In this document: positions 1-64,000 of the stretch, in pieces | Layout of the letters: each line of letters begins with the position of its first letter | How positions within the stretch are numbered: the stretch's first letter is position 1 | Assembly: GCA_965242865.1 (NCBI GenBank) | Contig: CBDETK010000013.1 | Coordinates: 3,424,001-3,488,000 of the forward strand | Direction: 5' to 3' | Source of the DNA: Candidatus Latescibacterota bacterium | Lineage (GTDB): Bacteria; Latescibacterota; UBA2968; UBA8231 | DNA: 64,000 bases | The notes under the pieces: model-generated | What the model saw: the letters and a program-made list of their open reading frames with translations, nothing else | The model's database searches: none | Told to the model about the DNA's origin: nothing | Made by a program: the position numbers and the translations under genes

Positions 1-732
1 TTGGCCATCGCGCCCCAGCGCAGCGCGGAGGGCCGGGCGATTGCCGCGCAAAACTGGGACAACGACCCCGCGCTGGACCCCTTTACGATCGTGCTGACGC
101 GCCGGCCGGCCGGCAAGCCCGCGCTGCTGAACATCACCCAAGCGGGCCTCATCGCGTACATCGGATGCAACGACGCCGGTATGGGCGTCTGCATGAACAC
201 GCTGCCGGCCCCCAGCCGCCCGGTCGGCGTCCCGCACTACTTTGCCGTGCGCACCATCTACGAACAGACCTCGCTCAGCGGCGCGGTTGCTGCGGTGCGC
301 CGGGCCGACCGCGCCATTCCCGGCAACATCCTCCTCGCCACCCCGCAGGGGCCGGCCGATCTCGAACTCACCGTGGGCCGCGTCCACGTCTTGCGCGATG
401 ACGAGCTCGTGGTCCACACCAATCACTGCCTACACCCGGAGCTCGCGCCGATCAACCGCGAATTTCCCGAGCTGATCGAGTCCGGTCCGCGCTACGACCG
501 CGTCGAAGAATTGCTCGGTGCGGAACGGCGGGTCAGCATGGCGCAAGTACAAGCGGTCCTGCGCGACCACGACCGCCACCCCTACTCCATCTGCCGCCAC
601 GCCAACGACCATCCGCAGACCGGCTTTTGGACGAGCGTATTTTCGGTGGTGATCGAGGCCGATCGAGGCCGCATGCACATCAGCCGCGGCAACCCGTGCG
701 CGGCCCCGTACGAAACGTATTCGCTCAACTGA
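1..732 (+). CDS. C45 family Ntn peptidase / acyl-CoA:6-APA acyltransferase-like (5' truncated by window)
   Basis: AQNWD, GxNDAG and HTNH motifs plus C-terminal SRGNPC, typical of the AAT/C45 family. Confidence 0.8.
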   Translation: MAIAPQRSAEGRAIAAQNWDNDPALDPFTIVLTRRPAGKPALLNITQAGLIAYIGCNDAGMGVCMNTLPAPSRPVGVPHYFAVRTIYEQTSLSGAVAAVRRADRAIPGNILLATPQGPADLELTVGRVHVLRDDELVVHTNHCLHPELAPINREFPELIESGPRYDRVEELLGAERRVSMAQVQAVLRDHDRHPYSICRHANDHPQTGFWTSVFSVVIEADRGRMHISRGNPCAAPYETYSLN

Positions 733-743
733 CAGGAGGCACT

Positions 744-2195
744 ATGGGCACGCTGCACGGCACCATTATCGACGAAGTCTCGGGCGAATCGCTCGACGCC
801 AAAGTCCACATCCTCACGGCCTCGGGCACCTTTTCCCACCCCCCGAACTCCATGCTCAAGCGCGGCCCGGGCACGCCGTTTTTCTTTTGCGATGGGGCGT
901 TTGCCGTTGAGGGCAGCCGGGGGCGCACGGATGTGCTCGTCGAGCGCGGCACCGAGTACGAACCCCATCGCACGACCGTGGAACTGCCGGTCAAGGGCCG
1001 CGTCGAGCTGGAGATTCCGCTGCGCCGCTGGTATCGCCCCCAAGCAGAGGCTTGGTATCCGGGCAACACGCACATTCACTACGACGAGAAGGAGACCCGG
1101 CCCGACGAGCGGCTGGGGATTGATTGCAGCGTCGAAGGGTATAGTGTGACCTGCGTCAGCGTACTCGACCGCCGCCAGTTGCCCTACGCATCCAACAAGT
1201 ATCCCATTGGCGTGATGAACGAGTTTACCACCGCCCATCACGTCCTCGACATCGGCGAGGAAAACCGCCACTACGGCGACAACTCGCCGTGGGGCTTTGG
1301 CTACGGCCACGTGATGTTGCTCAACATCCGCAACCTCGTGCAGCCCGTCAGCCGCGGCCACACCCTCGCCGGGCAATTCGACCCGGATTACCCGCCCTTG
1401 TGCTTTTGCTGCGACGACGCCCGCGAGCAGGGCGGCTTGGTCATCTGGTGCCACAACGGGCGCGGCATGGAGGCCCCGGTGGCTGCGGCGCTCGGCAAGC
1501 TAGACGCCTTCAACCTGTTCGACCCCTTTTGGATGGATCCAGAATACGACCTCTGGTACAAGCTCCTCAACTGCGGCTTACGGCTGCCGGCCTCGACCGG
1601 CACGGATTGGTTTGTGTGCTCCAACAATCGCGTGTACGTGCAAGTGGCTGGGGAATTTTCGTACTCGCGCTGGATTGAGGGGATGAAGCAGGGGCGGACC
1701 TTCATCACCAACGGCCCGGCCCTCCAGCTCGCACTCAACGGCCAGCCGATGGGCGATACGGTGGAATGCAGCCGCGGCGCGGAGTTAGAGGCCGAAGTGA
1801 CCTTTAGCTCGTTTTATCCGCTGGAGCGCGCCGAGTTGGTGGTCAACGGCGCGGTCGTCCAGCGCTGGGACTGGCCGGCCGGCCGGCGCGAGGGCGCATT
1901 GCGCCACGGCTTCAGGGCCGAGCGCGACGGGTGGGTTGCCGCCCGCCTGTGGGGCGACTCACGCGACAGCTTTGGCCAGTCCATATACGCGCATTCGAGC
2001 CCGACCTACTTCTGCTGCGGCGCACCGCCGGCCGAGCGCGCGGCCGACGCCACCTTCTTCGCCCGCTCGATTGACGAATCGCTCCAGTGGATCGACGGGT
2101 ATGGTCGCTATAACGACGACCGGCAGCGCGAGGAGGTGCGCGAACTGTTCAGGAGGGGGCGCGAGGTGTACGCGGGGCTGGCCGGCCGAGCCTAA
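744..2195 (+). CDS. CehA/McbA family (PHP-like) metallohydrolase
   Basis: [25 protein letters not shown] and GRTFITNGP motifs; AGGAGG RBS before ATG 744. Confidence 0.75.
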
Positions 2196-3127
2196 TGGGC
2201 CAAAAACCGCTCGGCCTCAATCGCCGCCATACACCCGGTGCCGGCTGCGGTGACGGCTTGGCGGTACACGGAGTCTTGCACGTCGCCGCAGGCAAAAACC
2301 CCGGGGATGGTGGTCGCGGTCAAATCCGGCTCGGTGCGGATGTAGCCCTGCTCGTTCATGGCCAACGCGCCCGCGAAAAGCTGGGAATTGGGCACGTGGC
2401 CGATGGCGACGAAGACGCCGTCGCAGGCAAACTCGCGCGTCTGGCCGGTGTGGGTGTCGCGCAGCAGCACCCCGCGCACGGCCAATTCGTCATCCGCCTG
2501 TAAAATTTCCTCGACCGTGGCGTTCACCGCGAAGTCGATCTTGTCGTTGTCTTGGGCGCGCTTGAGCATGATTTTGGAGGCGCGAAACTCGGCGCGGCGG
2601 TGGACGATGGTGACCTTGGAGGCGAATTTCGTCAGGTAAGTCCCTTCCTCCATGGCCGAGTCGCCGCCGCCGACGACGACGAGCTCCTTGTCGCGAAAGA
2701 AAAAGCCGTCGCAGGTGGCGCAGGCCGAGACCCCGTGCCCCATCAGCCGCCGCTCGGATTCCAAGCCGAGCAGGCGCGCGGACGCGCCCGTGGCAATGAT
2801 CAGCGCGTCGCAGGTGTACTGGGTGCCATCGCTTTTGACCGCCAAGGGTCGCTCGGACAAATCAACCGCGGCCACCGTCTCGAACTTGCACTCGGCGCCA
2901 AAGCGCTGCGCCTGCTGGCGCATCAGATCGACCAGTTCGGGCCCCATGATGCCGTCGGGAAAGCCCGGGTAGTTTTCTACGTCCGTGGTAATGGTTAGCT
3001 GGCCGCCCGGCTGCGCGCCTTCTAGGACCAGCGGCGCGAGGTCGGCGCGGGCTGCGTACAGGGCGGCGGTCAGCCCGGCCGGCCCCGAGCCGACGATGAC
3101 GACCTTATAGTGGTGATTCGCGTTCAT
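2192..3127 (-). CDS. trxB: Thioredoxin-disulfide reductase
   Basis: [16 protein letters not shown] active site, [22 protein letters not shown]. Confidence 0.97.
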
Positions 3128-3140
3128 TGTTCTCCTTTGC

Positions 3141-4097
3141 TTAAACGATGCGGCTCAGAAGTTGTCGGCCCTCCAGCCCGGCCAGCAGGTTGCCCACCGA
3201 CCGCTCGGCCATGGCTTGGCGCGTCTGGTGGGTCGCGCTGCCCAAGTGGGGTATGACGACGAGGTTGTCCAGCGCGAGGAGGGGGTGATCGCGGGGCAGG
3301 GGTTCGGGTTCGGTCACGTCGAGGGCGGCTGCGTGGAGCTTGCCGCTTTGCAAGGCGGCCAGCAGCGCGTCGTGATCGACAACGCCCCCGCGCGCCGCGT
3401 TGACCAGCACGGCCGATGGCTTCATCAGGCCCAACTCGCGCCGGCCAATCATGCCCCGCGTCTGCTCGGTCAGTGGCATGTTCAAGGTCACGAAGTCTGC
3501 CTGTTGGAGTAGCTCGTCGAGCCCGACGTAGCGCACTTTGAGATCGGCTTCGGCTTTGGGGTTGCGGCGACGGTTGTGGTACAAGACGGTCATGTCAAAG
3601 GCCCGGGCGCGGCGCGCTACTTGGTAGCCGATGCTGCCCAGCCCGATGATTCCGAGGACTTGGTGGTGAACCTCCTGCCCCAGCATGAAGCTCGGATCGT
3701 AGGCCACAAAGTCCGGGCCGCGCGCAAAGCGGTCGCCTTGGATGAGGTTGCGTGCACCGGCTAAGAGGAGGGCAAAGGTCATATCGGCCGTCGCGCCGTC
3801 GAGGACGTTGGGCGTGTTGCCTACGGGGATGCCGCGCTCTTGGGCCGCTTGGAGGTCAATGTGATCTACGCCCACGCCGAAGTTGCTGATGACGCGAAGT
3901 TCGGGTATGAGGTCCATGTATTCGGCTGTGAAGGCGTAGTGGCCGTAGTTGTACACTCCTTCGATGGTGCGAAGGAGGGCGGCTGGCGGCTGCGGGTGCA
4001 ACGGATTCCAGCGCACGAGCTCGGCGTGGGCCTCGATCATGGGAATGATGGTGTGATACGGTTCGATTTCCGAGCGGATTAAGACTTTGTAGGGCAT
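3141..4097 (-). CDS. D-2-hydroxyacid dehydrogenase (glyoxylate reductase / D-glycerate dehydrogenase-like)
   Basis: [34 protein letters not shown]; start taken at MPYKV. Confidence 0.9.
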
Positions 4098-4113
4098 TTT
4101 TATTCTCGAGTAA

Positions 4114-4299
4114 TCACAAGTGCAGTCTGAAAGTCCCGGGGACCGAGGCGCGGTCGAAGTGGCACAGCACGGCATCTTGGACCATTCGCTTCAGATCTTC
4201 CCACGAGTCAGCTTGAGTGATGATGTCGCATCCTACAGCCTCGGCGTAGTAGCCCCCTTCCTTTGCTTCGTGGACTTCAAAAACTATTTCGTTTGGCAT
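4114..4299 (-). CDS. HicB-like antitoxin-family small protein, possibly C-terminally truncated, no toxin partner
   Basis: EIVFEVHEAKEGGYYA...ITQADSWEDL...DAVLCHF pattern of the short HicB-like family. Confidence 0.65.
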   Translation of the reverse strand: MPNEIVFEVHEAKEGGYYAEAVGCDIITQADSWEDLKRMVQDAVLCHFDRASVPGTFRLHL

Positions 4300-4484
4300 A
4301 ATCTAACGTCCTATACACGTATCACGCATAAAATCGGCAGCAACGCACCAGTGGAGAGTAAAATACCAAGACCTTCTGAGCAAGCCCTCCACGGCAGGAT
4401 AGAGGCAAGCGCGAAAGAAGTCTTGACGCAAGGCCCTCGGTGGCCGACGTTGAAACCCTTTCCGGCCCCTTTCAAGACGAAATT

Positions 4485-5234
4485 ATGCTGATCGCACATC
4501 CCCAAGGACACTATCGCTTTCTCCGGGGCATTGACCCCTACTCCTGCGGCGTCGTGGCCGAGCCGGGCTGGGAGATCGTCCGCGTCGTACTCGCTGAGCC
4601 GTTGCCTTGGCGCGAGGGCTTTGAGCGGGTGGAAGCGCATCTGGCGGCAGAAGGCCGCGACCGCGTCGCGCTCTGTGCAATGGAACTGCGCTCGCCCGCG
4701 CCCTTTACCATGCAGGGATTTATCGACTTCAACCGCGACTATTGCGCTGTCCTGCAGGCGTGGGGTTTGTACGTAGAAGAGCTCAATCCGGTGGCCCGCA
4801 CAAATGTCGCGCCGGCCTGCGACCCGCCAGCGGAGCCTTCGCTGCACGCCTTTTCCTACGCGGTTCCCAACGACCGCATCGACCGCAAAACCCTGATCGT
4901 GGCCGGGGCCGGCGAGTTGCGGGCCGGTCGCCTCGCGTCCGAGGGGATTATCCGCCCGGGCGATACATCGCCCGCGGCCATGCGCGAGAAGGCCGCTTAT
5001 GTGGCGCAGGTCATGGGCGAGCGGCTCGCCGGGCTTGGCGGGACGTGGGATTTAATCGACGAGGTTGGCGTGTACACCATCTATCCCCTCGCGGAAATTC
5101 TCGCGGAAATTCTCCTGCCGACGATGGACGCGGCGCGGCGATGCGGCGTCTGTTGGCACTACGCCCGGCCGCCGATTGTGGACATTGACTTTGAGATGGA
5201 TCTGCACGGCGTAGTCTCGCAGCGGATCGTCTAA
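4485..5234 (+). CDS. CnbZ-like 2-amino-5-chloromuconate deaminase family protein
   Basis: YSCGVVAEPG, ELRSPAPFTMQGFIDFN and NPVARTNV match my recollection of the CnbZ family. Confidence 0.7.
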   Translation: MLIAHPQGHYRFLRGIDPYSCGVVAEPGWEIVRVVLAEPLPWREGFERVEAHLAAEGRDRVALCAMELRSPAPFTMQGFIDFNRDYCAVLQAWGLYVEELNPVARTNVAPACDPPAEPSLHAFSYAVPNDRIDRKTLIVAGAGELRAGRLASEGIIRPGDTSPAAMREKAAYVAQVMGERLAGLGGTWDLIDEVGVYTIYPLAEILAEILLPTMDAARRCGVCWHYARPPIVDIDFEMDLHGVVSQRIV

Positions 5235-5350
5235 GGCCGCCAGTGCCAGCCCCGCATTTGCTCCCAGTGGACATACTTGGTGTTGCTGCCCGGCCTGTCT
5301 CTCGTGTGCTGTTCGTGATGCGACAGGTCAATAAGTCCGCAAAAATTACT

Positions 5351-6703
5351 TCAAGTTTGTTCCCACACGGCGTCTTGCTCTCGCCGCAGTTGCAACGCCA
5401 GCGAATCCGGCACATCGACCATGGCGTAGGCAATGGCGTCGCCTTGCCGCACGTCTTGGTTGAGCACGGCCCCACCGGACAATCCCAACGGCAACAGCCC
5501 CTCTTGGCGGGCCACAGTGGCCTTTTCGCTCTGTCCCACCACGGTGTAGCCGCCTCCGCCGTCGAGCGTCTCTCCGGCTTTGAGATCGCGCTTGGCCACG
5601 GCGACCACCTCGGCTGTGGGCACCGGGCGTGGGGCGCCGGTCGGCAGGCCGTAGAGCGCGACTTTGGCGATGGTGATCGGGGCCTCAACCGCCACCAAGT
5701 GATAGGGGCGGTAGAGGAGGAAGTTTTTGCCGTCGCCGCCCGGATGCAGGTGATAGGTGGCGAGGTCTTCTACCGTAAAGGCGTGCTCGCTGCGGGCGAC
5801 GACAAAGACGCCCATCCGCAGCGGATCGGCGAGCAGGGTTTTGCCGTCCTCGGCGACGCTGTTGGCCAGCTCGACGACCCCGCGTTGGCTCAACAGCCCC
5901 CCTTCTTCGGCCAAGCTGAACTTTTGCGGAATGTCCGCCAAATTGCACGACGGCTCGTGCATGCCCCTTATGTCGGGGACTAGCCCGGCCATGTTGGCGA
6001 TGGCCGTGGCCTCGACTTGGGCTTTGGTGCCGTCGCGGAAGGAGTTGTACATCTTCAAGCTGATGTTGCGCCGTTGCAAGGTTTCTGCGTCAAAGCCAAA
6101 CCGCGCCGCTGCATTGTCCGGGGTGCCTTGGGGATCGTCGGCCAAGAGCACGGTGCCGCGCCCCGCAGCCACCACCTCCAAGCCGAGGGACCGCGCCCAT
6201 TCGATCATGTTCATGGCCACCCCAGGCTGATCGCCATCGACGAGCGAGTACACCACGCCGGCCCGGTCGGCCTTGCGCTTGAGCAGCGCCCCGATCGTCA
6301 CATCCGTTTCGACGTTGACCATCACGAGGTGGTGGCCGCTGGCAATCGCCGCGCTGGCCATGCTGGCCCCGACCGCGGTCAAGCCCGTCGCTTCCACCAC
6401 CACGTCCAACCCCTCGGCTTGTGCGACCAACAGCCCGTCTTCAACGACGGTGAATTTCCCCGCGTGTATGGCCGCGGCCACCGCCGACGGGCTGTCCGCC
6501 GTTTCGACCGCAACATCCCCGTACCCCGCCGTATATGCGTAGCGGGCACGCGCTAAGTTGATGTCGGCAATGGCCGAGACGACCATGCCCTGCATCTGGG
6601 CAATCTGCGCGACCAGCCCCCCGCCGAATTTTCCCGCGCCGATGAGGCCGACGCGAATCGGTTTGCCTTGCCGCTCGCGGTCGGCGAGCAATGCGCTAAG
6701 CAT
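5351..6703 (-). CDS. Homoserine dehydrogenase-like NAD(P)-dependent oxidoreductase with C-terminal SAF domain
   Basis: GLIGAGKFG, MVNVETD, GDQPG, DGTK, RPYHL, AKRDLKAGETLDGGGGY. Confidence 0.85.
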   Translation of the reverse strand: MLSALLADRERQGKPIRVGLIGAGKFGGGLVAQIAQMQGMVVSAIADINLARARYAYTAGYGDVAVETADSPSAVAAAIHAGKFTVVEDGLLVAQAEGLDVVVEATGLTAVGASMASAAIASGHHLVMVNVETDVTIGALLKRKADRAGVVYSLVDGDQPGVAMNMIEWARSLGLEVVAAGRGTVLLADDPQGTPDNAAARFGFDAETLQRRNISLKMYNSFRDGTKAQVEATAIANMAGLVPDIRGMHEPSCNLADIPQKFSLAEEGGLLSQRGVVELANSVAEDGKTLLADPLRMGVFVVARSEHAFTVEDLATYHLHPGGDGKNFLLYRPYHLVAVEAPITIAKVALYGLPTGAPRPVPTAEVVAVAKRDLKAGETLDGGGGYTVVGQSEKATVARQEGLLPLGLSGGAVLNQDVRQGDAIAYAMVDVPDSLALQLRREQDAVWEQT

Positions 6704-6722
6704 GTATTCCTCCTTGCGTTGT

Positions 6723-8399
6723 TTAGCAGAAATCCAAATCCGCCCCCAAGTTCGCCTGCAAGACGCGCTCGGCGTACAGCCGCGGCCATCCCCGGGCGGG
6801 CGCGGCCGGCGCGGTCCATTCGGCCCGCCGGCGGGCGAGGATTTCCTCCGGGACGAGCAAATCCAAGCGGCCGGCTTCTACGTCCAACTCGATTAGATCG
6901 CCGTCGCGGACCAGCGCCAACGGCCCCCCAATGGCCGCTTCCGGGGCCACGTGCAAAGCGACCGTCCCATACGCCGTGCCGCTCATCCGCCCATCGGAAA
7001 CGCGCACCATGTCCTCGACCCCTTGGGCGGCGAGGTACTTGGGCAAGGGCATGGAGCCCGCTTCGGGCATGCCCAAGGCCACCGGCCCGGCCCCGCGCAA
7101 CACTAGTACGTGCGCCGGCGTAATGCTCAAGGCGGGGTCGTCAACGCCCGCGGCTGCGTCCGGTCCGTCGAACACGACAGCCGGCCCTCGGTGCTTGTGC
7201 AGGTGGGGGGACGAGGTGGCCTTCTTTAAGACCGCTCCATCGGGCGCGAGCGAGCCTTTTAGCACCACGAGGGAGGACGCTGGCCCCAGCGGCGCGGCCA
7301 AGGTGCGGACCGCGGTCTGCCACGCGCCGGGTGCGGCCACCTCCTGCAAGAGTGCGCCGAGCGGTTGGCCGGTGACTCCCACCGCATCGAGGTCGAGCAT
7401 CGGCGTCAGTGCCTTGAGCAGGACGGGTACGCCGCCGGCCTTGTCAAAATCCTCCATGTACCCAGTGCCCGCTGGCTTGCAATCGACCAGCAGGGGCACT
7501 TGTTGGGCGGCCGCGTGAAAGTCGTCGAGCGACAAGCTCACGCCGACCCGGCGCGCAATCGCGAGCAGATGCACGACCGCATTTGTGGAGCCGCTCAGCG
7601 CGGCCAGCACCTTGAGCGCGTTGGCAAAGGCCGCGGGCGTTAGGATGTCTCGCGCCGAGCGTCCCTCGGCGGCTAAGGCTACGGCCCGGCGCCCCGTGGC
7701 TACCCCGAGTCGCAAACGCTGACCTGAGACCGCCGCGGGGGTGGCCGCGCCCGGCAGCATCAGCCCGAGGGTTTCGGCCACGCAGGCCATGGTTGAGGCC
7801 GTGCCCATGACCATGCAGGTCCCGGCCGTTGGGCACAGGCTCTGCTCGACCGCGGCGATTTCTTCGGCGCTGAGTGCGCCGGCCCGGTGCTGCGCCCAGT
7901 AGCGGCGGCAATCCGTACACGCGCCCAACCGCTCGCCCCGCCAGTCCCCGGCCAGCATCGGCCCGGCCACGAGGTGGATGGCGGGCACGGGCGCGGCAGC
8001 CGAGGCCATGAGTTGGGCTGGCAGGGTTTTGTCGCAGCCGCCGAGCAGCACGACCGCGTCCATGGGCTGGGCGGCGATCATTTCCTCGGTCGCCATGGCC
8101 ATGAGGTTGCGGTAGAGCATGGCGGTTGGCGACAGGAGGATTTCGCCGAGGGAAAGGGTTGGAAAGACCAAGGGCAGCCCGCCCGCTTCCAACACGCCCC
8201 GTTTGACCGCTTCCACGAGCTGGGGCATGGCGCGATGGCAGGTGGTGTAGTCGGACGAAGTATCGGCGATGCCGACGACGGGCCGCTGCAAATCCGCCTC
8301 GTCGTAGCCAGCCGAAGCGAGAAAAGCGCGGCGCAAGTAGCGGCTAAACCCTGGGTCGGCGTAGTGGGTTAGGTTGCGGTCGATTCCGGTGGGAGGCAT
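6723..8399 (-). CDS. IlvD/Edd family dehydratase (dihydroxy-acid or sugar-acid dehydratase)
   Basis: GGCDKT, GTCMVMGTASTM, GSTNAVVHL, SDGRMSGT, HVAPEAA. Confidence 0.93.
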   Translation of the reverse strand: MPPTGIDRNLTHYADPGFSRYLRRAFLASAGYDEADLQRPVVGIADTSSDYTTCHRAMPQLVEAVKRGVLEAGGLPLVFPTLSLGEILLSPTAMLYRNLMAMATEEMIAAQPMDAVVLLGGCDKTLPAQLMASAAAPVPAIHLVAGPMLAGDWRGERLGACTDCRRYWAQHRAGALSAEEIAAVEQSLCPTAGTCMVMGTASTMACVAETLGLMLPGAATPAAVSGQRLRLGVATGRRAVALAAEGRSARDILTPAAFANALKVLAALSGSTNAVVHLLAIARRVGVSLSLDDFHAAAQQVPLLVDCKPAGTGYMEDFDKAGGVPVLLKALTPMLDLDAVGVTGQPLGALLQEVAAPGAWQTAVRTLAAPLGPASSLVVLKGSLAPDGAVLKKATSSPHLHKHRGPAVVFDGPDAAAGVDDPALSITPAHVLVLRGAGPVALGMPEAGSMPLPKYLAAQGVEDMVRVSDGRMSGTAYGTVALHVAPEAAIGGPLALVRDGDLIELDVEAGRLDLLVPEEILARRRAEWTAPAAPARGWPRLYAERVLQANLGADLDFC

Positions 8400-8423
8400 G
8401 GGTTCCTTATTCTGTGGAGCGGA

Positions 8424-11400
8424 TTACGTCAATAGTTGCTTTACCAACGTCTCTACTTGCTTACCTTCGCCCGATTGGGCGAGCCACCCGCGCAATTCGC
8501 GGCGGGCTACGGTCGTGCTGACCGTATCGCCGCGTTGCTTGTATAGGTTTTGCAACTGCTGCGCGGCCTCGCTTGCCGCCGCTTGGCCGGCGGTCGCAAT
8601 GTTCTGATGCAAACGGTTCGCTGCATCGTATTCCGGTATCGACAATTTCCACAGGTGCTTTTGCAAATGGCGCGCTCCAAACTGCCCCTTGGCCATCAAC
8701 GGTTTCGCCGTTTCATACAGGGTGCGGCTATTGATGATGGCGAGTACGTAATGGGCCTCTTGAAGGTCCTTGCAAGGTGCCCAGAATAACGTGTAGTCAA
8801 TTATAGCATCATGGGTATCTATAATCGCAGCCGTAGGTTGTCCTGAAGCAGTGTACACCACGCGAATGGGAACGCCCTTGTCATTCTTTCGCCATTCGAG
8901 TTGCGCCGAGAGTTTGCCATGATAGTCCAACCACTGTAGCAAGTTCTTGGGGTTGTTAGCCCCCTTATTCTGTTCCCATAGCATACTGACCTGCTGCCAC
9001 CGTCCCCGCATCCGCTGTTCCAACCCACCGAGATGAATGCCTCCCGTTCCATTAGCGTCCACAGGCAGTTCAGCGTCGTTTCGTTTTAAGGGCAAAAGGG
9101 CTTTCAGCGGTGTCAATGTCGCGTAGGGAACGACCGTCTCTCCCAAGTGAACGTCAAACAAGTGTGCTTTCTCTATGGTCTGCCCGGTGATGGCGGTCAG
9201 ATCGAGAGCCTTCCACGGTGCTTTGTCATTGCTACCTCGGCGCGGCTCCACCTTAACGGTTTGCGCGGCGCGAACAAGAGTGGTGCTCTCGACCTCATGT
9301 ACAAAGAAAAGACAGCGCGGCACAATGGAAGCTCCCTGCCGAAAGCGGTCCGCATAAGGCGATGTTCCACTGAGCGACGTGTCGGTAATAGCGATTTGCT
9401 CCCGCCGCACATCCTCCGCTCCGGTCGTCCCCTGCCATTGCTCAACCTCGTCGCTCAAGGGCGTCGCTTTGCCATTTTCACCCATCCACTCGGCAAACGC
9501 GACACAAGACGCAACCGGAAAAAACGTGTTGGGGTCGAGTTTTTCCAGATCCCACGCCGGTTTATAGCCAAAATTCACCGCCAAATCGCCCCATTGTCCC
9601 GTGCGCCACTTGGCGTACTGCCCAGTTTGCAGCGCACTGTGCGGCAACACCATGGCGATGACGCCGCCAATTCTCAGGTAGAGCGCGACGCTACGGGCAA
9701 AGAAAAGCCCGGCGACATCTTGATGCGTTGCGTAGCGACCTCCCTGCCAGATGTGATATAGCTCCTTGCTCTGCTGCACCAGCTTATCGCGCAACACGCT
9801 AGCGGTATTGCGATAATTCAGCCACGGCGGGTTGCCGACAATCACATCGACCTTGCGGCGGCTCAACGCCACCGGACGAACCAAGTTGCGCGTGTAATAC
9901 GCCCAGATGTGATTGCGCCCTTCGGCGTGTAAATCCTGCATGATCCCAATCGTCGTCGTTAACGTCTGTCGCTGGGCCGGGTCCATAATCCCATGATCGT
10001 CCAACGCAACGAGTGGATCATGGCCGCGCTCAATCGCATCGGCAATGTCGCTCATCAGCCGGTCAAACGTGTCGGCTTGCTCCACCAAGCGAATCGGGAA
10101 AATCAGCTTTTTGTCGAACTCATCGCCTTCCACCTCAATGCCTATATCGCCGCTGATAAACAAGTCGCCGGTTTGGTAGTGCAACTGCAAGGCGTCTCCC
10201 AAATACACGGGTATCGCTACGTTTCCCGCATACCCAGCGTTGGTAGCCGCTTCGAGGAGGGGCCGCGCGGCCATCACCCAAGCCGTGCGAGCGAGCCGCA
10301 CCGCCACCGGATGCACGTCAATACCCATCACCGCCTCGCGCAGCCGCTTCAATGCCTCTTTGGGATCCAGCGCCGCTTCTGTGGCCGCTTCGACAAAGTG
10401 GCGCACCGCCACGGCGACAAACGTGCCAGAGCCACAAGACGGGTCGAGAACCCGCTGGCCGAGCGGGTCTGTCACCACCTCCTGCACCATCGCCTGCGCC
10501 AGCCATTCCGGGGTATAATACTCGCCCAACTGGCGGCGTTCATCGGGCGGAATAATCGCTTCATACAAGGTTGCGGCGATGTCGGCCGGGGCTTCCTGCC
10601 AGTTAAAGCGGGCGACGTGCTCAGCCATCCGCGCAACGAGCCGCTCCCCACCCACTTCGGCCGGCCATGCAAAAAAATCGGACTCAATAATGTCTTGCAG
10701 GCCGGTGTCGTCGCGGAACTGCCGGCCGTAGAGCAAATCCGTTGGATCATTAGCGGCTCGTTCCCGAATATCGATGCCAAAGTACGCCTGTACCACCATG
10801 CCGATAACCATGCTCAGGTACGTGTGCCGGACAAACAGATCGTCTAGCTCGTCGGGCGTCCGAGCGATCTCGCCCAACGCCGCACGCAACAAGGTTTCCC
10901 ACAGACGGCACTTGACGCGGACGGTTTCGCGGTCTTTCGCCCCTTGGTAGAGCACGTTAAGGGCGTCAATATCCCGCCGATACAACGGGCTGTTCGGCCC
11001 AAAATTCTGCTCGACCTCAGTGCGCCGCGCTGGAATGTCGTCCTGCGTACCGATGACCTTGTCGCGCAGCCACTCGTACAAAAGCAGCCAGTCAGCCGCC
11101 GATTCTAGGGTAAAGCAATATGGCTTAGTCGCTTTGACCTCGCCGGCATTCGGCCAGCGCAGGAGCCAGTACCGCCCGTCTGTGAGAACGCCCATCCGCG
11201 CGCTCCGCTCATACGTCATGGATTCCGCCAAGTATTTATCCAACTGCTTCACATAGATTTCATTGGGACTAAAGCCGCCGGTCGTGCTGATGCGCTTCTT
11301 GATTTCGATAAACGTGTTGGACGCCTTCAAATCCACAGCGCGCACCGAGTGGCCCGATGGCGACACTTCCTCGGCGACTTCGTTTGCATCAACCAATCCC

Positions 11401-11531
11401 GTGCAGAGCAAAAAGTCCCGCACCGCACTCGTGATATTCGCCTCGGGTTCATTGTTGTCGTGCCGTTGCAGAATCGCCGCCGCTGCGTTCTCGTATCTCG
11501 GATCGTTGTAATCTAGTTGAGGCATAGTCAA
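8424..11531 (-). CDS. Type IIG-like fused restriction endonuclease / N6-adenine DNA methyltransferase
   Basis: N-terminal D...IEIKK PD-(D/E)xK-like motif; GEYYTP, DPSCGSGTF (SAM binding) and GNPPW (catalytic); C-terminal TRD-like region; start may be 11525. Confidence 0.85.
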   Translation of the reverse strand: MTMPQLDYNDPRYENAAAAILQRHDNNEPEANITSAVRDFLLCTGLVDANEVAEEVSPSGHSVRAVDLKASNTFIEIKKRISTTGGFSPNEIYVKQLDKYLAESMTYERSARMGVLTDGRYWLLRWPNAGEVKATKPYCFTLESAADWLLLYEWLRDKVIGTQDDIPARRTEVEQNFGPNSPLYRRDIDALNVLYQGAKDRETVRVKCRLWETLLRAALGEIARTPDELDDLFVRHTYLSMVIGMVVQAYFGIDIRERAANDPTDLLYGRQFRDDTGLQDIIESDFFAWPAEVGGERLVARMAEHVARFNWQEAPADIAATLYEAIIPPDERRQLGEYYTPEWLAQAMVQEVVTDPLGQRVLDPSCGSGTFVAVAVRHFVEAATEAALDPKEALKRLREAVMGIDVHPVAVRLARTAWVMAARPLLEAATNAGYAGNVAIPVYLGDALQLHYQTGDLFISGDIGIEVEGDEFDKKLIFPIRLVEQADTFDRLMSDIADAIERGHDPLVALDDHGIMDPAQRQTLTTTIGIMQDLHAEGRNHIWAYYTRNLVRPVALSRRKVDVIVGNPPWLNYRNTASVLRDKLVQQSKELYHIWQGGRYATHQDVAGLFFARSVALYLRIGGVIAMVLPHSALQTGQYAKWRTGQWGDLAVNFGYKPAWDLEKLDPNTFFPVASCVAFAEWMGENGKATPLSDEVEQWQGTTGAEDVRREQIAITDTSLSGTSPYADRFRQGASIVPRCLFFVHEVESTTLVRAAQTVKVEPRRGSNDKAPWKALDLTAITGQTIEKAHLFDVHLGETVVPYATLTPLKALLPLKRNDAELPVDANGTGGIHLGGLEQRMRGRWQQVSMLWEQNKGANNPKNLLQWLDYHGKLSAQLEWRKNDKGVPIRVVYTASGQPTAAIIDTHDAIIDYTLFWAPCKDLQEAHYVLAIINSRTLYETAKPLMAKGQFGARHLQKHLWKLSIPEYDAANRLHQNIATAGQAAASEAAQQLQNLYKQRGDTVSTTVARRELRGWLAQSGEGKQVETLVKQLLT

Positions 11532-11540
11532 CCGCCGCCC

Positions 11541-11897
11541 CTAAAGGCTGCTTTTGCGAAATACCGCCGCCCGCTCGGCGTCCACGATTTCAGCGATCTG
11601 CTCCATCATCTCCACGTCATGCTCGTCGTACGATCCCTTTCCAAGTCGCACGCTTAGTTCTTGCCAAGCCTGCTGTTGCTCTCCTAGCTCATCTCGAAGG
11701 ATCAAGCGCAGGAATGCAGTCGAGAGATCGCGGTGCTCTTCGCTAGCCGCTACTTCCAACATCTTGGAGACCTTTTCGACCGCTGACGAGGGTGAGTCGC
11801 CCCGTGCGAGCTTGATCTGCATCAAGGCCTCATCTAAAAGCTCGGCGAGGTAGCTGATCGTGTTGTAGTAGCCCGATTGTAAACTTCGGTCGCTCAT
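11541..11897 (-). CDS. Hypothetical helical protein (118 aa)
   Basis: AAGGAGA RBS upstream of ATG; co-oriented with, and 9 nt upstream of, the R-M ORF. Confidence 0.65.
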   Translation of the reverse strand: MSDRSLQSGYYNTISYLAELLDEALMQIKLARGDSPSSAVEKVSKMLEVAASEEHRDLSTAFLRLILRDELGEQQQAWQELSVRLGKGSYDEHDVEMMEQIAEIVDAERAAVFRKSSL

Positions 11898-11927
11898 AAA
11901 ATCTCCTTGGGAGGCTATCGCCTTTAG

Positions 11928-12535
11928 AAAGCTGTCTTAAAATCCGTTTTTCTTTCGATCAGCCTTGAAAGGACATACCCATGAATCGACCTTTAGGTTT
12001 CACCACAAAGCCTGAAAGGTGCGATATAATGAGTATGTCCCTCAATGAATATGCAATGGATTGGAAGGATGGACAATGACCGTTGCGGTCTCCCCTGCTG
12101 CTGGCTCGTGTTTGGCATCGGGGAGGCCAAGTCGTCCGTCATGCGATGTCCGCTTGATGGTCCATGGCCTTATGTACCGGGCTAAAACCGGCCGTGGCGG
12201 CTTTTGCCAGCCTCGTTTGGCTGTTGGAAGACGGGGTATGGTTACTTCAACCGTTGGCGACAACAAGGGCATTGGGAGCGGATATTGTATGCACTGATCC
12301 AGTAGGATTGAACCGACCCAGGCCGCCTTGCCACTCCGTCGGCGGGCATCGTGGATGCACAGAGTGTCAAAACGGCAATCCAAGGAAAAACCACTGGATA
12401 CGATAAAAAAAGATCAAGGGACGCAAACGGCATCTGCTAGTGGATACCCACGCCCCCCCCCTTGCATGTGTGGTAACCTTCGCATCGACCGCACCGACGT
12501 CGGGGGCCGACAGCTTGAAGGCCCTGTTGAGAAGC
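11928..12535 (+). mobile_element. Degenerate IS5-family (IS1031-like) transposase remnant; boundaries approximate
   Basis: Manual translation across frameshifts and stops gives GRP..DVRLMVHGLMYRAKTG / FGCWKTGYGYFNRWRQQGHWERI / PSAGIVDAQSVKT / GYD / KIKGRKRHLLVDT; in-frame TAG at 12303 and TGA at 12309. Confidence 0.85.
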
Positions 12536-12567
12536 ATTCTTAAAATACAGCAACTGATGAATGTCGC

Positions 12568-12972
12568 CTATCGCCCGGCTATCCGTCTGATCCACTTGGG
12601 AACGAACCGCCAGAGGGACTTCCGTGCTTCGCCAAATTGCTGCGCTTTTTGGAAGCGGTCACGGGCTCGACCCTTCTCGATTTCGTCTTTGGAAAGGCGT
12701 CGAGCCCACCTCACTTGGTTACGATGAATCCAGTAATGAGATTGACAGTCGAAGTTCCAGTTTCCTATTGATGGATAGAGAGAAACGGACTTGCCATCGA
12801 ATGTCATTTGCCAGTCGGTTGGGTCCAGCGGCGTGACGACCTCACTCCCACATCCGCAGCAGCACCTATGTACAGCCGTAGCGAAGGGTATTGACACGTA
12901 CAATACTCCATCATCCAAGACATCTGGGATGTAGTCAACGAATTCGTGCTCAAGCGAGTTGACGCGAGTCAC
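12568..12972 (-). CDS. DUF6527 family protein (Bub-system putative Ser-His peptidase)
   Basis: H-x-CCCGCG..VVTPL..W...SLYPSIGNW..CQSHYWI signature. Confidence 0.85.
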   Translation of the reverse strand: MTRVNSLEHEFVDYIPDVLDDGVLYVSIPFATAVHRCCCGCGSEVVTPLDPTDWQMTFDGKSVSLYPSIGNWNFDCQSHYWIHRNQVRWARRLSKDEIEKGRARDRFQKAQQFGEARKSLWRFVPKWIRRIAGR

Positions 12973-14141
12973 GCTTGGTCCTGGTTGATCAGATTATTCC
13001 CGTCGATCTGGTAGTAACTCTCATTCTCTTTCTCAATATCGACGTAGAACCCGAGAAGTTTCTTCCACTTAATCACGGCTAGGGCCGCATTCAGTGCGTT
13101 AAGTTCAGCAATCTGGATGTTGCGTGAGTAGTCGTCTTCGCCATCGCCATCTGAAAGCGGGAGTGTTGAGTGGACATGGCCTCGTGCCTGCTCCGTACTC
13201 ACGGTTACTCTCAACTGGCCGAACAGCGAACCGTCAGTTTCGTCCACACCCATCCCCACATCGATGAATGGTACGCCGAACTCTTCCAGTTTCTCTACTA
13301 CAAGTTTCCTACTGTGCCCTTTGTCGACTGCTATGAACACGAAGTCCATTTGACGCAGGACATCAACCGTCGATTCATCGATATATTCGTGGACGGAGAT
13401 GTTACGCCGTATCTCAGAATAGATGTTTCCGAAATAGGCTGCTTTCAGCGGTGCGGTCTCCAGCGTCTCGACGGACGGCGCACCCGGCGAGCGGAACGCG
13501 TTATGCTGCCCAAACCTGTCACCGTCGAACAAGTGGATCTCCCTCACCGGGGTTTTTGCTACCAAGTCGAGTATGTATGAGCCAGTGCCACCCAGCCCAA
13601 CGATGGCGACTGCACCGACTTCTAGTTTTTCTGTGACAGCACCAATGCCAGCACGGCTTGATGCCGTATCGATGTACCTGAAGATCGAATCTTCATCCTG
13701 AGCTTCAGAGACGGCAAAGGTCCGAGCAGTGACGTTCGGGTCGATCGACTGGGCCGGCTCAGAAATAATGCCCTCGTAAGTGGTCATCTTGTCGTAGTAA
13801 TCAGAGTAGCCTCCCGATGGTTTACTCGAAAATTCGTGGTCGACTACCAATCCGGCTCCTAACTCCTGGCGTCCACTGGAAAGATGAATCTTTGTGAGTG
13901 GACGGCCTTCTTGGTTGCAAGGCATATCTCCAGTGAACATCACAACATGAGAGTCCGGCCTCACTGTGACATCACCTGCCAGAGTCAACTTTGAAACCAG
14001 AGTGCCGTACTTGATGATCCTACTTTCCGTAACGTACGGGATGTGCTTTAGAAGGAGATGGAGGGACCGCACCTCAACTTCGTAGCCATCGTCTTGGAGC
14101 CGCTTGAGGTCAGGGCTACGACTTATCAGTTGGTGTGACAT
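12969..14141 (-). CDS. ThiF/E1-like adenylyltransferase with N-terminal DUF6791-like domain
   Basis: VGLGGTGSYILD, FDGD..HNAFR, DVGMG and NIQIAELNALNA motifs; overlaps both neighbours. Confidence 0.88.
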   Translation of the reverse strand: MSHQLISRSPDLKRLQDDGYEVEVRSLHLLLKHIPYVTESRIIKYGTLVSKLTLAGDVTVRPDSHVVMFTGDMPCNQEGRPLTKIHLSSGRQELGAGLVVDHEFSSKPSGGYSDYYDKMTTYEGIISEPAQSIDPNVTARTFAVSEAQDEDSIFRYIDTASSRAGIGAVTEKLEVGAVAIVGLGGTGSYILDLVAKTPVREIHLFDGDRFGQHNAFRSPGAPSVETLETAPLKAAYFGNIYSEIRRNISVHEYIDESTVDVLRQMDFVFIAVDKGHSRKLVVEKLEEFGVPFIDVGMGVDETDGSLFGQLRVTVSTEQARGHVHSTLPLSDGDGEDDYSRNIQIAELNALNAALAVIKWKKLLGFYVDIEKENESYYQIDGNNLINQDQA

Positions 14142-14382
14142 TGAATATCGTCCCGTCTTGGACTTTCACGCTCTCGCCCGCTTTGAGTCTTCCTTCTAGT
14201 GGCCGCCCTGCACCGTTCCTGTAGGTGACAGTTATGATGATATCTGGGCCCGAGGGAGGTGGGTCAAAAGCGATCCTCACCACCTGATCGAAGGAGAGTT
14301 CGTCATTAAGGGAGAGTTCGCTTGACGTGACGGTTTTCTCTCGTCCGTTCACGATTATCGTGATGGTACTCTTGTCTGTCAT
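14116..14382 (-). CDS. Multi-ubiquitin-domain (beta-grasp) ubiquitin-like protein, single domain, 88 aa
   Basis: ITIIVNGREK..LSFDQVVRIAF..TVTY..G.L..GESVKV.DG.IFNVT.TDKS; AAAGGAG RBS. Confidence 0.85.
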   Translation of the reverse strand: MTDKSTITIIVNGREKTVTSSELSLNDELSFDQVVRIAFDPPPSGPDIIITVTYRNGAGRPLEGRLKAGESVKVQDGTIFNVTPTDKS

Positions 14383-14444
14383 CGTCAGACTCCTTTCGAT
14401 TGTTTCACAAGATGTTGACAGTACCAACTCCGGTACGTTTATAT

Positions 14445-14473
14445 AGGATAACCTATTGCCCACCTCTTGTCAA
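14445..14473 (-). promoter_or_regulatory. Sigma70-type promoter for the Ubl-E1-DUF6527 operon
   Basis: Minus strand TTGACA (14473-14468), 17-nt spacer, TATCCT (14450-14445). Confidence 0.7.
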
Positions 14474-14477
14474 TAGA

Positions 14478-14486
14478 TGGTACAAT
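14478..14486 (+). promoter_or_regulatory. Extended -10 element for the HTH/peptidase genes
   Basis: TGgTACAAT upstream of the AGGAG RBS and ATG 14514. Confidence 0.5.
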
Positions 14487-14513
14487 GTTTCGTTTCTAAT
14501 ACAGGAGAAGGAC

Positions 14514-14984
14514 ATGAACAGAGGCAAACTTGAGCTCAGCGACCTAGGACGCCTTGTCTTGGACGAGCGGAATCGGCGAGGGATGAGTCTCCGTGAAGCG
14601 GCATCTGAAACCGGAATCCCCTTCAACACCTTGGCGCGCGTCGAGAAGGGGCATGTCCCCGACCTTCCTAAGTTCAAGAGACTCGTTGAGTGGTGTGGGG
14701 CCGACATCAAGCAATTCTTTGAACTCCAAGAAAAGGTGGCGGCTACCACGGACCTGATTGCAGAGCATCTTCAGGCCGACCGCAACCTCCCTCCTGAAGC
14801 AGCCGAACAGATAGCAGGTATCGTCCGAGAGCTCTATCAGGTGCTGGTACGCCCCCAAGAAGTCTGTGCGGCACATCTGCGAGCCGCGAAGACATTCCGG
14901 CCAGACGCGGCTCGCGCTCTAGGGACGCTGCTCAACGATCTGAATAAAGCACTGATAGAGGAAATCACTGATGGCCCTGCGTAG
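14514..14984 (+). CDS. XRE-family HTH transcriptional regulator (CapH-like)
   Basis: RRGMSLREAASETGIPFNTLARVEKG HTH; AGGAG RBS. Confidence 0.85.
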   Translation: MNRGKLELSDLGRLVLDERNRRGMSLREAASETGIPFNTLARVEKGHVPDLPKFKRLVEWCGADIKQFFELQEKVAATTDLIAEHLQADRNLPPEAAEQIAGIVRELYQVLVRPQEVCAAHLRAAKTFRPDAARALGTLLNDLNKALIEEITDGPA

Positions 14985-15549
14985 AGGGTTTAAGTCCGAA
15001 GCCGAGGAAATCGCGAAACGCGTACGAGCAGAACTTGGAATGAGTGCCGCTCAGTCGGTCGCACCAGAAGTGCTCGCCGAGCTACTAGGCATTGAGATCC
15101 GAGCGGGAGACGAGTTGATCGCACGCGAAAGATTCGTCGAACTCAAACAGATTCAGCACGATGCCTTCTCGGCGTGTACGTTTCGGCCTTCGGCTGATCG
15201 TGTGGTCGTTGTATACAACCCTCTTTCCGCCAAGTCGCGCCGAAGGAGCGATCTAGCGCATGAGATTGCACATATCCTTCTTGACCACGAATTAAGCCGG
15301 ATTGAAACGCTTGGTGATGTTACGTTCCTCTCGTGTGATGCGATTCAGGAGGAAGAAGCTGTCTGGCTGTCCGGCTGCCTCCTCCTACCCCGGGCATTGC
15401 TCTTGGCGGAAGTCCGTAGGGGGTCAAACGAGAAAGAAATCGCAAGGAAATGTGGAGTTAGCGAAAACATGGCTCGGTACAGGTTGAACGTCACTGGCGT
15501 GGTCAAACAGAATCAGGCATTCCTGAAGAAGAGCCGCTCCCCACGATAG
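14971..15549 (+). CDS. ImmA/IrrE family Zn metallopeptidase (CapP-like)
   Basis: RRGFKSEAE start, HEIAH (HExxH), EEEA..LSGCLLLP. Confidence 0.9.
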   Translation: MALRRGFKSEAEEIAKRVRAELGMSAAQSVAPEVLAELLGIEIRAGDELIARERFVELKQIQHDAFSACTFRPSADRVVVVYNPLSAKSRRRSDLAHEIAHILLDHELSRIETLGDVTFLSCDAIQEEEAVWLSGCLLLPRALLLAEVRRGSNEKEIARKCGVSENMARYRLNVTGVVKQNQAFLKKSRSPR

Positions 15550-15790
15550 CGAGGTGTCGGTGGAGACCCCTCGGTGCTTAGAGCGCAGCGTAGGAATGTT
15601 CCTATAGCCGGCCTCGTTCCTCGGTTGCGAACCAACTCCACCAAGGCGGCCCGCCGATGCTTTCTATCCCAAGCTGCGTCCGGTCATCAGCTTCCAAGTT
15701 GCGCGGCAAGGTCATGGAGGTACAAATTTCAAGTGTAATTTGAAATCTGTACCAATTCTTTTATCTTGTCCCCAAGTGGCATCGACGCGA

Positions 15791-16966
15791 ATGGAGCCTA
15801 AAACCGTGATTTTGCGACAAATCGTCCGAGAATTGGCCGCGACGGCAGCCGAATTTCCCGTGGTGACCATCATCGGCCCGCGGCAAGCGGGAAAAACCAC
15901 GTTGGCGCGGATGCAGTTTCCCAACCACGCGTACGCGAACCTCGAAGCACCCGAGGTGCGCCGGCTGGCGGTAAGCGATCCCCACGCTTTCTTCTCGCAA
16001 TTTCCCCCGCCCGTTATCATCGACGAAATTCAGCGCGTACCCGAGCTGCTCTCAACCATCCAAGTCCTCGCGGACAGCAGCCGGCAACGCGGGCAATACA
16101 TTCTCACCGGCAGCCACCAATTGCGTCTGCAAGAAGCCGTTGCCCAATCCCTCGCCGGACGCACGGCTCTCTTGCGCCTGCTGCCCTTGTCGATAGCAGA
16201 ACTCAAAGCAGCCCGCATCACCCACACGCGCGACGAATTGATCTATCAGGGCTTTATGCCGCGCCTGTACAGCGAAAAAGTCAATCCGACGCGCCTGTAC
16301 CGAAATTACTGTCAAACCTATATCGAGCGCGACATTAGGCAAATGATCCACCTCAGGAGCCTGACCGACTTTGAGCACTTCACGCGCCTGCTCGCCGGAC
16401 GCGTCGGTCAGGTTTTGAATCTGAGTTCGCTGGCCAACGACGTGGGGGTGTCGAGCACCACGCTCAAAGAATGGCTCTCGGTGCTCGAAGCGTCGCACAC
16501 CATTTTTAGGTTGAAGCCCTATTTTGAAAACTTTGGCAAACGCATCGTCAAATCGCCAAAAATCTATTTTACCGAGGTCGGGCTGGCGTCCTACTTGCTC
16601 GGCATTGAATCGCCCGCGCTGGCGGCCCGCGATCCCCTGATCGGCAATCTCTTTGAAAACATGGTCGTCATCGAAGCCTTGAAAGCCAGACTCAACGCAG
16701 GAAAAGAGCCTGAACTCTACTTTTACCGCGACAACAAAGGCCACGAAGTGGATCTGTTGTTCCGGCAAAACAGGCAGTTAATCCCCATTGAAATCAAATC
16801 GGCCATGACGTTTAATCCAGAATTTGCCCAAGGAATCGCCCAGTTCCAGAAAATCGCGTCCTCCACGCAGCAAGGCTACGTCCTTTACGCCGGCCAGCTC
16901 ACCCCGGAACTGTCCCATGCCAGCGTGCGGCATTTTACCGACGTGGATACCATCTTTCCCCGCTGA
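15791..16966 (+). CDS. AAA_14 ATPase with DUF4143 domain
   Basis: GPRQAGKTT, IIDEIQ, LTGS, TYIERDIR, KSPKIYF, EVDL..IEIKS. Confidence 0.9.
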   Translation: MEPKTVILRQIVRELAATAAEFPVVTIIGPRQAGKTTLARMQFPNHAYANLEAPEVRRLAVSDPHAFFSQFPPPVIIDEIQRVPELLSTIQVLADSSRQRGQYILTGSHQLRLQEAVAQSLAGRTALLRLLPLSIAELKAARITHTRDELIYQGFMPRLYSEKVNPTRLYRNYCQTYIERDIRQMIHLRSLTDFEHFTRLLAGRVGQVLNLSSLANDVGVSSTTLKEWLSVLEASHTIFRLKPYFENFGKRIVKSPKIYFTEVGLASYLLGIESPALAARDPLIGNLFENMVVIEALKARLNAGKEPELYFYRDNKGHEVDLLFRQNRQLIPIEIKSAMTFNPEFAQGIAQFQKIASSTQQGYVLYAGQLTPELSHASVRHFTDVDTIFPR

Positions 16967-17050
16967 CGCCGCCTTGCCCCATCCCAACGGCTTCGCTATT
17001 CTCATCTTTGCCCCGCTCGTTTTCGTCACCTTGCCTCAGGAAGCCAAGCC

Positions 17051-19975
17051 TTGATCTGCGACGCCGAGGGTATCGCCGAGCACATCCGCTTTCTCAAACG
17101 CCGCATCTTGGGCCATGAGGTCGTCCATCACCAGACCTTGCCGGCGCGGCCGGCGCGCCTAGTCCGCGACGTATCGAGCCTGCCGCCGGCCCTAGCCCGC
17201 ATCCTCGAAATCGCCCGCATTCCCGCGCTCTATACGCACCAAGCCGAGGGCATCCAAAAAGTGCTCGCCGGCCAGCACTTGGCCATGGCCACGCCCACGG
17301 CTTCGGGTAAGACCTTGGTGTACAACGCACCCGTACTGACCACATTGCTCGACGACCCAGCCGCGCACGCGCTCTACATCTTCCCGCTCAAGGCCCTAGA
17401 GCAGGATCAGTTCGACGAGTTAAGCGGCCTAATGCAGGGCTTGGGCGGCGCGTTGCAAGCGGCTATTTACGATGGCGACACCCCCGCCCACCGCCGTCGG
17501 CAAATTCGCACCAAGCCGCCGCAGGTGCTCTTCACCACGCCGGACATGCTGCACTCGGGCATCCTCGCCTTCCACGAGGCTTGGGCCGGTTTTTTCGCTC
17601 GCCTGCGCTTTGTGGTCATCGACGAATTGCACGCGTACAGCGGCGTCTTTGGCTCCCACGTGCTGCACCTTTTTCGCCGCTTGAACCGCATCTGCGCCCA
17701 CTACGGGGCCGATCCCGTGTACATCACCAGCTCGGCGACGATGGGCAATCCCCGCGAGCTGGCGGGCGAGCTGCTCAACCGCTCCTTTTGCGCGATTGAG
17801 GACCACGGCGCGCCGGCCGCAGCGCGCCACTTCGTGTTCGTCAACCCAAGCGAAAGCCCCAACACCCTCGCGGCGCACGTGTTGCGGGCCAGCGTGCTCA
17901 GGGACTACCGCACGATAGTCTTTACCCGCGCCCGCATCACCACCGAGCTCGTGTACCGCTGGGCCACCCAGAGCCGCCCAGACTTGCGGGAGCAAATCTC
18001 CTCGTATCGCGCTGGCTATTTGCCCGGCGAGCGCCGCCAGATTGAGCAGGCTCTCAACGCCGGCGAGCTCAAGGGCGTGGTGGCCACGTCGGCCTTGGAG
18101 TTGGGCATTGACATCGGCGGCTTGGATATTTGCGTGTTGGTTGGGTATCCCGGGTCGATCATCAACACTTGGCAGCGCGCCGGCCGCGTGGGGCGGGCGG
18201 GCCGCGAGTCCCTAATCCTCCTCATCGCGTCGCCCGACGCGCTCGACCAGTATTTTATGCGGCACCCGAGGGAATTTTTTGCCCGCGATTTAGAGGACGC
18301 CGTAGTGGACCCGACGAATCAGTACATCCTCAAAAACCACCTCGCGTGTGCCGCGCGCGAGCTGCCCCTCGCGGCCGGCGAACCCGAGTACGCGCTGCCC
18401 AACTATCGGGCGACCATTGACGCGCTAACCGAGGAAGGGGTGCTGCTGCAGAATGCCGAGGGCGACGCTTGGTTTGCCGCCCGCAAGCAGCCGCACCGCT
18501 TGGTCAACATGCGCACCATCGGGGAGTCGTATCGCATCGTCGATCGCGACCACAACCCGATCGGCACGGTCAGCGGCGGCCAAGTGTATGGCGAGTGCTA
18601 CAAGGGCGCGATTTACCTGCATCGCGGCCGCCAGTACGAGATCGGCGATCGCCATCCCCAGCAGGGCCAGATTTACGCCGAGGAAGTACACGTGACGTAC
18701 TTTACCCGCGCCCGCACGGAAAAGGACACCGAGATATTAGAGGAATTGCGCTCGCGGCCGTTGCCGGGCTTTATGGCGCGGCTGGGCCGGCTCAAGGTCA
18801 GCTCGCAAGTGGTGGGCTACGAAAAGATCCGCGTCGGCGACCAAGTCGTCCTCAGCAAACACCCCCTAGAGTCGCCGGTGGAGCACGTTGAGACCGTCGG
18901 CTTCTGGATCGAACTCGACGCCCACTTCAAGGCCGACCTCAGCCGCCACCAATACCACTACATGGGCTCGATCCACGCCATTGAACACGCCGTGAAGTCG
19001 CTTTTCCCGCTGCTGGCCTTGTGCGACCGCACGGATGTCGGCGGAATTTGCTATCCCCAGCACCCCCAGCTCGGCAAGGGCGCGATTTTCGTGTACGACT
19101 ATCACCCCGGCGGCATTGGCCTCGCAGAAAAGGGCTTTGCCCAGCTCGACCGCCTCTTGGACCTGACGCGGGCCCTGGTCGAAACCTGCGATTGCCCGCT
19201 CGGCTGCCCCTCTTGCATTCACTTTCCCACCTGCGGCGCGGGCAACGTTCCCCTCGACAAGGCCGGCGCGATCCACCTGCTCGGCGTGCTCACGGGCCGC
19301 CGGGCCATTGAGCACGCGCCGGCCCCAGCCGAGGTCGCAGACGCCCCGCCGCTGTTCGCCGCGTGGGAAGAACGAGAAAGCGCGGCCGACGAGCCGCCCG
19401 AGCAAGGCCCGCACGTGGTCGTGTTCGACCTCGAAACCCAGCGCTCGGCCGCCGAAGTCGGCGGCTGGAACAAAGCCTACATGATGGGCATGTCGGTCGG
19501 CGTGGTGTGGGACAGCCGCGAGCAGGTTTGCACCTCGTATTTTGAGCAAGACATGGACCGGCTCTTAGCACACTTACAGGCGGCCGATTTGATCGTCGGC
19601 TTCAACATCGTGGGCTTTGACTATTCGGTCTTGCGCGGGTACAGCCCATTCGACTTCCGCCAGCTCAACACGCTCGATATTCTGCGCGAGGTTCACCAGC
19701 GGCTGCGCTACCGAGTGAGCCTCGACGCACTCGGCCGGGCCACGCTCGACGCGCCGAAGAGCGCCGATGGGCTCGACGCGCTTAGGTGGTTCAAACAGGG
19801 GCGGCTGGACTTGATTGCCGAGTACTGCCAAAAGGACGTAGAACTGACCCGCGACCTGTTCTACTTTGGGCTGCGCGAAAACTACCTGCTCTTCGACCGC
19901 AAAAACGAGGGCCGAATGCGCATTCCGATCGCGTGGAAGTTGGAGGAGCTGGTGCGCCGAGGGCAGGCACTCTGA
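17051..19975 (+). CDS. MrfA/YprA-like DEAH helicase (DUF1998 Zn domain) fused to a C-terminal YprB/RNase_H_2-like exonuclease
   Basis: TPTASGKT, DELH, SSAT, ELGIDIG, QRAGRVGR, CDCPLGCPSC; then FDLETQ...GFNIVGFD...YCQKDV. Confidence 0.9.
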   Translation: MICDAEGIAEHIRFLKRRILGHEVVHHQTLPARPARLVRDVSSLPPALARILEIARIPALYTHQAEGIQKVLAGQHLAMATPTASGKTLVYNAPVLTTLLDDPAAHALYIFPLKALEQDQFDELSGLMQGLGGALQAAIYDGDTPAHRRRQIRTKPPQVLFTTPDMLHSGILAFHEAWAGFFARLRFVVIDELHAYSGVFGSHVLHLFRRLNRICAHYGADPVYITSSATMGNPRELAGELLNRSFCAIEDHGAPAAARHFVFVNPSESPNTLAAHVLRASVLRDYRTIVFTRARITTELVYRWATQSRPDLREQISSYRAGYLPGERRQIEQALNAGELKGVVATSALELGIDIGGLDICVLVGYPGSIINTWQRAGRVGRAGRESLILLIASPDALDQYFMRHPREFFARDLEDAVVDPTNQYILKNHLACAARELPLAAGEPEYALPNYRATIDALTEEGVLLQNAEGDAWFAARKQPHRLVNMRTIGESYRIVDRDHNPIGTVSGGQVYGECYKGAIYLHRGRQYEIGDRHPQQGQIYAEEVHVTYFTRARTEKDTEILEELRSRPLPGFMARLGRLKVSSQVVGYEKIRVGDQVVLSKHPLESPVEHVETVGFWIELDAHFKADLSRHQYHYMGSIHAIEHAVKSLFPLLALCDRTDVGGICYPQHPQLGKGAIFVYDYHPGGIGLAEKGFAQLDRLLDLTRALVETCDCPLGCPSCIHFPTCGAGNVPLDKAGAIHLLGVLTGRRAIEHAPAPAEVADAPPLFAAWEERESAADEPPEQGPHVVVFDLETQRSAAEVGGWNKAYMMGMSVGVVWDSREQVCTSYFEQDMDRLLAHLQAADLIVGFNIVGFDYSVLRGYSPFDFRQLNTLDILREVHQRLRYRVSLDALGRATLDAPKSADGLDALRWFKQGRLDLIAEYCQKDVELTRDLFYFGLRENYLLFDRKNEGRMRIPIAWKLEELVRRGQAL

Positions 19976-20015
19976 CCTACCGAAGGAAATTGTTACCATT
20001 AAGCAGGAGGAAGAT

Positions 20016-20258
20016 ATGGAAGCTCTTATACAGAAATGGGGCAATAGTTTGGCTCTGCGTATTCCTCAATCGCTCGCTACCCAGATTGGGATTGAACCCA
20101 ATTCACCAGTCGAATTGTCGCTTCGCGGTGCAGAATTGATCATTGCGCCTGTGAGTACGCCCGGTTTGAAACTGGACGACCTTTTAGCTCAAGTAACCGA
20201 GGACAACTTGCACGGCGAAATAGATACCGGACAGGCGGTGGGTGCGGCGATCCATTAA
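20016..20258 (+). CDS. AbrB/MazE-family antitoxin, no adjacent toxin
   Basis: IQKWGNSLALRIP...LDDLLAQVTEDNLHGEIDTG; AGGAGG RBS. Confidence 0.88.
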   Translation: MEALIQKWGNSLALRIPQSLATQIGIEPNSPVELSLRGAELIIAPVSTPGLKLDDLLAQVTEDNLHGEIDTGQAVGAAIH

Positions 20259-20268
20259 ACAGGCCATG

Positions 20269-20294
20269 AATTCCCAATTCCCAATTCCCAATTT
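20269..20294 (+). repeat. Tandem heptamer (AATTCCC)x3 plus AATTT
   Basis: Read directly: aattccc aattccc aattccc aattt. Confidence 0.85.
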
Positions 20295-20308
20295 AGAAAG
20301 GCGTTTAG

Positions 20309-21526
20309 ATGAAAATCACGGATCTCAAATGCGCGGTTATCGGCAACAACCCGGTCGTGCGCATCAATACCGACGAGGGCCTCTACGGGCTCGGGCAAGT
20401 CGAGGCGAGCAAGCCTTACCTCAAGCCCCACGTGCTGTTCTACAAGGACTTTATCCTCGGCCAAGACCCAACTGATGTCGAGCGAGTGATGCTCAACATC
20501 CGGCGCTTGGGCAGCTTCAAGCCTTGGGGCAGCGCGGTCAGCGCGATTGAAATGGCGTTGTGGGACATTGCCGGTAAGGCCGTAGGAGTGCCGGTGTACA
20601 AGCTGCTCGGCGGCAAAATCCGCGACCAAGTGCGGGTGTACAACGGCGCAGTGCGCTTCCCCATGCCGGGCGGACAGCCACCTGCGGCGGGCGGACGGCC
20701 GCCCGAGGACTACGCGGCCAACATGCAGCGCATGATCGACGCGCCGCAGAAGTTCAGCATCATCAAGCAAGGGCTCGCCTTCCACGGCGGGCGGATCTCC
20801 GAGGTGCCCAAGCATTTCTACGGCACCCACCAAGCCGGCCCGTTCCACGCCAATCGCGGCCCCTTGAGCGAACGCGGCCTCAACCACATCGTCGATTGCA
20901 TCCGGGCGATGAAGGAAGTCTGCGGCGACGCGATCGGCTTGGCGCTCGACCTAGGACCGGGCTTTCTCGTGCCCGACGCGCTGCGCTTGGCTCGGGCGGT
21001 TGAAGACCTCAACGTGGCTTGGCTGGAGGACATGCTCACCGGCGATTACGTCCCGTACGTTTCGGCCGATCACTACCGAGAGGTCACCCAGAGCACCTCG
21101 ACCCCGATCCACACCGGCGAGCAGATTTACTTGCGGCACAATTTTCAGGAGCTGATCGAGAAGCGCACCGTTGACATCATCGGCCCGGACCCCTGCGACA
21201 TCGGCGGGATTGCCGAGCTCAAGTGGGTGGCCGAATACGCCGACCTGCACGGCATTCTCATGGCCCCGCACGGCACGGGCGACGGCCTGTTGGGCTTGGC
21301 GGCCTTGGTGCAGGTGGCGGCAACGCTGCCGCAAAACTACCTCGCGTTTGAATACCCGACCGGCCAGCCCGAGTGGTGGTACGACATCGTCGAGGGCTTG
21401 CCCGACCCGATTGTGGTCGATAGCCACATCGCCGTTTGGGACGCGCCCGGGATGGGCGTCGATCTAATCGCCGAAGAAGCGCGCCGCTACCTGCGCGAGG
21501 AAGACGCCGACTTTTTTGACTTATAA
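20309..21526 (+). CDS. Mandelate racemase/muconate lactonizing (enolase superfamily) enzyme
   Basis: SAIEMALWDIAGK..VPVYKLLGG, WLED, TGE, APH. Confidence 0.9.
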   Translation: MKITDLKCAVIGNNPVVRINTDEGLYGLGQVEASKPYLKPHVLFYKDFILGQDPTDVERVMLNIRRLGSFKPWGSAVSAIEMALWDIAGKAVGVPVYKLLGGKIRDQVRVYNGAVRFPMPGGQPPAAGGRPPEDYAANMQRMIDAPQKFSIIKQGLAFHGGRISEVPKHFYGTHQAGPFHANRGPLSERGLNHIVDCIRAMKEVCGDAIGLALDLGPGFLVPDALRLARAVEDLNVAWLEDMLTGDYVPYVSADHYREVTQSTSTPIHTGEQIYLRHNFQELIEKRTVDIIGPDPCDIGGIAELKWVAEYADLHGILMAPHGTGDGLLGLAALVQVAATLPQNYLAFEYPTGQPEWWYDIVEGLPDPIVVDSHIAVWDAPGMGVDLIAEEARRYLREEDADFFDL

Positions 21527-21542
21527 ACTAGAAAGGAAAGGC

Positions 21543-22511
21543 ATGCGTGCGGCCCAGTTAGTCGCCCCGCGTCAGTGGGAACTCATCGAGACGGCCAAAC
21601 CCCAGCCGGCCGCCGACCAGATGCTCGTAAAAATGGAGCGGGTCGCGGTCTGCGGCAGCGACAAGCCGCCGTTTTGCGGCGTCCACAAGCACTATCCGCA
21701 GCCGCCCGGGGCCACCGGGCACGAAGGCTTGGGCGTGGTTGAAGCCTGCCCCTCGGGTCGCTATCGGGAGGGCGAGCGGGTGCTGTTGTGGGGATTTGAC
21801 CGCGGGCTTTTCCAAGAATACGTCCTCGCCAAGGACGACGGCAACTGCATCCGGCTGCCCGGCGACCTGCCGGCGGAAAAGGTGCTGATGAGCCAGCTTT
21901 TGGGCACGGTGATTCACAGCTTTTACAAGCTGGGCAACATCATCAACCGCGATGTGGTCGTGCTGGGCCAAGGGCCGGTGGGACTGCTGTTCAACGCGGT
22001 GCTGCGCAACCTCGGCGCCCGGCGCATCGTGGCGATCGATCTGCTGCCCTATCGCTTGGCGGTGGGCCAGCGAATGGGGGCCACGCACGCGATTTGCTCG
22101 GCGTCTCAGGACCCAATAGCGGCGGTGGCCGAGATCACCGGCGGCGCCATGGCCGGTCTCGCCGTTGAGGCCGTGGGCGTTGCCGAGAGCCTCGGCCTCG
22201 TGCCGGCCCTCTGCCAACGCAATGCCGAGGTGATCTGCTTTGGCGTCCCAGACAAGGAGGACGCCGAGGGCCTGATGTCCGTCAAGATGTTGGACCTGTT
22301 GCGCCAAGAGCTGCGCTTGGTTTTTTCCATTGGCCCCAATCCCGACCGCGACTACCGGCCCGCGCTCGACTGGATCGTCCAAGGACGCATTGACGTCGCT
22401 CCGATTGTCAGCCACGTCTTGCCCTTTGCCGCGATCCAGCAAGCCTTTGCCATGGCCTTTGACGATCCCGAGCCGCACCAAGCCCTGAAGGTCGTGCTCA
22501 AATTCCCCTAA
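21543..22511 (+). CDS. Zinc-binding (MDR) dehydrogenase
   Basis: VCGSD, GHEG, GQGPVG. Confidence 0.88.
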   Translation: MRAAQLVAPRQWELIETAKPQPAADQMLVKMERVAVCGSDKPPFCGVHKHYPQPPGATGHEGLGVVEACPSGRYREGERVLLWGFDRGLFQEYVLAKDDGNCIRLPGDLPAEKVLMSQLLGTVIHSFYKLGNIINRDVVVLGQGPVGLLFNAVLRNLGARRIVAIDLLPYRLAVGQRMGATHAICSASQDPIAAVAEITGGAMAGLAVEAVGVAESLGLVPALCQRNAEVICFGVPDKEDAEGLMSVKMLDLLRQELRLVFSIGPNPDRDYRPALDWIVQGRIDVAPIVSHVLPFAAIQQAFAMAFDDPEPHQALKVVLKFP

Positions 22512-22607
22512 TTCTGAGCGGAAACTGGATCGGCGATCTCCATCGATCACGCCTTAGTCGAATACCGCTGAAAACCCGCCAAGTTGGTTTTTGGCCCTAA
22601 TTGGGGC

Positions 22608-22787
22608 TTAATAAAGTGATTGGTTCCACTCTCTACCAAGACGTTCAGCAAATGTCCCGTCTTTCTCGTCGCCCCCCATCGCTCTCACTGCCGCGGCGAT
22701 ACCTAACACTAGAAAAAGGATCGCCACTGGTGGTAGTGGTAGTGTCGCGAAGGCGAGTATGACAAGAATAATAGTGAGGCATCCCAT
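22608..22787 (-). CDS. Small 59-aa two-helix membrane protein (not in ORF track)
   Basis: MGCLTIILVILAFATLPLPPVAILFLVLGIAAAVRAMGGDEKDGTFAERLGREWNQSLY*; GGAGG 7 nt before ATG. Confidence 0.6.
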   Translation of the reverse strand: MGCLTIILVILAFATLPLPPVAILFLVLGIAAAVRAMGGDEKDGTFAERLGREWNQSLY

Positions 22788-22826
22788 TGATTTGCCTCCG
22801 AATTTTCGGAGCTATTTAACAAGGTA

Positions 22827-23654
22827 TCAAAACGCTTCGTTCACCATCAGTTTGTAGAAACGCGCCTCCACGGCCCTCAAACGATCTTGGTAAAGCTTTT
22901 TGTCCGTTGGGCCGGTTGAATCAAAAACTCTCACGAAAAATCGGCACTTTTTCGATTTAGACCACTCAAACAATTCAGATGTTGAAGAAAGAAAAAGTTG
23001 TTCTGAGACGTCCTGATCCAAGACGATGTTTTGCACGGGTAGCGTCTGCCGTTCGTCCGCTCGCTGCGGCAGGTCGGTCTCCCGCACGACGAGGCCGGCG
23101 GGCGTCAGGTTCACGTCGTATATGTATTCAATGGTTCCGTCGTCGAGCGTCCAGCAGGATGGCACTTCGGTCCCTTTGCCGGCTGAGTATTCCCGCACCA
23201 GTTCCAACAGCTTTTCTACATTCCTCTCGCCAGCCGGTAGAAGCTCCCGAATGGTTGAGTACTCGTGTCCCATTTCTAGCGTGTTTATTATGGCTTCTGG
23301 CTCGGACAAGAATCCGGCCGCTTCTGCGGTACTCTGAAGATTTGCAAGCTGTTGCTTTGTATCGCGGAGAAGTACTAGCTCCCGCTGTAATTCATCAATG
23401 TTCTTACCACCATCTGGCAGTATTTCTTGGATGGCGGCAAACTGCGCCTCAAGTTGCGTCTCAAGTAGGGTGATTGTTTCTTGGCGTTCTTCTGCGACGC
23501 GCTCGGCTTCTTTCTGCTTCTCTTGTTGGCGCACCAGCAAGGCGGCAAAAGCGAGTAGTAGAACGAAGATGATGAGAATGGCGATCTCAGCCATGGTGAG
23601 GCCGAGAATAAGACCTCGCCGATAGGCGGAGGTCTGCTTTTCAAGGTTTGCCAT
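22827..23654 (-). CDS. Hypothetical single-TM coiled-coil protein (MotB/ZorB-like architecture, family unassigned)
   Basis: N-terminal TM GLILGLTMAEIAILIIFVLLLAFAALLV, coiled coil, C-terminal globular domain with two Cys. Confidence 0.6.
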   Translation of the reverse strand: MANLEKQTSAYRRGLILGLTMAEIAILIIFVLLLAFAALLVRQQEKQKEAERVAEERQETITLLETQLEAQFAAIQEILPDGGKNIDELQRELVLLRDTKQQLANLQSTAEAAGFLSEPEAIINTLEMGHEYSTIRELLPAGERNVEKLLELVREYSAGKGTEVPSCWTLDDGTIEYIYDVNLTPAGLVVRETDLPQRADERQTLPVQNIVLDQDVSEQLFLSSTSELFEWSKSKKCRFFVRVFDSTGPTDKKLYQDRLRAVEARFYKLMVNEAF

Positions 23655-24244
23655 CTTGACGGGCTAGCCATCCCCCAAAACGCGAGGAACTGGCGTGTAG
23701 TTCTTGTTTGTTCATGCTTGTCTCTGGGGATAGTATTTCTGTCGGAACCTGCACATTGTTGAGTCGGTTGGCGAGATTTTCTCCGGCCTTGCTGATTTGT
23801 TCGGCTCCGATTTCAAGGCTCTGTATGGAGGGACGTAGAAGTTGTTCAAGGAGGTCTTCGGGCACTTGCAAATGGTTGATTTTATCAACGAGGTCGCTCG
23901 CGGCCACTGACTCCGAAATAGCTTGTATCGCACCTACGCTAGCAGATACTGCGTCCGAACTGGCTTTTAATGCACTGTCGAGATTCGACACTTGTGCGTT
24001 GAGATCGGATACGGTATTGACGAAACTATCGAGGTTGACCTGCAACTGCTCGCCGTTATTTCTCGATAAATAGCCCTAGTTCGTTGCCCTTTGCCAGAAA
24101 GGATGCATTGCCTAAGGTCTCAATGAGAAAGAGCACGGCGAGGATACCTCCCCAAAATACCTTGTGTTCCTTGCCATGCCTACTCGCGTCTCGGTGCAGT
24201 GAATATAGTATAGCGAGCACCTCAACTAACTGGTATCGCAACAC
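23641..24244 (-). pseudogene. Fragments of membrane/coiled-coil genes, probably joined by a deletion
   Basis: TM-like fragment FWGGILAVLFLIETLGNASFLAKGNELGL stops at 24056; an out-of-frame heptad-rich fragment (23641-24045) lacks a good start or RBS. Confidence 0.45.
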
Positions 24245-25182
24245 TCAGTTCTTGAATTACCAGATGCTATTTGTATGGCACCGTTTTTCTTTTGATACTC
24301 AAAAGTATCAAGCAAGAATTTACATATTGTAGATACTGAATTTACCGCTAGCTCGGCATGATGCTTCGCCGGTTTATATGATCTTGGATGAGCATCGCTC
24401 ATTTTATTACGTATAGATGCTATACCTGAAACAATTGTTACTATTCCTCTTAGTAACTGTTTCAGGCTATCAGAAATATCTTTACGATCTGGGTCTAAGT
24501 TTAGCAATCTCTGAACTCGCTTGTATAGTTGGTTTATGTTACCATCATATTTTTGACTATCAGATGTAATTTGAAGCTCAATATACTGTAAAACTGACTC
24601 TAATAGAGACCTAGAATTTGTAATTGCACCATCATAGTCAGATGACTCAATTTTGCTTTTACACTTAGAAATCTGCTCTCTTATAAAATCGATATTAGGT
24701 GCATTGTTATTAAGAATTGCATGTTCAATTACTATAATGTCTTTATCTAAAGAAATTAGTCTATACTTATTTGACTCTAAAGTTAATTTATATCCATCGT
24801 ACTCTAAGTACTGGTTTATATAATCAACAGCTTCCTCAACAGAAAAATCTGTACCGAAGAAATTCCTTGGGTCAACGGCATTTTCAATTAGGTCCTTAAA
24901 GACTGTTTTGCCGTTCAGTTCAGCTAATCGATGTTGCGTGTACTGCCATCTGGAAGGAAATCCTTGACCATATTCATCATATTCACCATGCTGATTAAAG
25001 TAGTCAACCAAGTCTGGGCCAGAACGATAAGGTGCAAAGGATCGCCCAGAAGGAATTTTATCACCAGTGATTAGTTTCTCGAGAGCTTCTATCGTCTCAC
25101 GAACTACTTTAACGTTATTCAATTTCGCATCCTTTGTCTCTGTGACACATAACTCTAACAAGGAATTATACTGCGTACTCAC
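24226..25182 (-). CDS. Abortive-infection family protein (AbiJ-like N-terminal domain plus Abi_C/HEPN)
   Basis: PYRSGPDLVDYFN..YGQGFPSRW; YDGAITNSRSLLE; RNKMSDAH HEPN-like motif; AT-rich; start uncertain. Confidence 0.8.
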   Translation of the reverse strand: MSTQYNSLLELCVTETKDAKLNNVKVVRETIEALEKLITGDKIPSGRSFAPYRSGPDLVDYFNQHGEYDEYGQGFPSRWQYTQHRLAELNGKTVFKDLIENAVDPRNFFGTDFSVEEAVDYINQYLEYDGYKLTLESNKYRLISLDKDIIVIEHAILNNNAPNIDFIREQISKCKSKIESSDYDGAITNSRSLLESVLQYIELQITSDSQKYDGNINQLYKRVQRLLNLDPDRKDISDSLKQLLRGIVTIVSGIASIRNKMSDAHPRSYKPAKHHAELAVNSVSTICKFLLDTFEYQKKNGAIQIASGNSRTECCDTS

Positions 25183-25256
25183 TAGCGTAGCAGATTCTTA
25201 GTTTTTTTCATAATATACTTTGATTTATAAAGAGTGGACAAGATCTCTAAACCAAA

Positions 25257-26336
25257 TCATATAAATTCCCGCAGATTAATCTTCTTCATTTCTTTCTTAA
25301 TGTATGTCAAGCTCTGACTATTGGATAAATCCAGTATGGGATGCTTAAAGCCAATTTTTTCCTTTAATATCTCTGCTACTTCTTTAGTCCAGTGAGTCAT
25401 ACTCATTTGAACGATATCACCATTAATTTTTTTGGCCATTTCGGATATTCGACTGCCTTCGCCGATTCTATCTACTAGAATGATTGTTGACATATAATGT
25501 AATTGTCTGCCAAATTCCATTTCTTTTTCAAATCTAGATACTTTATCCAATGAGATTTCCGTATTTCCTGGTCCAATAAAGCCAATATCGAATCGTACAC
25601 CAACTCCTGGCTTGTATAAAAGAGTAGCATCACTCTCTCGTTTTTCTCCTCTGTCAGATAGCCAGAAAACTTTGTTGATCTCGTCAGTGTTTTTGGAATC
25701 AATTTTTTGAAATCCTAATAATGACAGCAAAGACCCCAATAGAAGTTTCTCGAATAACTTACCGTACATTGATTTTTCTGATCCTCTGATTGCTAGAGTT
25801 TGAGTACCAATCGCAGCAAAAAGATAAAGAATGAAGAGCCAACTTACTTTACAATCTATGTCTCGAATCTTCAAATAGCCTTCGAGTTCTCCATAGTCAA
25901 CCTTACATTTATTCGCAGATTGTTTAAGGGATTCCTCAAGATCATTGAGGTAATTATCAAACTCGTCACTTTCACTTCTCAGCACATTCTGGATACTTTT
26001 TTCCGTTAGTCCAATACACCATTGCAAAAATAATTTCTTTTCATTTGAAATGTCTGAGTTTAGCTCCATTTTTACAATCTCTGGAAGTTTATCGACAAAA
26101 TTCTCGATACCGTGACTGGATTTAAGAAATGTTGTAAATAGTGCTGCGTTTGAAAGCGTCAACCTTCTCCTAGTCAATCCTTCAGTTAGGGAACGGATGT
26201 TTCCTCCGCATAGTACAGAGGTGACAACTTCCTTGATTATATCCTCGCCAATCCTATCAATTACTTCAACTCCTTTGTATTTGGCGAGTGCCTCACCTAT
26301 ACGGGGGATATTTTTCGATATTTTCTCGTAGGTCAT
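25257..26336 (-). CDS. CfrBI-family type II restriction endonuclease
   Basis: TLAIRGSEKSMYGKLFEKL, RESDATL, RFDIGFIG.GNTEISLDKVSRF; adjacent MTase. Confidence 0.75.
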   Translation of the reverse strand: MTYEKISKNIPRIGEALAKYKGVEVIDRIGEDIIKEVVTSVLCGGNIRSLTEGLTRRRLTLSNAALFTTFLKSSHGIENFVDKLPEIVKMELNSDISNEKKLFLQWCIGLTEKSIQNVLRSESDEFDNYLNDLEESLKQSANKCKVDYGELEGYLKIRDIDCKVSWLFILYLFAAIGTQTLAIRGSEKSMYGKLFEKLLLGSLLSLLGFQKIDSKNTDEINKVFWLSDRGEKRESDATLLYKPGVGVRFDIGFIGPGNTEISLDKVSRFEKEMEFGRQLHYMSTIILVDRIGEGSRISEMAKKINGDIVQMSMTHWTKEVAEILKEKIGFKHPILDLSNSQSLTYIKKEMKKINLREFI

Positions 26337-26349
26337 TTGTCTTTCCAGT

Positions 26350-27540
26350 TCAGAATTCGATGTAATACTTGACGGATGAGACTGGTTCACAGTTTATCCA
26401 ATTCACGTCTTCAATTTCTCTCTGTAGCCAACTCTCGATATTCCTCTTAATTTCATCAATATAGTCTTCATTGATCTCAAATAATGCAAACCGTCTGTTT
26501 AGTTTAGCAGCCGCTTCCCCTACTGTGCCAATGCCGGCAAAAGGATCGAGGATAACATCGTTCTTGAATGAATAGTATCGAATCACTTTCTCTGCAAGTT
26601 CTAGCGGGAATATCGCGGGATGCTTTTTACTATGAGCAGGATGTATTTTCCAGATATTCGTCACTTCATAGCCATCTTCAACTCGAGATTCGTCAACTAT
26701 GTTTTGATCCGGGTGTTTTCTGATATGCCAATCTATCAATTTATTCGTTTTTTTTCGATAGACTAAAACATATTCTGTTACAGGTACGGCCTTGTACTGT
26801 AACGGATTCCTATCAGCCGCAAACCTTCTGCCCCGCCCCGTTGCCCAACCAGCCCCTTCCGGTTTCACCCATATAATGTCATCAATAAACTCAAATCCTT
26901 CCTCAACAAAAATTCTGTGAAAATCAAAAGGGACGGCTATTCTTTTAGAAGACTCACTTCGGCTTGCACGACGAATCAACACTGGTGATATATTTATGAC
27001 AAAAAATCTACCTTCGCTTAAAACTCTATGGCACTGGTGTATTATTTTTTTCATCTTGAGCAAATATTCATCGTATTGAATATAATCAGAATACTCGGGC
27101 CGGGCGTTATAGTAGGGTGGAGAAGTAAAGACAAGATCTATAGATTCAGAAGGTGTCTGCAAAAGCAACTCCTCACTGTCTCCCCAACCAACCGTATTTC
27201 TCAATTTTGAAACTTTGGGTACTTCTGTTTTTTTTCGCTTCTTAGTTGTACCATTTGTACGGCCGAGCAACCTCGCCTCTAAAATATCCCTTTGCGTTGT
27301 CTTTTTTTCTTGTATCAAGCTCGTATAAGCATCAATCACAATTTCGCCTACCTTATAGCTATCTTTACCTTTCAGGGGCACTCGCCAGATATGATAGCGA
27401 TCATCTACTTCTGGAAGTCCAAACTGAATCGCATTGTCGAGATCAATATCTTTTAGATAATTCACAGAAACTCTCTTCGCGTCCTCGACATTTTTTACGC
27501 GATAATTTCGTCTATCATAGACTGTCGATTTCTGTAGCAT
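26350..27540 (-). CDS. N4-cytosine DNA methyltransferase (beta class, M.CfrBI-like)
   Basis: FTSPPY precedes DPFAGIGT; HPAIFP. Confidence 0.88.
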   Translation of the reverse strand: MLQKSTVYDRRNYRVKNVEDAKRVSVNYLKDIDLDNAIQFGLPEVDDRYHIWRVPLKGKDSYKVGEIVIDAYTSLIQEKKTTQRDILEARLLGRTNGTTKKRKKTEVPKVSKLRNTVGWGDSEELLLQTPSESIDLVFTSPPYYNARPEYSDYIQYDEYLLKMKKIIHQCHRVLSEGRFFVINISPVLIRRASRSESSKRIAVPFDFHRIFVEEGFEFIDDIIWVKPEGAGWATGRGRRFAADRNPLQYKAVPVTEYVLVYRKKTNKLIDWHIRKHPDQNIVDESRVEDGYEVTNIWKIHPAHSKKHPAIFPLELAEKVIRYYSFKNDVILDPFAGIGTVGEAAAKLNRRFALFEINEDYIDEIKRNIESWLQREIEDVNWINCEPVSSVKYYIEF

Positions 27541-27749
27541 AATATCTCCAATAAATCTAGATGCTAACCCTGAATAGAGCCAATGGCGTGTTTTATTGGG
27601 GTAGCCAAGCTCGAATAATTAGGAATATACTCACAGAGAAATATAAGTCAATTTTGGGCCGACGAGATGGTGGTGCTGGGGTGCGCGAAGGGAGCGGCCT
27701 AGCAGGTGAAAGACGCGATTGCCCACTTCAAAGAGCAATACCGCGAGGT

Positions 27750-28505
27750 TCACTCCACGTCGAGGATGTAGCGCGCCAGCGGCGAGAGCCGCTCGGCGGT
27801 TGCCGGCCGCAAGTACGCACGCTGGTCAGTCTGCTGCGGATGCTCGCGGGCGATAAAGGCGCAGTGCAGGGTGCGGCGGGTCTTGGGGCTGAGGTTGCGA
27901 TACGAACTGTGCCAGAGGCTGCCATTGAACACGGCCACCGAGCCCGCGCGGCCCGTCAGATGCACTTGCTCTGGATGATCGGCTAGGGGATCGGCCACGT
28001 GGTCCACTACCCTGCCGGGTGTGAGGTGGCTGCCCGGAACGCAGCGGGTCGCGCCGTTGGCTCGGGCGAAATCGTCGAGCATCCACATGGAGTTGACCAC
28101 GTGATACGCGCCGGGCGCGTTGGGCTGCCCCCAATCCATGTGCAGGGACTGCAAGCCGCCGCCGATCCGTGGATCGTGCCCGTTGAGCGAGTGCAGCTTA
28201 AACGGCCGCTGCAGCACGTGGAAAACCGCCATCAGCAGGGTCGGTTGCAGGTACACCGCGTCGAAGACAGCCCCCTTGTTGACTAGATCGGCGAGGCGGC
28301 GCACCCCCGCCATTTGGGCGACCTCTATGCCGGCTTCGTCGCCTTCGCGGGCAAAGATCGCTTCAAAAGCGCGGCGCAACTCGGCCAGCCAGTCGGGCGC
28401 GATGACCTCTTCTAAGATGATGAAGCCGTGGGTGTCCAGCGCGCTGCATTGCGCGGGCGTTAGCGGCTGGGGGACGAAGCCCCGTTGCAATAATTCGCGG
28501 TCCAT
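27750..28505 (-). CDS. Phytanoyl-CoA dioxygenase (PhyH) family Fe/2OG dioxygenase
   Basis: LHMD (HxD), NGATRCVPGSH, LWH. Confidence 0.9.
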   Translation of the reverse strand: MDRELLQRGFVPQPLTPAQCSALDTHGFIILEEVIAPDWLAELRRAFEAIFAREGDEAGIEVAQMAGVRRLADLVNKGAVFDAVYLQPTLLMAVFHVLQRPFKLHSLNGHDPRIGGGLQSLHMDWGQPNAPGAYHVVNSMWMLDDFARANGATRCVPGSHLTPGRVVDHVADPLADHPEQVHLTGRAGSVAVFNGSLWHSSYRNLSPKTRRTLHCAFIAREHPQQTDQRAYLRPATAERLSPLARYILDVE

Positions 28506-28509
28506 TTGC

Positions 28510-29673
28510 TTAACTACCGGCTCGTCGTGTGAATTTGCACAGGGCGGTCACGCCGCGGCGGATGTGCTCTTCCGAGGCGGCGATGGAGACGCGCACGTGG
28601 TCGCGGCACATCTGGCCGAAGGTGCGGCCCGGCGCCACGGCCACGCGCTGCTCTTTGAGGAGCCGGACGGCAAATTCGCCGGAGTCCATGCCCGCCGCAG
28701 CAATGTCGATCATGAGGTAAATCGCGCCGCCTGGGGTATAGCGGTACAAGTCGTATTCTCTCAGGATATCGAGGGCCAAGTCGCGGCGGCGGCCATAGAT
28801 GCGGCGCATGTCGGCCACGGCGTCTTGCAGGCTGTCGAGCGCATCGGCGGCCGCGAGTTGGGAAAAGCCCGTGCCGCACGAGACAAAAGGCTCTTGCAGC
28901 TTGGCGGCCAGTTCAATGTACTCGGGGTGGGCGCGGGTGAAGCCCACTCGGTAGCCGGTCATGGCGTAGCTTTTGGACATGCCGGAGACGATGATGGCGC
29001 GTCCGTCGGCGTCGTTGAGCAGAGCGCTGTGATGCGGTTGATCAAAGACGATTTGGCCGTAGATCTCGTCGGACAGCACCCACAAGTCGCGGCGCTGGGC
29101 CCACTGCATAAGCTGGCGCATGAGCGTCGCGTCGTACACTTGGCCGGTCGGGTTGGAGGGCGTACAGAGCAAGAGGAGCTTGGTGCGCGGGCTGACGAGG
29201 CGGTCCATCTCGTTGAGGTCGGGCAGAAAGTGGTTTTCCGCTCGCAAATTGTAAAAGACCGGCTGGCCGTGAGCCATGGCGACGGCCATCTCGTAGTTGG
29301 GCCAGCCCGGGTCGGGCAACAGGACCTCGTCGCCCGGGTCGAGCAGAGCGAGAAAAGCGGTCGCCACGCTCATGACGGCCCCGGGGGTGACGAGGATGTT
29401 TTCGGCGGTGGTCGGTACGCCGGTGCTGCGCTCAAAGTAGCGAGCCGCGGCCGCGCGCAACGCATCGACGCCGGCATTGGGGACGTACTTGGTGTGGCCG
29501 GCGCGCACGTAGCGGCAGGTGGCTTCGACAATGGGCGCGGGCGTGGCAAAATCGGGTTGGCCTACTTCGAGGTGGATGACCTCGCCCGTTTTCTCGACCG
29601 CCCAAGCCAAGTCCATGATCTCGCGGATGCCCGAGCGAGGGAGCGACGCGGGGATGCGGGCGAAAGGCTTCAT
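28510..29673 (-). CDS. PLP-dependent aminotransferase class I/II
   Basis: GQPDF, PSNPTG, SDEIY, SKSYAMTGYRVG. Confidence 0.95.
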   Translation of the reverse strand: MKPFARIPASLPRSGIREIMDLAWAVEKTGEVIHLEVGQPDFATPAPIVEATCRYVRAGHTKYVPNAGVDALRAAAARYFERSTGVPTTAENILVTPGAVMSVATAFLALLDPGDEVLLPDPGWPNYEMAVAMAHGQPVFYNLRAENHFLPDLNEMDRLVSPRTKLLLLCTPSNPTGQVYDATLMRQLMQWAQRRDLWVLSDEIYGQIVFDQPHHSALLNDADGRAIIVSGMSKSYAMTGYRVGFTRAHPEYIELAAKLQEPFVSCGTGFSQLAAADALDSLQDAVADMRRIYGRRRDLALDILREYDLYRYTPGGAIYLMIDIAAAGMDSGEFAVRLLKEQRVAVAPGRTFGQMCRDHVRVSIAASEEHIRRGVTALCKFTRRAGS

Positions 29674-30467
29674 CGGATGTGGATGCCCGGGCCGGTCGCG
29701 CCGATCATCTGCACGGTGTTGTAAATAGACGCGGGCGTTGAGGCGCCGGTGACGCCGGTGATGCCTTCGCTGCGCGCGACCTTGAGGTCAATGCCCGGGC
29801 CTTGGGCGTGGATTTCGACGATGGCTTCGCTCCATGCGGGGCTTACCAGCAACAGCGAGTGGGTGCGGTCGAAGCCAATGCCGGCGTACGCAATGGCGGC
29901 GTGGGTATTGACGTTGCGCGGGAAGAGCGGGCAAATGCCGCGCGTCGGGCCGTCGTAGAGGACGGTTTCCTCCTCGATGTCGTCGGGGCTGAGGCCAGTG
30001 GCCGCGCAATCGACGTTGTGCGGGGGCTTTTTCATCACCACATCGACCGACTCCCACACGTCGCGGTTTTCCAACAGCGCGTCCATGCCGACCACGCCGC
30101 CGTGCGGGACAAAGGCGCGGGTGCCGGCGCGGTGGGTCGTCTCTTCAAGGGTGGATTCGATGGCTGGGTCGGCCAGGGCGGTCACCGAAATGAACATGTA
30201 GTTGGTTTTTTCGAGGATGGTGCGTCCCCACCGGCGGGTGACCTCGGGGTGGGCCATCTCAACGACGAGGTCGGGCTGGCGCGCGGCAAAGTCGCCCAAA
30301 TCCGCTAGGCAGAGGTCGCCGGGGAGGTCTTGGACGGCCGCGGCTAGCTGATCGTGAACGAAGACGACTTCCATGCCGTTGTCTGGGTCGGCGTCTATCA
30401 TCGCGTGGACGGCTTGGCCGATCTGACCGTAGCCGATCAGGCCGATGCGAGTCGGGTTTTGGCGCAT
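29670..30467 (-). CDS. Aspartate dehydrogenase-like (DUF108) oxidoreductase, divergent
   Basis: GYGQIG, VVEMA, GGVVGMD, LYDGP...FPRNVN; GAGGAG RBS. Confidence 0.7.
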   Translation of the reverse strand: MRQNPTRIGLIGYGQIGQAVHAMIDADPDNGMEVVFVHDQLAAAVQDLPGDLCLADLGDFAARQPDLVVEMAHPEVTRRWGRTILEKTNYMFISVTALADPAIESTLEETTHRAGTRAFVPHGGVVGMDALLENRDVWESVDVVMKKPPHNVDCAATGLSPDDIEEETVLYDGPTRGICPLFPRNVNTHAAIAYAGIGFDRTHSLLLVSPAWSEAIVEIHAQGPGIDLKVARSEGITGVTGASTPASIYNTVQMIGATGPGIHIR

Positions 30468-30516
30468 GGTTTGGCTCCTCAAAACGGGTGAATCGGGAGA
30501 AGCGAATATAGGCACT

Positions 30517-32922
30517 CTATTTGCGCTCGGCCATTTTGCAGACCCAGATGCTGATTTCGTACAGCAGGAGCAAGGGCAGGGCCATTAGGAGCTGGGAGAC
30601 CGGGTCCGGCGGCGTGAAGATCGCGCCGAGGACGAAGATGCCGATGACGGCATAGCGGCGGATACGGCGCATCCGCGCCGCGGTCAGCACCCCGACCTTG
30701 GCCAAAAAGAGCGCCAGCACCGGCATTTCAAAGACGATGCCAAAGCCCGCGATGAGCCGCAGCACAAAGCCGATGTACTCGTCGGCCGCCCATTGCGAGG
30801 TCATGTCGGGCGGCTCTAGGGCGAGGAAAAAGCGCAGCCCGAGCGGGAGGACGATGGAGTACGCGATCAGCGCGCCGACCGAGAAGCAGAGGACGCTCAG
30901 CGAGATAATGGGCACCATGAGCTGTTTCTCGCGCTGCAAAAGCCCCGGGGCCACAAACCGCCAGACTTGGTAAAAGACCACCGGCAGCGCGAGCAACAGC
31001 CCCCCGACAAAGGCGATTTGCAGGCTGATGAAAAAGTACGTCATGGGCCGGAGGGCTTGCAGGCGGCGCGCTGGGGGCAGATCAGCCGGGCGCGCGTCCG
31101 GGGTGGGCGCAGCGTCGGGCAGGCCCAACCACTGGCGCACCAGTTTTTCAACGGCCCGCACCGCGCCCGAGGATTGCTGGCTCTCCAAGCTGAAGACGGC
31201 TTCTTCGTAAGGCCGGGTCAAGATCTGCATGATCGAGTCCGAGAAGGCAAAGCAGAGTACCGCGCCCACAGTGAGTGCGCCGAGGGCCTTGAGAATGCGC
31301 CAGCGGAGTTCTTCGAGGTGGTCGAGAAAGGGCATGTTGGCTTCCCGGGGCGGTTCTGGGTCGGGGAGGGGTTCGGGTTCTGCTGCTGGTTCGGGTTCGG
31401 GTCGCGGCTTGCGGAAGCGGGCGACGAACGCGCCGAGGGCGACGAGCAGGCAGCCGTAAGCGAATAGGTCGCCGTGCCGCGTGTAAAAGGTCGCCGGCTG
31501 GCCGACCGGCACTGTGGCGACCGCGACGGCTGGCGTGAAGAGGTCCGTTGCCTCGTAGGTGCGGCCAAACGGGTCGATGAACAGGGAAATGCCGGTGGTG
31601 GCTGCGCGGGCGATGGCCGTGCGGTTTTCAATGGCGCGCATGGCGTTGATGAGCGCGTGTTGGTAAGGCCCGGCGCTGCGGCCAAACCACGAGTCATTGG
31701 TGATGTTGACCAACACGCGCGCCCCGGCCGCCACGTGCTGGCGCACGAGCGCGGGAAAGATGGACTCAAAGCATATTAGCACGGCAAAGGGATGCCGGGG
31801 ATGGGCAAAAACCGCGCGTTCTGTGCCGCGAGCGAATTCGGCCGGGCCGAGGTCGCCGGTCAGGCGGGTCCAGTCGATGGCGCGCAGCAGGGGGATGGCG
31901 TCGCGGTAGGGCGTCCGCTCGCCAAAGGGCACTAAGTGCATCTTGGCGTACCAAGGCAGGGCGGTGGCCCCGGGCTGGACGAAGAAGGCCGCGTTGTAGT
32001 TGGCGTGCGGTGCGCCGGTGAGCACGGGAATGTCGAGCTCCTCGACGAGGGCTTGGACGCGGCCTCGGCAGCCGGTCCGACGCCCGGGATCGCACGGCAG
32101 GGCGGTTTCCGGCCAAACGAGCAGCTCGGGGTCGCGCTTGGCCGCTTGGCGCGACAGGGTGGCGAGGGCCGAGAAACTGCGCTCCAGCCCATTTGGCCCC
32201 CACTTGTCGGCGTAGGTGGTGTTCGGTTGGATCAGGCCGATGCGCAGGCCCTCGGCTGGGACCGCGGTCGCCAAGGCGCTTTGAGCGTGGAGCCAAGGCA
32301 AGAGATAGCCCAAGGCAACGCCCCCGAGAAAGATGCGCCGCTCGACGAGGGCCAAATAGATCAGCGCGTTGAGGCCGACGACCCAGCAGGACACGCCAAA
32401 GACCCCGGTCGCGGTGGCGTACTGGATGAAGTGGGGCAGGGCGGCTTGGCTGTGCCCCAGCAAGAGCCAAGGAAACCCCAGCTCCCCGAGCGAGAGCAGA
32501 TACTCTTGCCCGGTCCACAACACAGGCAGCAGCGCGAGTGCCTTGGTGCCCCACCGGGTCGCGAACACGCAGAACAGCCCGGTGCAGAGGCCGGTAAAAA
32601 GGCCCAAATAAGCGGCCATCAGTCCGGTGCCCGCGACGACCGCGGGGCCTCCGCCTTGGGTGAAGGCCACCCAGTACAGGGACAGCAGGTTCCAGACCAA
32701 ACCGCTGATCCAGCCCGCGGCCAAGCCAGCTTTGAAGCCGCGATCTTTCAGGGCGAGCAGCAAAGGCACCAAGGCGCCATGGGCCCAGAGCGGATGATGG
32801 AGAACGGCGAGCGGGTGATCCGGGTGGTTGGGAAAGGCCAGCGCGAGCAAGGCCCCGCTTAGTGCAGCGAGCAGCAGGCGATACCGCGGGGTTAGGGCTA
32901 GGACGAGGCGCGAGTTAGACAT
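30517..32922 (-). CDS. lnt-tatC: Fusion of apolipoprotein N-acyltransferase (Lnt) and twin-arginine translocase TatC
   Basis: Lnt: GFPW..LG, WPET, KMHLVPFGE, ICFES, NITNDSWFG. Pro/Glu linker. TatC from 31335: MPFLDHLEELRWR, YQVWRFVAPGL, FEMP, TPPDPVSQ. No intervening stop. Confidence 0.9.
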   Translation of the reverse strand: MSNSRLVLALTPRYRLLLAALSGALLALAFPNHPDHPLAVLHHPLWAHGALVPLLLALKDRGFKAGLAAGWISGLVWNLLSLYWVAFTQGGGPAVVAGTGLMAAYLGLFTGLCTGLFCVFATRWGTKALALLPVLWTGQEYLLSLGELGFPWLLLGHSQAALPHFIQYATATGVFGVSCWVVGLNALIYLALVERRIFLGGVALGYLLPWLHAQSALATAVPAEGLRIGLIQPNTTYADKWGPNGLERSFSALATLSRQAAKRDPELLVWPETALPCDPGRRTGCRGRVQALVEELDIPVLTGAPHANYNAAFFVQPGATALPWYAKMHLVPFGERTPYRDAIPLLRAIDWTRLTGDLGPAEFARGTERAVFAHPRHPFAVLICFESIFPALVRQHVAAGARVLVNITNDSWFGRSAGPYQHALINAMRAIENRTAIARAATTGISLFIDPFGRTYEATDLFTPAVAVATVPVGQPATFYTRHGDLFAYGCLLVALGAFVARFRKPRPEPEPAAEPEPLPDPEPPREANMPFLDHLEELRWRILKALGALTVGAVLCFAFSDSIMQILTRPYEEAVFSLESQQSSGAVRAVEKLVRQWLGLPDAAPTPDARPADLPPARRLQALRPMTYFFISLQIAFVGGLLLALPVVFYQVWRFVAPGLLQREKQLMVPIISLSVLCFSVGALIAYSIVLPLGLRFFLALEPPDMTSQWAADEYIGFVLRLIAGFGIVFEMPVLALFLAKVGVLTAARMRRIRRYAVIGIFVLGAIFTPPDPVSQLLMALPLLLLYEISIWVCKMAERK

Positions 32923-32980
32923 CGGCAGTGGGGGGTAAGGTGCAACAATAATAGAAGGGAGGCCGGGGCCGAGCAAGGTG

Positions 32981-32997
32981 CTGGCACGGATTGTGCT
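32981..32997 (+). promoter_or_regulatory. Putative sigma-54 (-24/-12) promoter upstream of radC
   Basis: CTGGCACG-GATT-GTGCT versus consensus YTGGCACG-N4-TTGCW, correct GG/GC spacing. Confidence 0.6.
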
Positions 32998-33100
32998 TAT
33001 ACATTGGGTGCGTCTAGTGCTCGGGGTTCGTGGGGGCTAGACGCTACACTCGCGTGGTTTTTTTGCTACAGCTTTCGCTTTGCCCAAGGAGGAACGCGCC

Positions 33101-33820
33101 GTGCCAACGCAAACTCAGCCCATTGACTACGACTTTGCCGCCCGCATTGTGGGCGAGGGCCCGCCCACCCGCCCGGACGAGCTGCCGCGAGAGCGGCTGG
33201 CGCGCTTGGGGCCGCAGGCCCTCAAGGACCAAGAGCTGCTGGCCGTAGCTTTGGGGACGGGGTATCGCGGTCGGCCCGTGATGGACTTGGCCGAGAGCAT
33301 CCTCGCCGATTACCCCAAGGAATCGCTGGTGGACCTCGATTTGGGGCAATTGAGCCGGATCAAGGGGCTGGGCAAGGCCAAGGCCGGGGTCTTGGTCGCG
33401 GCGTTTGAACTGGCCCGCCGCGGGTTGCACAAGGGCTTGGGGGTGCGCCCGGTGATTAGTGCGCCCGGCGACGCGCTGTCCATGCTTTCCGACATCAAGG
33501 ACCAGCAGCGCGAGCACTTTCTCTGCCTGTATCTCAACGCCCGCAATCAGGTGATCCACAAGGAGGTCGTGTCCATCGGCAGTTTATCGTCGGCCATCGT
33601 GCATCCGCGCGAGGTTTTTCGCACGGCGGTTTCGCAGGCTGCGGCCAGCGTGATATTGGCGCACAACCATCCCTCCGGCGACGTGTCGCCCAGTCAGGAC
33701 GACATCAACCTGACGCGGCGCTTGGTGCAGGCCGGCGAGATCATGGGCATTGACGTGCTCGACCACCTCATCATCGGCAGCGACGATTTTCTCAGCTTGA
33801 AGGAGCGCGGCTTGATATGA
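33101..33820 (+). CDS. radC: RadC (JAB/MPN domain) protein
   Basis: PRERL, HhH IKGLGKAKA, VHPREVF, AHNHPSGD..PS..D, DHLIIG; AAGGAGG RBS before GTG. Confidence 0.93.
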   Translation: MPTQTQPIDYDFAARIVGEGPPTRPDELPRERLARLGPQALKDQELLAVALGTGYRGRPVMDLAESILADYPKESLVDLDLGQLSRIKGLGKAKAGVLVAAFELARRGLHKGLGVRPVISAPGDALSMLSDIKDQQREHFLCLYLNARNQVIHKEVVSIGSLSSAIVHPREVFRTAVSQAAASVILAHNHPSGDVSPSQDDINLTRRLVQAGEIMGIDVLDHLIIGSDDFLSLKERGLI

Positions 33821-33897
33821 AGAGCGAAAATTGTATTTGCTCGGCAAAAGCCTATATTACTGACGAGTGCAGCAATCTACACGAGGATACCCCAGCG

Positions 33898-34581
33898 ATG
33901 AAAGAAGAGAACAGCCACCTGATCCCGGTGTACATTTTCGACATGTACTCCTATCCAAACGCTGAGCAGGGTTTGGGCCTGCCGCAGAAGTACTTGGTTT
34001 TGCTCAAGGGCAAGGAAAACAGCGTAGTCCCCATCACGATCGGCCACTTTGAGGGCCAAGCCTTGGCGATGGCGGTCCGCAAAATCGCCTTGCCGCGCCC
34101 CCTGCCGCACGATCTGTTGTGCAACCTGCTCAAGCGAATTGACGCCGTGGTCCGCAAGCTGGTGGTCCACACCCTCAAAGAGGACGTTTTCCATGCGTAC
34201 CTGCTGGTCCAAGCCCAGGGCCAGTCCTTCTATCTCGACTGTCGCCCCAGCGACGGCATGATCGTGGCTACGCTCTTGGGCGTACCGCTCTTTCTAACCC
34301 CAGAGGTAATGGAGGCGGCCGGCCAGCCGCTGGAGCACTCCGACCCGCCCGAAGCGGCCAAAGAAGAACCAGCCCCGGCCCCCGAGGCGGCCCCGGAGGT
34401 GCTCGCCGAGGACAAAGGGGCCGCGAGGAAGGCGGAGGCGTTTGTGGACCCGCAGACCGGCGAGCCAATAAGCCAGTTGGAGCAGCTCAAGGCGCATTTA
34501 GATTGGCTCATCGCCCAAGAGGCCTACGAGCAGGCGGCCAAGGTCCGCGATCGCATCAGCGAACTGGAAGCCAAAGGCTGA
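33898..34581 (+). CDS. Bifunctional nuclease (DUF151) with C-terminal UvrB/UvrC motif
   Basis: PITIGHFEG, RPLPHDL, DCRPSDG; EAYEQAAKVRDRI. Confidence 0.88.
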   Translation: MKEENSHLIPVYIFDMYSYPNAEQGLGLPQKYLVLLKGKENSVVPITIGHFEGQALAMAVRKIALPRPLPHDLLCNLLKRIDAVVRKLVVHTLKEDVFHAYLLVQAQGQSFYLDCRPSDGMIVATLLGVPLFLTPEVMEAAGQPLEHSDPPEAAKEEPAPAPEAAPEVLAEDKGAARKAEAFVDPQTGEPISQLEQLKAHLDWLIAQEAYEQAAKVRDRISELEAKG

Positions 34582-34684
34582 AGGACGCGCTCGCCCGGCC
34601 GCGGTTGGACGCTCTTGCACTGCTGGTGTGGTGTAGGGGCGTTTTTATTAGTACGCATTGTGCGAAACCGCATGGAACCCAACT

Positions 34685-35485
34685 CTACCAAGAAAGTTTC
34701 TCCGACAGGTTGTGAAAAAAGTACTTGTCGTCGAGGTAAATCAGCCGCGCCGTGTGTGCCGCTTGGCCGACATGCACCTCCTGCTCGGGCGCTAAACTGC
34801 ATATCTCGCGGCCATCGGCAATGAGTGCCACGCGGCTGTCCAAGGTCTCGGGGCTAACGCGCAACCGCACCCGCTTCTCGGCCGGCAGAATCAAGGTCCG
34901 CGACGTGAAGTTGTATTCGTTGATCCCGTCGAGCAACATGCAGCGCACTTCCGGCATGACCAGCGGCGCACCCATCGACAGCAACAACCCGGTGCTGCCC
35001 GTCGGCGTGCCAACGACCACGCCGTCGCCGCGAATGGTGCGGATTTTGGCGTCGTCCACAAAGACGTCTGTAGAGAGCATTTTGTGGTGCGCCCGCAAGG
35101 TCACTTCGTTGAAAACCAGACGCTCGCCCCCGGGGTGGCGGCAAGAGAGCACGAGACGCTCGCTGACGAAGTACTGGCCATCGACCAAAAGCTGGACGAT
35201 GCGCGCCAAGTCCTTGCGGTCTCCAGCGGTCAGAAAGCCGACCGTGCCGAAGTTGATCGCCAACACGGGCCGCTGCGGAAAGCGGGCAAAGGCGCGGAGC
35301 ACGGTGCCGTCGCCGCCGAGAGCGACGACCAAGTCTAGATCGTCCGGGTGTTCGTCGCCCTCAATAAAGCGCACCGCAATTCCATGCGCGGCAAATAGGT
35401 CGCGCACCTCAGCGACTGGATAGTCCAAATCCCGGTCGCGCGGCAGGACCCCGACCTTTTTGGGGGCGAGCGGCACCGACGCCAA
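34685..35485 (-). CDS. nadK: NAD(+)/NADH kinase
   Basis: LGGDGTVL, NFGTVGFL, FNE, GDGVVVGTPTGST. Confidence 0.88.
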   Translation of the reverse strand: MASVPLAPKKVGVLPRDRDLDYPVAEVRDLFAAHGIAVRFIEGDEHPDDLDLVVALGGDGTVLRAFARFPQRPVLAINFGTVGFLTAGDRKDLARIVQLLVDGQYFVSERLVLSCRHPGGERLVFNEVTLRAHHKMLSTDVFVDDAKIRTIRGDGVVVGTPTGSTGLLLSMGAPLVMPEVRCMLLDGINEYNFTSRTLILPAEKRVRLRVSPETLDSRVALIADGREICSLAPEQEVHVGQAAHTARLIYLDDKYFFHNLSEKLSW

Positions 35486-35497
35486 TCTCGGAGGAGC

Positions 35498-56800: not shown

Positions 56801-58201
56801 ATGACTATAACGTCGAGAGGCGACGCATTGCGGGTAGGCGGATTCATCGCGGCCGGCGGCATCCTAATGGGGGCCACCGGAGCCTATGCCGCAGGCAGCG
56901 AAGAGCTACAATTCGTCTTCAACACCTTTTCGTTTCTTATCTGGGGTGCGCTCGTAATGTGGATGTGCGCGGGCTTTACCATGCTCGAAGCCGGTTCCGT
57001 CCGCACCAAGAACGCCTCCATGATCTGCCTCAAGAACGTCGGGCTTTATTCGATTGCCGGAATCACGTACTACTTGATCGGCTACAACCTCATGTACGTC
57101 GATGTGGGGGGCGGCTGGATTGGCACGCTCAAGTTTTTATACGGGCCTTCGGGCGAGGAGCTCACGCTGTTGAATGCGGGCGAAGCCGCCAAATCAGCCG
57201 CGGCCGCGGCCCTGATAAAGGGCCAGTCCTATGCCACCATGTCGGACTGGTTTTTTCAGATGGTCTTTGTGGCGACGACCGCTTCTATTGTATCGGGCAC
57301 GCTGGCTGAGCGAGTGAATTTGTGGGCGTTTTTTGTTTTTACGGCCGTGTTGACGATGATCATCTATCCCATCGTCGGGGCTTGGACTTGGGGCGGCGGC
57401 TGGCTCAGCGAAATGGGGTTTCAGGATTTCGCCGGCTCGACCATCGTCCATTCGACTGGGGGTTGGGCCGCACTCGCCGGGGCGCTCGTCGTCGGAGCGC
57501 GGTACGGAAAATTTCGCGCCGATGGCAGCGTCAAGAACACGCCGCCTTCCAATGTTCCCGCCGTGACGTTGGGCGTCTTCATTTTGTGGCTGGGGTGGTT
57601 CGGCTTCAACGGCGGCTCCCAACTCGCGCTGTCGAGCGCGACCGATGCGGTCGCCATGAGCCATGTCCTCGTGAATACCAACTTGGCCGCGGCGGCTGGC
57701 GTCATCGCTGCTCTCTTCTTGTCGCGGCCCCTCCTAGGACGCATCGATTTGGTCGCCGTTCTCAACGGCGCACTCGCCGGTCTCGTCTCCATTACGGCCG
57801 GCCCCGATATCGTCGATCACTACTGGGCCCTCGTAATCGGTGCTGTCGGTAGCGTGTTGTGCGTCGGCGGGATGCGGTTCTTGGAGGTCGTTAAGCTAGA
57901 CGACATAGTAGGGGCGATTCCGGTCCACCTGTTCGCCGGCATCTGGGGGACCCTGGCGGTCTGCATTGCAGCCGGTGGCAATTTCGGCGTCCAGCTCATC
58001 GGGGTGCTGGCGATAGGCGCGTTCGCGTTTGTGGCTTCGTGGATCTCGTGGTTAGTTCTGGGCAAGATAATCGGCGTGCGGGTGTCGCAGAGCGTTGAAG
58101 AGCTCGGCCAAGATACCGCAGAGCTCGGAATCGAAGCGTATTCCGAGTTTATGCTCATGCCCGATCAGGATGACGTCGACCAAATTCGGAACAATTCATA
58201 A
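56801..58201 (+). CDS. amtB: Ammonium transporter
   Basis: FQMVF, DFAGSTIVH, WFGFNGGS, NG.LAGLV.IT, DD..GAIPVH (twin His present). Confidence 0.95.
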   Translation: MTITSRGDALRVGGFIAAGGILMGATGAYAAGSEELQFVFNTFSFLIWGALVMWMCAGFTMLEAGSVRTKNASMICLKNVGLYSIAGITYYLIGYNLMYVDVGGGWIGTLKFLYGPSGEELTLLNAGEAAKSAAAAALIKGQSYATMSDWFFQMVFVATTASIVSGTLAERVNLWAFFVFTAVLTMIIYPIVGAWTWGGGWLSEMGFQDFAGSTIVHSTGGWAALAGALVVGARYGKFRADGSVKNTPPSNVPAVTLGVFILWLGWFGFNGGSQLALSSATDAVAMSHVLVNTNLAAAAGVIAALFLSRPLLGRIDLVAVLNGALAGLVSITAGPDIVDHYWALVIGAVGSVLCVGGMRFLEVVKLDDIVGAIPVHLFAGIWGTLAVCIAAGGNFGVQLIGVLAIGAFAFVASWISWLVLGKIIGVRVSQSVEELGQDTAELGIEAYSEFMLMPDQDDVDQIRNNS

Positions 58202-58251
58202 CCGGCCAAAAACCGGTACCCACCATTTAATTTAGAAAGGCAGGAGTTCGA

Positions 58252-58581
58252 GTGAACACCGAACAGAAGGAAGGCGTATTAATCGCCAAGCCCGAAGGCC
58301 GCATTGACGGGGTCAATGCCCGCGATTTTCACGAAGCCTTAACCAAGGCGATCGGCGCGGACAGCAGCCCGGTGCTCGTCGATTTGGCGGCCATCAACTA
58401 CATCAGCAGTGCGGGCCTGCGGACGTTTCTGCTGGTTGCTAAAACGCTCCAACAGCGCAGCGCTCAGTTCGCGCTGTGCTCGCTTTCGGATCCGATCCGG
58501 GAAATTTTCGAAATCAGCGGTTTTGACAAGATCATTGCGATCCACCCCTCCGAAGACGAGGCCCTCGCCGCCCTGTCGTAA
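58252..58581 (+). CDS. STAS-domain anti-sigma factor antagonist (RsbV/SpoIIAA-like)
   Basis: GRID, VDL..INYISSAGLR phosphoacceptor motif, IFEISGF. Confidence 0.92.
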   Translation: MNTEQKEGVLIAKPEGRIDGVNARDFHEALTKAIGADSSPVLVDLAAINYISSAGLRTFLLVAKTLQQRSAQFALCSLSDPIREIFEISGFDKIIAIHPSEDEALAALS

Positions 58582-58586
58582 CGCAA

Positions 58587-60773
58587 CTAAACTGAAGCGG
58601 GGGGAGCCGCCTCGTCTGAATCGGCGGCGGCTGATTGCAGGGCCATCGGCCGCACCGTGGGTAGCTCGATAGTCATCTCGGTAAATTCTCCCGGCTCGGA
58701 GTGAACCTTGATGGCCCCCCCGTGTTCGCGCACGATGTCGTTGGACAGCGCGAGCCCAAGCCCGGTTCCCTGATCGGTCGGCTTCGTCGTAAAGAACGGG
58801 TTGAAGATCTTATCGACGACCTCCGGCGGGATCCCGTTCCCATTGTCGCGAATGCGGACTTCGACTTGGTCGGGCATTCGCCGGGAGCTGATCCACAGCG
58901 TGGGTACGTAGTCGGATGGCGTCTCTGGCGAGTGGCGCTTCTCGTTGGTGGCGTAGCAGGCATTGCTCACCATGTTCAAAAAGACGCGGGCCAAGTCCTG
59001 CGGGACCACCTCTAACTCCCCGACCTCCTCGCTTAAATCCTCCTTGATGTCGAGCTGAAAATCCGAATTGGTCGCTCGGGCGCTGTGGAACGCGAGGCGG
59101 GTGTGTTCGTCGAGCAGGGCGTTGATCGCGGCGAATTGTGCATCGCCCGACCCGCGCCCCATCTGCAGCATGTCGCGGACAATGCGGTTGGCGCGCTCGC
59201 CGTGTTCGCGGATGCGCCCGAGATTATCGGTCAAGTCGCCGTTGATCTCGTTGATTAGCTCGCGCTGCTCTTCGTCTAGTTTCTGGCCGTCTTGCTCTAT
59301 AACCTCTTGCAATTCCTCCAACAGCTCCTCCGAGACCTCCGCAAAATTCTTCACGAAGTTCAGGGGATTCTGGATTTCGTGTGCCACGCCCGCGGTGAGC
59401 TCGCCCAATGCGGCTAGTTTTTCGCGCATGACGATTTGATCCTGTGCTTGCTGTAGATCTTCGAGCACATTTTCGAGCGTGGCGTTTTTCTCTTCCAAGT
59501 CGGCGGCCAGCTTTTCCACCAAGTTGAGCCGCTGAGCCTCCAAAGAGTTGCGGCGAAAAATTTCGAGGGCCACGGCCATGTCTGCGACCTCGTCGCGTCC
59601 GGTCATCTCGATCTTTGCCTCTAGGTCGCCGTCCGCCATGCGGCGCATTCGGTTCGACAAAAATTCGAGGCGGCGCAGCAGCACCCGACCGACGAACAGC
59701 CAAGCGATCAGAACCGCTCCGGCGATGCTGATCGCGTTGAGAGCGAGCAAAATTCTGCGGCCGGTGAAGATGGCTTGGGTGGAGGTTTGCGTGGCCTCTT
59801 GGGCACTCGTGCGGGCCGCATCCACTAGGCCCTCAACCTCGGCCACCAGTTCAACAGACAAATCGCGGTTGCGGTCGAGCAGTATCCGTTGCTGGTCGAC
59901 GATCTGGAGTTCCGAGGCACGGAGGGCAAAAATTTTCTCGTCCCCGCGGCCCAAGTCGAACAGGCGGTCAAAGGTCTGGCTAAGCGCGCTGTGCAAGGGG
60001 CCCTCGCCCAAGGTGGCGAGTTTCCGCTCAATTCCCTCGACTGTAGAATCGAAACGATCGCGCAAAGGCCCCAGCAGGCGCGCGTCCGACAAGTTGAACG
60101 TATTGGCCAGTTGCCGCATGGCCGTAGTAGCCCCTTCCTGCAATTCGGCTAGTGCGCGATAGCGAGAAAGTTCGGCCTCTGAAAGGTGCTGGACGCGGGG
60201 TGCGGGCGGTTCGCTGAGGGTGTGGTAGCCGGTCATTGCATAGAACAGCTGATCGTCGATGGCCGGAATCAAGATGCCGGTCAAATCACTTTGCAGGGTC
60301 TCTAGATTCTTGTGCAACCCGCGGCTGCGTGCGTTGAGCTCAAAGCGCTTGGCCACTGATTGCTCAATCGCCTTGATGTTGGCGATGAGGGTGTCGCCGT
60401 GGGCGCGAATCCGCGCGAACCGTTCCTCGGTCGCGCCCTGCTGGGTCAGGGCCGCCAATTGTTTCTTAAAGTCGTCCCGCTCGGAGACGACCTGGCCGGC
60501 CACCTCGGCAAACGCCATCGGGGTCTCGGCCGCTACCAAGCGCGGAGCGGCCGCTGCGAGGGAGCCGCTTTGCTGGGCGACCGCAAAAGCAGTGGCTATC
60601 TCCGGGACCGCCCGCTCGTTTACCTGACTTTGGGCCTCGCCGACTTGGTCGAAGGAAAACCAAGCCACCAAACTCGCGACCATGGTGAGAGCCGCGGCCG
60701 TGCCGATGCTCATGTAAAGTTGAAAGGCAATGCGGTGCCGGGCTGCGAACAGGCGTCTCAGGCGGGCGATCAT
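58587..60773 (-). CDS. Membrane sensor histidine kinase (helical extracytoplasmic domain, HAMP, HisKA, HATPase)
   Basis: Two TMs, HAMP GRDEVADM, AGVAHEIQNPL, DNGNGI, FFTTK, GTGLGL. Confidence 0.93.
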   Translation of the reverse strand: MIARLRRLFAARHRIAFQLYMSIGTAAALTMVASLVAWFSFDQVGEAQSQVNERAVPEIATAFAVAQQSGSLAAAAPRLVAAETPMAFAEVAGQVVSERDDFKKQLAALTQQGATEERFARIRAHGDTLIANIKAIEQSVAKRFELNARSRGLHKNLETLQSDLTGILIPAIDDQLFYAMTGYHTLSEPPAPRVQHLSEAELSRYRALAELQEGATTAMRQLANTFNLSDARLLGPLRDRFDSTVEGIERKLATLGEGPLHSALSQTFDRLFDLGRGDEKIFALRASELQIVDQQRILLDRNRDLSVELVAEVEGLVDAARTSAQEATQTSTQAIFTGRRILLALNAISIAGAVLIAWLFVGRVLLRRLEFLSNRMRRMADGDLEAKIEMTGRDEVADMAVALEIFRRNSLEAQRLNLVEKLAADLEEKNATLENVLEDLQQAQDQIVMREKLAALGELTAGVAHEIQNPLNFVKNFAEVSEELLEELQEVIEQDGQKLDEEQRELINEINGDLTDNLGRIREHGERANRIVRDMLQMGRGSGDAQFAAINALLDEHTRLAFHSARATNSDFQLDIKEDLSEEVGELEVVPQDLARVFLNMVSNACYATNEKRHSPETPSDYVPTLWISSRRMPDQVEVRIRDNGNGIPPEVVDKIFNPFFTTKPTDQGTGLGLALSNDIVREHGGAIKVHSEPGEFTEMTIELPTVRPMALQSAAADSDEAAPPASV

Positions 60774-61939
60774 GGCTGGGTCGCGCCCTTCAAGGAGCGG
60801 ATGGGGCGGTATTCGCCATCGCGGTCGATCGCGGTGAGGAAGACCGCGTCCGAACCCTGATTATCGCCATCCCCGTAGCGGAGCTTGAAGCCCTCTAGAT
60901 TGATGACATCGGCGCGGCGCAAGTTGTCTAATAGGCAGGCGCGGCTGACCTCCCGGCCGCAGCGGTCGAGGGCGGCGATGGCCAAGCGGCCGGCTAGATA
61001 GCCCTCGAATGAGACAAAGCTCGGCTCGGCCTTTGGAGCGTAGGCTGCGAGCGCATGGCTGTACGAGCCGACGATGGCCGGCTCGGTGGCTGTTGGAAAG
61101 GGCACGACTTGCGAGACCAAAACCCCCGTGCCGGCGGGCCCGAGTTCCCGCGCCAATGCTTTGCTGCCCACGAATGAGATGGCCGCAAAGATGGGGTTGA
61201 AATCGGTCGCTTGGGCCCAAGCGATTAAGGTGGCGACCGGCTGATAGGTCCCGACCAAGATCACGGCTTGGGGTTGGCCGCTGCGCAGGTCGAGTAAGGC
61301 GGTTTTTACCGCCTTGGTGTTGCGCGGATACACGCCGACGGACACGAGGGATAGCTCGCGCCGCTCTAGCGCATGCCGCACGCCGCGAAACCCTTCCCGG
61401 CCAAAGGAGTCGTCTTGATACATTATGGCAATGCGTTTGATGCCCAAGTCGTCGGTTAGGCGGGCGACGATTTCCTCGGTTTCCTGATAGTAGGAGGCGC
61501 GCATGTTGACCACGCCGTGCCACTTGGGGTCGCGGAGAAAATTACTGCCCGTGAAGGGAGCGATGTAAGGGACGCCAGCGTCTTCGGCAATGGGAACGGC
61601 CGCACGCGAGGTGGGGGTGCCAACGGCGCCGATCAGCGCGAAAACCCGCTCGCCCCCGATGAGCTGGCGGGTGTTGTCAATGGCGGCTTCCGGTTCGTAC
61701 CCGTCGTCAAACGAAACCAATTCGAGCCGACGCCCGTGGACCCCGCCCTGCTCATTCACCTCCCAGAAGGCCGTCTGCATCCCGAGCCGCATGTTCCGGC
61801 CCAACTCCTGGGCTGGCCCGCTAAAGGCGGCCGATTGGCCAAAGAGGATACTCCGGTCGGAGACGCCGGGTTGCTCCTCGCCGCGCACAGCACCCGCCAC
61901 CAGCAACGCGACCGCACACAGAGCAAGCACGCGGTTCAA
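60770..61939 (-). CDS. Periplasmic type I (Leu/Ile/Val-like) substrate-binding protein
   Basis: Signal peptide, GQSAAFSGP, GGVHGR, DDGYEP, RASY, YQDDSFG. Confidence 0.88.
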   Translation of the reverse strand: MNRVLALCAVALLVAGAVRGEEQPGVSDRSILFGQSAAFSGPAQELGRNMRLGMQTAFWEVNEQGGVHGRRLELVSFDDGYEPEAAIDNTRQLIGGERVFALIGAVGTPTSRAAVPIAEDAGVPYIAPFTGSNFLRDPKWHGVVNMRASYYQETEEIVARLTDDLGIKRIAIMYQDDSFGREGFRGVRHALERRELSLVSVGVYPRNTKAVKTALLDLRSGQPQAVILVGTYQPVATLIAWAQATDFNPIFAAISFVGSKALARELGPAGTGVLVSQVVPFPTATEPAIVGSYSHALAAYAPKAEPSFVSFEGYLAGRLAIAALDRCGREVSRACLLDNLRRADVINLEGFKLRYGDGDNQGSDAVFLTAIDRDGEYRPIRSLKGATQP

Positions 61940-62358
61940 CTAGCCCTCCGCTTGACCAAGGTCAGGCAGTTTTTGTCCTGCTGTCGCTGGTAGTGAACTT
62001 CGTCCATCATGGTGCGCACGAGGTGGACGCCGAGGCCGCCCACGGTGCGGTCCTCAACGGCGGCTTCCACGTCTGGCTCGGGAGCGTCGCTGAGCGGGTT
62101 GAAGGCCTGGCCGTCGTCCTCGATCTCGATTGTGATCGCCTCGGCTTCTGAAGAGATGACGATCTTGATTTCGTGGACTTTGTCGTCGTCGTGCCCGTAC
62201 TCGACGATGTTGACCCCCAATTCCTCAATGGCCAGCCCAATCTGAAAGGTGACGTCTGGAGGCCAGTTCTCTTCCTCGGCCAGCTCCTCAATAGCGGCGT
62301 TGACTTTGCGTAGTTCGTCTAGATCAGTCGCCATGCAGAGCGATCGCTGGGCACTCAT
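61936..62358 (-). CDS. RsbW/SpoIIAB-like anti-sigma factor Ser kinase (HATPase_c_2)
   Basis: LAIEELGVNIVEY, EDDGQAFNP, GGLGVHLV..MMDEV.Y. Confidence 0.9.
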   Translation of the reverse strand: MSAQRSLCMATDLDELRKVNAAIEELAEEENWPPDVTFQIGLAIEELGVNIVEYGHDDDKVHEIKIVISSEAEAITIEIEDDGQAFNPLSDAPEPDVEAAVEDRTVGGLGVHLVRTMMDEVHYQRQQDKNCLTLVKRRAS

Positions 62359-63524
62359 TGGTCGGTCCCGTTGTAGCAAAGCGTCAGGCAGGTGACGTCG
62401 TCAAATTGAGGTGCCGCGCCGGCAAAGGTCTCGACCGCCTCAAAAACGGCCGCGTTGGTGGCGCGGACATCTTGGACGCCCTCCTTGGTACAAACCTCGC
62501 ACAGGCGCTCTAGCCCGAACTGATCGCCTTGGTCGTTTTCGGCTTCGGGGACGCCGTCGGTGTACAAAATGACGCGGTCGCCGGGCCGCAGGGTCACCGA
62601 GGTTTCTTCAAAGGTGAACTCTGGCACCACGCCGAGAGCCACCCCGCCAGTCGTTGGCAGCAGGGTCGAGCTGCCGTCGGCGTGGACCACAACCGGCGTG
62701 TTGTGCCCGCCATTGGCATAGGTAAACTCGCCGTTTGCCGGGTCGAAGGTCGCGTAAAAGACGGTTACGAACATGGCGGCGTCGTTTTCTTCTTGCAGCA
62801 GTTGATTGACTTCGCTCAAGACCTTGCCCGGCGCGTCGTGGCCGATAGCCGCGCCCTTTAGGAGGGTCCGGCTCGACATCATAAACAGGGCCGCCGGTAC
62901 GCCCTTGTCCGAGACATCGGCGACGACGACACCGATGCGGTCGTCTTCGAGGGCCAAGACATCGAAGAAATCGCCGCCAACGTCGCGCGCGGGCTTCATG
63001 CTGCCGAAAATTTCAAAGCCCGGCCCCTTGGGAAAGCTGGTGGGCAAGATCGACTGCTGCATCTTGTTGGCCACGTTGAGTTCGTTTTGCAGGGCGACCA
63101 ACTTGTCGCGCGATTCGAGCGCCTCGCGCCACAGCTCTAGATGGCGCAAGGTCCGCTGGATAGTCACCTTCATGTCCTCGAAGTCAATGGGCTTGGTGAC
63201 GAAGTCAAACGCGCCGCGGTTCATGGCCGTGCGGATGTTCTTCATGTCGCCATACGCCGAGACGATGACCGAGCGGATGTTGGGATCCACCTTGGGGATC
63301 TGCTCCAGCAAGGTGAGCCCGTCCATCCGGGGCATGTTGATATCCGAGAGCACCATGTCGATGTCTTGCTCTTCGCTTAGCACCTCTAGGGCCTCAACGC
63401 CGTTGTGGGCGAACATAAAGCTGTACTGGCCCGAGCGAATCTCGCGGCGCATGCGCTGCCTCACTAGGTGCTCTAAATCTGGCTCGTCATCAACGACGAG
63501 GATCTTGGGTCGTAAGGTTGCCAT
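62355..63524 (-). CDS. Response regulator-PP2C (SpoIIE/RsbU-like) phosphatase
   Basis: REC: VVDDE, SDINMP, KP. PP2C: VGGDFFD, ADVSDKG, MFVT, YTDGV, DDVT. Confidence 0.93.
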   Translation of the reverse strand: MATLRPKILVVDDEPDLEHLVRQRMRREIRSGQYSFMFAHNGVEALEVLSEEQDIDMVLSDINMPRMDGLTLLEQIPKVDPNIRSVIVSAYGDMKNIRTAMNRGAFDFVTKPIDFEDMKVTIQRTLRHLELWREALESRDKLVALQNELNVANKMQQSILPTSFPKGPGFEIFGSMKPARDVGGDFFDVLALEDDRIGVVVADVSDKGVPAALFMMSSRTLLKGAAIGHDAPGKVLSEVNQLLQEENDAAMFVTVFYATFDPANGEFTYANGGHNTPVVVHADGSSTLLPTTGGVALGVVPEFTFEETSVTLRPGDRVILYTDGVPEAENDQGDQFGLERLCEVCTKEGVQDVRATNAAVFEAVETFAGAAPQFDDVTCLTLCYNGTDQ

Positions 63525-63566
63525 TTTCTTTCCAAGTTGGTTTAGCCTAACGCGGCTGTCAAAAGG

Positions 63567-64000
63567 TTAGTTGCCCGGCTCTACCACTACCTTCATGGCC
63601 TCTTCACTGCCGGTGAGGTCGAGGCCCTCGCGGATGTGGGACAGCGGCAGCCGGTGCGTAATAAAGCGATCCAAGGGCGCGGTCGTGCGGCGCAAGAAAG
63701 ATAGCGCGGTCTTGAACTGCATGGAAGGGTACGCCCACATGCCGCGAATGTCCAAATCCTTGAAGCAGACGATGTGGGGGCGGATCTCCACGGGCCCTGG
63801 GTCTGTGAAGTGCCCCACCTCTACGACGATCCCTCCTCGGCGCACCAAGTCGAGCGATTCCCTGAAGGCTACGGGTACGCCGGCTGTTTCAATGACGACG
63901 TCGGCCCCCACGCCAGCGGTCATGTCGTAGAGGGCCTGCTGCCGCTGCTCGGGGCTGCCTTCTCCCATGGCGAGCACTTGATGAGCCCCCATGGCGCGGG
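63567..64000 (-). CDS. Zinc-binding dehydrogenase (C-terminal part; 5' end outside window)
   Basis: GADVVIETAG, ITHRLPL, KVVVEP MDR C-terminal pattern. Confidence 0.8.
   Translation of the reverse strand, partial: RAMGAHQVLAMGEGSPEQRQQALYDMTAGVGADVVIETAGVPVAFRESLDLVRRGGIVVEVGHFTDPGPVEIRPHIVCFKDLDIRGMWAYPSMQFKTALSFLRRTTAPLDRFITHRLPLSHIREGLDLTGSEEAMKVVVEPGN

Follow-up and report, generated by a model that had tools for sequence, protein, structure and literature searches.

The genome analyzed here carries a single gene in which the lipoprotein N-acyltransferase Lnt is followed in frame by TatC, the core protein of the Tat translocase. Such fusions are widespread in one class of Candidatus Latescibacterota. 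They seem to have evolved repeatedly, and the fusion looks like a product of merged neighbor genes rather than a special new machine. The reading that we favor, and consider probable, is that two translationally coupled genes merged, that each half kept its housekeeping role, and that the merged state is held by a ratchet. All fusion members seen come from uncultured organisms, as metagenome-assembled genomes (MAGs). Below, "the window" is the whole 64,000-nucleotide stretch of DNA that was analyzed, and positions refer to it.

The lnt-tatC gene encodes two complete modules joined by a tether

The gene lies on the minus strand, and its features are as follows, with the basis of assignment in parentheses.

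30517..32922, minus strand: whole lnt-tatC fusion gene, from ATG 32920-32922 to stop TAG 30517-30519, 801 codons
32923..32976, minus strand: in-frame upstream stretch, 18 codons from the first TTG, probably untranslated (database protein and homologue starts)
31414..32922, minus strand: Lnt module, membrane domain plus periplasmic nitrilase-type domain (Pfam, TIGR00546, structure alignment, AF2)
32107..32109, minus strand: catalytic Glu in WPET, E272 of database protein P0002 (E. coli Lnt E267)
31942..31944, minus strand: catalytic Lys in KMHLVPFGE, K327 of P0002 (E. coli K335)
31771..31773, minus strand: catalytic Cys in ICFES, C384 of P0002 (E. coli C387)
31336..31413, minus strand: cytoplasmic tether, 26 residues, Pro/Glu-rich (translation, AF2, in-frame indels, split relatives)
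30520..31335, minus strand: TatC module, complete, 272 residues (PF00902, TIGR00945, structure alignment)
31333..31335, minus strand: ATG for the first Met of the TatC module (counterpart of Met1 in Aquifex TatC 4B4A)
31066..31203, minus strand: insertion of ~46 residues in the first periplasmic loop of TatC (unaligned TatC residues 45-90)
30928..30957, minus strand: TatC motif F-V-A-P-G-L-L-Q-R-E (alignment to 9DZZ chain A)

Read from its first TTG, the open reading frame covers 30517..32976 on the minus strand and encodes 819 aa. The start of the gene is likely ATG 32920-32922, giving 801 aa, because the database form (P0002; 801 aa, 100% identical) and the N termini of homologues begin there; the stretch at 32923..32976 is probably untranslated. 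A first-pass annotation, made by a model from the DNA letters, had described an ORF of ~800 aa with WPET, KMHLVPFGE, and ICFES motifs, then a Pro/Glu linker and a full TatC from 31335, with no stop between the Lnt and TatC parts. Translation verified all of the motifs, placed the linker at 31336..31413 and the Met at 31333-31335, and showed the frame to be open throughout. Fused proteins in public annotation carry only the name "apolipoprotein N-acyltransferase"; annotated by the Lnt name alone, the genomes of the clade appear to be without tatC.

The Lnt half is, as far as sequence can tell, an ordinary, complete, and catalytically intact enzyme. In 819-aa numbering, the Pfam domains LNT_N and CN_hydrolase were found at 40-205 (95.3 bits, cut-off 27.1) and 247-491 (94.4 bits, cut-off 23.2), and the NCBIfam model for lnt, TIGR00546, scored 313.4 bits (cut-off 132.9). 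The module aligned to chain residues 10-500 (of 516) of the E. coli structure 5XHQ, including the region after the nitrilase domain, and to residues 33-500 of 5N6M from Pseudomonas aeruginosa, with WPE, K.HLVPFGE, and C-F-E in register with both. Its AF2 pLDDT was mostly 80-96. The E. coli triad is E267, K335, and C387, with residue numbers and roles as given in PMC5500888, and the Glu of PFGE (E335 of P0002) is the equivalent of E. coli E343. E272, K327, E335, and C384 of P0002 were invariant in 23/23 aligned fusions. Lnt is described as having eight transmembrane (TM) helices and N and C termini that are both cytoplasmic (PMC5500888); by analogy with this solved homologue, the Lnt C terminus would be cytoplasmic in the fusion as well. 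In the AF2 model the last Lnt helix spans 486-502 and is followed by a basic R-K-P-R stretch.

The TatC half is equally complete. PF00902 matched residues 552-801 (819-aa numbering) over profile positions 1-208 of 208 with 233.4 bits (cut-off 25.1), and the NCBIfam model TIGR00945 scored 208.3 bits (cut-off 132.7). Residues 1-44 and 51-233 (of 249) of Aquifex TatC (4B4A) were covered by the alignment, and the AF2 model showed helices throughout P0002 531-800. In the alignment to 9DZZ chain A, counted from residue 53, the Phe and the Glu in F-V-A-P-G-L-L-Q-R-E correspond to F94 and E103 of E. coli TatC, which PMC13673990 describes as residues that bind the twin-arginine motif; their counterparts, F656 and E665 of P0002, were invariant in 23/23 aligned fusions. 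The counterpart of E. coli E15 is the Glu of H-L-E-E-L-R. The insertion of ~46 residues is absent from Aquifex and E. coli TatC; within the fusion alignment it is present in f1 rows and absent from the rows of families f2 and f4, and the model has low confidence there (pLDDT below 50 at P0002 583-592 and 601-629).

Since Lnt aligns to residue 500 of 516 and TatC aligns from Met1 of the Aquifex protein, with both ends predicted to be cytoplasmic, the earlier suggestion that the fusion is topologically viable holds. The fusion gene contains the only tatC of the whole assembly. No tatA or tatB had been seen nearby, and indeed the sole TatA/B-family match in the 6.0-Mb assembly lies at C13:1450650-1450802, ~2 Mb from the window. 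This single, unlinked TatA/B/E-family gene (75 bits, cut-off 21) encodes the predicted TatC partner.

Between the modules, residues 507-530 of P0002 had pLDDT below 50 and were without secondary structure in the AF2 model; the tether is thus predicted to be disordered. Its sequence is of low complexity and its length ranges from 12 to 72 aa across fused loci, statistics from which 7 of the 40 fused loci, having no Lnt anchor motif, are absent. In the window, a single mutation would turn 8 of the tether's 26 codons into a stop, yet no tether stop was seen among 27 non-redundant rows of f2 and f4.

The junction is present in independent assemblies

The fusion gene is real and not an assembly error. 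The first-pass annotation had marked the junction for a check at the level of reads, and contigs from independent studies bridge it in frame. A contig from a different study was identical over 31220-31573, and contigs from two further studies spanned the junction and differed only by in-frame linker indels (9 nt missing at 31374; 3 nt extra at 31379). Sponge and marine metagenome studies were among those whose data contain the organism. Homopolymer errors occur in long-read assemblies, and with short runs of C and G close to the junction, an assembly or base-calling artifact might have removed a stop or shifted the frame. Given the identity across the junction in another study's contig, the restriction of further differences to in-frame changes, and the same open frame in dozens of independent assemblies, the chance of such an artifact is practically negligible. 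The Lnt-TatC architecture was also found in 118 of the best 120 long TatC-containing database proteins, which is far beyond chance.

Fused and split loci coexist in one class

Related genomes, suggested earlier as the place to look for the architecture, carried the fusion widely across the class; contigs were scanned within the phylum with TatC patterns specific to the clade. In the genus of the window, 24 of 28 genomes were fused and 4 were split by an in-frame stop, which was seen by direct inspection in each (G015, G016, G017, and G024). A match free of stops across the junction was found in at least 27 of 29 genomes of family f2 and at least 20 of 21 of family f4, with no split case in either family among the matches listed. 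The 72 non-redundant ingroup loci comprised 40 fused and 32 split loci, sister species of the same genus being among the split ones. The first-pass annotation had regarded it as evidence against a fusion if relatives had a stop and tatC as a gene of its own; such relatives exist, at 32 of the 72 loci, but the fusion in the window stands. Since relatives manage with split genes, function does not depend on the fused state.

A FastTree gene tree was built from Lnt and TatC themselves, with 2 outgroup rows and long-branch warnings. Identical rows, and rows at ≥93% identity with the same state, were collapsed (from 142 to 106 to 74 rows). Left out were L059, L098, L108, and L124 (partial), L142, L143, and L146 (TatC without Lnt in the fetched stretch), L066 (no TatC there), and L001 and L003 (duplicates of the window). 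The fewest fused/split changes on this tree were 4, likewise when only starred branches were trusted; the tree would give the number of such changes rather than proof of their direction. Adjacency of lnt and tatC is class-wide, and the two genes were unlinked in 3/3 outgroup genomes.

Counting other copies, as had been proposed, gave a divided answer: the genome of the window has no other tatC, but it does have a second, standalone intact lnt elsewhere, a feature of the genus. That second lnt is absent in the tested genomes of f2, f4, and G133, in 5/5 of which the fused Lnt was the sole match above the lnt cut-off. In f2 and f4 the fusion provides the sole TatC as well. A second intact Lnt would allow the fused copy to specialize in this genus.

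Split loci suggest a translationally coupled precursor

The split loci are arranged in a way that would make fusion easy to reach. Over spacers of up to 300 nt, the tatC frame was open along the whole spacer in 29/30 split loci, compared with 10/30 and 18/30 for the other two frames. An upstream in-frame ATG was present in 28 of the 32 split loci, and 27 of these lay near the lnt stop, ≤25 nt from its end; ATGA overlaps at the stop were found in 10 loci and ATGnnTGA in 5. The resulting N-terminal extensions of TatC are acidic and of low complexity and start M-[TS]-[DE]-[EQ]. In position, the tether appears homologous to the spacer plus this acidic extension.

In fused loci the corresponding start has largely gone: a second in-frame Met within 30 codons before the TatC Met survives in only 14 of 40. 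One fused locus, L130 of genome G133, has gone further, with ATA in place of the TatC ATG shared by all others and, unlike its sister L034, without the coupled-start Met. G133 carries one tatC only. With both Met codons missing from the sole tatC, the fused chain is probably functional as such.

These observations are consistent with the following course of events. In the starting state, tatC would have stood directly behind lnt and begun at, or overlapped, the lnt stop (ATGA). Loss of that stop by a point mutation or a 1-nt indel would merge the frames, and the acidic N-terminal extension of TatC would become the tether. The outcome would be one polypeptide of ~14 TM helices, 8 from Lnt and 6 from TatC, plus the periplasmic acyltransferase domain, and it should insert normally because the Lnt C terminus and the TatC N terminus are both cytoplasmic. 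Both halves most likely go on serving every substrate in their housekeeping roles, and the fusion would fix 1:1 co-synthesis and co-localization. A ratchet could then operate: after fusion, the coupled start of TatC itself would decay, and once it had decayed, the cell would lose its sole TatC if a stop arose in the tether. We infer a single translated chain with both activities, no specific hand-over between its halves, and retention by this ratchet. At least four independent fusions, long retention in two whole families, and class-wide adjacency might just as well mean that physical proximity is selected for, whereas the reading given here takes proximity to be incidental.

The clade offers a clean natural series from unlinked genes through adjacent, translationally coupled genes, an in-frame stop, and a fusion to a fusion without the old start codons. 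Such a series is suited to studies of the origin and fixation of gene fusions.

One chain or two products

TatC might instead be translated mainly alone, from the internal ATG at 31333-31335, with the full-length chain as a minor by-product. The unlinked TatCs of the outgroup begin MPFL[DE]HLEELRW, and their start codon is this same internal Met of the fusion. The ATG at the head of TatC is also retained in 39 of 40 non-redundant fused loci, and the genome uses initiation led by Shine-Dalgarno (SD) sequences, an SD-like 4-mer preceding 35% of first ATGs and 7.5% of internal ones. In the window, however, no such 4-mer stands at -16..-8 of the TatC Met, and across fused loci its frequency (7/40) is not above that of split loci (7/32). 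Split forms, in which the frame begins upstream, conserve the Met just as well, so its conservation is independent of its use as a start. L130, moreover, has Ile at this position in a genome with no other tatC. With no stop for ribosomes to meet as they translate lnt, synthesis of the full-length chain is unavoidable. Taken together, these points make predominant internal initiation distinctly improbable.

Two candidate lines of support for internal initiation were rejected. A conserved internal ribosome-binding site in the fusions has no clear support from the 4-mer counts just given, with none in the window, and the invariance of the TatC Met is no proof, given its equal retention in split forms that start upstream. 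The residues before the TatC Met are rich in E, D, and G, a reflection of the acidic extension.

Alternatively, a protease of the cytoplasm or membrane could cleave the chain within the tether to yield two ordinary proteins, and the tether is indeed exposed and disordered in the AF2 model. It is cytoplasmic, however, without a signal-peptidase site or conserved motif, and it varies freely in both sequence and length. Proteases generally act poorly on Pro/Glu-rich stretches, which also counts against cleavage, and we consider this outcome highly improbable. A single chain with two active halves remains our preferred form of the product.

A dedicated Tat-lipoprotein machine is not supported

The first-pass annotation had proposed that the fusion is a dedicated export-plus-maturation machine for Tat lipoproteins. 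Its premise that some lipoproteins are Tat substrates is sound, Tat lipoproteins being a recognized substrate class according to PMC13673990. The machine itself is not supported, in view of the sole TatC, the sole Lnt in relatives, the lack of an excess of Tat lipoproteins, and the existence of split relatives. As the only TatC of the genome, the fused TatC must serve every Tat substrate, and where the fused Lnt is the only one (5/5 tested f2, f4, and G133 genomes), it must acylate all lipoproteins.

Tat lipoproteins, which the annotation had thought worth counting, were sought in a crude census by regular expressions on raw ORFs, without a trained predictor; it gave 370 lipobox ORFs versus 154 in a reversed-sequence control, but the loose Tat-plus-lipobox pattern matched 7 ORFs and 7 in the control. 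This pattern was replaced by a stricter one, which gave 10 Tat candidates versus 0 in the control, 1 of the 10 with a clean lipobox; another strict candidate with a lipobox is a likely false match in a multi-TM protein.

A looser form of coupling deserves separate consideration. Lnt and TatC may form a complex throughout the class that the fusion hard-wires, either for the hand-over of Tat lipoproteins after Lgt and LspA or with Lnt as a structural partner of the Tat receptor. Several findings agree with this: adjacency of lnt and tatC is found across the class and in none of the 3 outgroup genomes, at least four fused/split changes are needed, and the fusion is unbroken in f2 and f4 among the matches listed. 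The genome has just one TatA/B-family gene and encodes at least one plausible Tat lipoprotein, a QrcB/QrcC-like oxidoreductase subunit of 954 aa that carries both a twin-arginine motif and the lipobox L-S-G-C. The recognition of Tat lipoproteins as a class (PMC13673990) and the reported interaction of the proteins in the Lnt-Ppm1 precedent described below also fit. Against it, Lnt acts last in the pathway, after Lgt and LspA, whose genes (one copy each) are unlinked; the fused Lnt and TatC are sole copies in many genomes and so cannot be dedicated; candidates with Tat and lipobox patterns are not above the control; split genes suffice in close relatives; and the tether, at 12-72 aa of low-complexity sequence, is what a passive link would be. 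On balance, we regard such a complex as rather unlikely. A predicted Lnt-TatC complex scored 0.00 in a run without controls and was counted neither for nor against binding.

A more specific version, which we put forward as speculation and consider quite unlikely, is that the Tat receptor complex of this class has Lnt as an integral partner, through translational coupling and assembly in split forms and covalently in fused forms, and that the acidic Pro/Glu segment, a few residues from the twin-arginine site, tunes signal-peptide capture. If this were true, the Tat translocase would be connected directly to the final step in lipoprotein maturation, and the fusion would be the first case in nature in which joining TatC to a non-Tat enzyme has functional consequences. 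More generally, any cooperation between the halves would link Tat export to lipoprotein maturation. The merger of coupled housekeeping genes remains the reading that we prefer.

Comparison with known systems

We found no paper in the literature that describes a natural Lnt-TatC fusion. The nearest precedent is Ppm1 (Rv2051c) of Mycobacterium tuberculosis, in which an N-terminal Lnt is joined at its cytoplasmic C terminus to polyprenol-monophosphomannose synthase, an order like that of Lnt-TatC (PMC3460810, PMC3850990). According to the same sources, the partner is a separate ORF directly downstream of lnt in Mycobacterium smegmatis and Corynebacterium glutamicum, so that fused and split forms coexist among relatives as they do here, and the Lnt domain of Ppm1 stays active. 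The partners differ: that of Ppm1 is a soluble or peripheral glycosyltransferase, whereas TatC is a polytopic translocase protein. In relatives of Ppm1, moreover, the separate proteins interact by two-hybrid, as cited (PMC3460810/PMC3850990), whereas contact between Lnt and TatC is hypothetical.

On the TatC side, haloarchaeal TatCt is a natural covalent fusion that also has ~14 TM helices; as described in PMC13673990, it joins TatC to TatC via two extra TM helices, and both of its twin-arginine sites are apparently inactive. Lnt-TatC, in contrast, joins an unrelated enzyme by a cytoplasmic tether and keeps the equivalents of F94 and E103. TatB-TatC fusions of E. coli, both engineered and arising spontaneously in mutant libraries, likewise place a membrane-anchored protein on the TatC N terminus, with the upstream stop read through (PMC5102672). 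They still transport, so TatC tolerates an N-terminal fusion; they are, however, laboratory constructs with a Tat subunit as the partner and are described as partly dominant-negative (PMC5102672). Compared with the standalone structures of Lnt (5XHQ/5N6H from E. coli; 5N6M from P. aeruginosa) and TatC (4B4A from Aquifex; 9DZZ from E. coli), both halves are full-length, with the catalytic and binding residues in place, and the insertion of ~46 residues in TatC is extra.

Lnt and TatC are textbook proteins of envelope biogenesis and drug target candidates, and they are normally studied apart. A natural chain that contains the only TatC of a cell, and in many genomes the only Lnt as well, suggests that the Tat receptor tolerates a polytopic enzyme of 500 residues tethered beside its signal-peptide site, a tolerance relevant to present-day structural models of the TatBC ring.

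A single reading frame encodes Lnt and TatC

The fusion gene is a single open frame on the minus strand, running from 32976 (first TTG) to a stop at 30517-30519. The start codon is likely the ATG at 32920-32922 (801 codons in all), since the database protein P0002 (100% identical) has the same form and the N termini of homologues align there. The ORF has Pfam matches to LNT_N, CN_hydrolase, and TatC (over the full profile) and NCBIfam scores of 313 bits for lnt and 208 bits for tatC, with both cutoffs near 133. Translation confirmed the motifs quoted in the first-pass annotation, which had described one ORF holding Lnt, a Pro/Glu linker, and TatC. The features of the junction and TatC part are as follows.

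31336..31413, minus strand: 26-residue Pro/Glu tether (translation)
31333-31335, minus strand: Met heading the TatC part (translation)
31066-31203, minus strand: insertion of ~46 residues in the first periplasmic loop of TatC (alignment)

Alignment of the Lnt part with the Lnt structures from E. coli and P. aeruginosa is nearly end to end and places its WPE, K.HLVPFGE, and C-F-E motifs in register with them. These motifs contain the equivalents of the Glu/Lys/Cys triad of E. coli Lnt and of its invariant Glu343 (PMC5500888, excerpt). The TatC part aligns to Aquifex TatC from Met1 through the C terminus and, counted in the alignment, keeps the equivalents of E. coli F94 and E103, the key twin-arginine-binding residues according to a 2026 review (PMC13673990, excerpt). 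The loop insertion occurs in TatC of the window's family and is absent from Aquifex and E. coli TatC and from the fusions of two other families of the class, f2 and f4. An AlphaFold2 model built from 23 fusion sequences (mean pLDDT, 75.6; pTM, 0.61) was confident for Lnt, moderately confident for TatC, and of low confidence for the insertion; the tether (residues 507 to 530 of the 801-aa form) had a pLDDT of <50 and no secondary structure. Judged by sequence, the Lnt and TatC parts are both typical of their families, showing all the defining features that could be tested, and their activities are predicted accordingly.

The first-pass annotation had proposed mapping reads across the junction. 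The region 31100-31700 is covered by contigs from four public runs, each of a different study, which bridge the junction with the frame open. The contig from run X1, which may be the source of the assembly, is identical across the whole region, and that from X4, a different study, is identical over 31220-31573. Across the junction, a 26-kb contig from X9 (third study) shows 20 substitutions and lacks 9 nt of the tether, and X5 (fourth study) has a 3-nt insertion in the tether; both indels preserve the frame. Because these indels are in frame and an independent contig is identical, we discount an assembly error at the junction.

Distribution of the fusion

When longer database proteins were searched with the TatC part, 793 matched, and the best 120 included 118 with an Lnt CN_hydrolase domain (TatC identity, 42 to 100%). 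Where named at source, such proteins (P0018, P0029, P0034, P0063, and others, of 770 to 980 aa) are annotated only as "apolipoprotein N-acyltransferase" or hypothetical, and name-based surveys would score the clade as lacking TatC. The close relatives in named records are metagenome-assembled genomes, the majority labelled Candidatus Latescibacterota and some Gemmatimonadetes; no isolates were seen among these records.

We surveyed 140 genomes of the phylum (completeness of ≥85%) and inspected junctions directly in fetched loci. In the window's genus, lnt and tatC are fused in 24 of 28 genomes. The first-pass annotation had held that relatives with a stop and a separate tatC would count against the fusion; an in-frame stop does occur in the other 4 genomes (~71 to 73% identical), while the fused form stands in the 24. 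The remainder of the family is a mixture of fused and split loci. Stop-free matches over the junction were found in 27/29 genomes of f2 and 20/21 of f4 (the other 2 and 1 are not listed). In f3, lnt and tatC are adjacent and separate. Other classes have Lnt frames of the usual length (515 to 550 aa), and tatC was unlinked to lnt in all 3 outgroup genomes examined.

Split junctions suggest a route to fusion

In split relatives, the tatC frame starts upstream of the canonical Met. Among 30 split loci with spacers of ≤300 nt, this frame is open over the whole spacer in 29, versus 10 and 18 for the other two frames. Of 32 split loci, 27 have an in-frame ATG no more than 25 nt from where the lnt stop ends; it overlaps the stop in 10 of these (ATGA) and in 5 more (ATGnnTGA). 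This layout reads as a signature of translational coupling. The open frame and the nearby ATG therefore indicate that TatC in this class is extended at its N terminus. The encoded extensions are acidic and of low complexity, begin M-[TS]-[DE]-[EQ], and span ~16 to 70 residues (e.g., loci L112-L115 and L125-L129); unlinked outgroup TatCs start directly at M-P-F-L-[DE]-H-L-E-E-L-R-W. The extension lies a few residues ahead of the part matching the signal-peptide-binding N terminus of E. coli TatC.

Tethers measured in 33 of the 40 fused loci are 12 to 72 residues long (median, 28) and consist of 16% Pro, 15% Glu, 13.5% Ala, and 11.5% Asp. By position and character, the tether corresponds to the spacer plus extension of split relatives. 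Species sister to the window's clade have the lnt stop, one codon, and an ATG in succession in a single frame; with such a layout, one stop-to-sense change would yield a fusion. For genes that overlap out of frame, gain or loss of 1 nt in the nonconserved end of Lnt would have the same effect.

Recurrence and retention of the fused state

We built a FastTree tree from concatenated Lnt and TatC parts, with the tether excluded and sequences at ≥93% identity collapsed (74 rows: 40 fused, 32 split, and 2 outgroup). It requires at least four changes between the fused and split states, also with starred branches only. The fused rows form four clades: 27 rows of f2 and f4, sister to split f3; the 9 rows of the window's clade, sister to three split rows; and two small clades (L034 with L130 and L035 with L063) nested among split rows. 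Four gains would be the shortest account with the outgroup root; we infer this direction on a tree that carries a long-branch warning.

Once reached, the fused state appears stable. No tether stop occurs in the 27 f2 and f4 rows, and 8 of the window's 26 tether codons are one mutation from a stop. The putative coupled-start Met is frequently gone from fusions, and only 14 of 40 fused loci have a further in-frame Met in the 30 codons ahead of the TatC Met. Locus L130, from the relative's genome G133, has ATA in place of the TatC Met codon and a changed sequence where its sister L034 has M-T-D-D upstream. This lineage has lost both old starts, and TatC would hardly be makeable in G133 except within the long chain. 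With both starts lost and a single tatC in G133, the fusion protein must be functional.

TatC might be initiated separately at the retained internal Met, which we consider improbable: an SD-like motif precedes this Met in 7/40 fused versus 7/32 split loci, with no enrichment, and is absent in the window although SD sites are clearly in use in this genome (found at 35% of first versus 7.5% of internal ATGs).

The fused halves probably keep general functions

The first-pass annotation had envisaged a machine dedicated to exporting and maturing Tat lipoproteins. Genome content argues against this. The fused copy is the only tatC in the 6.0-Mb assembly, whose one tatA-family gene lies ~2 Mb away, in agreement with the earlier remark that no tatA or tatB is nearby. 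Lnt acts after Lgt and LspA, whose genes (one each) are unlinked to the fusion. The count of further lnt and tatC copies gave one lnt and zero tatC. This standalone lnt (523 codons) and the candidate discussed below lie outside the window on the same contig, C13.

C13:1075705-1077276 (L002:1327-2898), plus strand: standalone Lnt paralog, 38% identical to the fused Lnt
C13:988092-990956 (L160), plus strand: 954-aa QrcB/QrcC-like molybdopterin/Fe-S subunit, twin-arginine motif and then an L-S-G-C lipobox

The paralog shares the fused copy's active-site motifs (WPE-type, K.HLVPFGE, and C-Y-E, all intact). It occurs across the genus and in f3, with no copy detected in f2 and f4; the fused Lnt was the sole match above the lnt cutoff in 5/5 tested genomes of f2, f4, and G133. 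In many genomes, both the only TatC and the only Lnt are fused, and close relatives have the same two proteins unfused. The paralog gene lies tail to tail with that of a 441-aa leucine-rich-repeat protein.

A regex census of raw ORFs, with reversed sequence as the control, found 370 lipobox candidates (control, 154). A loose Tat-plus-lipobox pattern showed no excess (7 versus 7). The strict twin-arginine pattern matched 10 ORFs (control, 0), of which 1 had a clean lipobox, the alternative-complex-III/Qrc-type subunit; Tat lipoproteins are therefore probably present in this genome and few.

Since copy number, unlinked lgt and lspA, split relatives, and the census all oppose dedication, we favor, as the probable reading, a topologically permitted fusion of coupled neighbors whose halves keep their general jobs. 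A ratchet would maintain it, since any tether stop arising now would eliminate the cell's only TatC. A true physical or functional Lnt-TatC partnership is hinted at by class-wide lnt-tatC adjacency and by recurrence and long retention of the fusion; weighed against general functions for both halves, we regard it as rather unlikely. A precedent is the M. tuberculosis Lnt-PPM synthase, a natural fusion comparable in arrangement whose split partners interact (PMC3460810, excerpt). Positive evidence for a new mechanism is nil.

The novelty is the combination of Lnt and TatC, not either half. No description of an Lnt-TatC fusion was found in literature searches covering open-license PMC papers and bioRxiv preprints, and the main text of the 2026 review (PMC13673990) lacks the terms "Lnt," "Latescibacter," and "Gemmatimonad." Related arrangements are the haloarchaeal double TatC (PMC13673990, excerpt) and laboratory TatB-TatC fusions, which retain transport (PMC5102672, excerpt). 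As a natural experiment in how genes fuse, the case is both clean and recurrent, and it reveals what the Tat receptor can accommodate.

Gene neighborhood

The fusion is followed by an aspartate-dehydrogenase-like gene and then an aminotransferase gene; upstream, on the opposite strand, are radC and a bifunctional-nuclease gene.

30513-30519, minus strand: fusion stop TAG, one base, then GTG start of the aspartate-dehydrogenase-like gene
29670-29673, minus strand: overlap of the aspartate-dehydrogenase-like and aminotransferase genes
33080-33820, plus strand: RadC-like JAB-domain gene, divergent from the fusion
33817-34581, plus strand: bifunctional-nuclease (BFN) and UVR-motif gene, 4-nt overlap with the RadC-like gene

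No connection between these genes and export is apparent, and the sole neighborhood persisting across relatives is the lnt-tatC pair. Among 72 nonredundant loci, radC adjoins lnt in at least 40, all in the window's family, and the dehydrogenase adjoins lnt-tatC in at least 10; these are lower bounds, as the fetched flanks were short. A 534-aa ORF at 28120-29724 (plus strand), which runs opposite the aminotransferase and dehydrogenase genes, is most likely not a gene and open only by chance in DNA of 65% G+C. Close gene packing is common throughout the genome, and stop-loss fusions may therefore be easy in it.

Follow-up and report, generated by a model that had tools for sequence, protein, structure and literature searches.

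A STAS partner-switching module associated with a GlnK-less branch of ammonium transporters

Introduction

Control of Amt by GlnK is treated as the standard rule for prokaryotic ammonium uptake. A STAS or PII-like module acts on a transporter in SulP/SLC26-STAS and SbtA-SbtB; these transporters have no kinship with Amt, and the STAS domain is in that case fused and outside any kinase/phosphatase switch. TorT-TorS and LuxP-LuxQ are sensors composed of a binding protein and a kinase. The partner switches RsbU/V/W-SigB and SpoIIE/AA/AB-SigF combine a PP2C phosphatase, an RsbW-like kinase, and a STAS protein with a conserved serine.

The role of GlnK in AmtB control is covered in the available portion of PMC3870248, which also raises, for SAR11, the open question of how ammonium uptake is controlled in PII-less bacteria. 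Non-canonical partner switches (SypE/SypA, BtrU/V/W, PA3346/PA3347, and Chlamydia Rsb) are treated in PMC8256260, an excerpt of which presents the stand-alone STAS proteins of sigma-less switches (SypA, BtrV) as having no known targets and names no transporter as a partner-switch target.

Here, we describe a locus in a 64,000-nucleotide stretch of a Candidatus Latescibacterota genome (the window) that is a concrete candidate for both questions, PII-less Amt control and STAS targets. It belongs to a GlnK-less Amt branch that is almost always accompanied by STAS, kinase, phosphatase, and sensor genes, a pattern in sequence data that suggests an undescribed control of ammonium uptake. The candidate comprises a defined Amt clade, a STAS protein with one serine, a kinase, a phosphatase, and a few clade-fixed cytoplasmic residues; all parts are expressible in E. 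coli, so the claim is directly testable. A full-text search of main texts, with few subscription journals among them, listed no paper that links STAS to Amt or to PII.

Results and Discussion

Organization of the locus

Six genes form the unit (Table 1), laid out as the initial annotation had described: amt is followed after 50 nt by the STAS gene, and 5 nt further on ends a minus-strand operon whose three junctions are 4-nt start/stop overlaps (ATGA, TTGA, and ATGA). Because its ATG overlaps the PP2C stop, the RsbW-like kinase most likely starts at 62358 and not at 62379. No PII or sigma gene was seen flanking the unit, which also agrees with the first description.

Table 1. Features of the amt-STAS locus, in window coordinates
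Feature	Position	Strand	Length	Matches or motif
Candidate sigma-70-like promoter 5' of amt	56713..56741	+		TTGCGC/TTGCGA, 17 nt, TATTGT/TATAGT
Ammonium transporter gene (amt)	56801..58201	+	466 aa	PF00909, TIGR03644
Stand-alone STAS, RsbV/SpoIIAA type	58252..58581	+	109 aa	PF01740, TIGR00377
Membrane histidine kinase (HK)	58587..60773	-	728 aa	PF21689 (E 7e-9), PF00672, PF00512, PF02518
Type I (LivJ-like) periplasmic binding protein (SBP)	60770..61939	-		PF13458
RsbW/SpoIIAB-like serine kinase	61936..62358	-	140 aa	PF13581 (E 1e-28)
REC-PP2C (SpoIIE-type) phosphatase	62355..63524	-	389 aa	PF00072, PF07228

The candidate promoter block is conserved upstream of amt in 10 genus sequences and may function as such; a promoter and terminator consensus scan returned nothing above shuffles, and this candidate falls below its threshold. 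An upstream AAA ATPase gene (54941-56671), with three close paralogues in the genome and defence-like matches, was rejected as a part of the system, as it adjoins amt in just 8 of 18 genus loci.

The STAS gene starts with GTG, and its predicted phosphorylation site is Ser53 in the motif YISSAGLR; S52, S53, G55, and R57 are invariant in 57/57 aligned relatives. This is the one stand-alone STAS protein of the window genome, two further matches lying in frames of at least 600 aa. STAS has a basic helix (+3), which may be a general feature of the RsbV type. The RsbW-like kinase does not reach the equivalog cut-offs of RsbW or SpoIIAB and is the sole strong copy in the genome, as is the REC-PP2C among SpoIIE matches; the latter has the receiver Asp and four metal-binding motifs. 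Judged by domains and motifs, a STAS protein with a phosphorylatable serine, an RsbW-like kinase, and a PP2C phosphatase are all present, and would together form a partner switch. The receiver-controlled phosphatase is shared with PA3346, and the lack of an adjacent sigma gene with SypA and BtrV, as far as these appear in the excerpt of PMC8256260. The system differs from known partner switches in that no SigB/F/G was found and that it is tied to nitrogen genes, those for ammonium transport among them. For the SigB/F/G type, the initial statement that no sigma factor is present extends beyond the window, with no such target above the TIGR02980 cut-off in any of 61 genomes (the B. subtilis control set gives one match) and a sigma gene in only 1 of 63 rsbW loci.

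HK joins a TorS-like periplasmic sensor to HAMP, HisKA, and HATPase domains, and its H, N, G1, F, and G2 boxes can be recognized in the sequence. The nearest solved structure to SBP is 4KV7 (38% identity, TM 0.93), and as to its ligand the fold search yielded generic LivJ-type relatives only. Neither the window nor the mapped cassette loci, where SBP lies between rsbW/pp2c and the kinase gene, leave room for the permease and ATPase genes of an ABC importer, and SBP is presumed to be a co-sensor of HK. As in TorT-TorS and LuxP-LuxQ, a binding protein occurs without a transporter, and its translation is here coupled to that of a kinase whose sensor is TorS-like; the differences are the LivJ-type SBP, the orthodox kinase, and a receiver belonging to a phosphatase, not a transcription factor.

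The transporter and its clade

The amt product has a signal-peptide-like N-terminus, 11 helices, and an acidic C-terminal tail. Its original name, AmtB, is right as to family (PF00909, E 1e-98; Amt fold in the predicted model, pLDDT 87) but not as to type: it reaches 118 bits against the AmtB model (cut-off 657), and so is not E. coli-type AmtB, and 520 bits against the TIGR03644 "marine subtype" (cut-off 514). The pore residues F156, H217, and H376 are kept, and in 57 rows aligned to Sd-Amt1 the Phe gate, Trp/Ser site, and twin His are invariant; ammonium transport is the predicted activity. The E. coli AmtB-GlnK system (2NS1, 2NUU) shares the Amt fold (TM 0.81), the twin His, the Phe gate, and a small soluble protein encoded beside the transporter. 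However, in the window a phosphorylatable STAS protein takes the place of the PII trimer as neighbor, Amt is remodelled in its cytoplasmic loops and tail, and the input would be an outside ligand acting via HK and PP2C, in contrast to uridylylation and 2-oxoglutarate.

The window Amt belongs to a single clade with 100/100 support when tail columns are removed (stem 0.35); a further Amt tree comprised 102 rows. Members of this GQD clade carry a tail of the form GQD…PEFVLMP plus acidic residues, a motif that among the proteins of the window genome occurs in Amt itself only. The clade is nested among glnK-linked alphaproteobacterial Amts, spans eight named phyla, and crosses phyla at 62-77% identity. 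Clade-specific substitutions are concentrated on the cytoplasmic half of Amt (20 of 22, vs. 110 of the 219 conserved sites that are not diagnostic; p 2e-4 in a Fisher test), a bias not seen in three control splits. P249, V255, R314, and Q437 are fixed in 54/54 rows, so the pattern reflects new constraint and not only decay.

Among solved structures, the receptors Sd-Amt1 and Ks-Amt5 come nearest, at 35-37% identity (PMC11152129, available portion). In these, and in the SAR11 Amt-GI5 phosphatase fusion described in the accessible part of PMC11796062, Amt is tied to a phospho-signalling module. Both favor a reading of Amt as an input that signals ammonium flux, either through capture and release of STAS, much as AmtB sequesters GlnK, or through an effect on the kinase or phosphatase, with the output elsewhere; genomic evidence for contact fits either direction. 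The window Amt nevertheless has no fused transducer, ending about 20 residues past the Amt domain, and its partner is a separate STAS protein. The receptor N1/N2 pocket (Glu29, Asn45, Asp48, Thr104, and Ser107, with Lys44 and Tyr119) is incomplete, as in outgroup transporters: E63, K78, N79, S162, and S165 are present, whereas the N2 ligand Asp48 is replaced by Leu82, Gln22 by Cys56, and Tyr119 by Phe177. On this signature, a pure ammonium receptor was rejected. In addition, a GQD-clade Amt is the sole Amt of five genomes, which have no PII match, and the switch is supplied with an input of its own, SBP-HK, and does not need a GQD-clade Amt to work. A sensory role is thus quite improbable.

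Association with the switch

The order of amt, STAS gene, and opposing HK gene is kept in all 18 genus orthologue loci, and further phyla show the link again with other gene orders; conservation of the neighborhood, which the initial annotation had proposed as a check, therefore exceeds chance. Switch genes adjoin 14/45 GQD-clade loci in GTDB and 7/21 in metagenomes, in approximately 10 gene orders; the remaining 31/45 and 14/21 have no switch gene in the flank, some flanks being short. The commonest minimal unit is amt followed directly by the STAS gene, in nine listed loci and the genus of the window. At four loci, GQD-clade amt genes are flanked by another type of cassette, one whose PP2C is a membrane protein, and in one genome the cassette lies near amt with STAS elsewhere.

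The association extends to unlinked genes. STAS homologues occur in 53/53 GQD-clade genomes vs. 3/35 outgroup genomes at a loose cut-off (E 1e-8), and among 251 evenly drawn Dehalococcoidia close STAS proteins occur in 36 of 37 Amt-positive genomes, at a cut-off (2e-24) set after the list was seen. These co-occurrences are inflated, since a single habitat and gene pool seems to be common to the hosts and the genomes are not independent. Amt and STAS mirror-distances correlate (r 0.46, 46 pairs) to a degree that host kinship and co-transfer give as well.

Another reading is the hitchhiking of amt and cassette on one mobile block, spread within one habitat with no functional link. Many GQD-clade hosts appear to be sponge-associated lineages, the clade jumps across phyla at 62-77% identity, and most of its loci are unlinked. 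This reading is very unlikely: the link is kept through the many gene orders and involves two kinds of cassette and of Amt, STAS is retained even where unlinked, and selection is needed to account for the substitution bias.

The description of STAS as standing "instead of GlnK" is borne out at the level of the clade. glnK adjoins 0/45 GQD-clade loci vs. 24/35 outgroup loci in GTDB, and 0/21 vs. 41/59 in metagenomes; the window amt likewise has no adjoining PII gene.

Nitrogen genes and a possible mechanism

An output at Amt or nitrogen uptake had been suggested at the outset. The switch does sit repeatedly beside nitrogen genes, but Amt is not its sole output: 13 of 49 sampled Dehalococcoidia genomes with close STAS have no GQD-clade Amt, and all 11 examined of these keep the cassette, as does one further genome. 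STAS directly follows a transglutaminase gene at two loci and glnE at another, and a close CP-ATP-grasp clade is as tightly tied to STAS (23/24) and present in 5 of the 13 Amt-less genomes. These observations favor a regulon without contact, in which the switch is a nitrogen-status regulator of another target and amt clusters as a co-regulated gene, with Amt free of post-translational regulation. Candidate targets would be GlnE and the trio of CP-ATP-grasp, alpha-E, and transglutaminase, or else a sigma factor, whether of ECF type or, as in Chlamydia, the housekeeping one. An ECF sigma gene is divergent from the STAS gene at one locus, and C. trachomatis RsbW acts on sigma-66 according to the excerpt of PMC8256260. 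Set against this, no SigB/F/G was found in the 61 genomes, and the close CP-ATP-grasp is absent from 18 of 37 Amt-positive genomes. A regulon also leaves unexplained the newly fixed cytoplasmic-face residues, the recurring minimal amt-STAS pair, and PII-STAS fusions (below). We regard it as rather unlikely, yet as the strongest of the alternatives.

The reading we prefer, with chances that we judge even, is that a sigma-less switch regulates nitrogen-uptake proteins post-translationally and that the GQD-clade Amt is a dedicated client in which GlnK was traded for STAS. On this reading Amt would be one client of a switch linked to nitrogen, and STAS would regulate its cytoplasmic face, which could equally well prove right or wrong. 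From domain content and known systems, an outside ligand would bind the LivJ-type pocket of SBP, which would set the TorS-like HK; HK would phosphorylate the PP2C receiver, and PP2C and the RsbW-like kinase would set the phosphorylation of STAS Ser53. From genomic evidence, one form of STAS would bind the Amt trimer at its remodelled cytoplasmic face and its acidic tail, and would gate transport, as GlnK does for AmtB. As a guess, unphosphorylated STAS might bind and close the channel when organic nitrogen is plentiful. The switch would have further clients besides Amt. What the sequences show directly is the gene content, the linkage, the clade, the co-occurrence, and the placement of the substitutions.

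Relation to PII

Replacement of GlnK does not apply to the window genome as a whole. The other amt and glnK copies, whose location had been called for, include a canonical amt-glnK pair, with glnK 1.3 Mb off beside another amt, and two more PII genes. Weak PII-family matches in GQD-clade genomes were rejected as partners, as none of 17 examined lies beside amt or STAS or matches GlnK.

Four operons of the order amt-PII-stas-pp2c-rsbW have the STAS gene downstream of a canonical amt and of a degenerate PII gene, whose product keeps the T-loop Arg and has neither the GDGK B-loop nor the C-terminal arginines. PII-STAS fusion proteins form five clusters; their genomic context was not found in 401 Dehalococcoidia and 98 genomes of a second Chloroflexota class, and no Amt-STAS fusion occurs among the 120 longer matches listed. 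We tentatively propose, at somewhat less than even chances, that a STAS phospho-switch replaced PII as the Amt gate, first assuming the sensing role beside a degenerate, effector-blind GlnK, as in these operons and fusions, and then, in the GQD clade, binding a remodelled Amt directly. Uptake would then follow an extracellular ligand and not internal 2-oxoglutarate or glutamine. If true, Amt would be controlled in a third way, besides being plugged by PII and, in eukaryotes, phosphorylated on its tail, and this mode would have spread sideways over at least eight phyla. The canonical amt of the window genome is preceded by a sigma-54-like TGGCAC-N5-TTGC element in place of the sigma-70-like box.

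Organization of the locus

All six gene positions in the initial annotation were confirmed in the window, as was each domain assignment, the latter by Pfam. The 50-nt spacer between amt and the STAS gene includes a ribosome-binding site, and a further 5 nt separate STAS from a convergent operon encoding a REC-PP2C phosphatase, an RsbW-like kinase, a periplasmic binding protein (SBP) and a histidine kinase (HK), whose periplasmic sensor is TorS-like in the Pfam scan. All three operon junctions are 4-nt start/stop overlaps, placing the kinase start at 62358. STAS, kinase and phosphatase are very likely cognate to one another, since each is the sole strong copy in the 6.0-Mb genome. A conserved sigma-70-like block lies upstream of amt, though under the promoter-scan threshold. 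Elsewhere, the genome carries a canonical amt-glnK pair, with a sigma-54-like motif upstream of its amt, and two further PII genes. The AAA ATPase gene preceding amt adjoins it in 8 of 18 genus loci.

Coordinates of features in the window, its genome and compared loci
Feature	Position	Strand	Remark
Secreted protein (presumed)	window 48889-50868	+	Tandem YWTD-like repeats; C-terminal FlgD-Ig-like sorting domain
AAA ATPase, 576 aa	window 54941-56671	+	AriA, GajA and OLD defence models match weakly
Close paralogues of AAA ATPase	C13:2195822; C13:5324436		
amt	window 56801-58201	+	Position checked
STAS	window 58252-58581	+	Position checked
CP-ATP-grasp/alpha-E/transglutaminase trio	G000:C13:1614389-1617725		Window genome
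Degenerate PII gene	L123:7750-8061		Between canonical amt and stas
Degenerate PII gene	L172:8414-8725		Between canonical amt and stas
Degenerate PII gene	L262:2006-2308		Between canonical amt and stas
Degenerate PII gene	L268:959-1270		Between canonical amt and stas
Two-frame amt, then PAS/histidine-kinase gene	L174 (G030:C2:3942223-3943229)		Relative with switch, without clade Amt

In our preferred reading, which we regard as evenly poised, a ligand bound by the SBP would signal through the HK to REC-PP2C; this phosphatase, opposed by the RsbW-like kinase, would set the state of STAS Ser53, the predicted phospho-site, and STAS may gate the Amt from the cytoplasm, the transporter being one client among several related to nitrogen. 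The direction of this effect would be a guess. Such control would resemble that of Amt by GlnK, coupled to a sigma-less switch of the SypA/BtrV type. The system falls outside the glnK-amtB family. No description of an amt-STAS switch link was found among the papers listed in full-text literature searches.

The Amt and its clade

The window Amt passes TIGR03644, and its nearest GTDB relatives (62-77% identity) are found in Pseudomonadota, Binatota, Nitrospirota, Acidobacteriota, Gemmatimonadota, Spirochaetota, Chloroflexota and Actinomycetota. The clade tail reads GQDxxELGxxAYPEF[VM]LMP with acidic residues, whereas the remaining Amts compared (outgroup) have GLD...YPEF; median tail net charge is -4.5 versus +1. 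A quick tree of 102 rows recovers the clade as one branch (SH-aLRT 100), in which the sole pattern-unmatched row is a frame-broken member. A careful tree of 52 rows, which omits the other 50 and has an incompletely settled bootstrap, supports the clade at 100/100 (stem 0.35, tail columns excluded) and nests it among alphaproteobacterial Amts.

The predicted structure has an ordinary Amt fold (pLDDT 87, falling to about 60 in the tail), and pore residues are invariant among relatives. We consider it distinctly unlikely that the Amt serves as input to the switch. It does not belong to the ammonium-receptor family, and the receptor pocket, as defined for Sd-Amt1 in PMC11152129, is incomplete: Asp48 and Tyr119 are replaced by Leu82 and Phe177, the same state as in outgroup transporters.

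Comparison of 54 clade and 33 outgroup rows (residues 38-450) yielded 22 diagnostic positions, 20 of them on the cytoplasmic half, as set by helix midpoints of the predicted model, against 110 cytoplasmic and 109 other non-diagnostic conserved sites (Fisher p 2e-4). Three control splits gave 1:2, 2:6 and 15:10. Several new residues are fixed in 54/54 clade rows. The helix following STAS Ser53 has a charge of +3, a figure without a control set. A switch to another partner on the cytoplasmic side would be expected to produce this bias, which does not name the partner; co-regulation of amt and switch without physical contact appears rather unlikely.

Neighborhoods and co-occurrence

The amt-stas-<hk order is kept in all 18 orthologue loci of the genus. 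In a nineteenth genome stas adjoins a partial amt where the contig ends; both genes are missing from five other members of the genus, one of which is only 58% complete. Beyond the genus the adjacency recurs in several orders, but among the 80 GTDB loci compared, flanks of up to 9 kb contain no switch gene in 31 of 45 clade loci. Switch genes flank the other 14, and glnK flanks 0/45 clade loci (24/35 in the outgroup); the one outgroup locus with switch-gene neighbors, L074, has two REC-PP2C genes and no STAS. In a metagenome scan, some of whose records may come from organisms already in the GTDB set, PII flanks 0/21 clade loci (20 assigned by pattern, L192 by its GQD tail) versus 41/59 outgroup loci, and switch genes flank 7/21 versus 0/59. 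The absence of PII beside amt noted initially holds for the clade loci of both sets.

Besides the window's own order, clade loci show amt-stas; rsbW-amt-stas; amt-stas-pp2c-rsbW-sbp-hk; stas-pp2c-rsbW-sbp-hk-amt; rsbW-stas-amt divergent from pp2c-sbp-hk; amt convergent on stas-pp2c-rsbW; and two arrangements in which amt converges on the entire cassette. The link thus persists through rearrangement of gene order; hitchhiking of amt and cassette seems very improbable. Clade amt also neighbors a second type of cassette, in which the PP2C is a membrane protein (L073, L085, L175, L185).

A STAS homologue (E <= 1e-8) occurs in 53/53 clade genomes tested and 3/35 outgroup genomes. Among 251 evenly sampled Dehalococcoidia, 37 genomes carry clade Amt, called by score without individual inspection of tails; close STAS is found in 49 at E <= 2e-24, a cut-off picked after the list had been seen, and in 61 at 1e-12. 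Both occur together in 36, the single exception being a fragmented assembly. Close STAS stands without clade Amt in 13 genomes, and 11/11 of those fetched retain the cassette; the dependence is therefore one-sided, clade Amt needing the switch and the switch managing without clade Amt. These counts are non-independent because of kinship and shared habitat. Eight of the 53 clade genomes lack a PII match, and in five of these clade Amt is the sole Amt (three are chromosome-level records; completeness values are not given).

Output of the switch

The lack of a sigma factor in the initial annotation extends further: no SigB/F/G exceeds the cut-off in 61 switch-bearing genomes, and a sigma gene, of ECF type, lies near rsbW in 1/63 loci. 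A canonical anti-sigma output is unlikely. In 22 of the 61 there is a single sigma match at E 1e-25, presumably RpoD; RpoD or an ECF sigma is a possible target. The switch falls outside the canonical SigB family and is sigma-less, as are SypA/BtrV-type switches.

Away from clade amt, stas lies 3' of CP-ATP-grasp/alpha-E/transglutaminase genes (L122, L131) or of glnE (L138). This trio, whole or partial, flanks 12/45 clade amts, and STAS is found together with a close CP-ATP-grasp clade in 23/24 genomes. The trio is a candidate second client. Trio genes show high identity across phyla, often beside clade amt or switch (L045, L046, L055, L058, L062, L067, L070, L073, L076, L082, L085, L087).

PII variants and fusions

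The proposal that STAS replaces GlnK fits the clade loci, which lack a glnK flank, but not the canonical amt-glnK pair in the same genome, nor operons and fusions that hold both proteins. Four Chloroflexota loci have the order canonical amt-PII-stas-pp2c-rsbW. PII proteins bind ATP and 2-oxoglutarate through the GDGK B-loop and C-terminal RIR arginines; these four have lost both and retain the T-loop Arg and Tyr. The B-loop pattern is matched by 65/73 PII matches in compared loci, and the four misses outside this group comprise one GDGKL variant plus frame artefacts. Five clusters of PII-STAS fusions (P0138, P0139, P0144, P0146, P0148; 222-228 aa) emerged when longer STAS proteins were sought; they consist of a PII domain, a Pro/Ala/Glu linker and an intact STAS. 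The PII domain has a T-loop 13 residues shorter and no GDGK B-loop; two clusters exceed the Pfam P-II cut-off. Their genomic context was not found in 401 Dehalococcoidia and 98 genomes of a second Chloroflexota class. These arrangements point to possible STAS action at an Amt-PII complex; since operons and fusions hold both proteins, STAS does not always stand in for PII.

In cluster P0122 a single 431-aa frame spans both a transglutaminase and a STAS (full length in 2 of 5 members listed), either a fusion or read-through of adjacent genes as in L122. In eight clusters (P0135, P0136, P0166, P0172, P0179, P0183, P0185, P0186) the STAS protein carries a C-terminal helical domain of ~90 aa, which is conserved but matches nothing in Pfam. 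A membrane-protein-like gene (~250-300 aa, motif ELVPLLVT) adjoins the cassette in several Dehalococcoidia, some without clade Amt (L162, L163, L164, L166, L167, L168, L177). The two-frame amt of L174 is probably a frame-broken Amt-kinase sensor.
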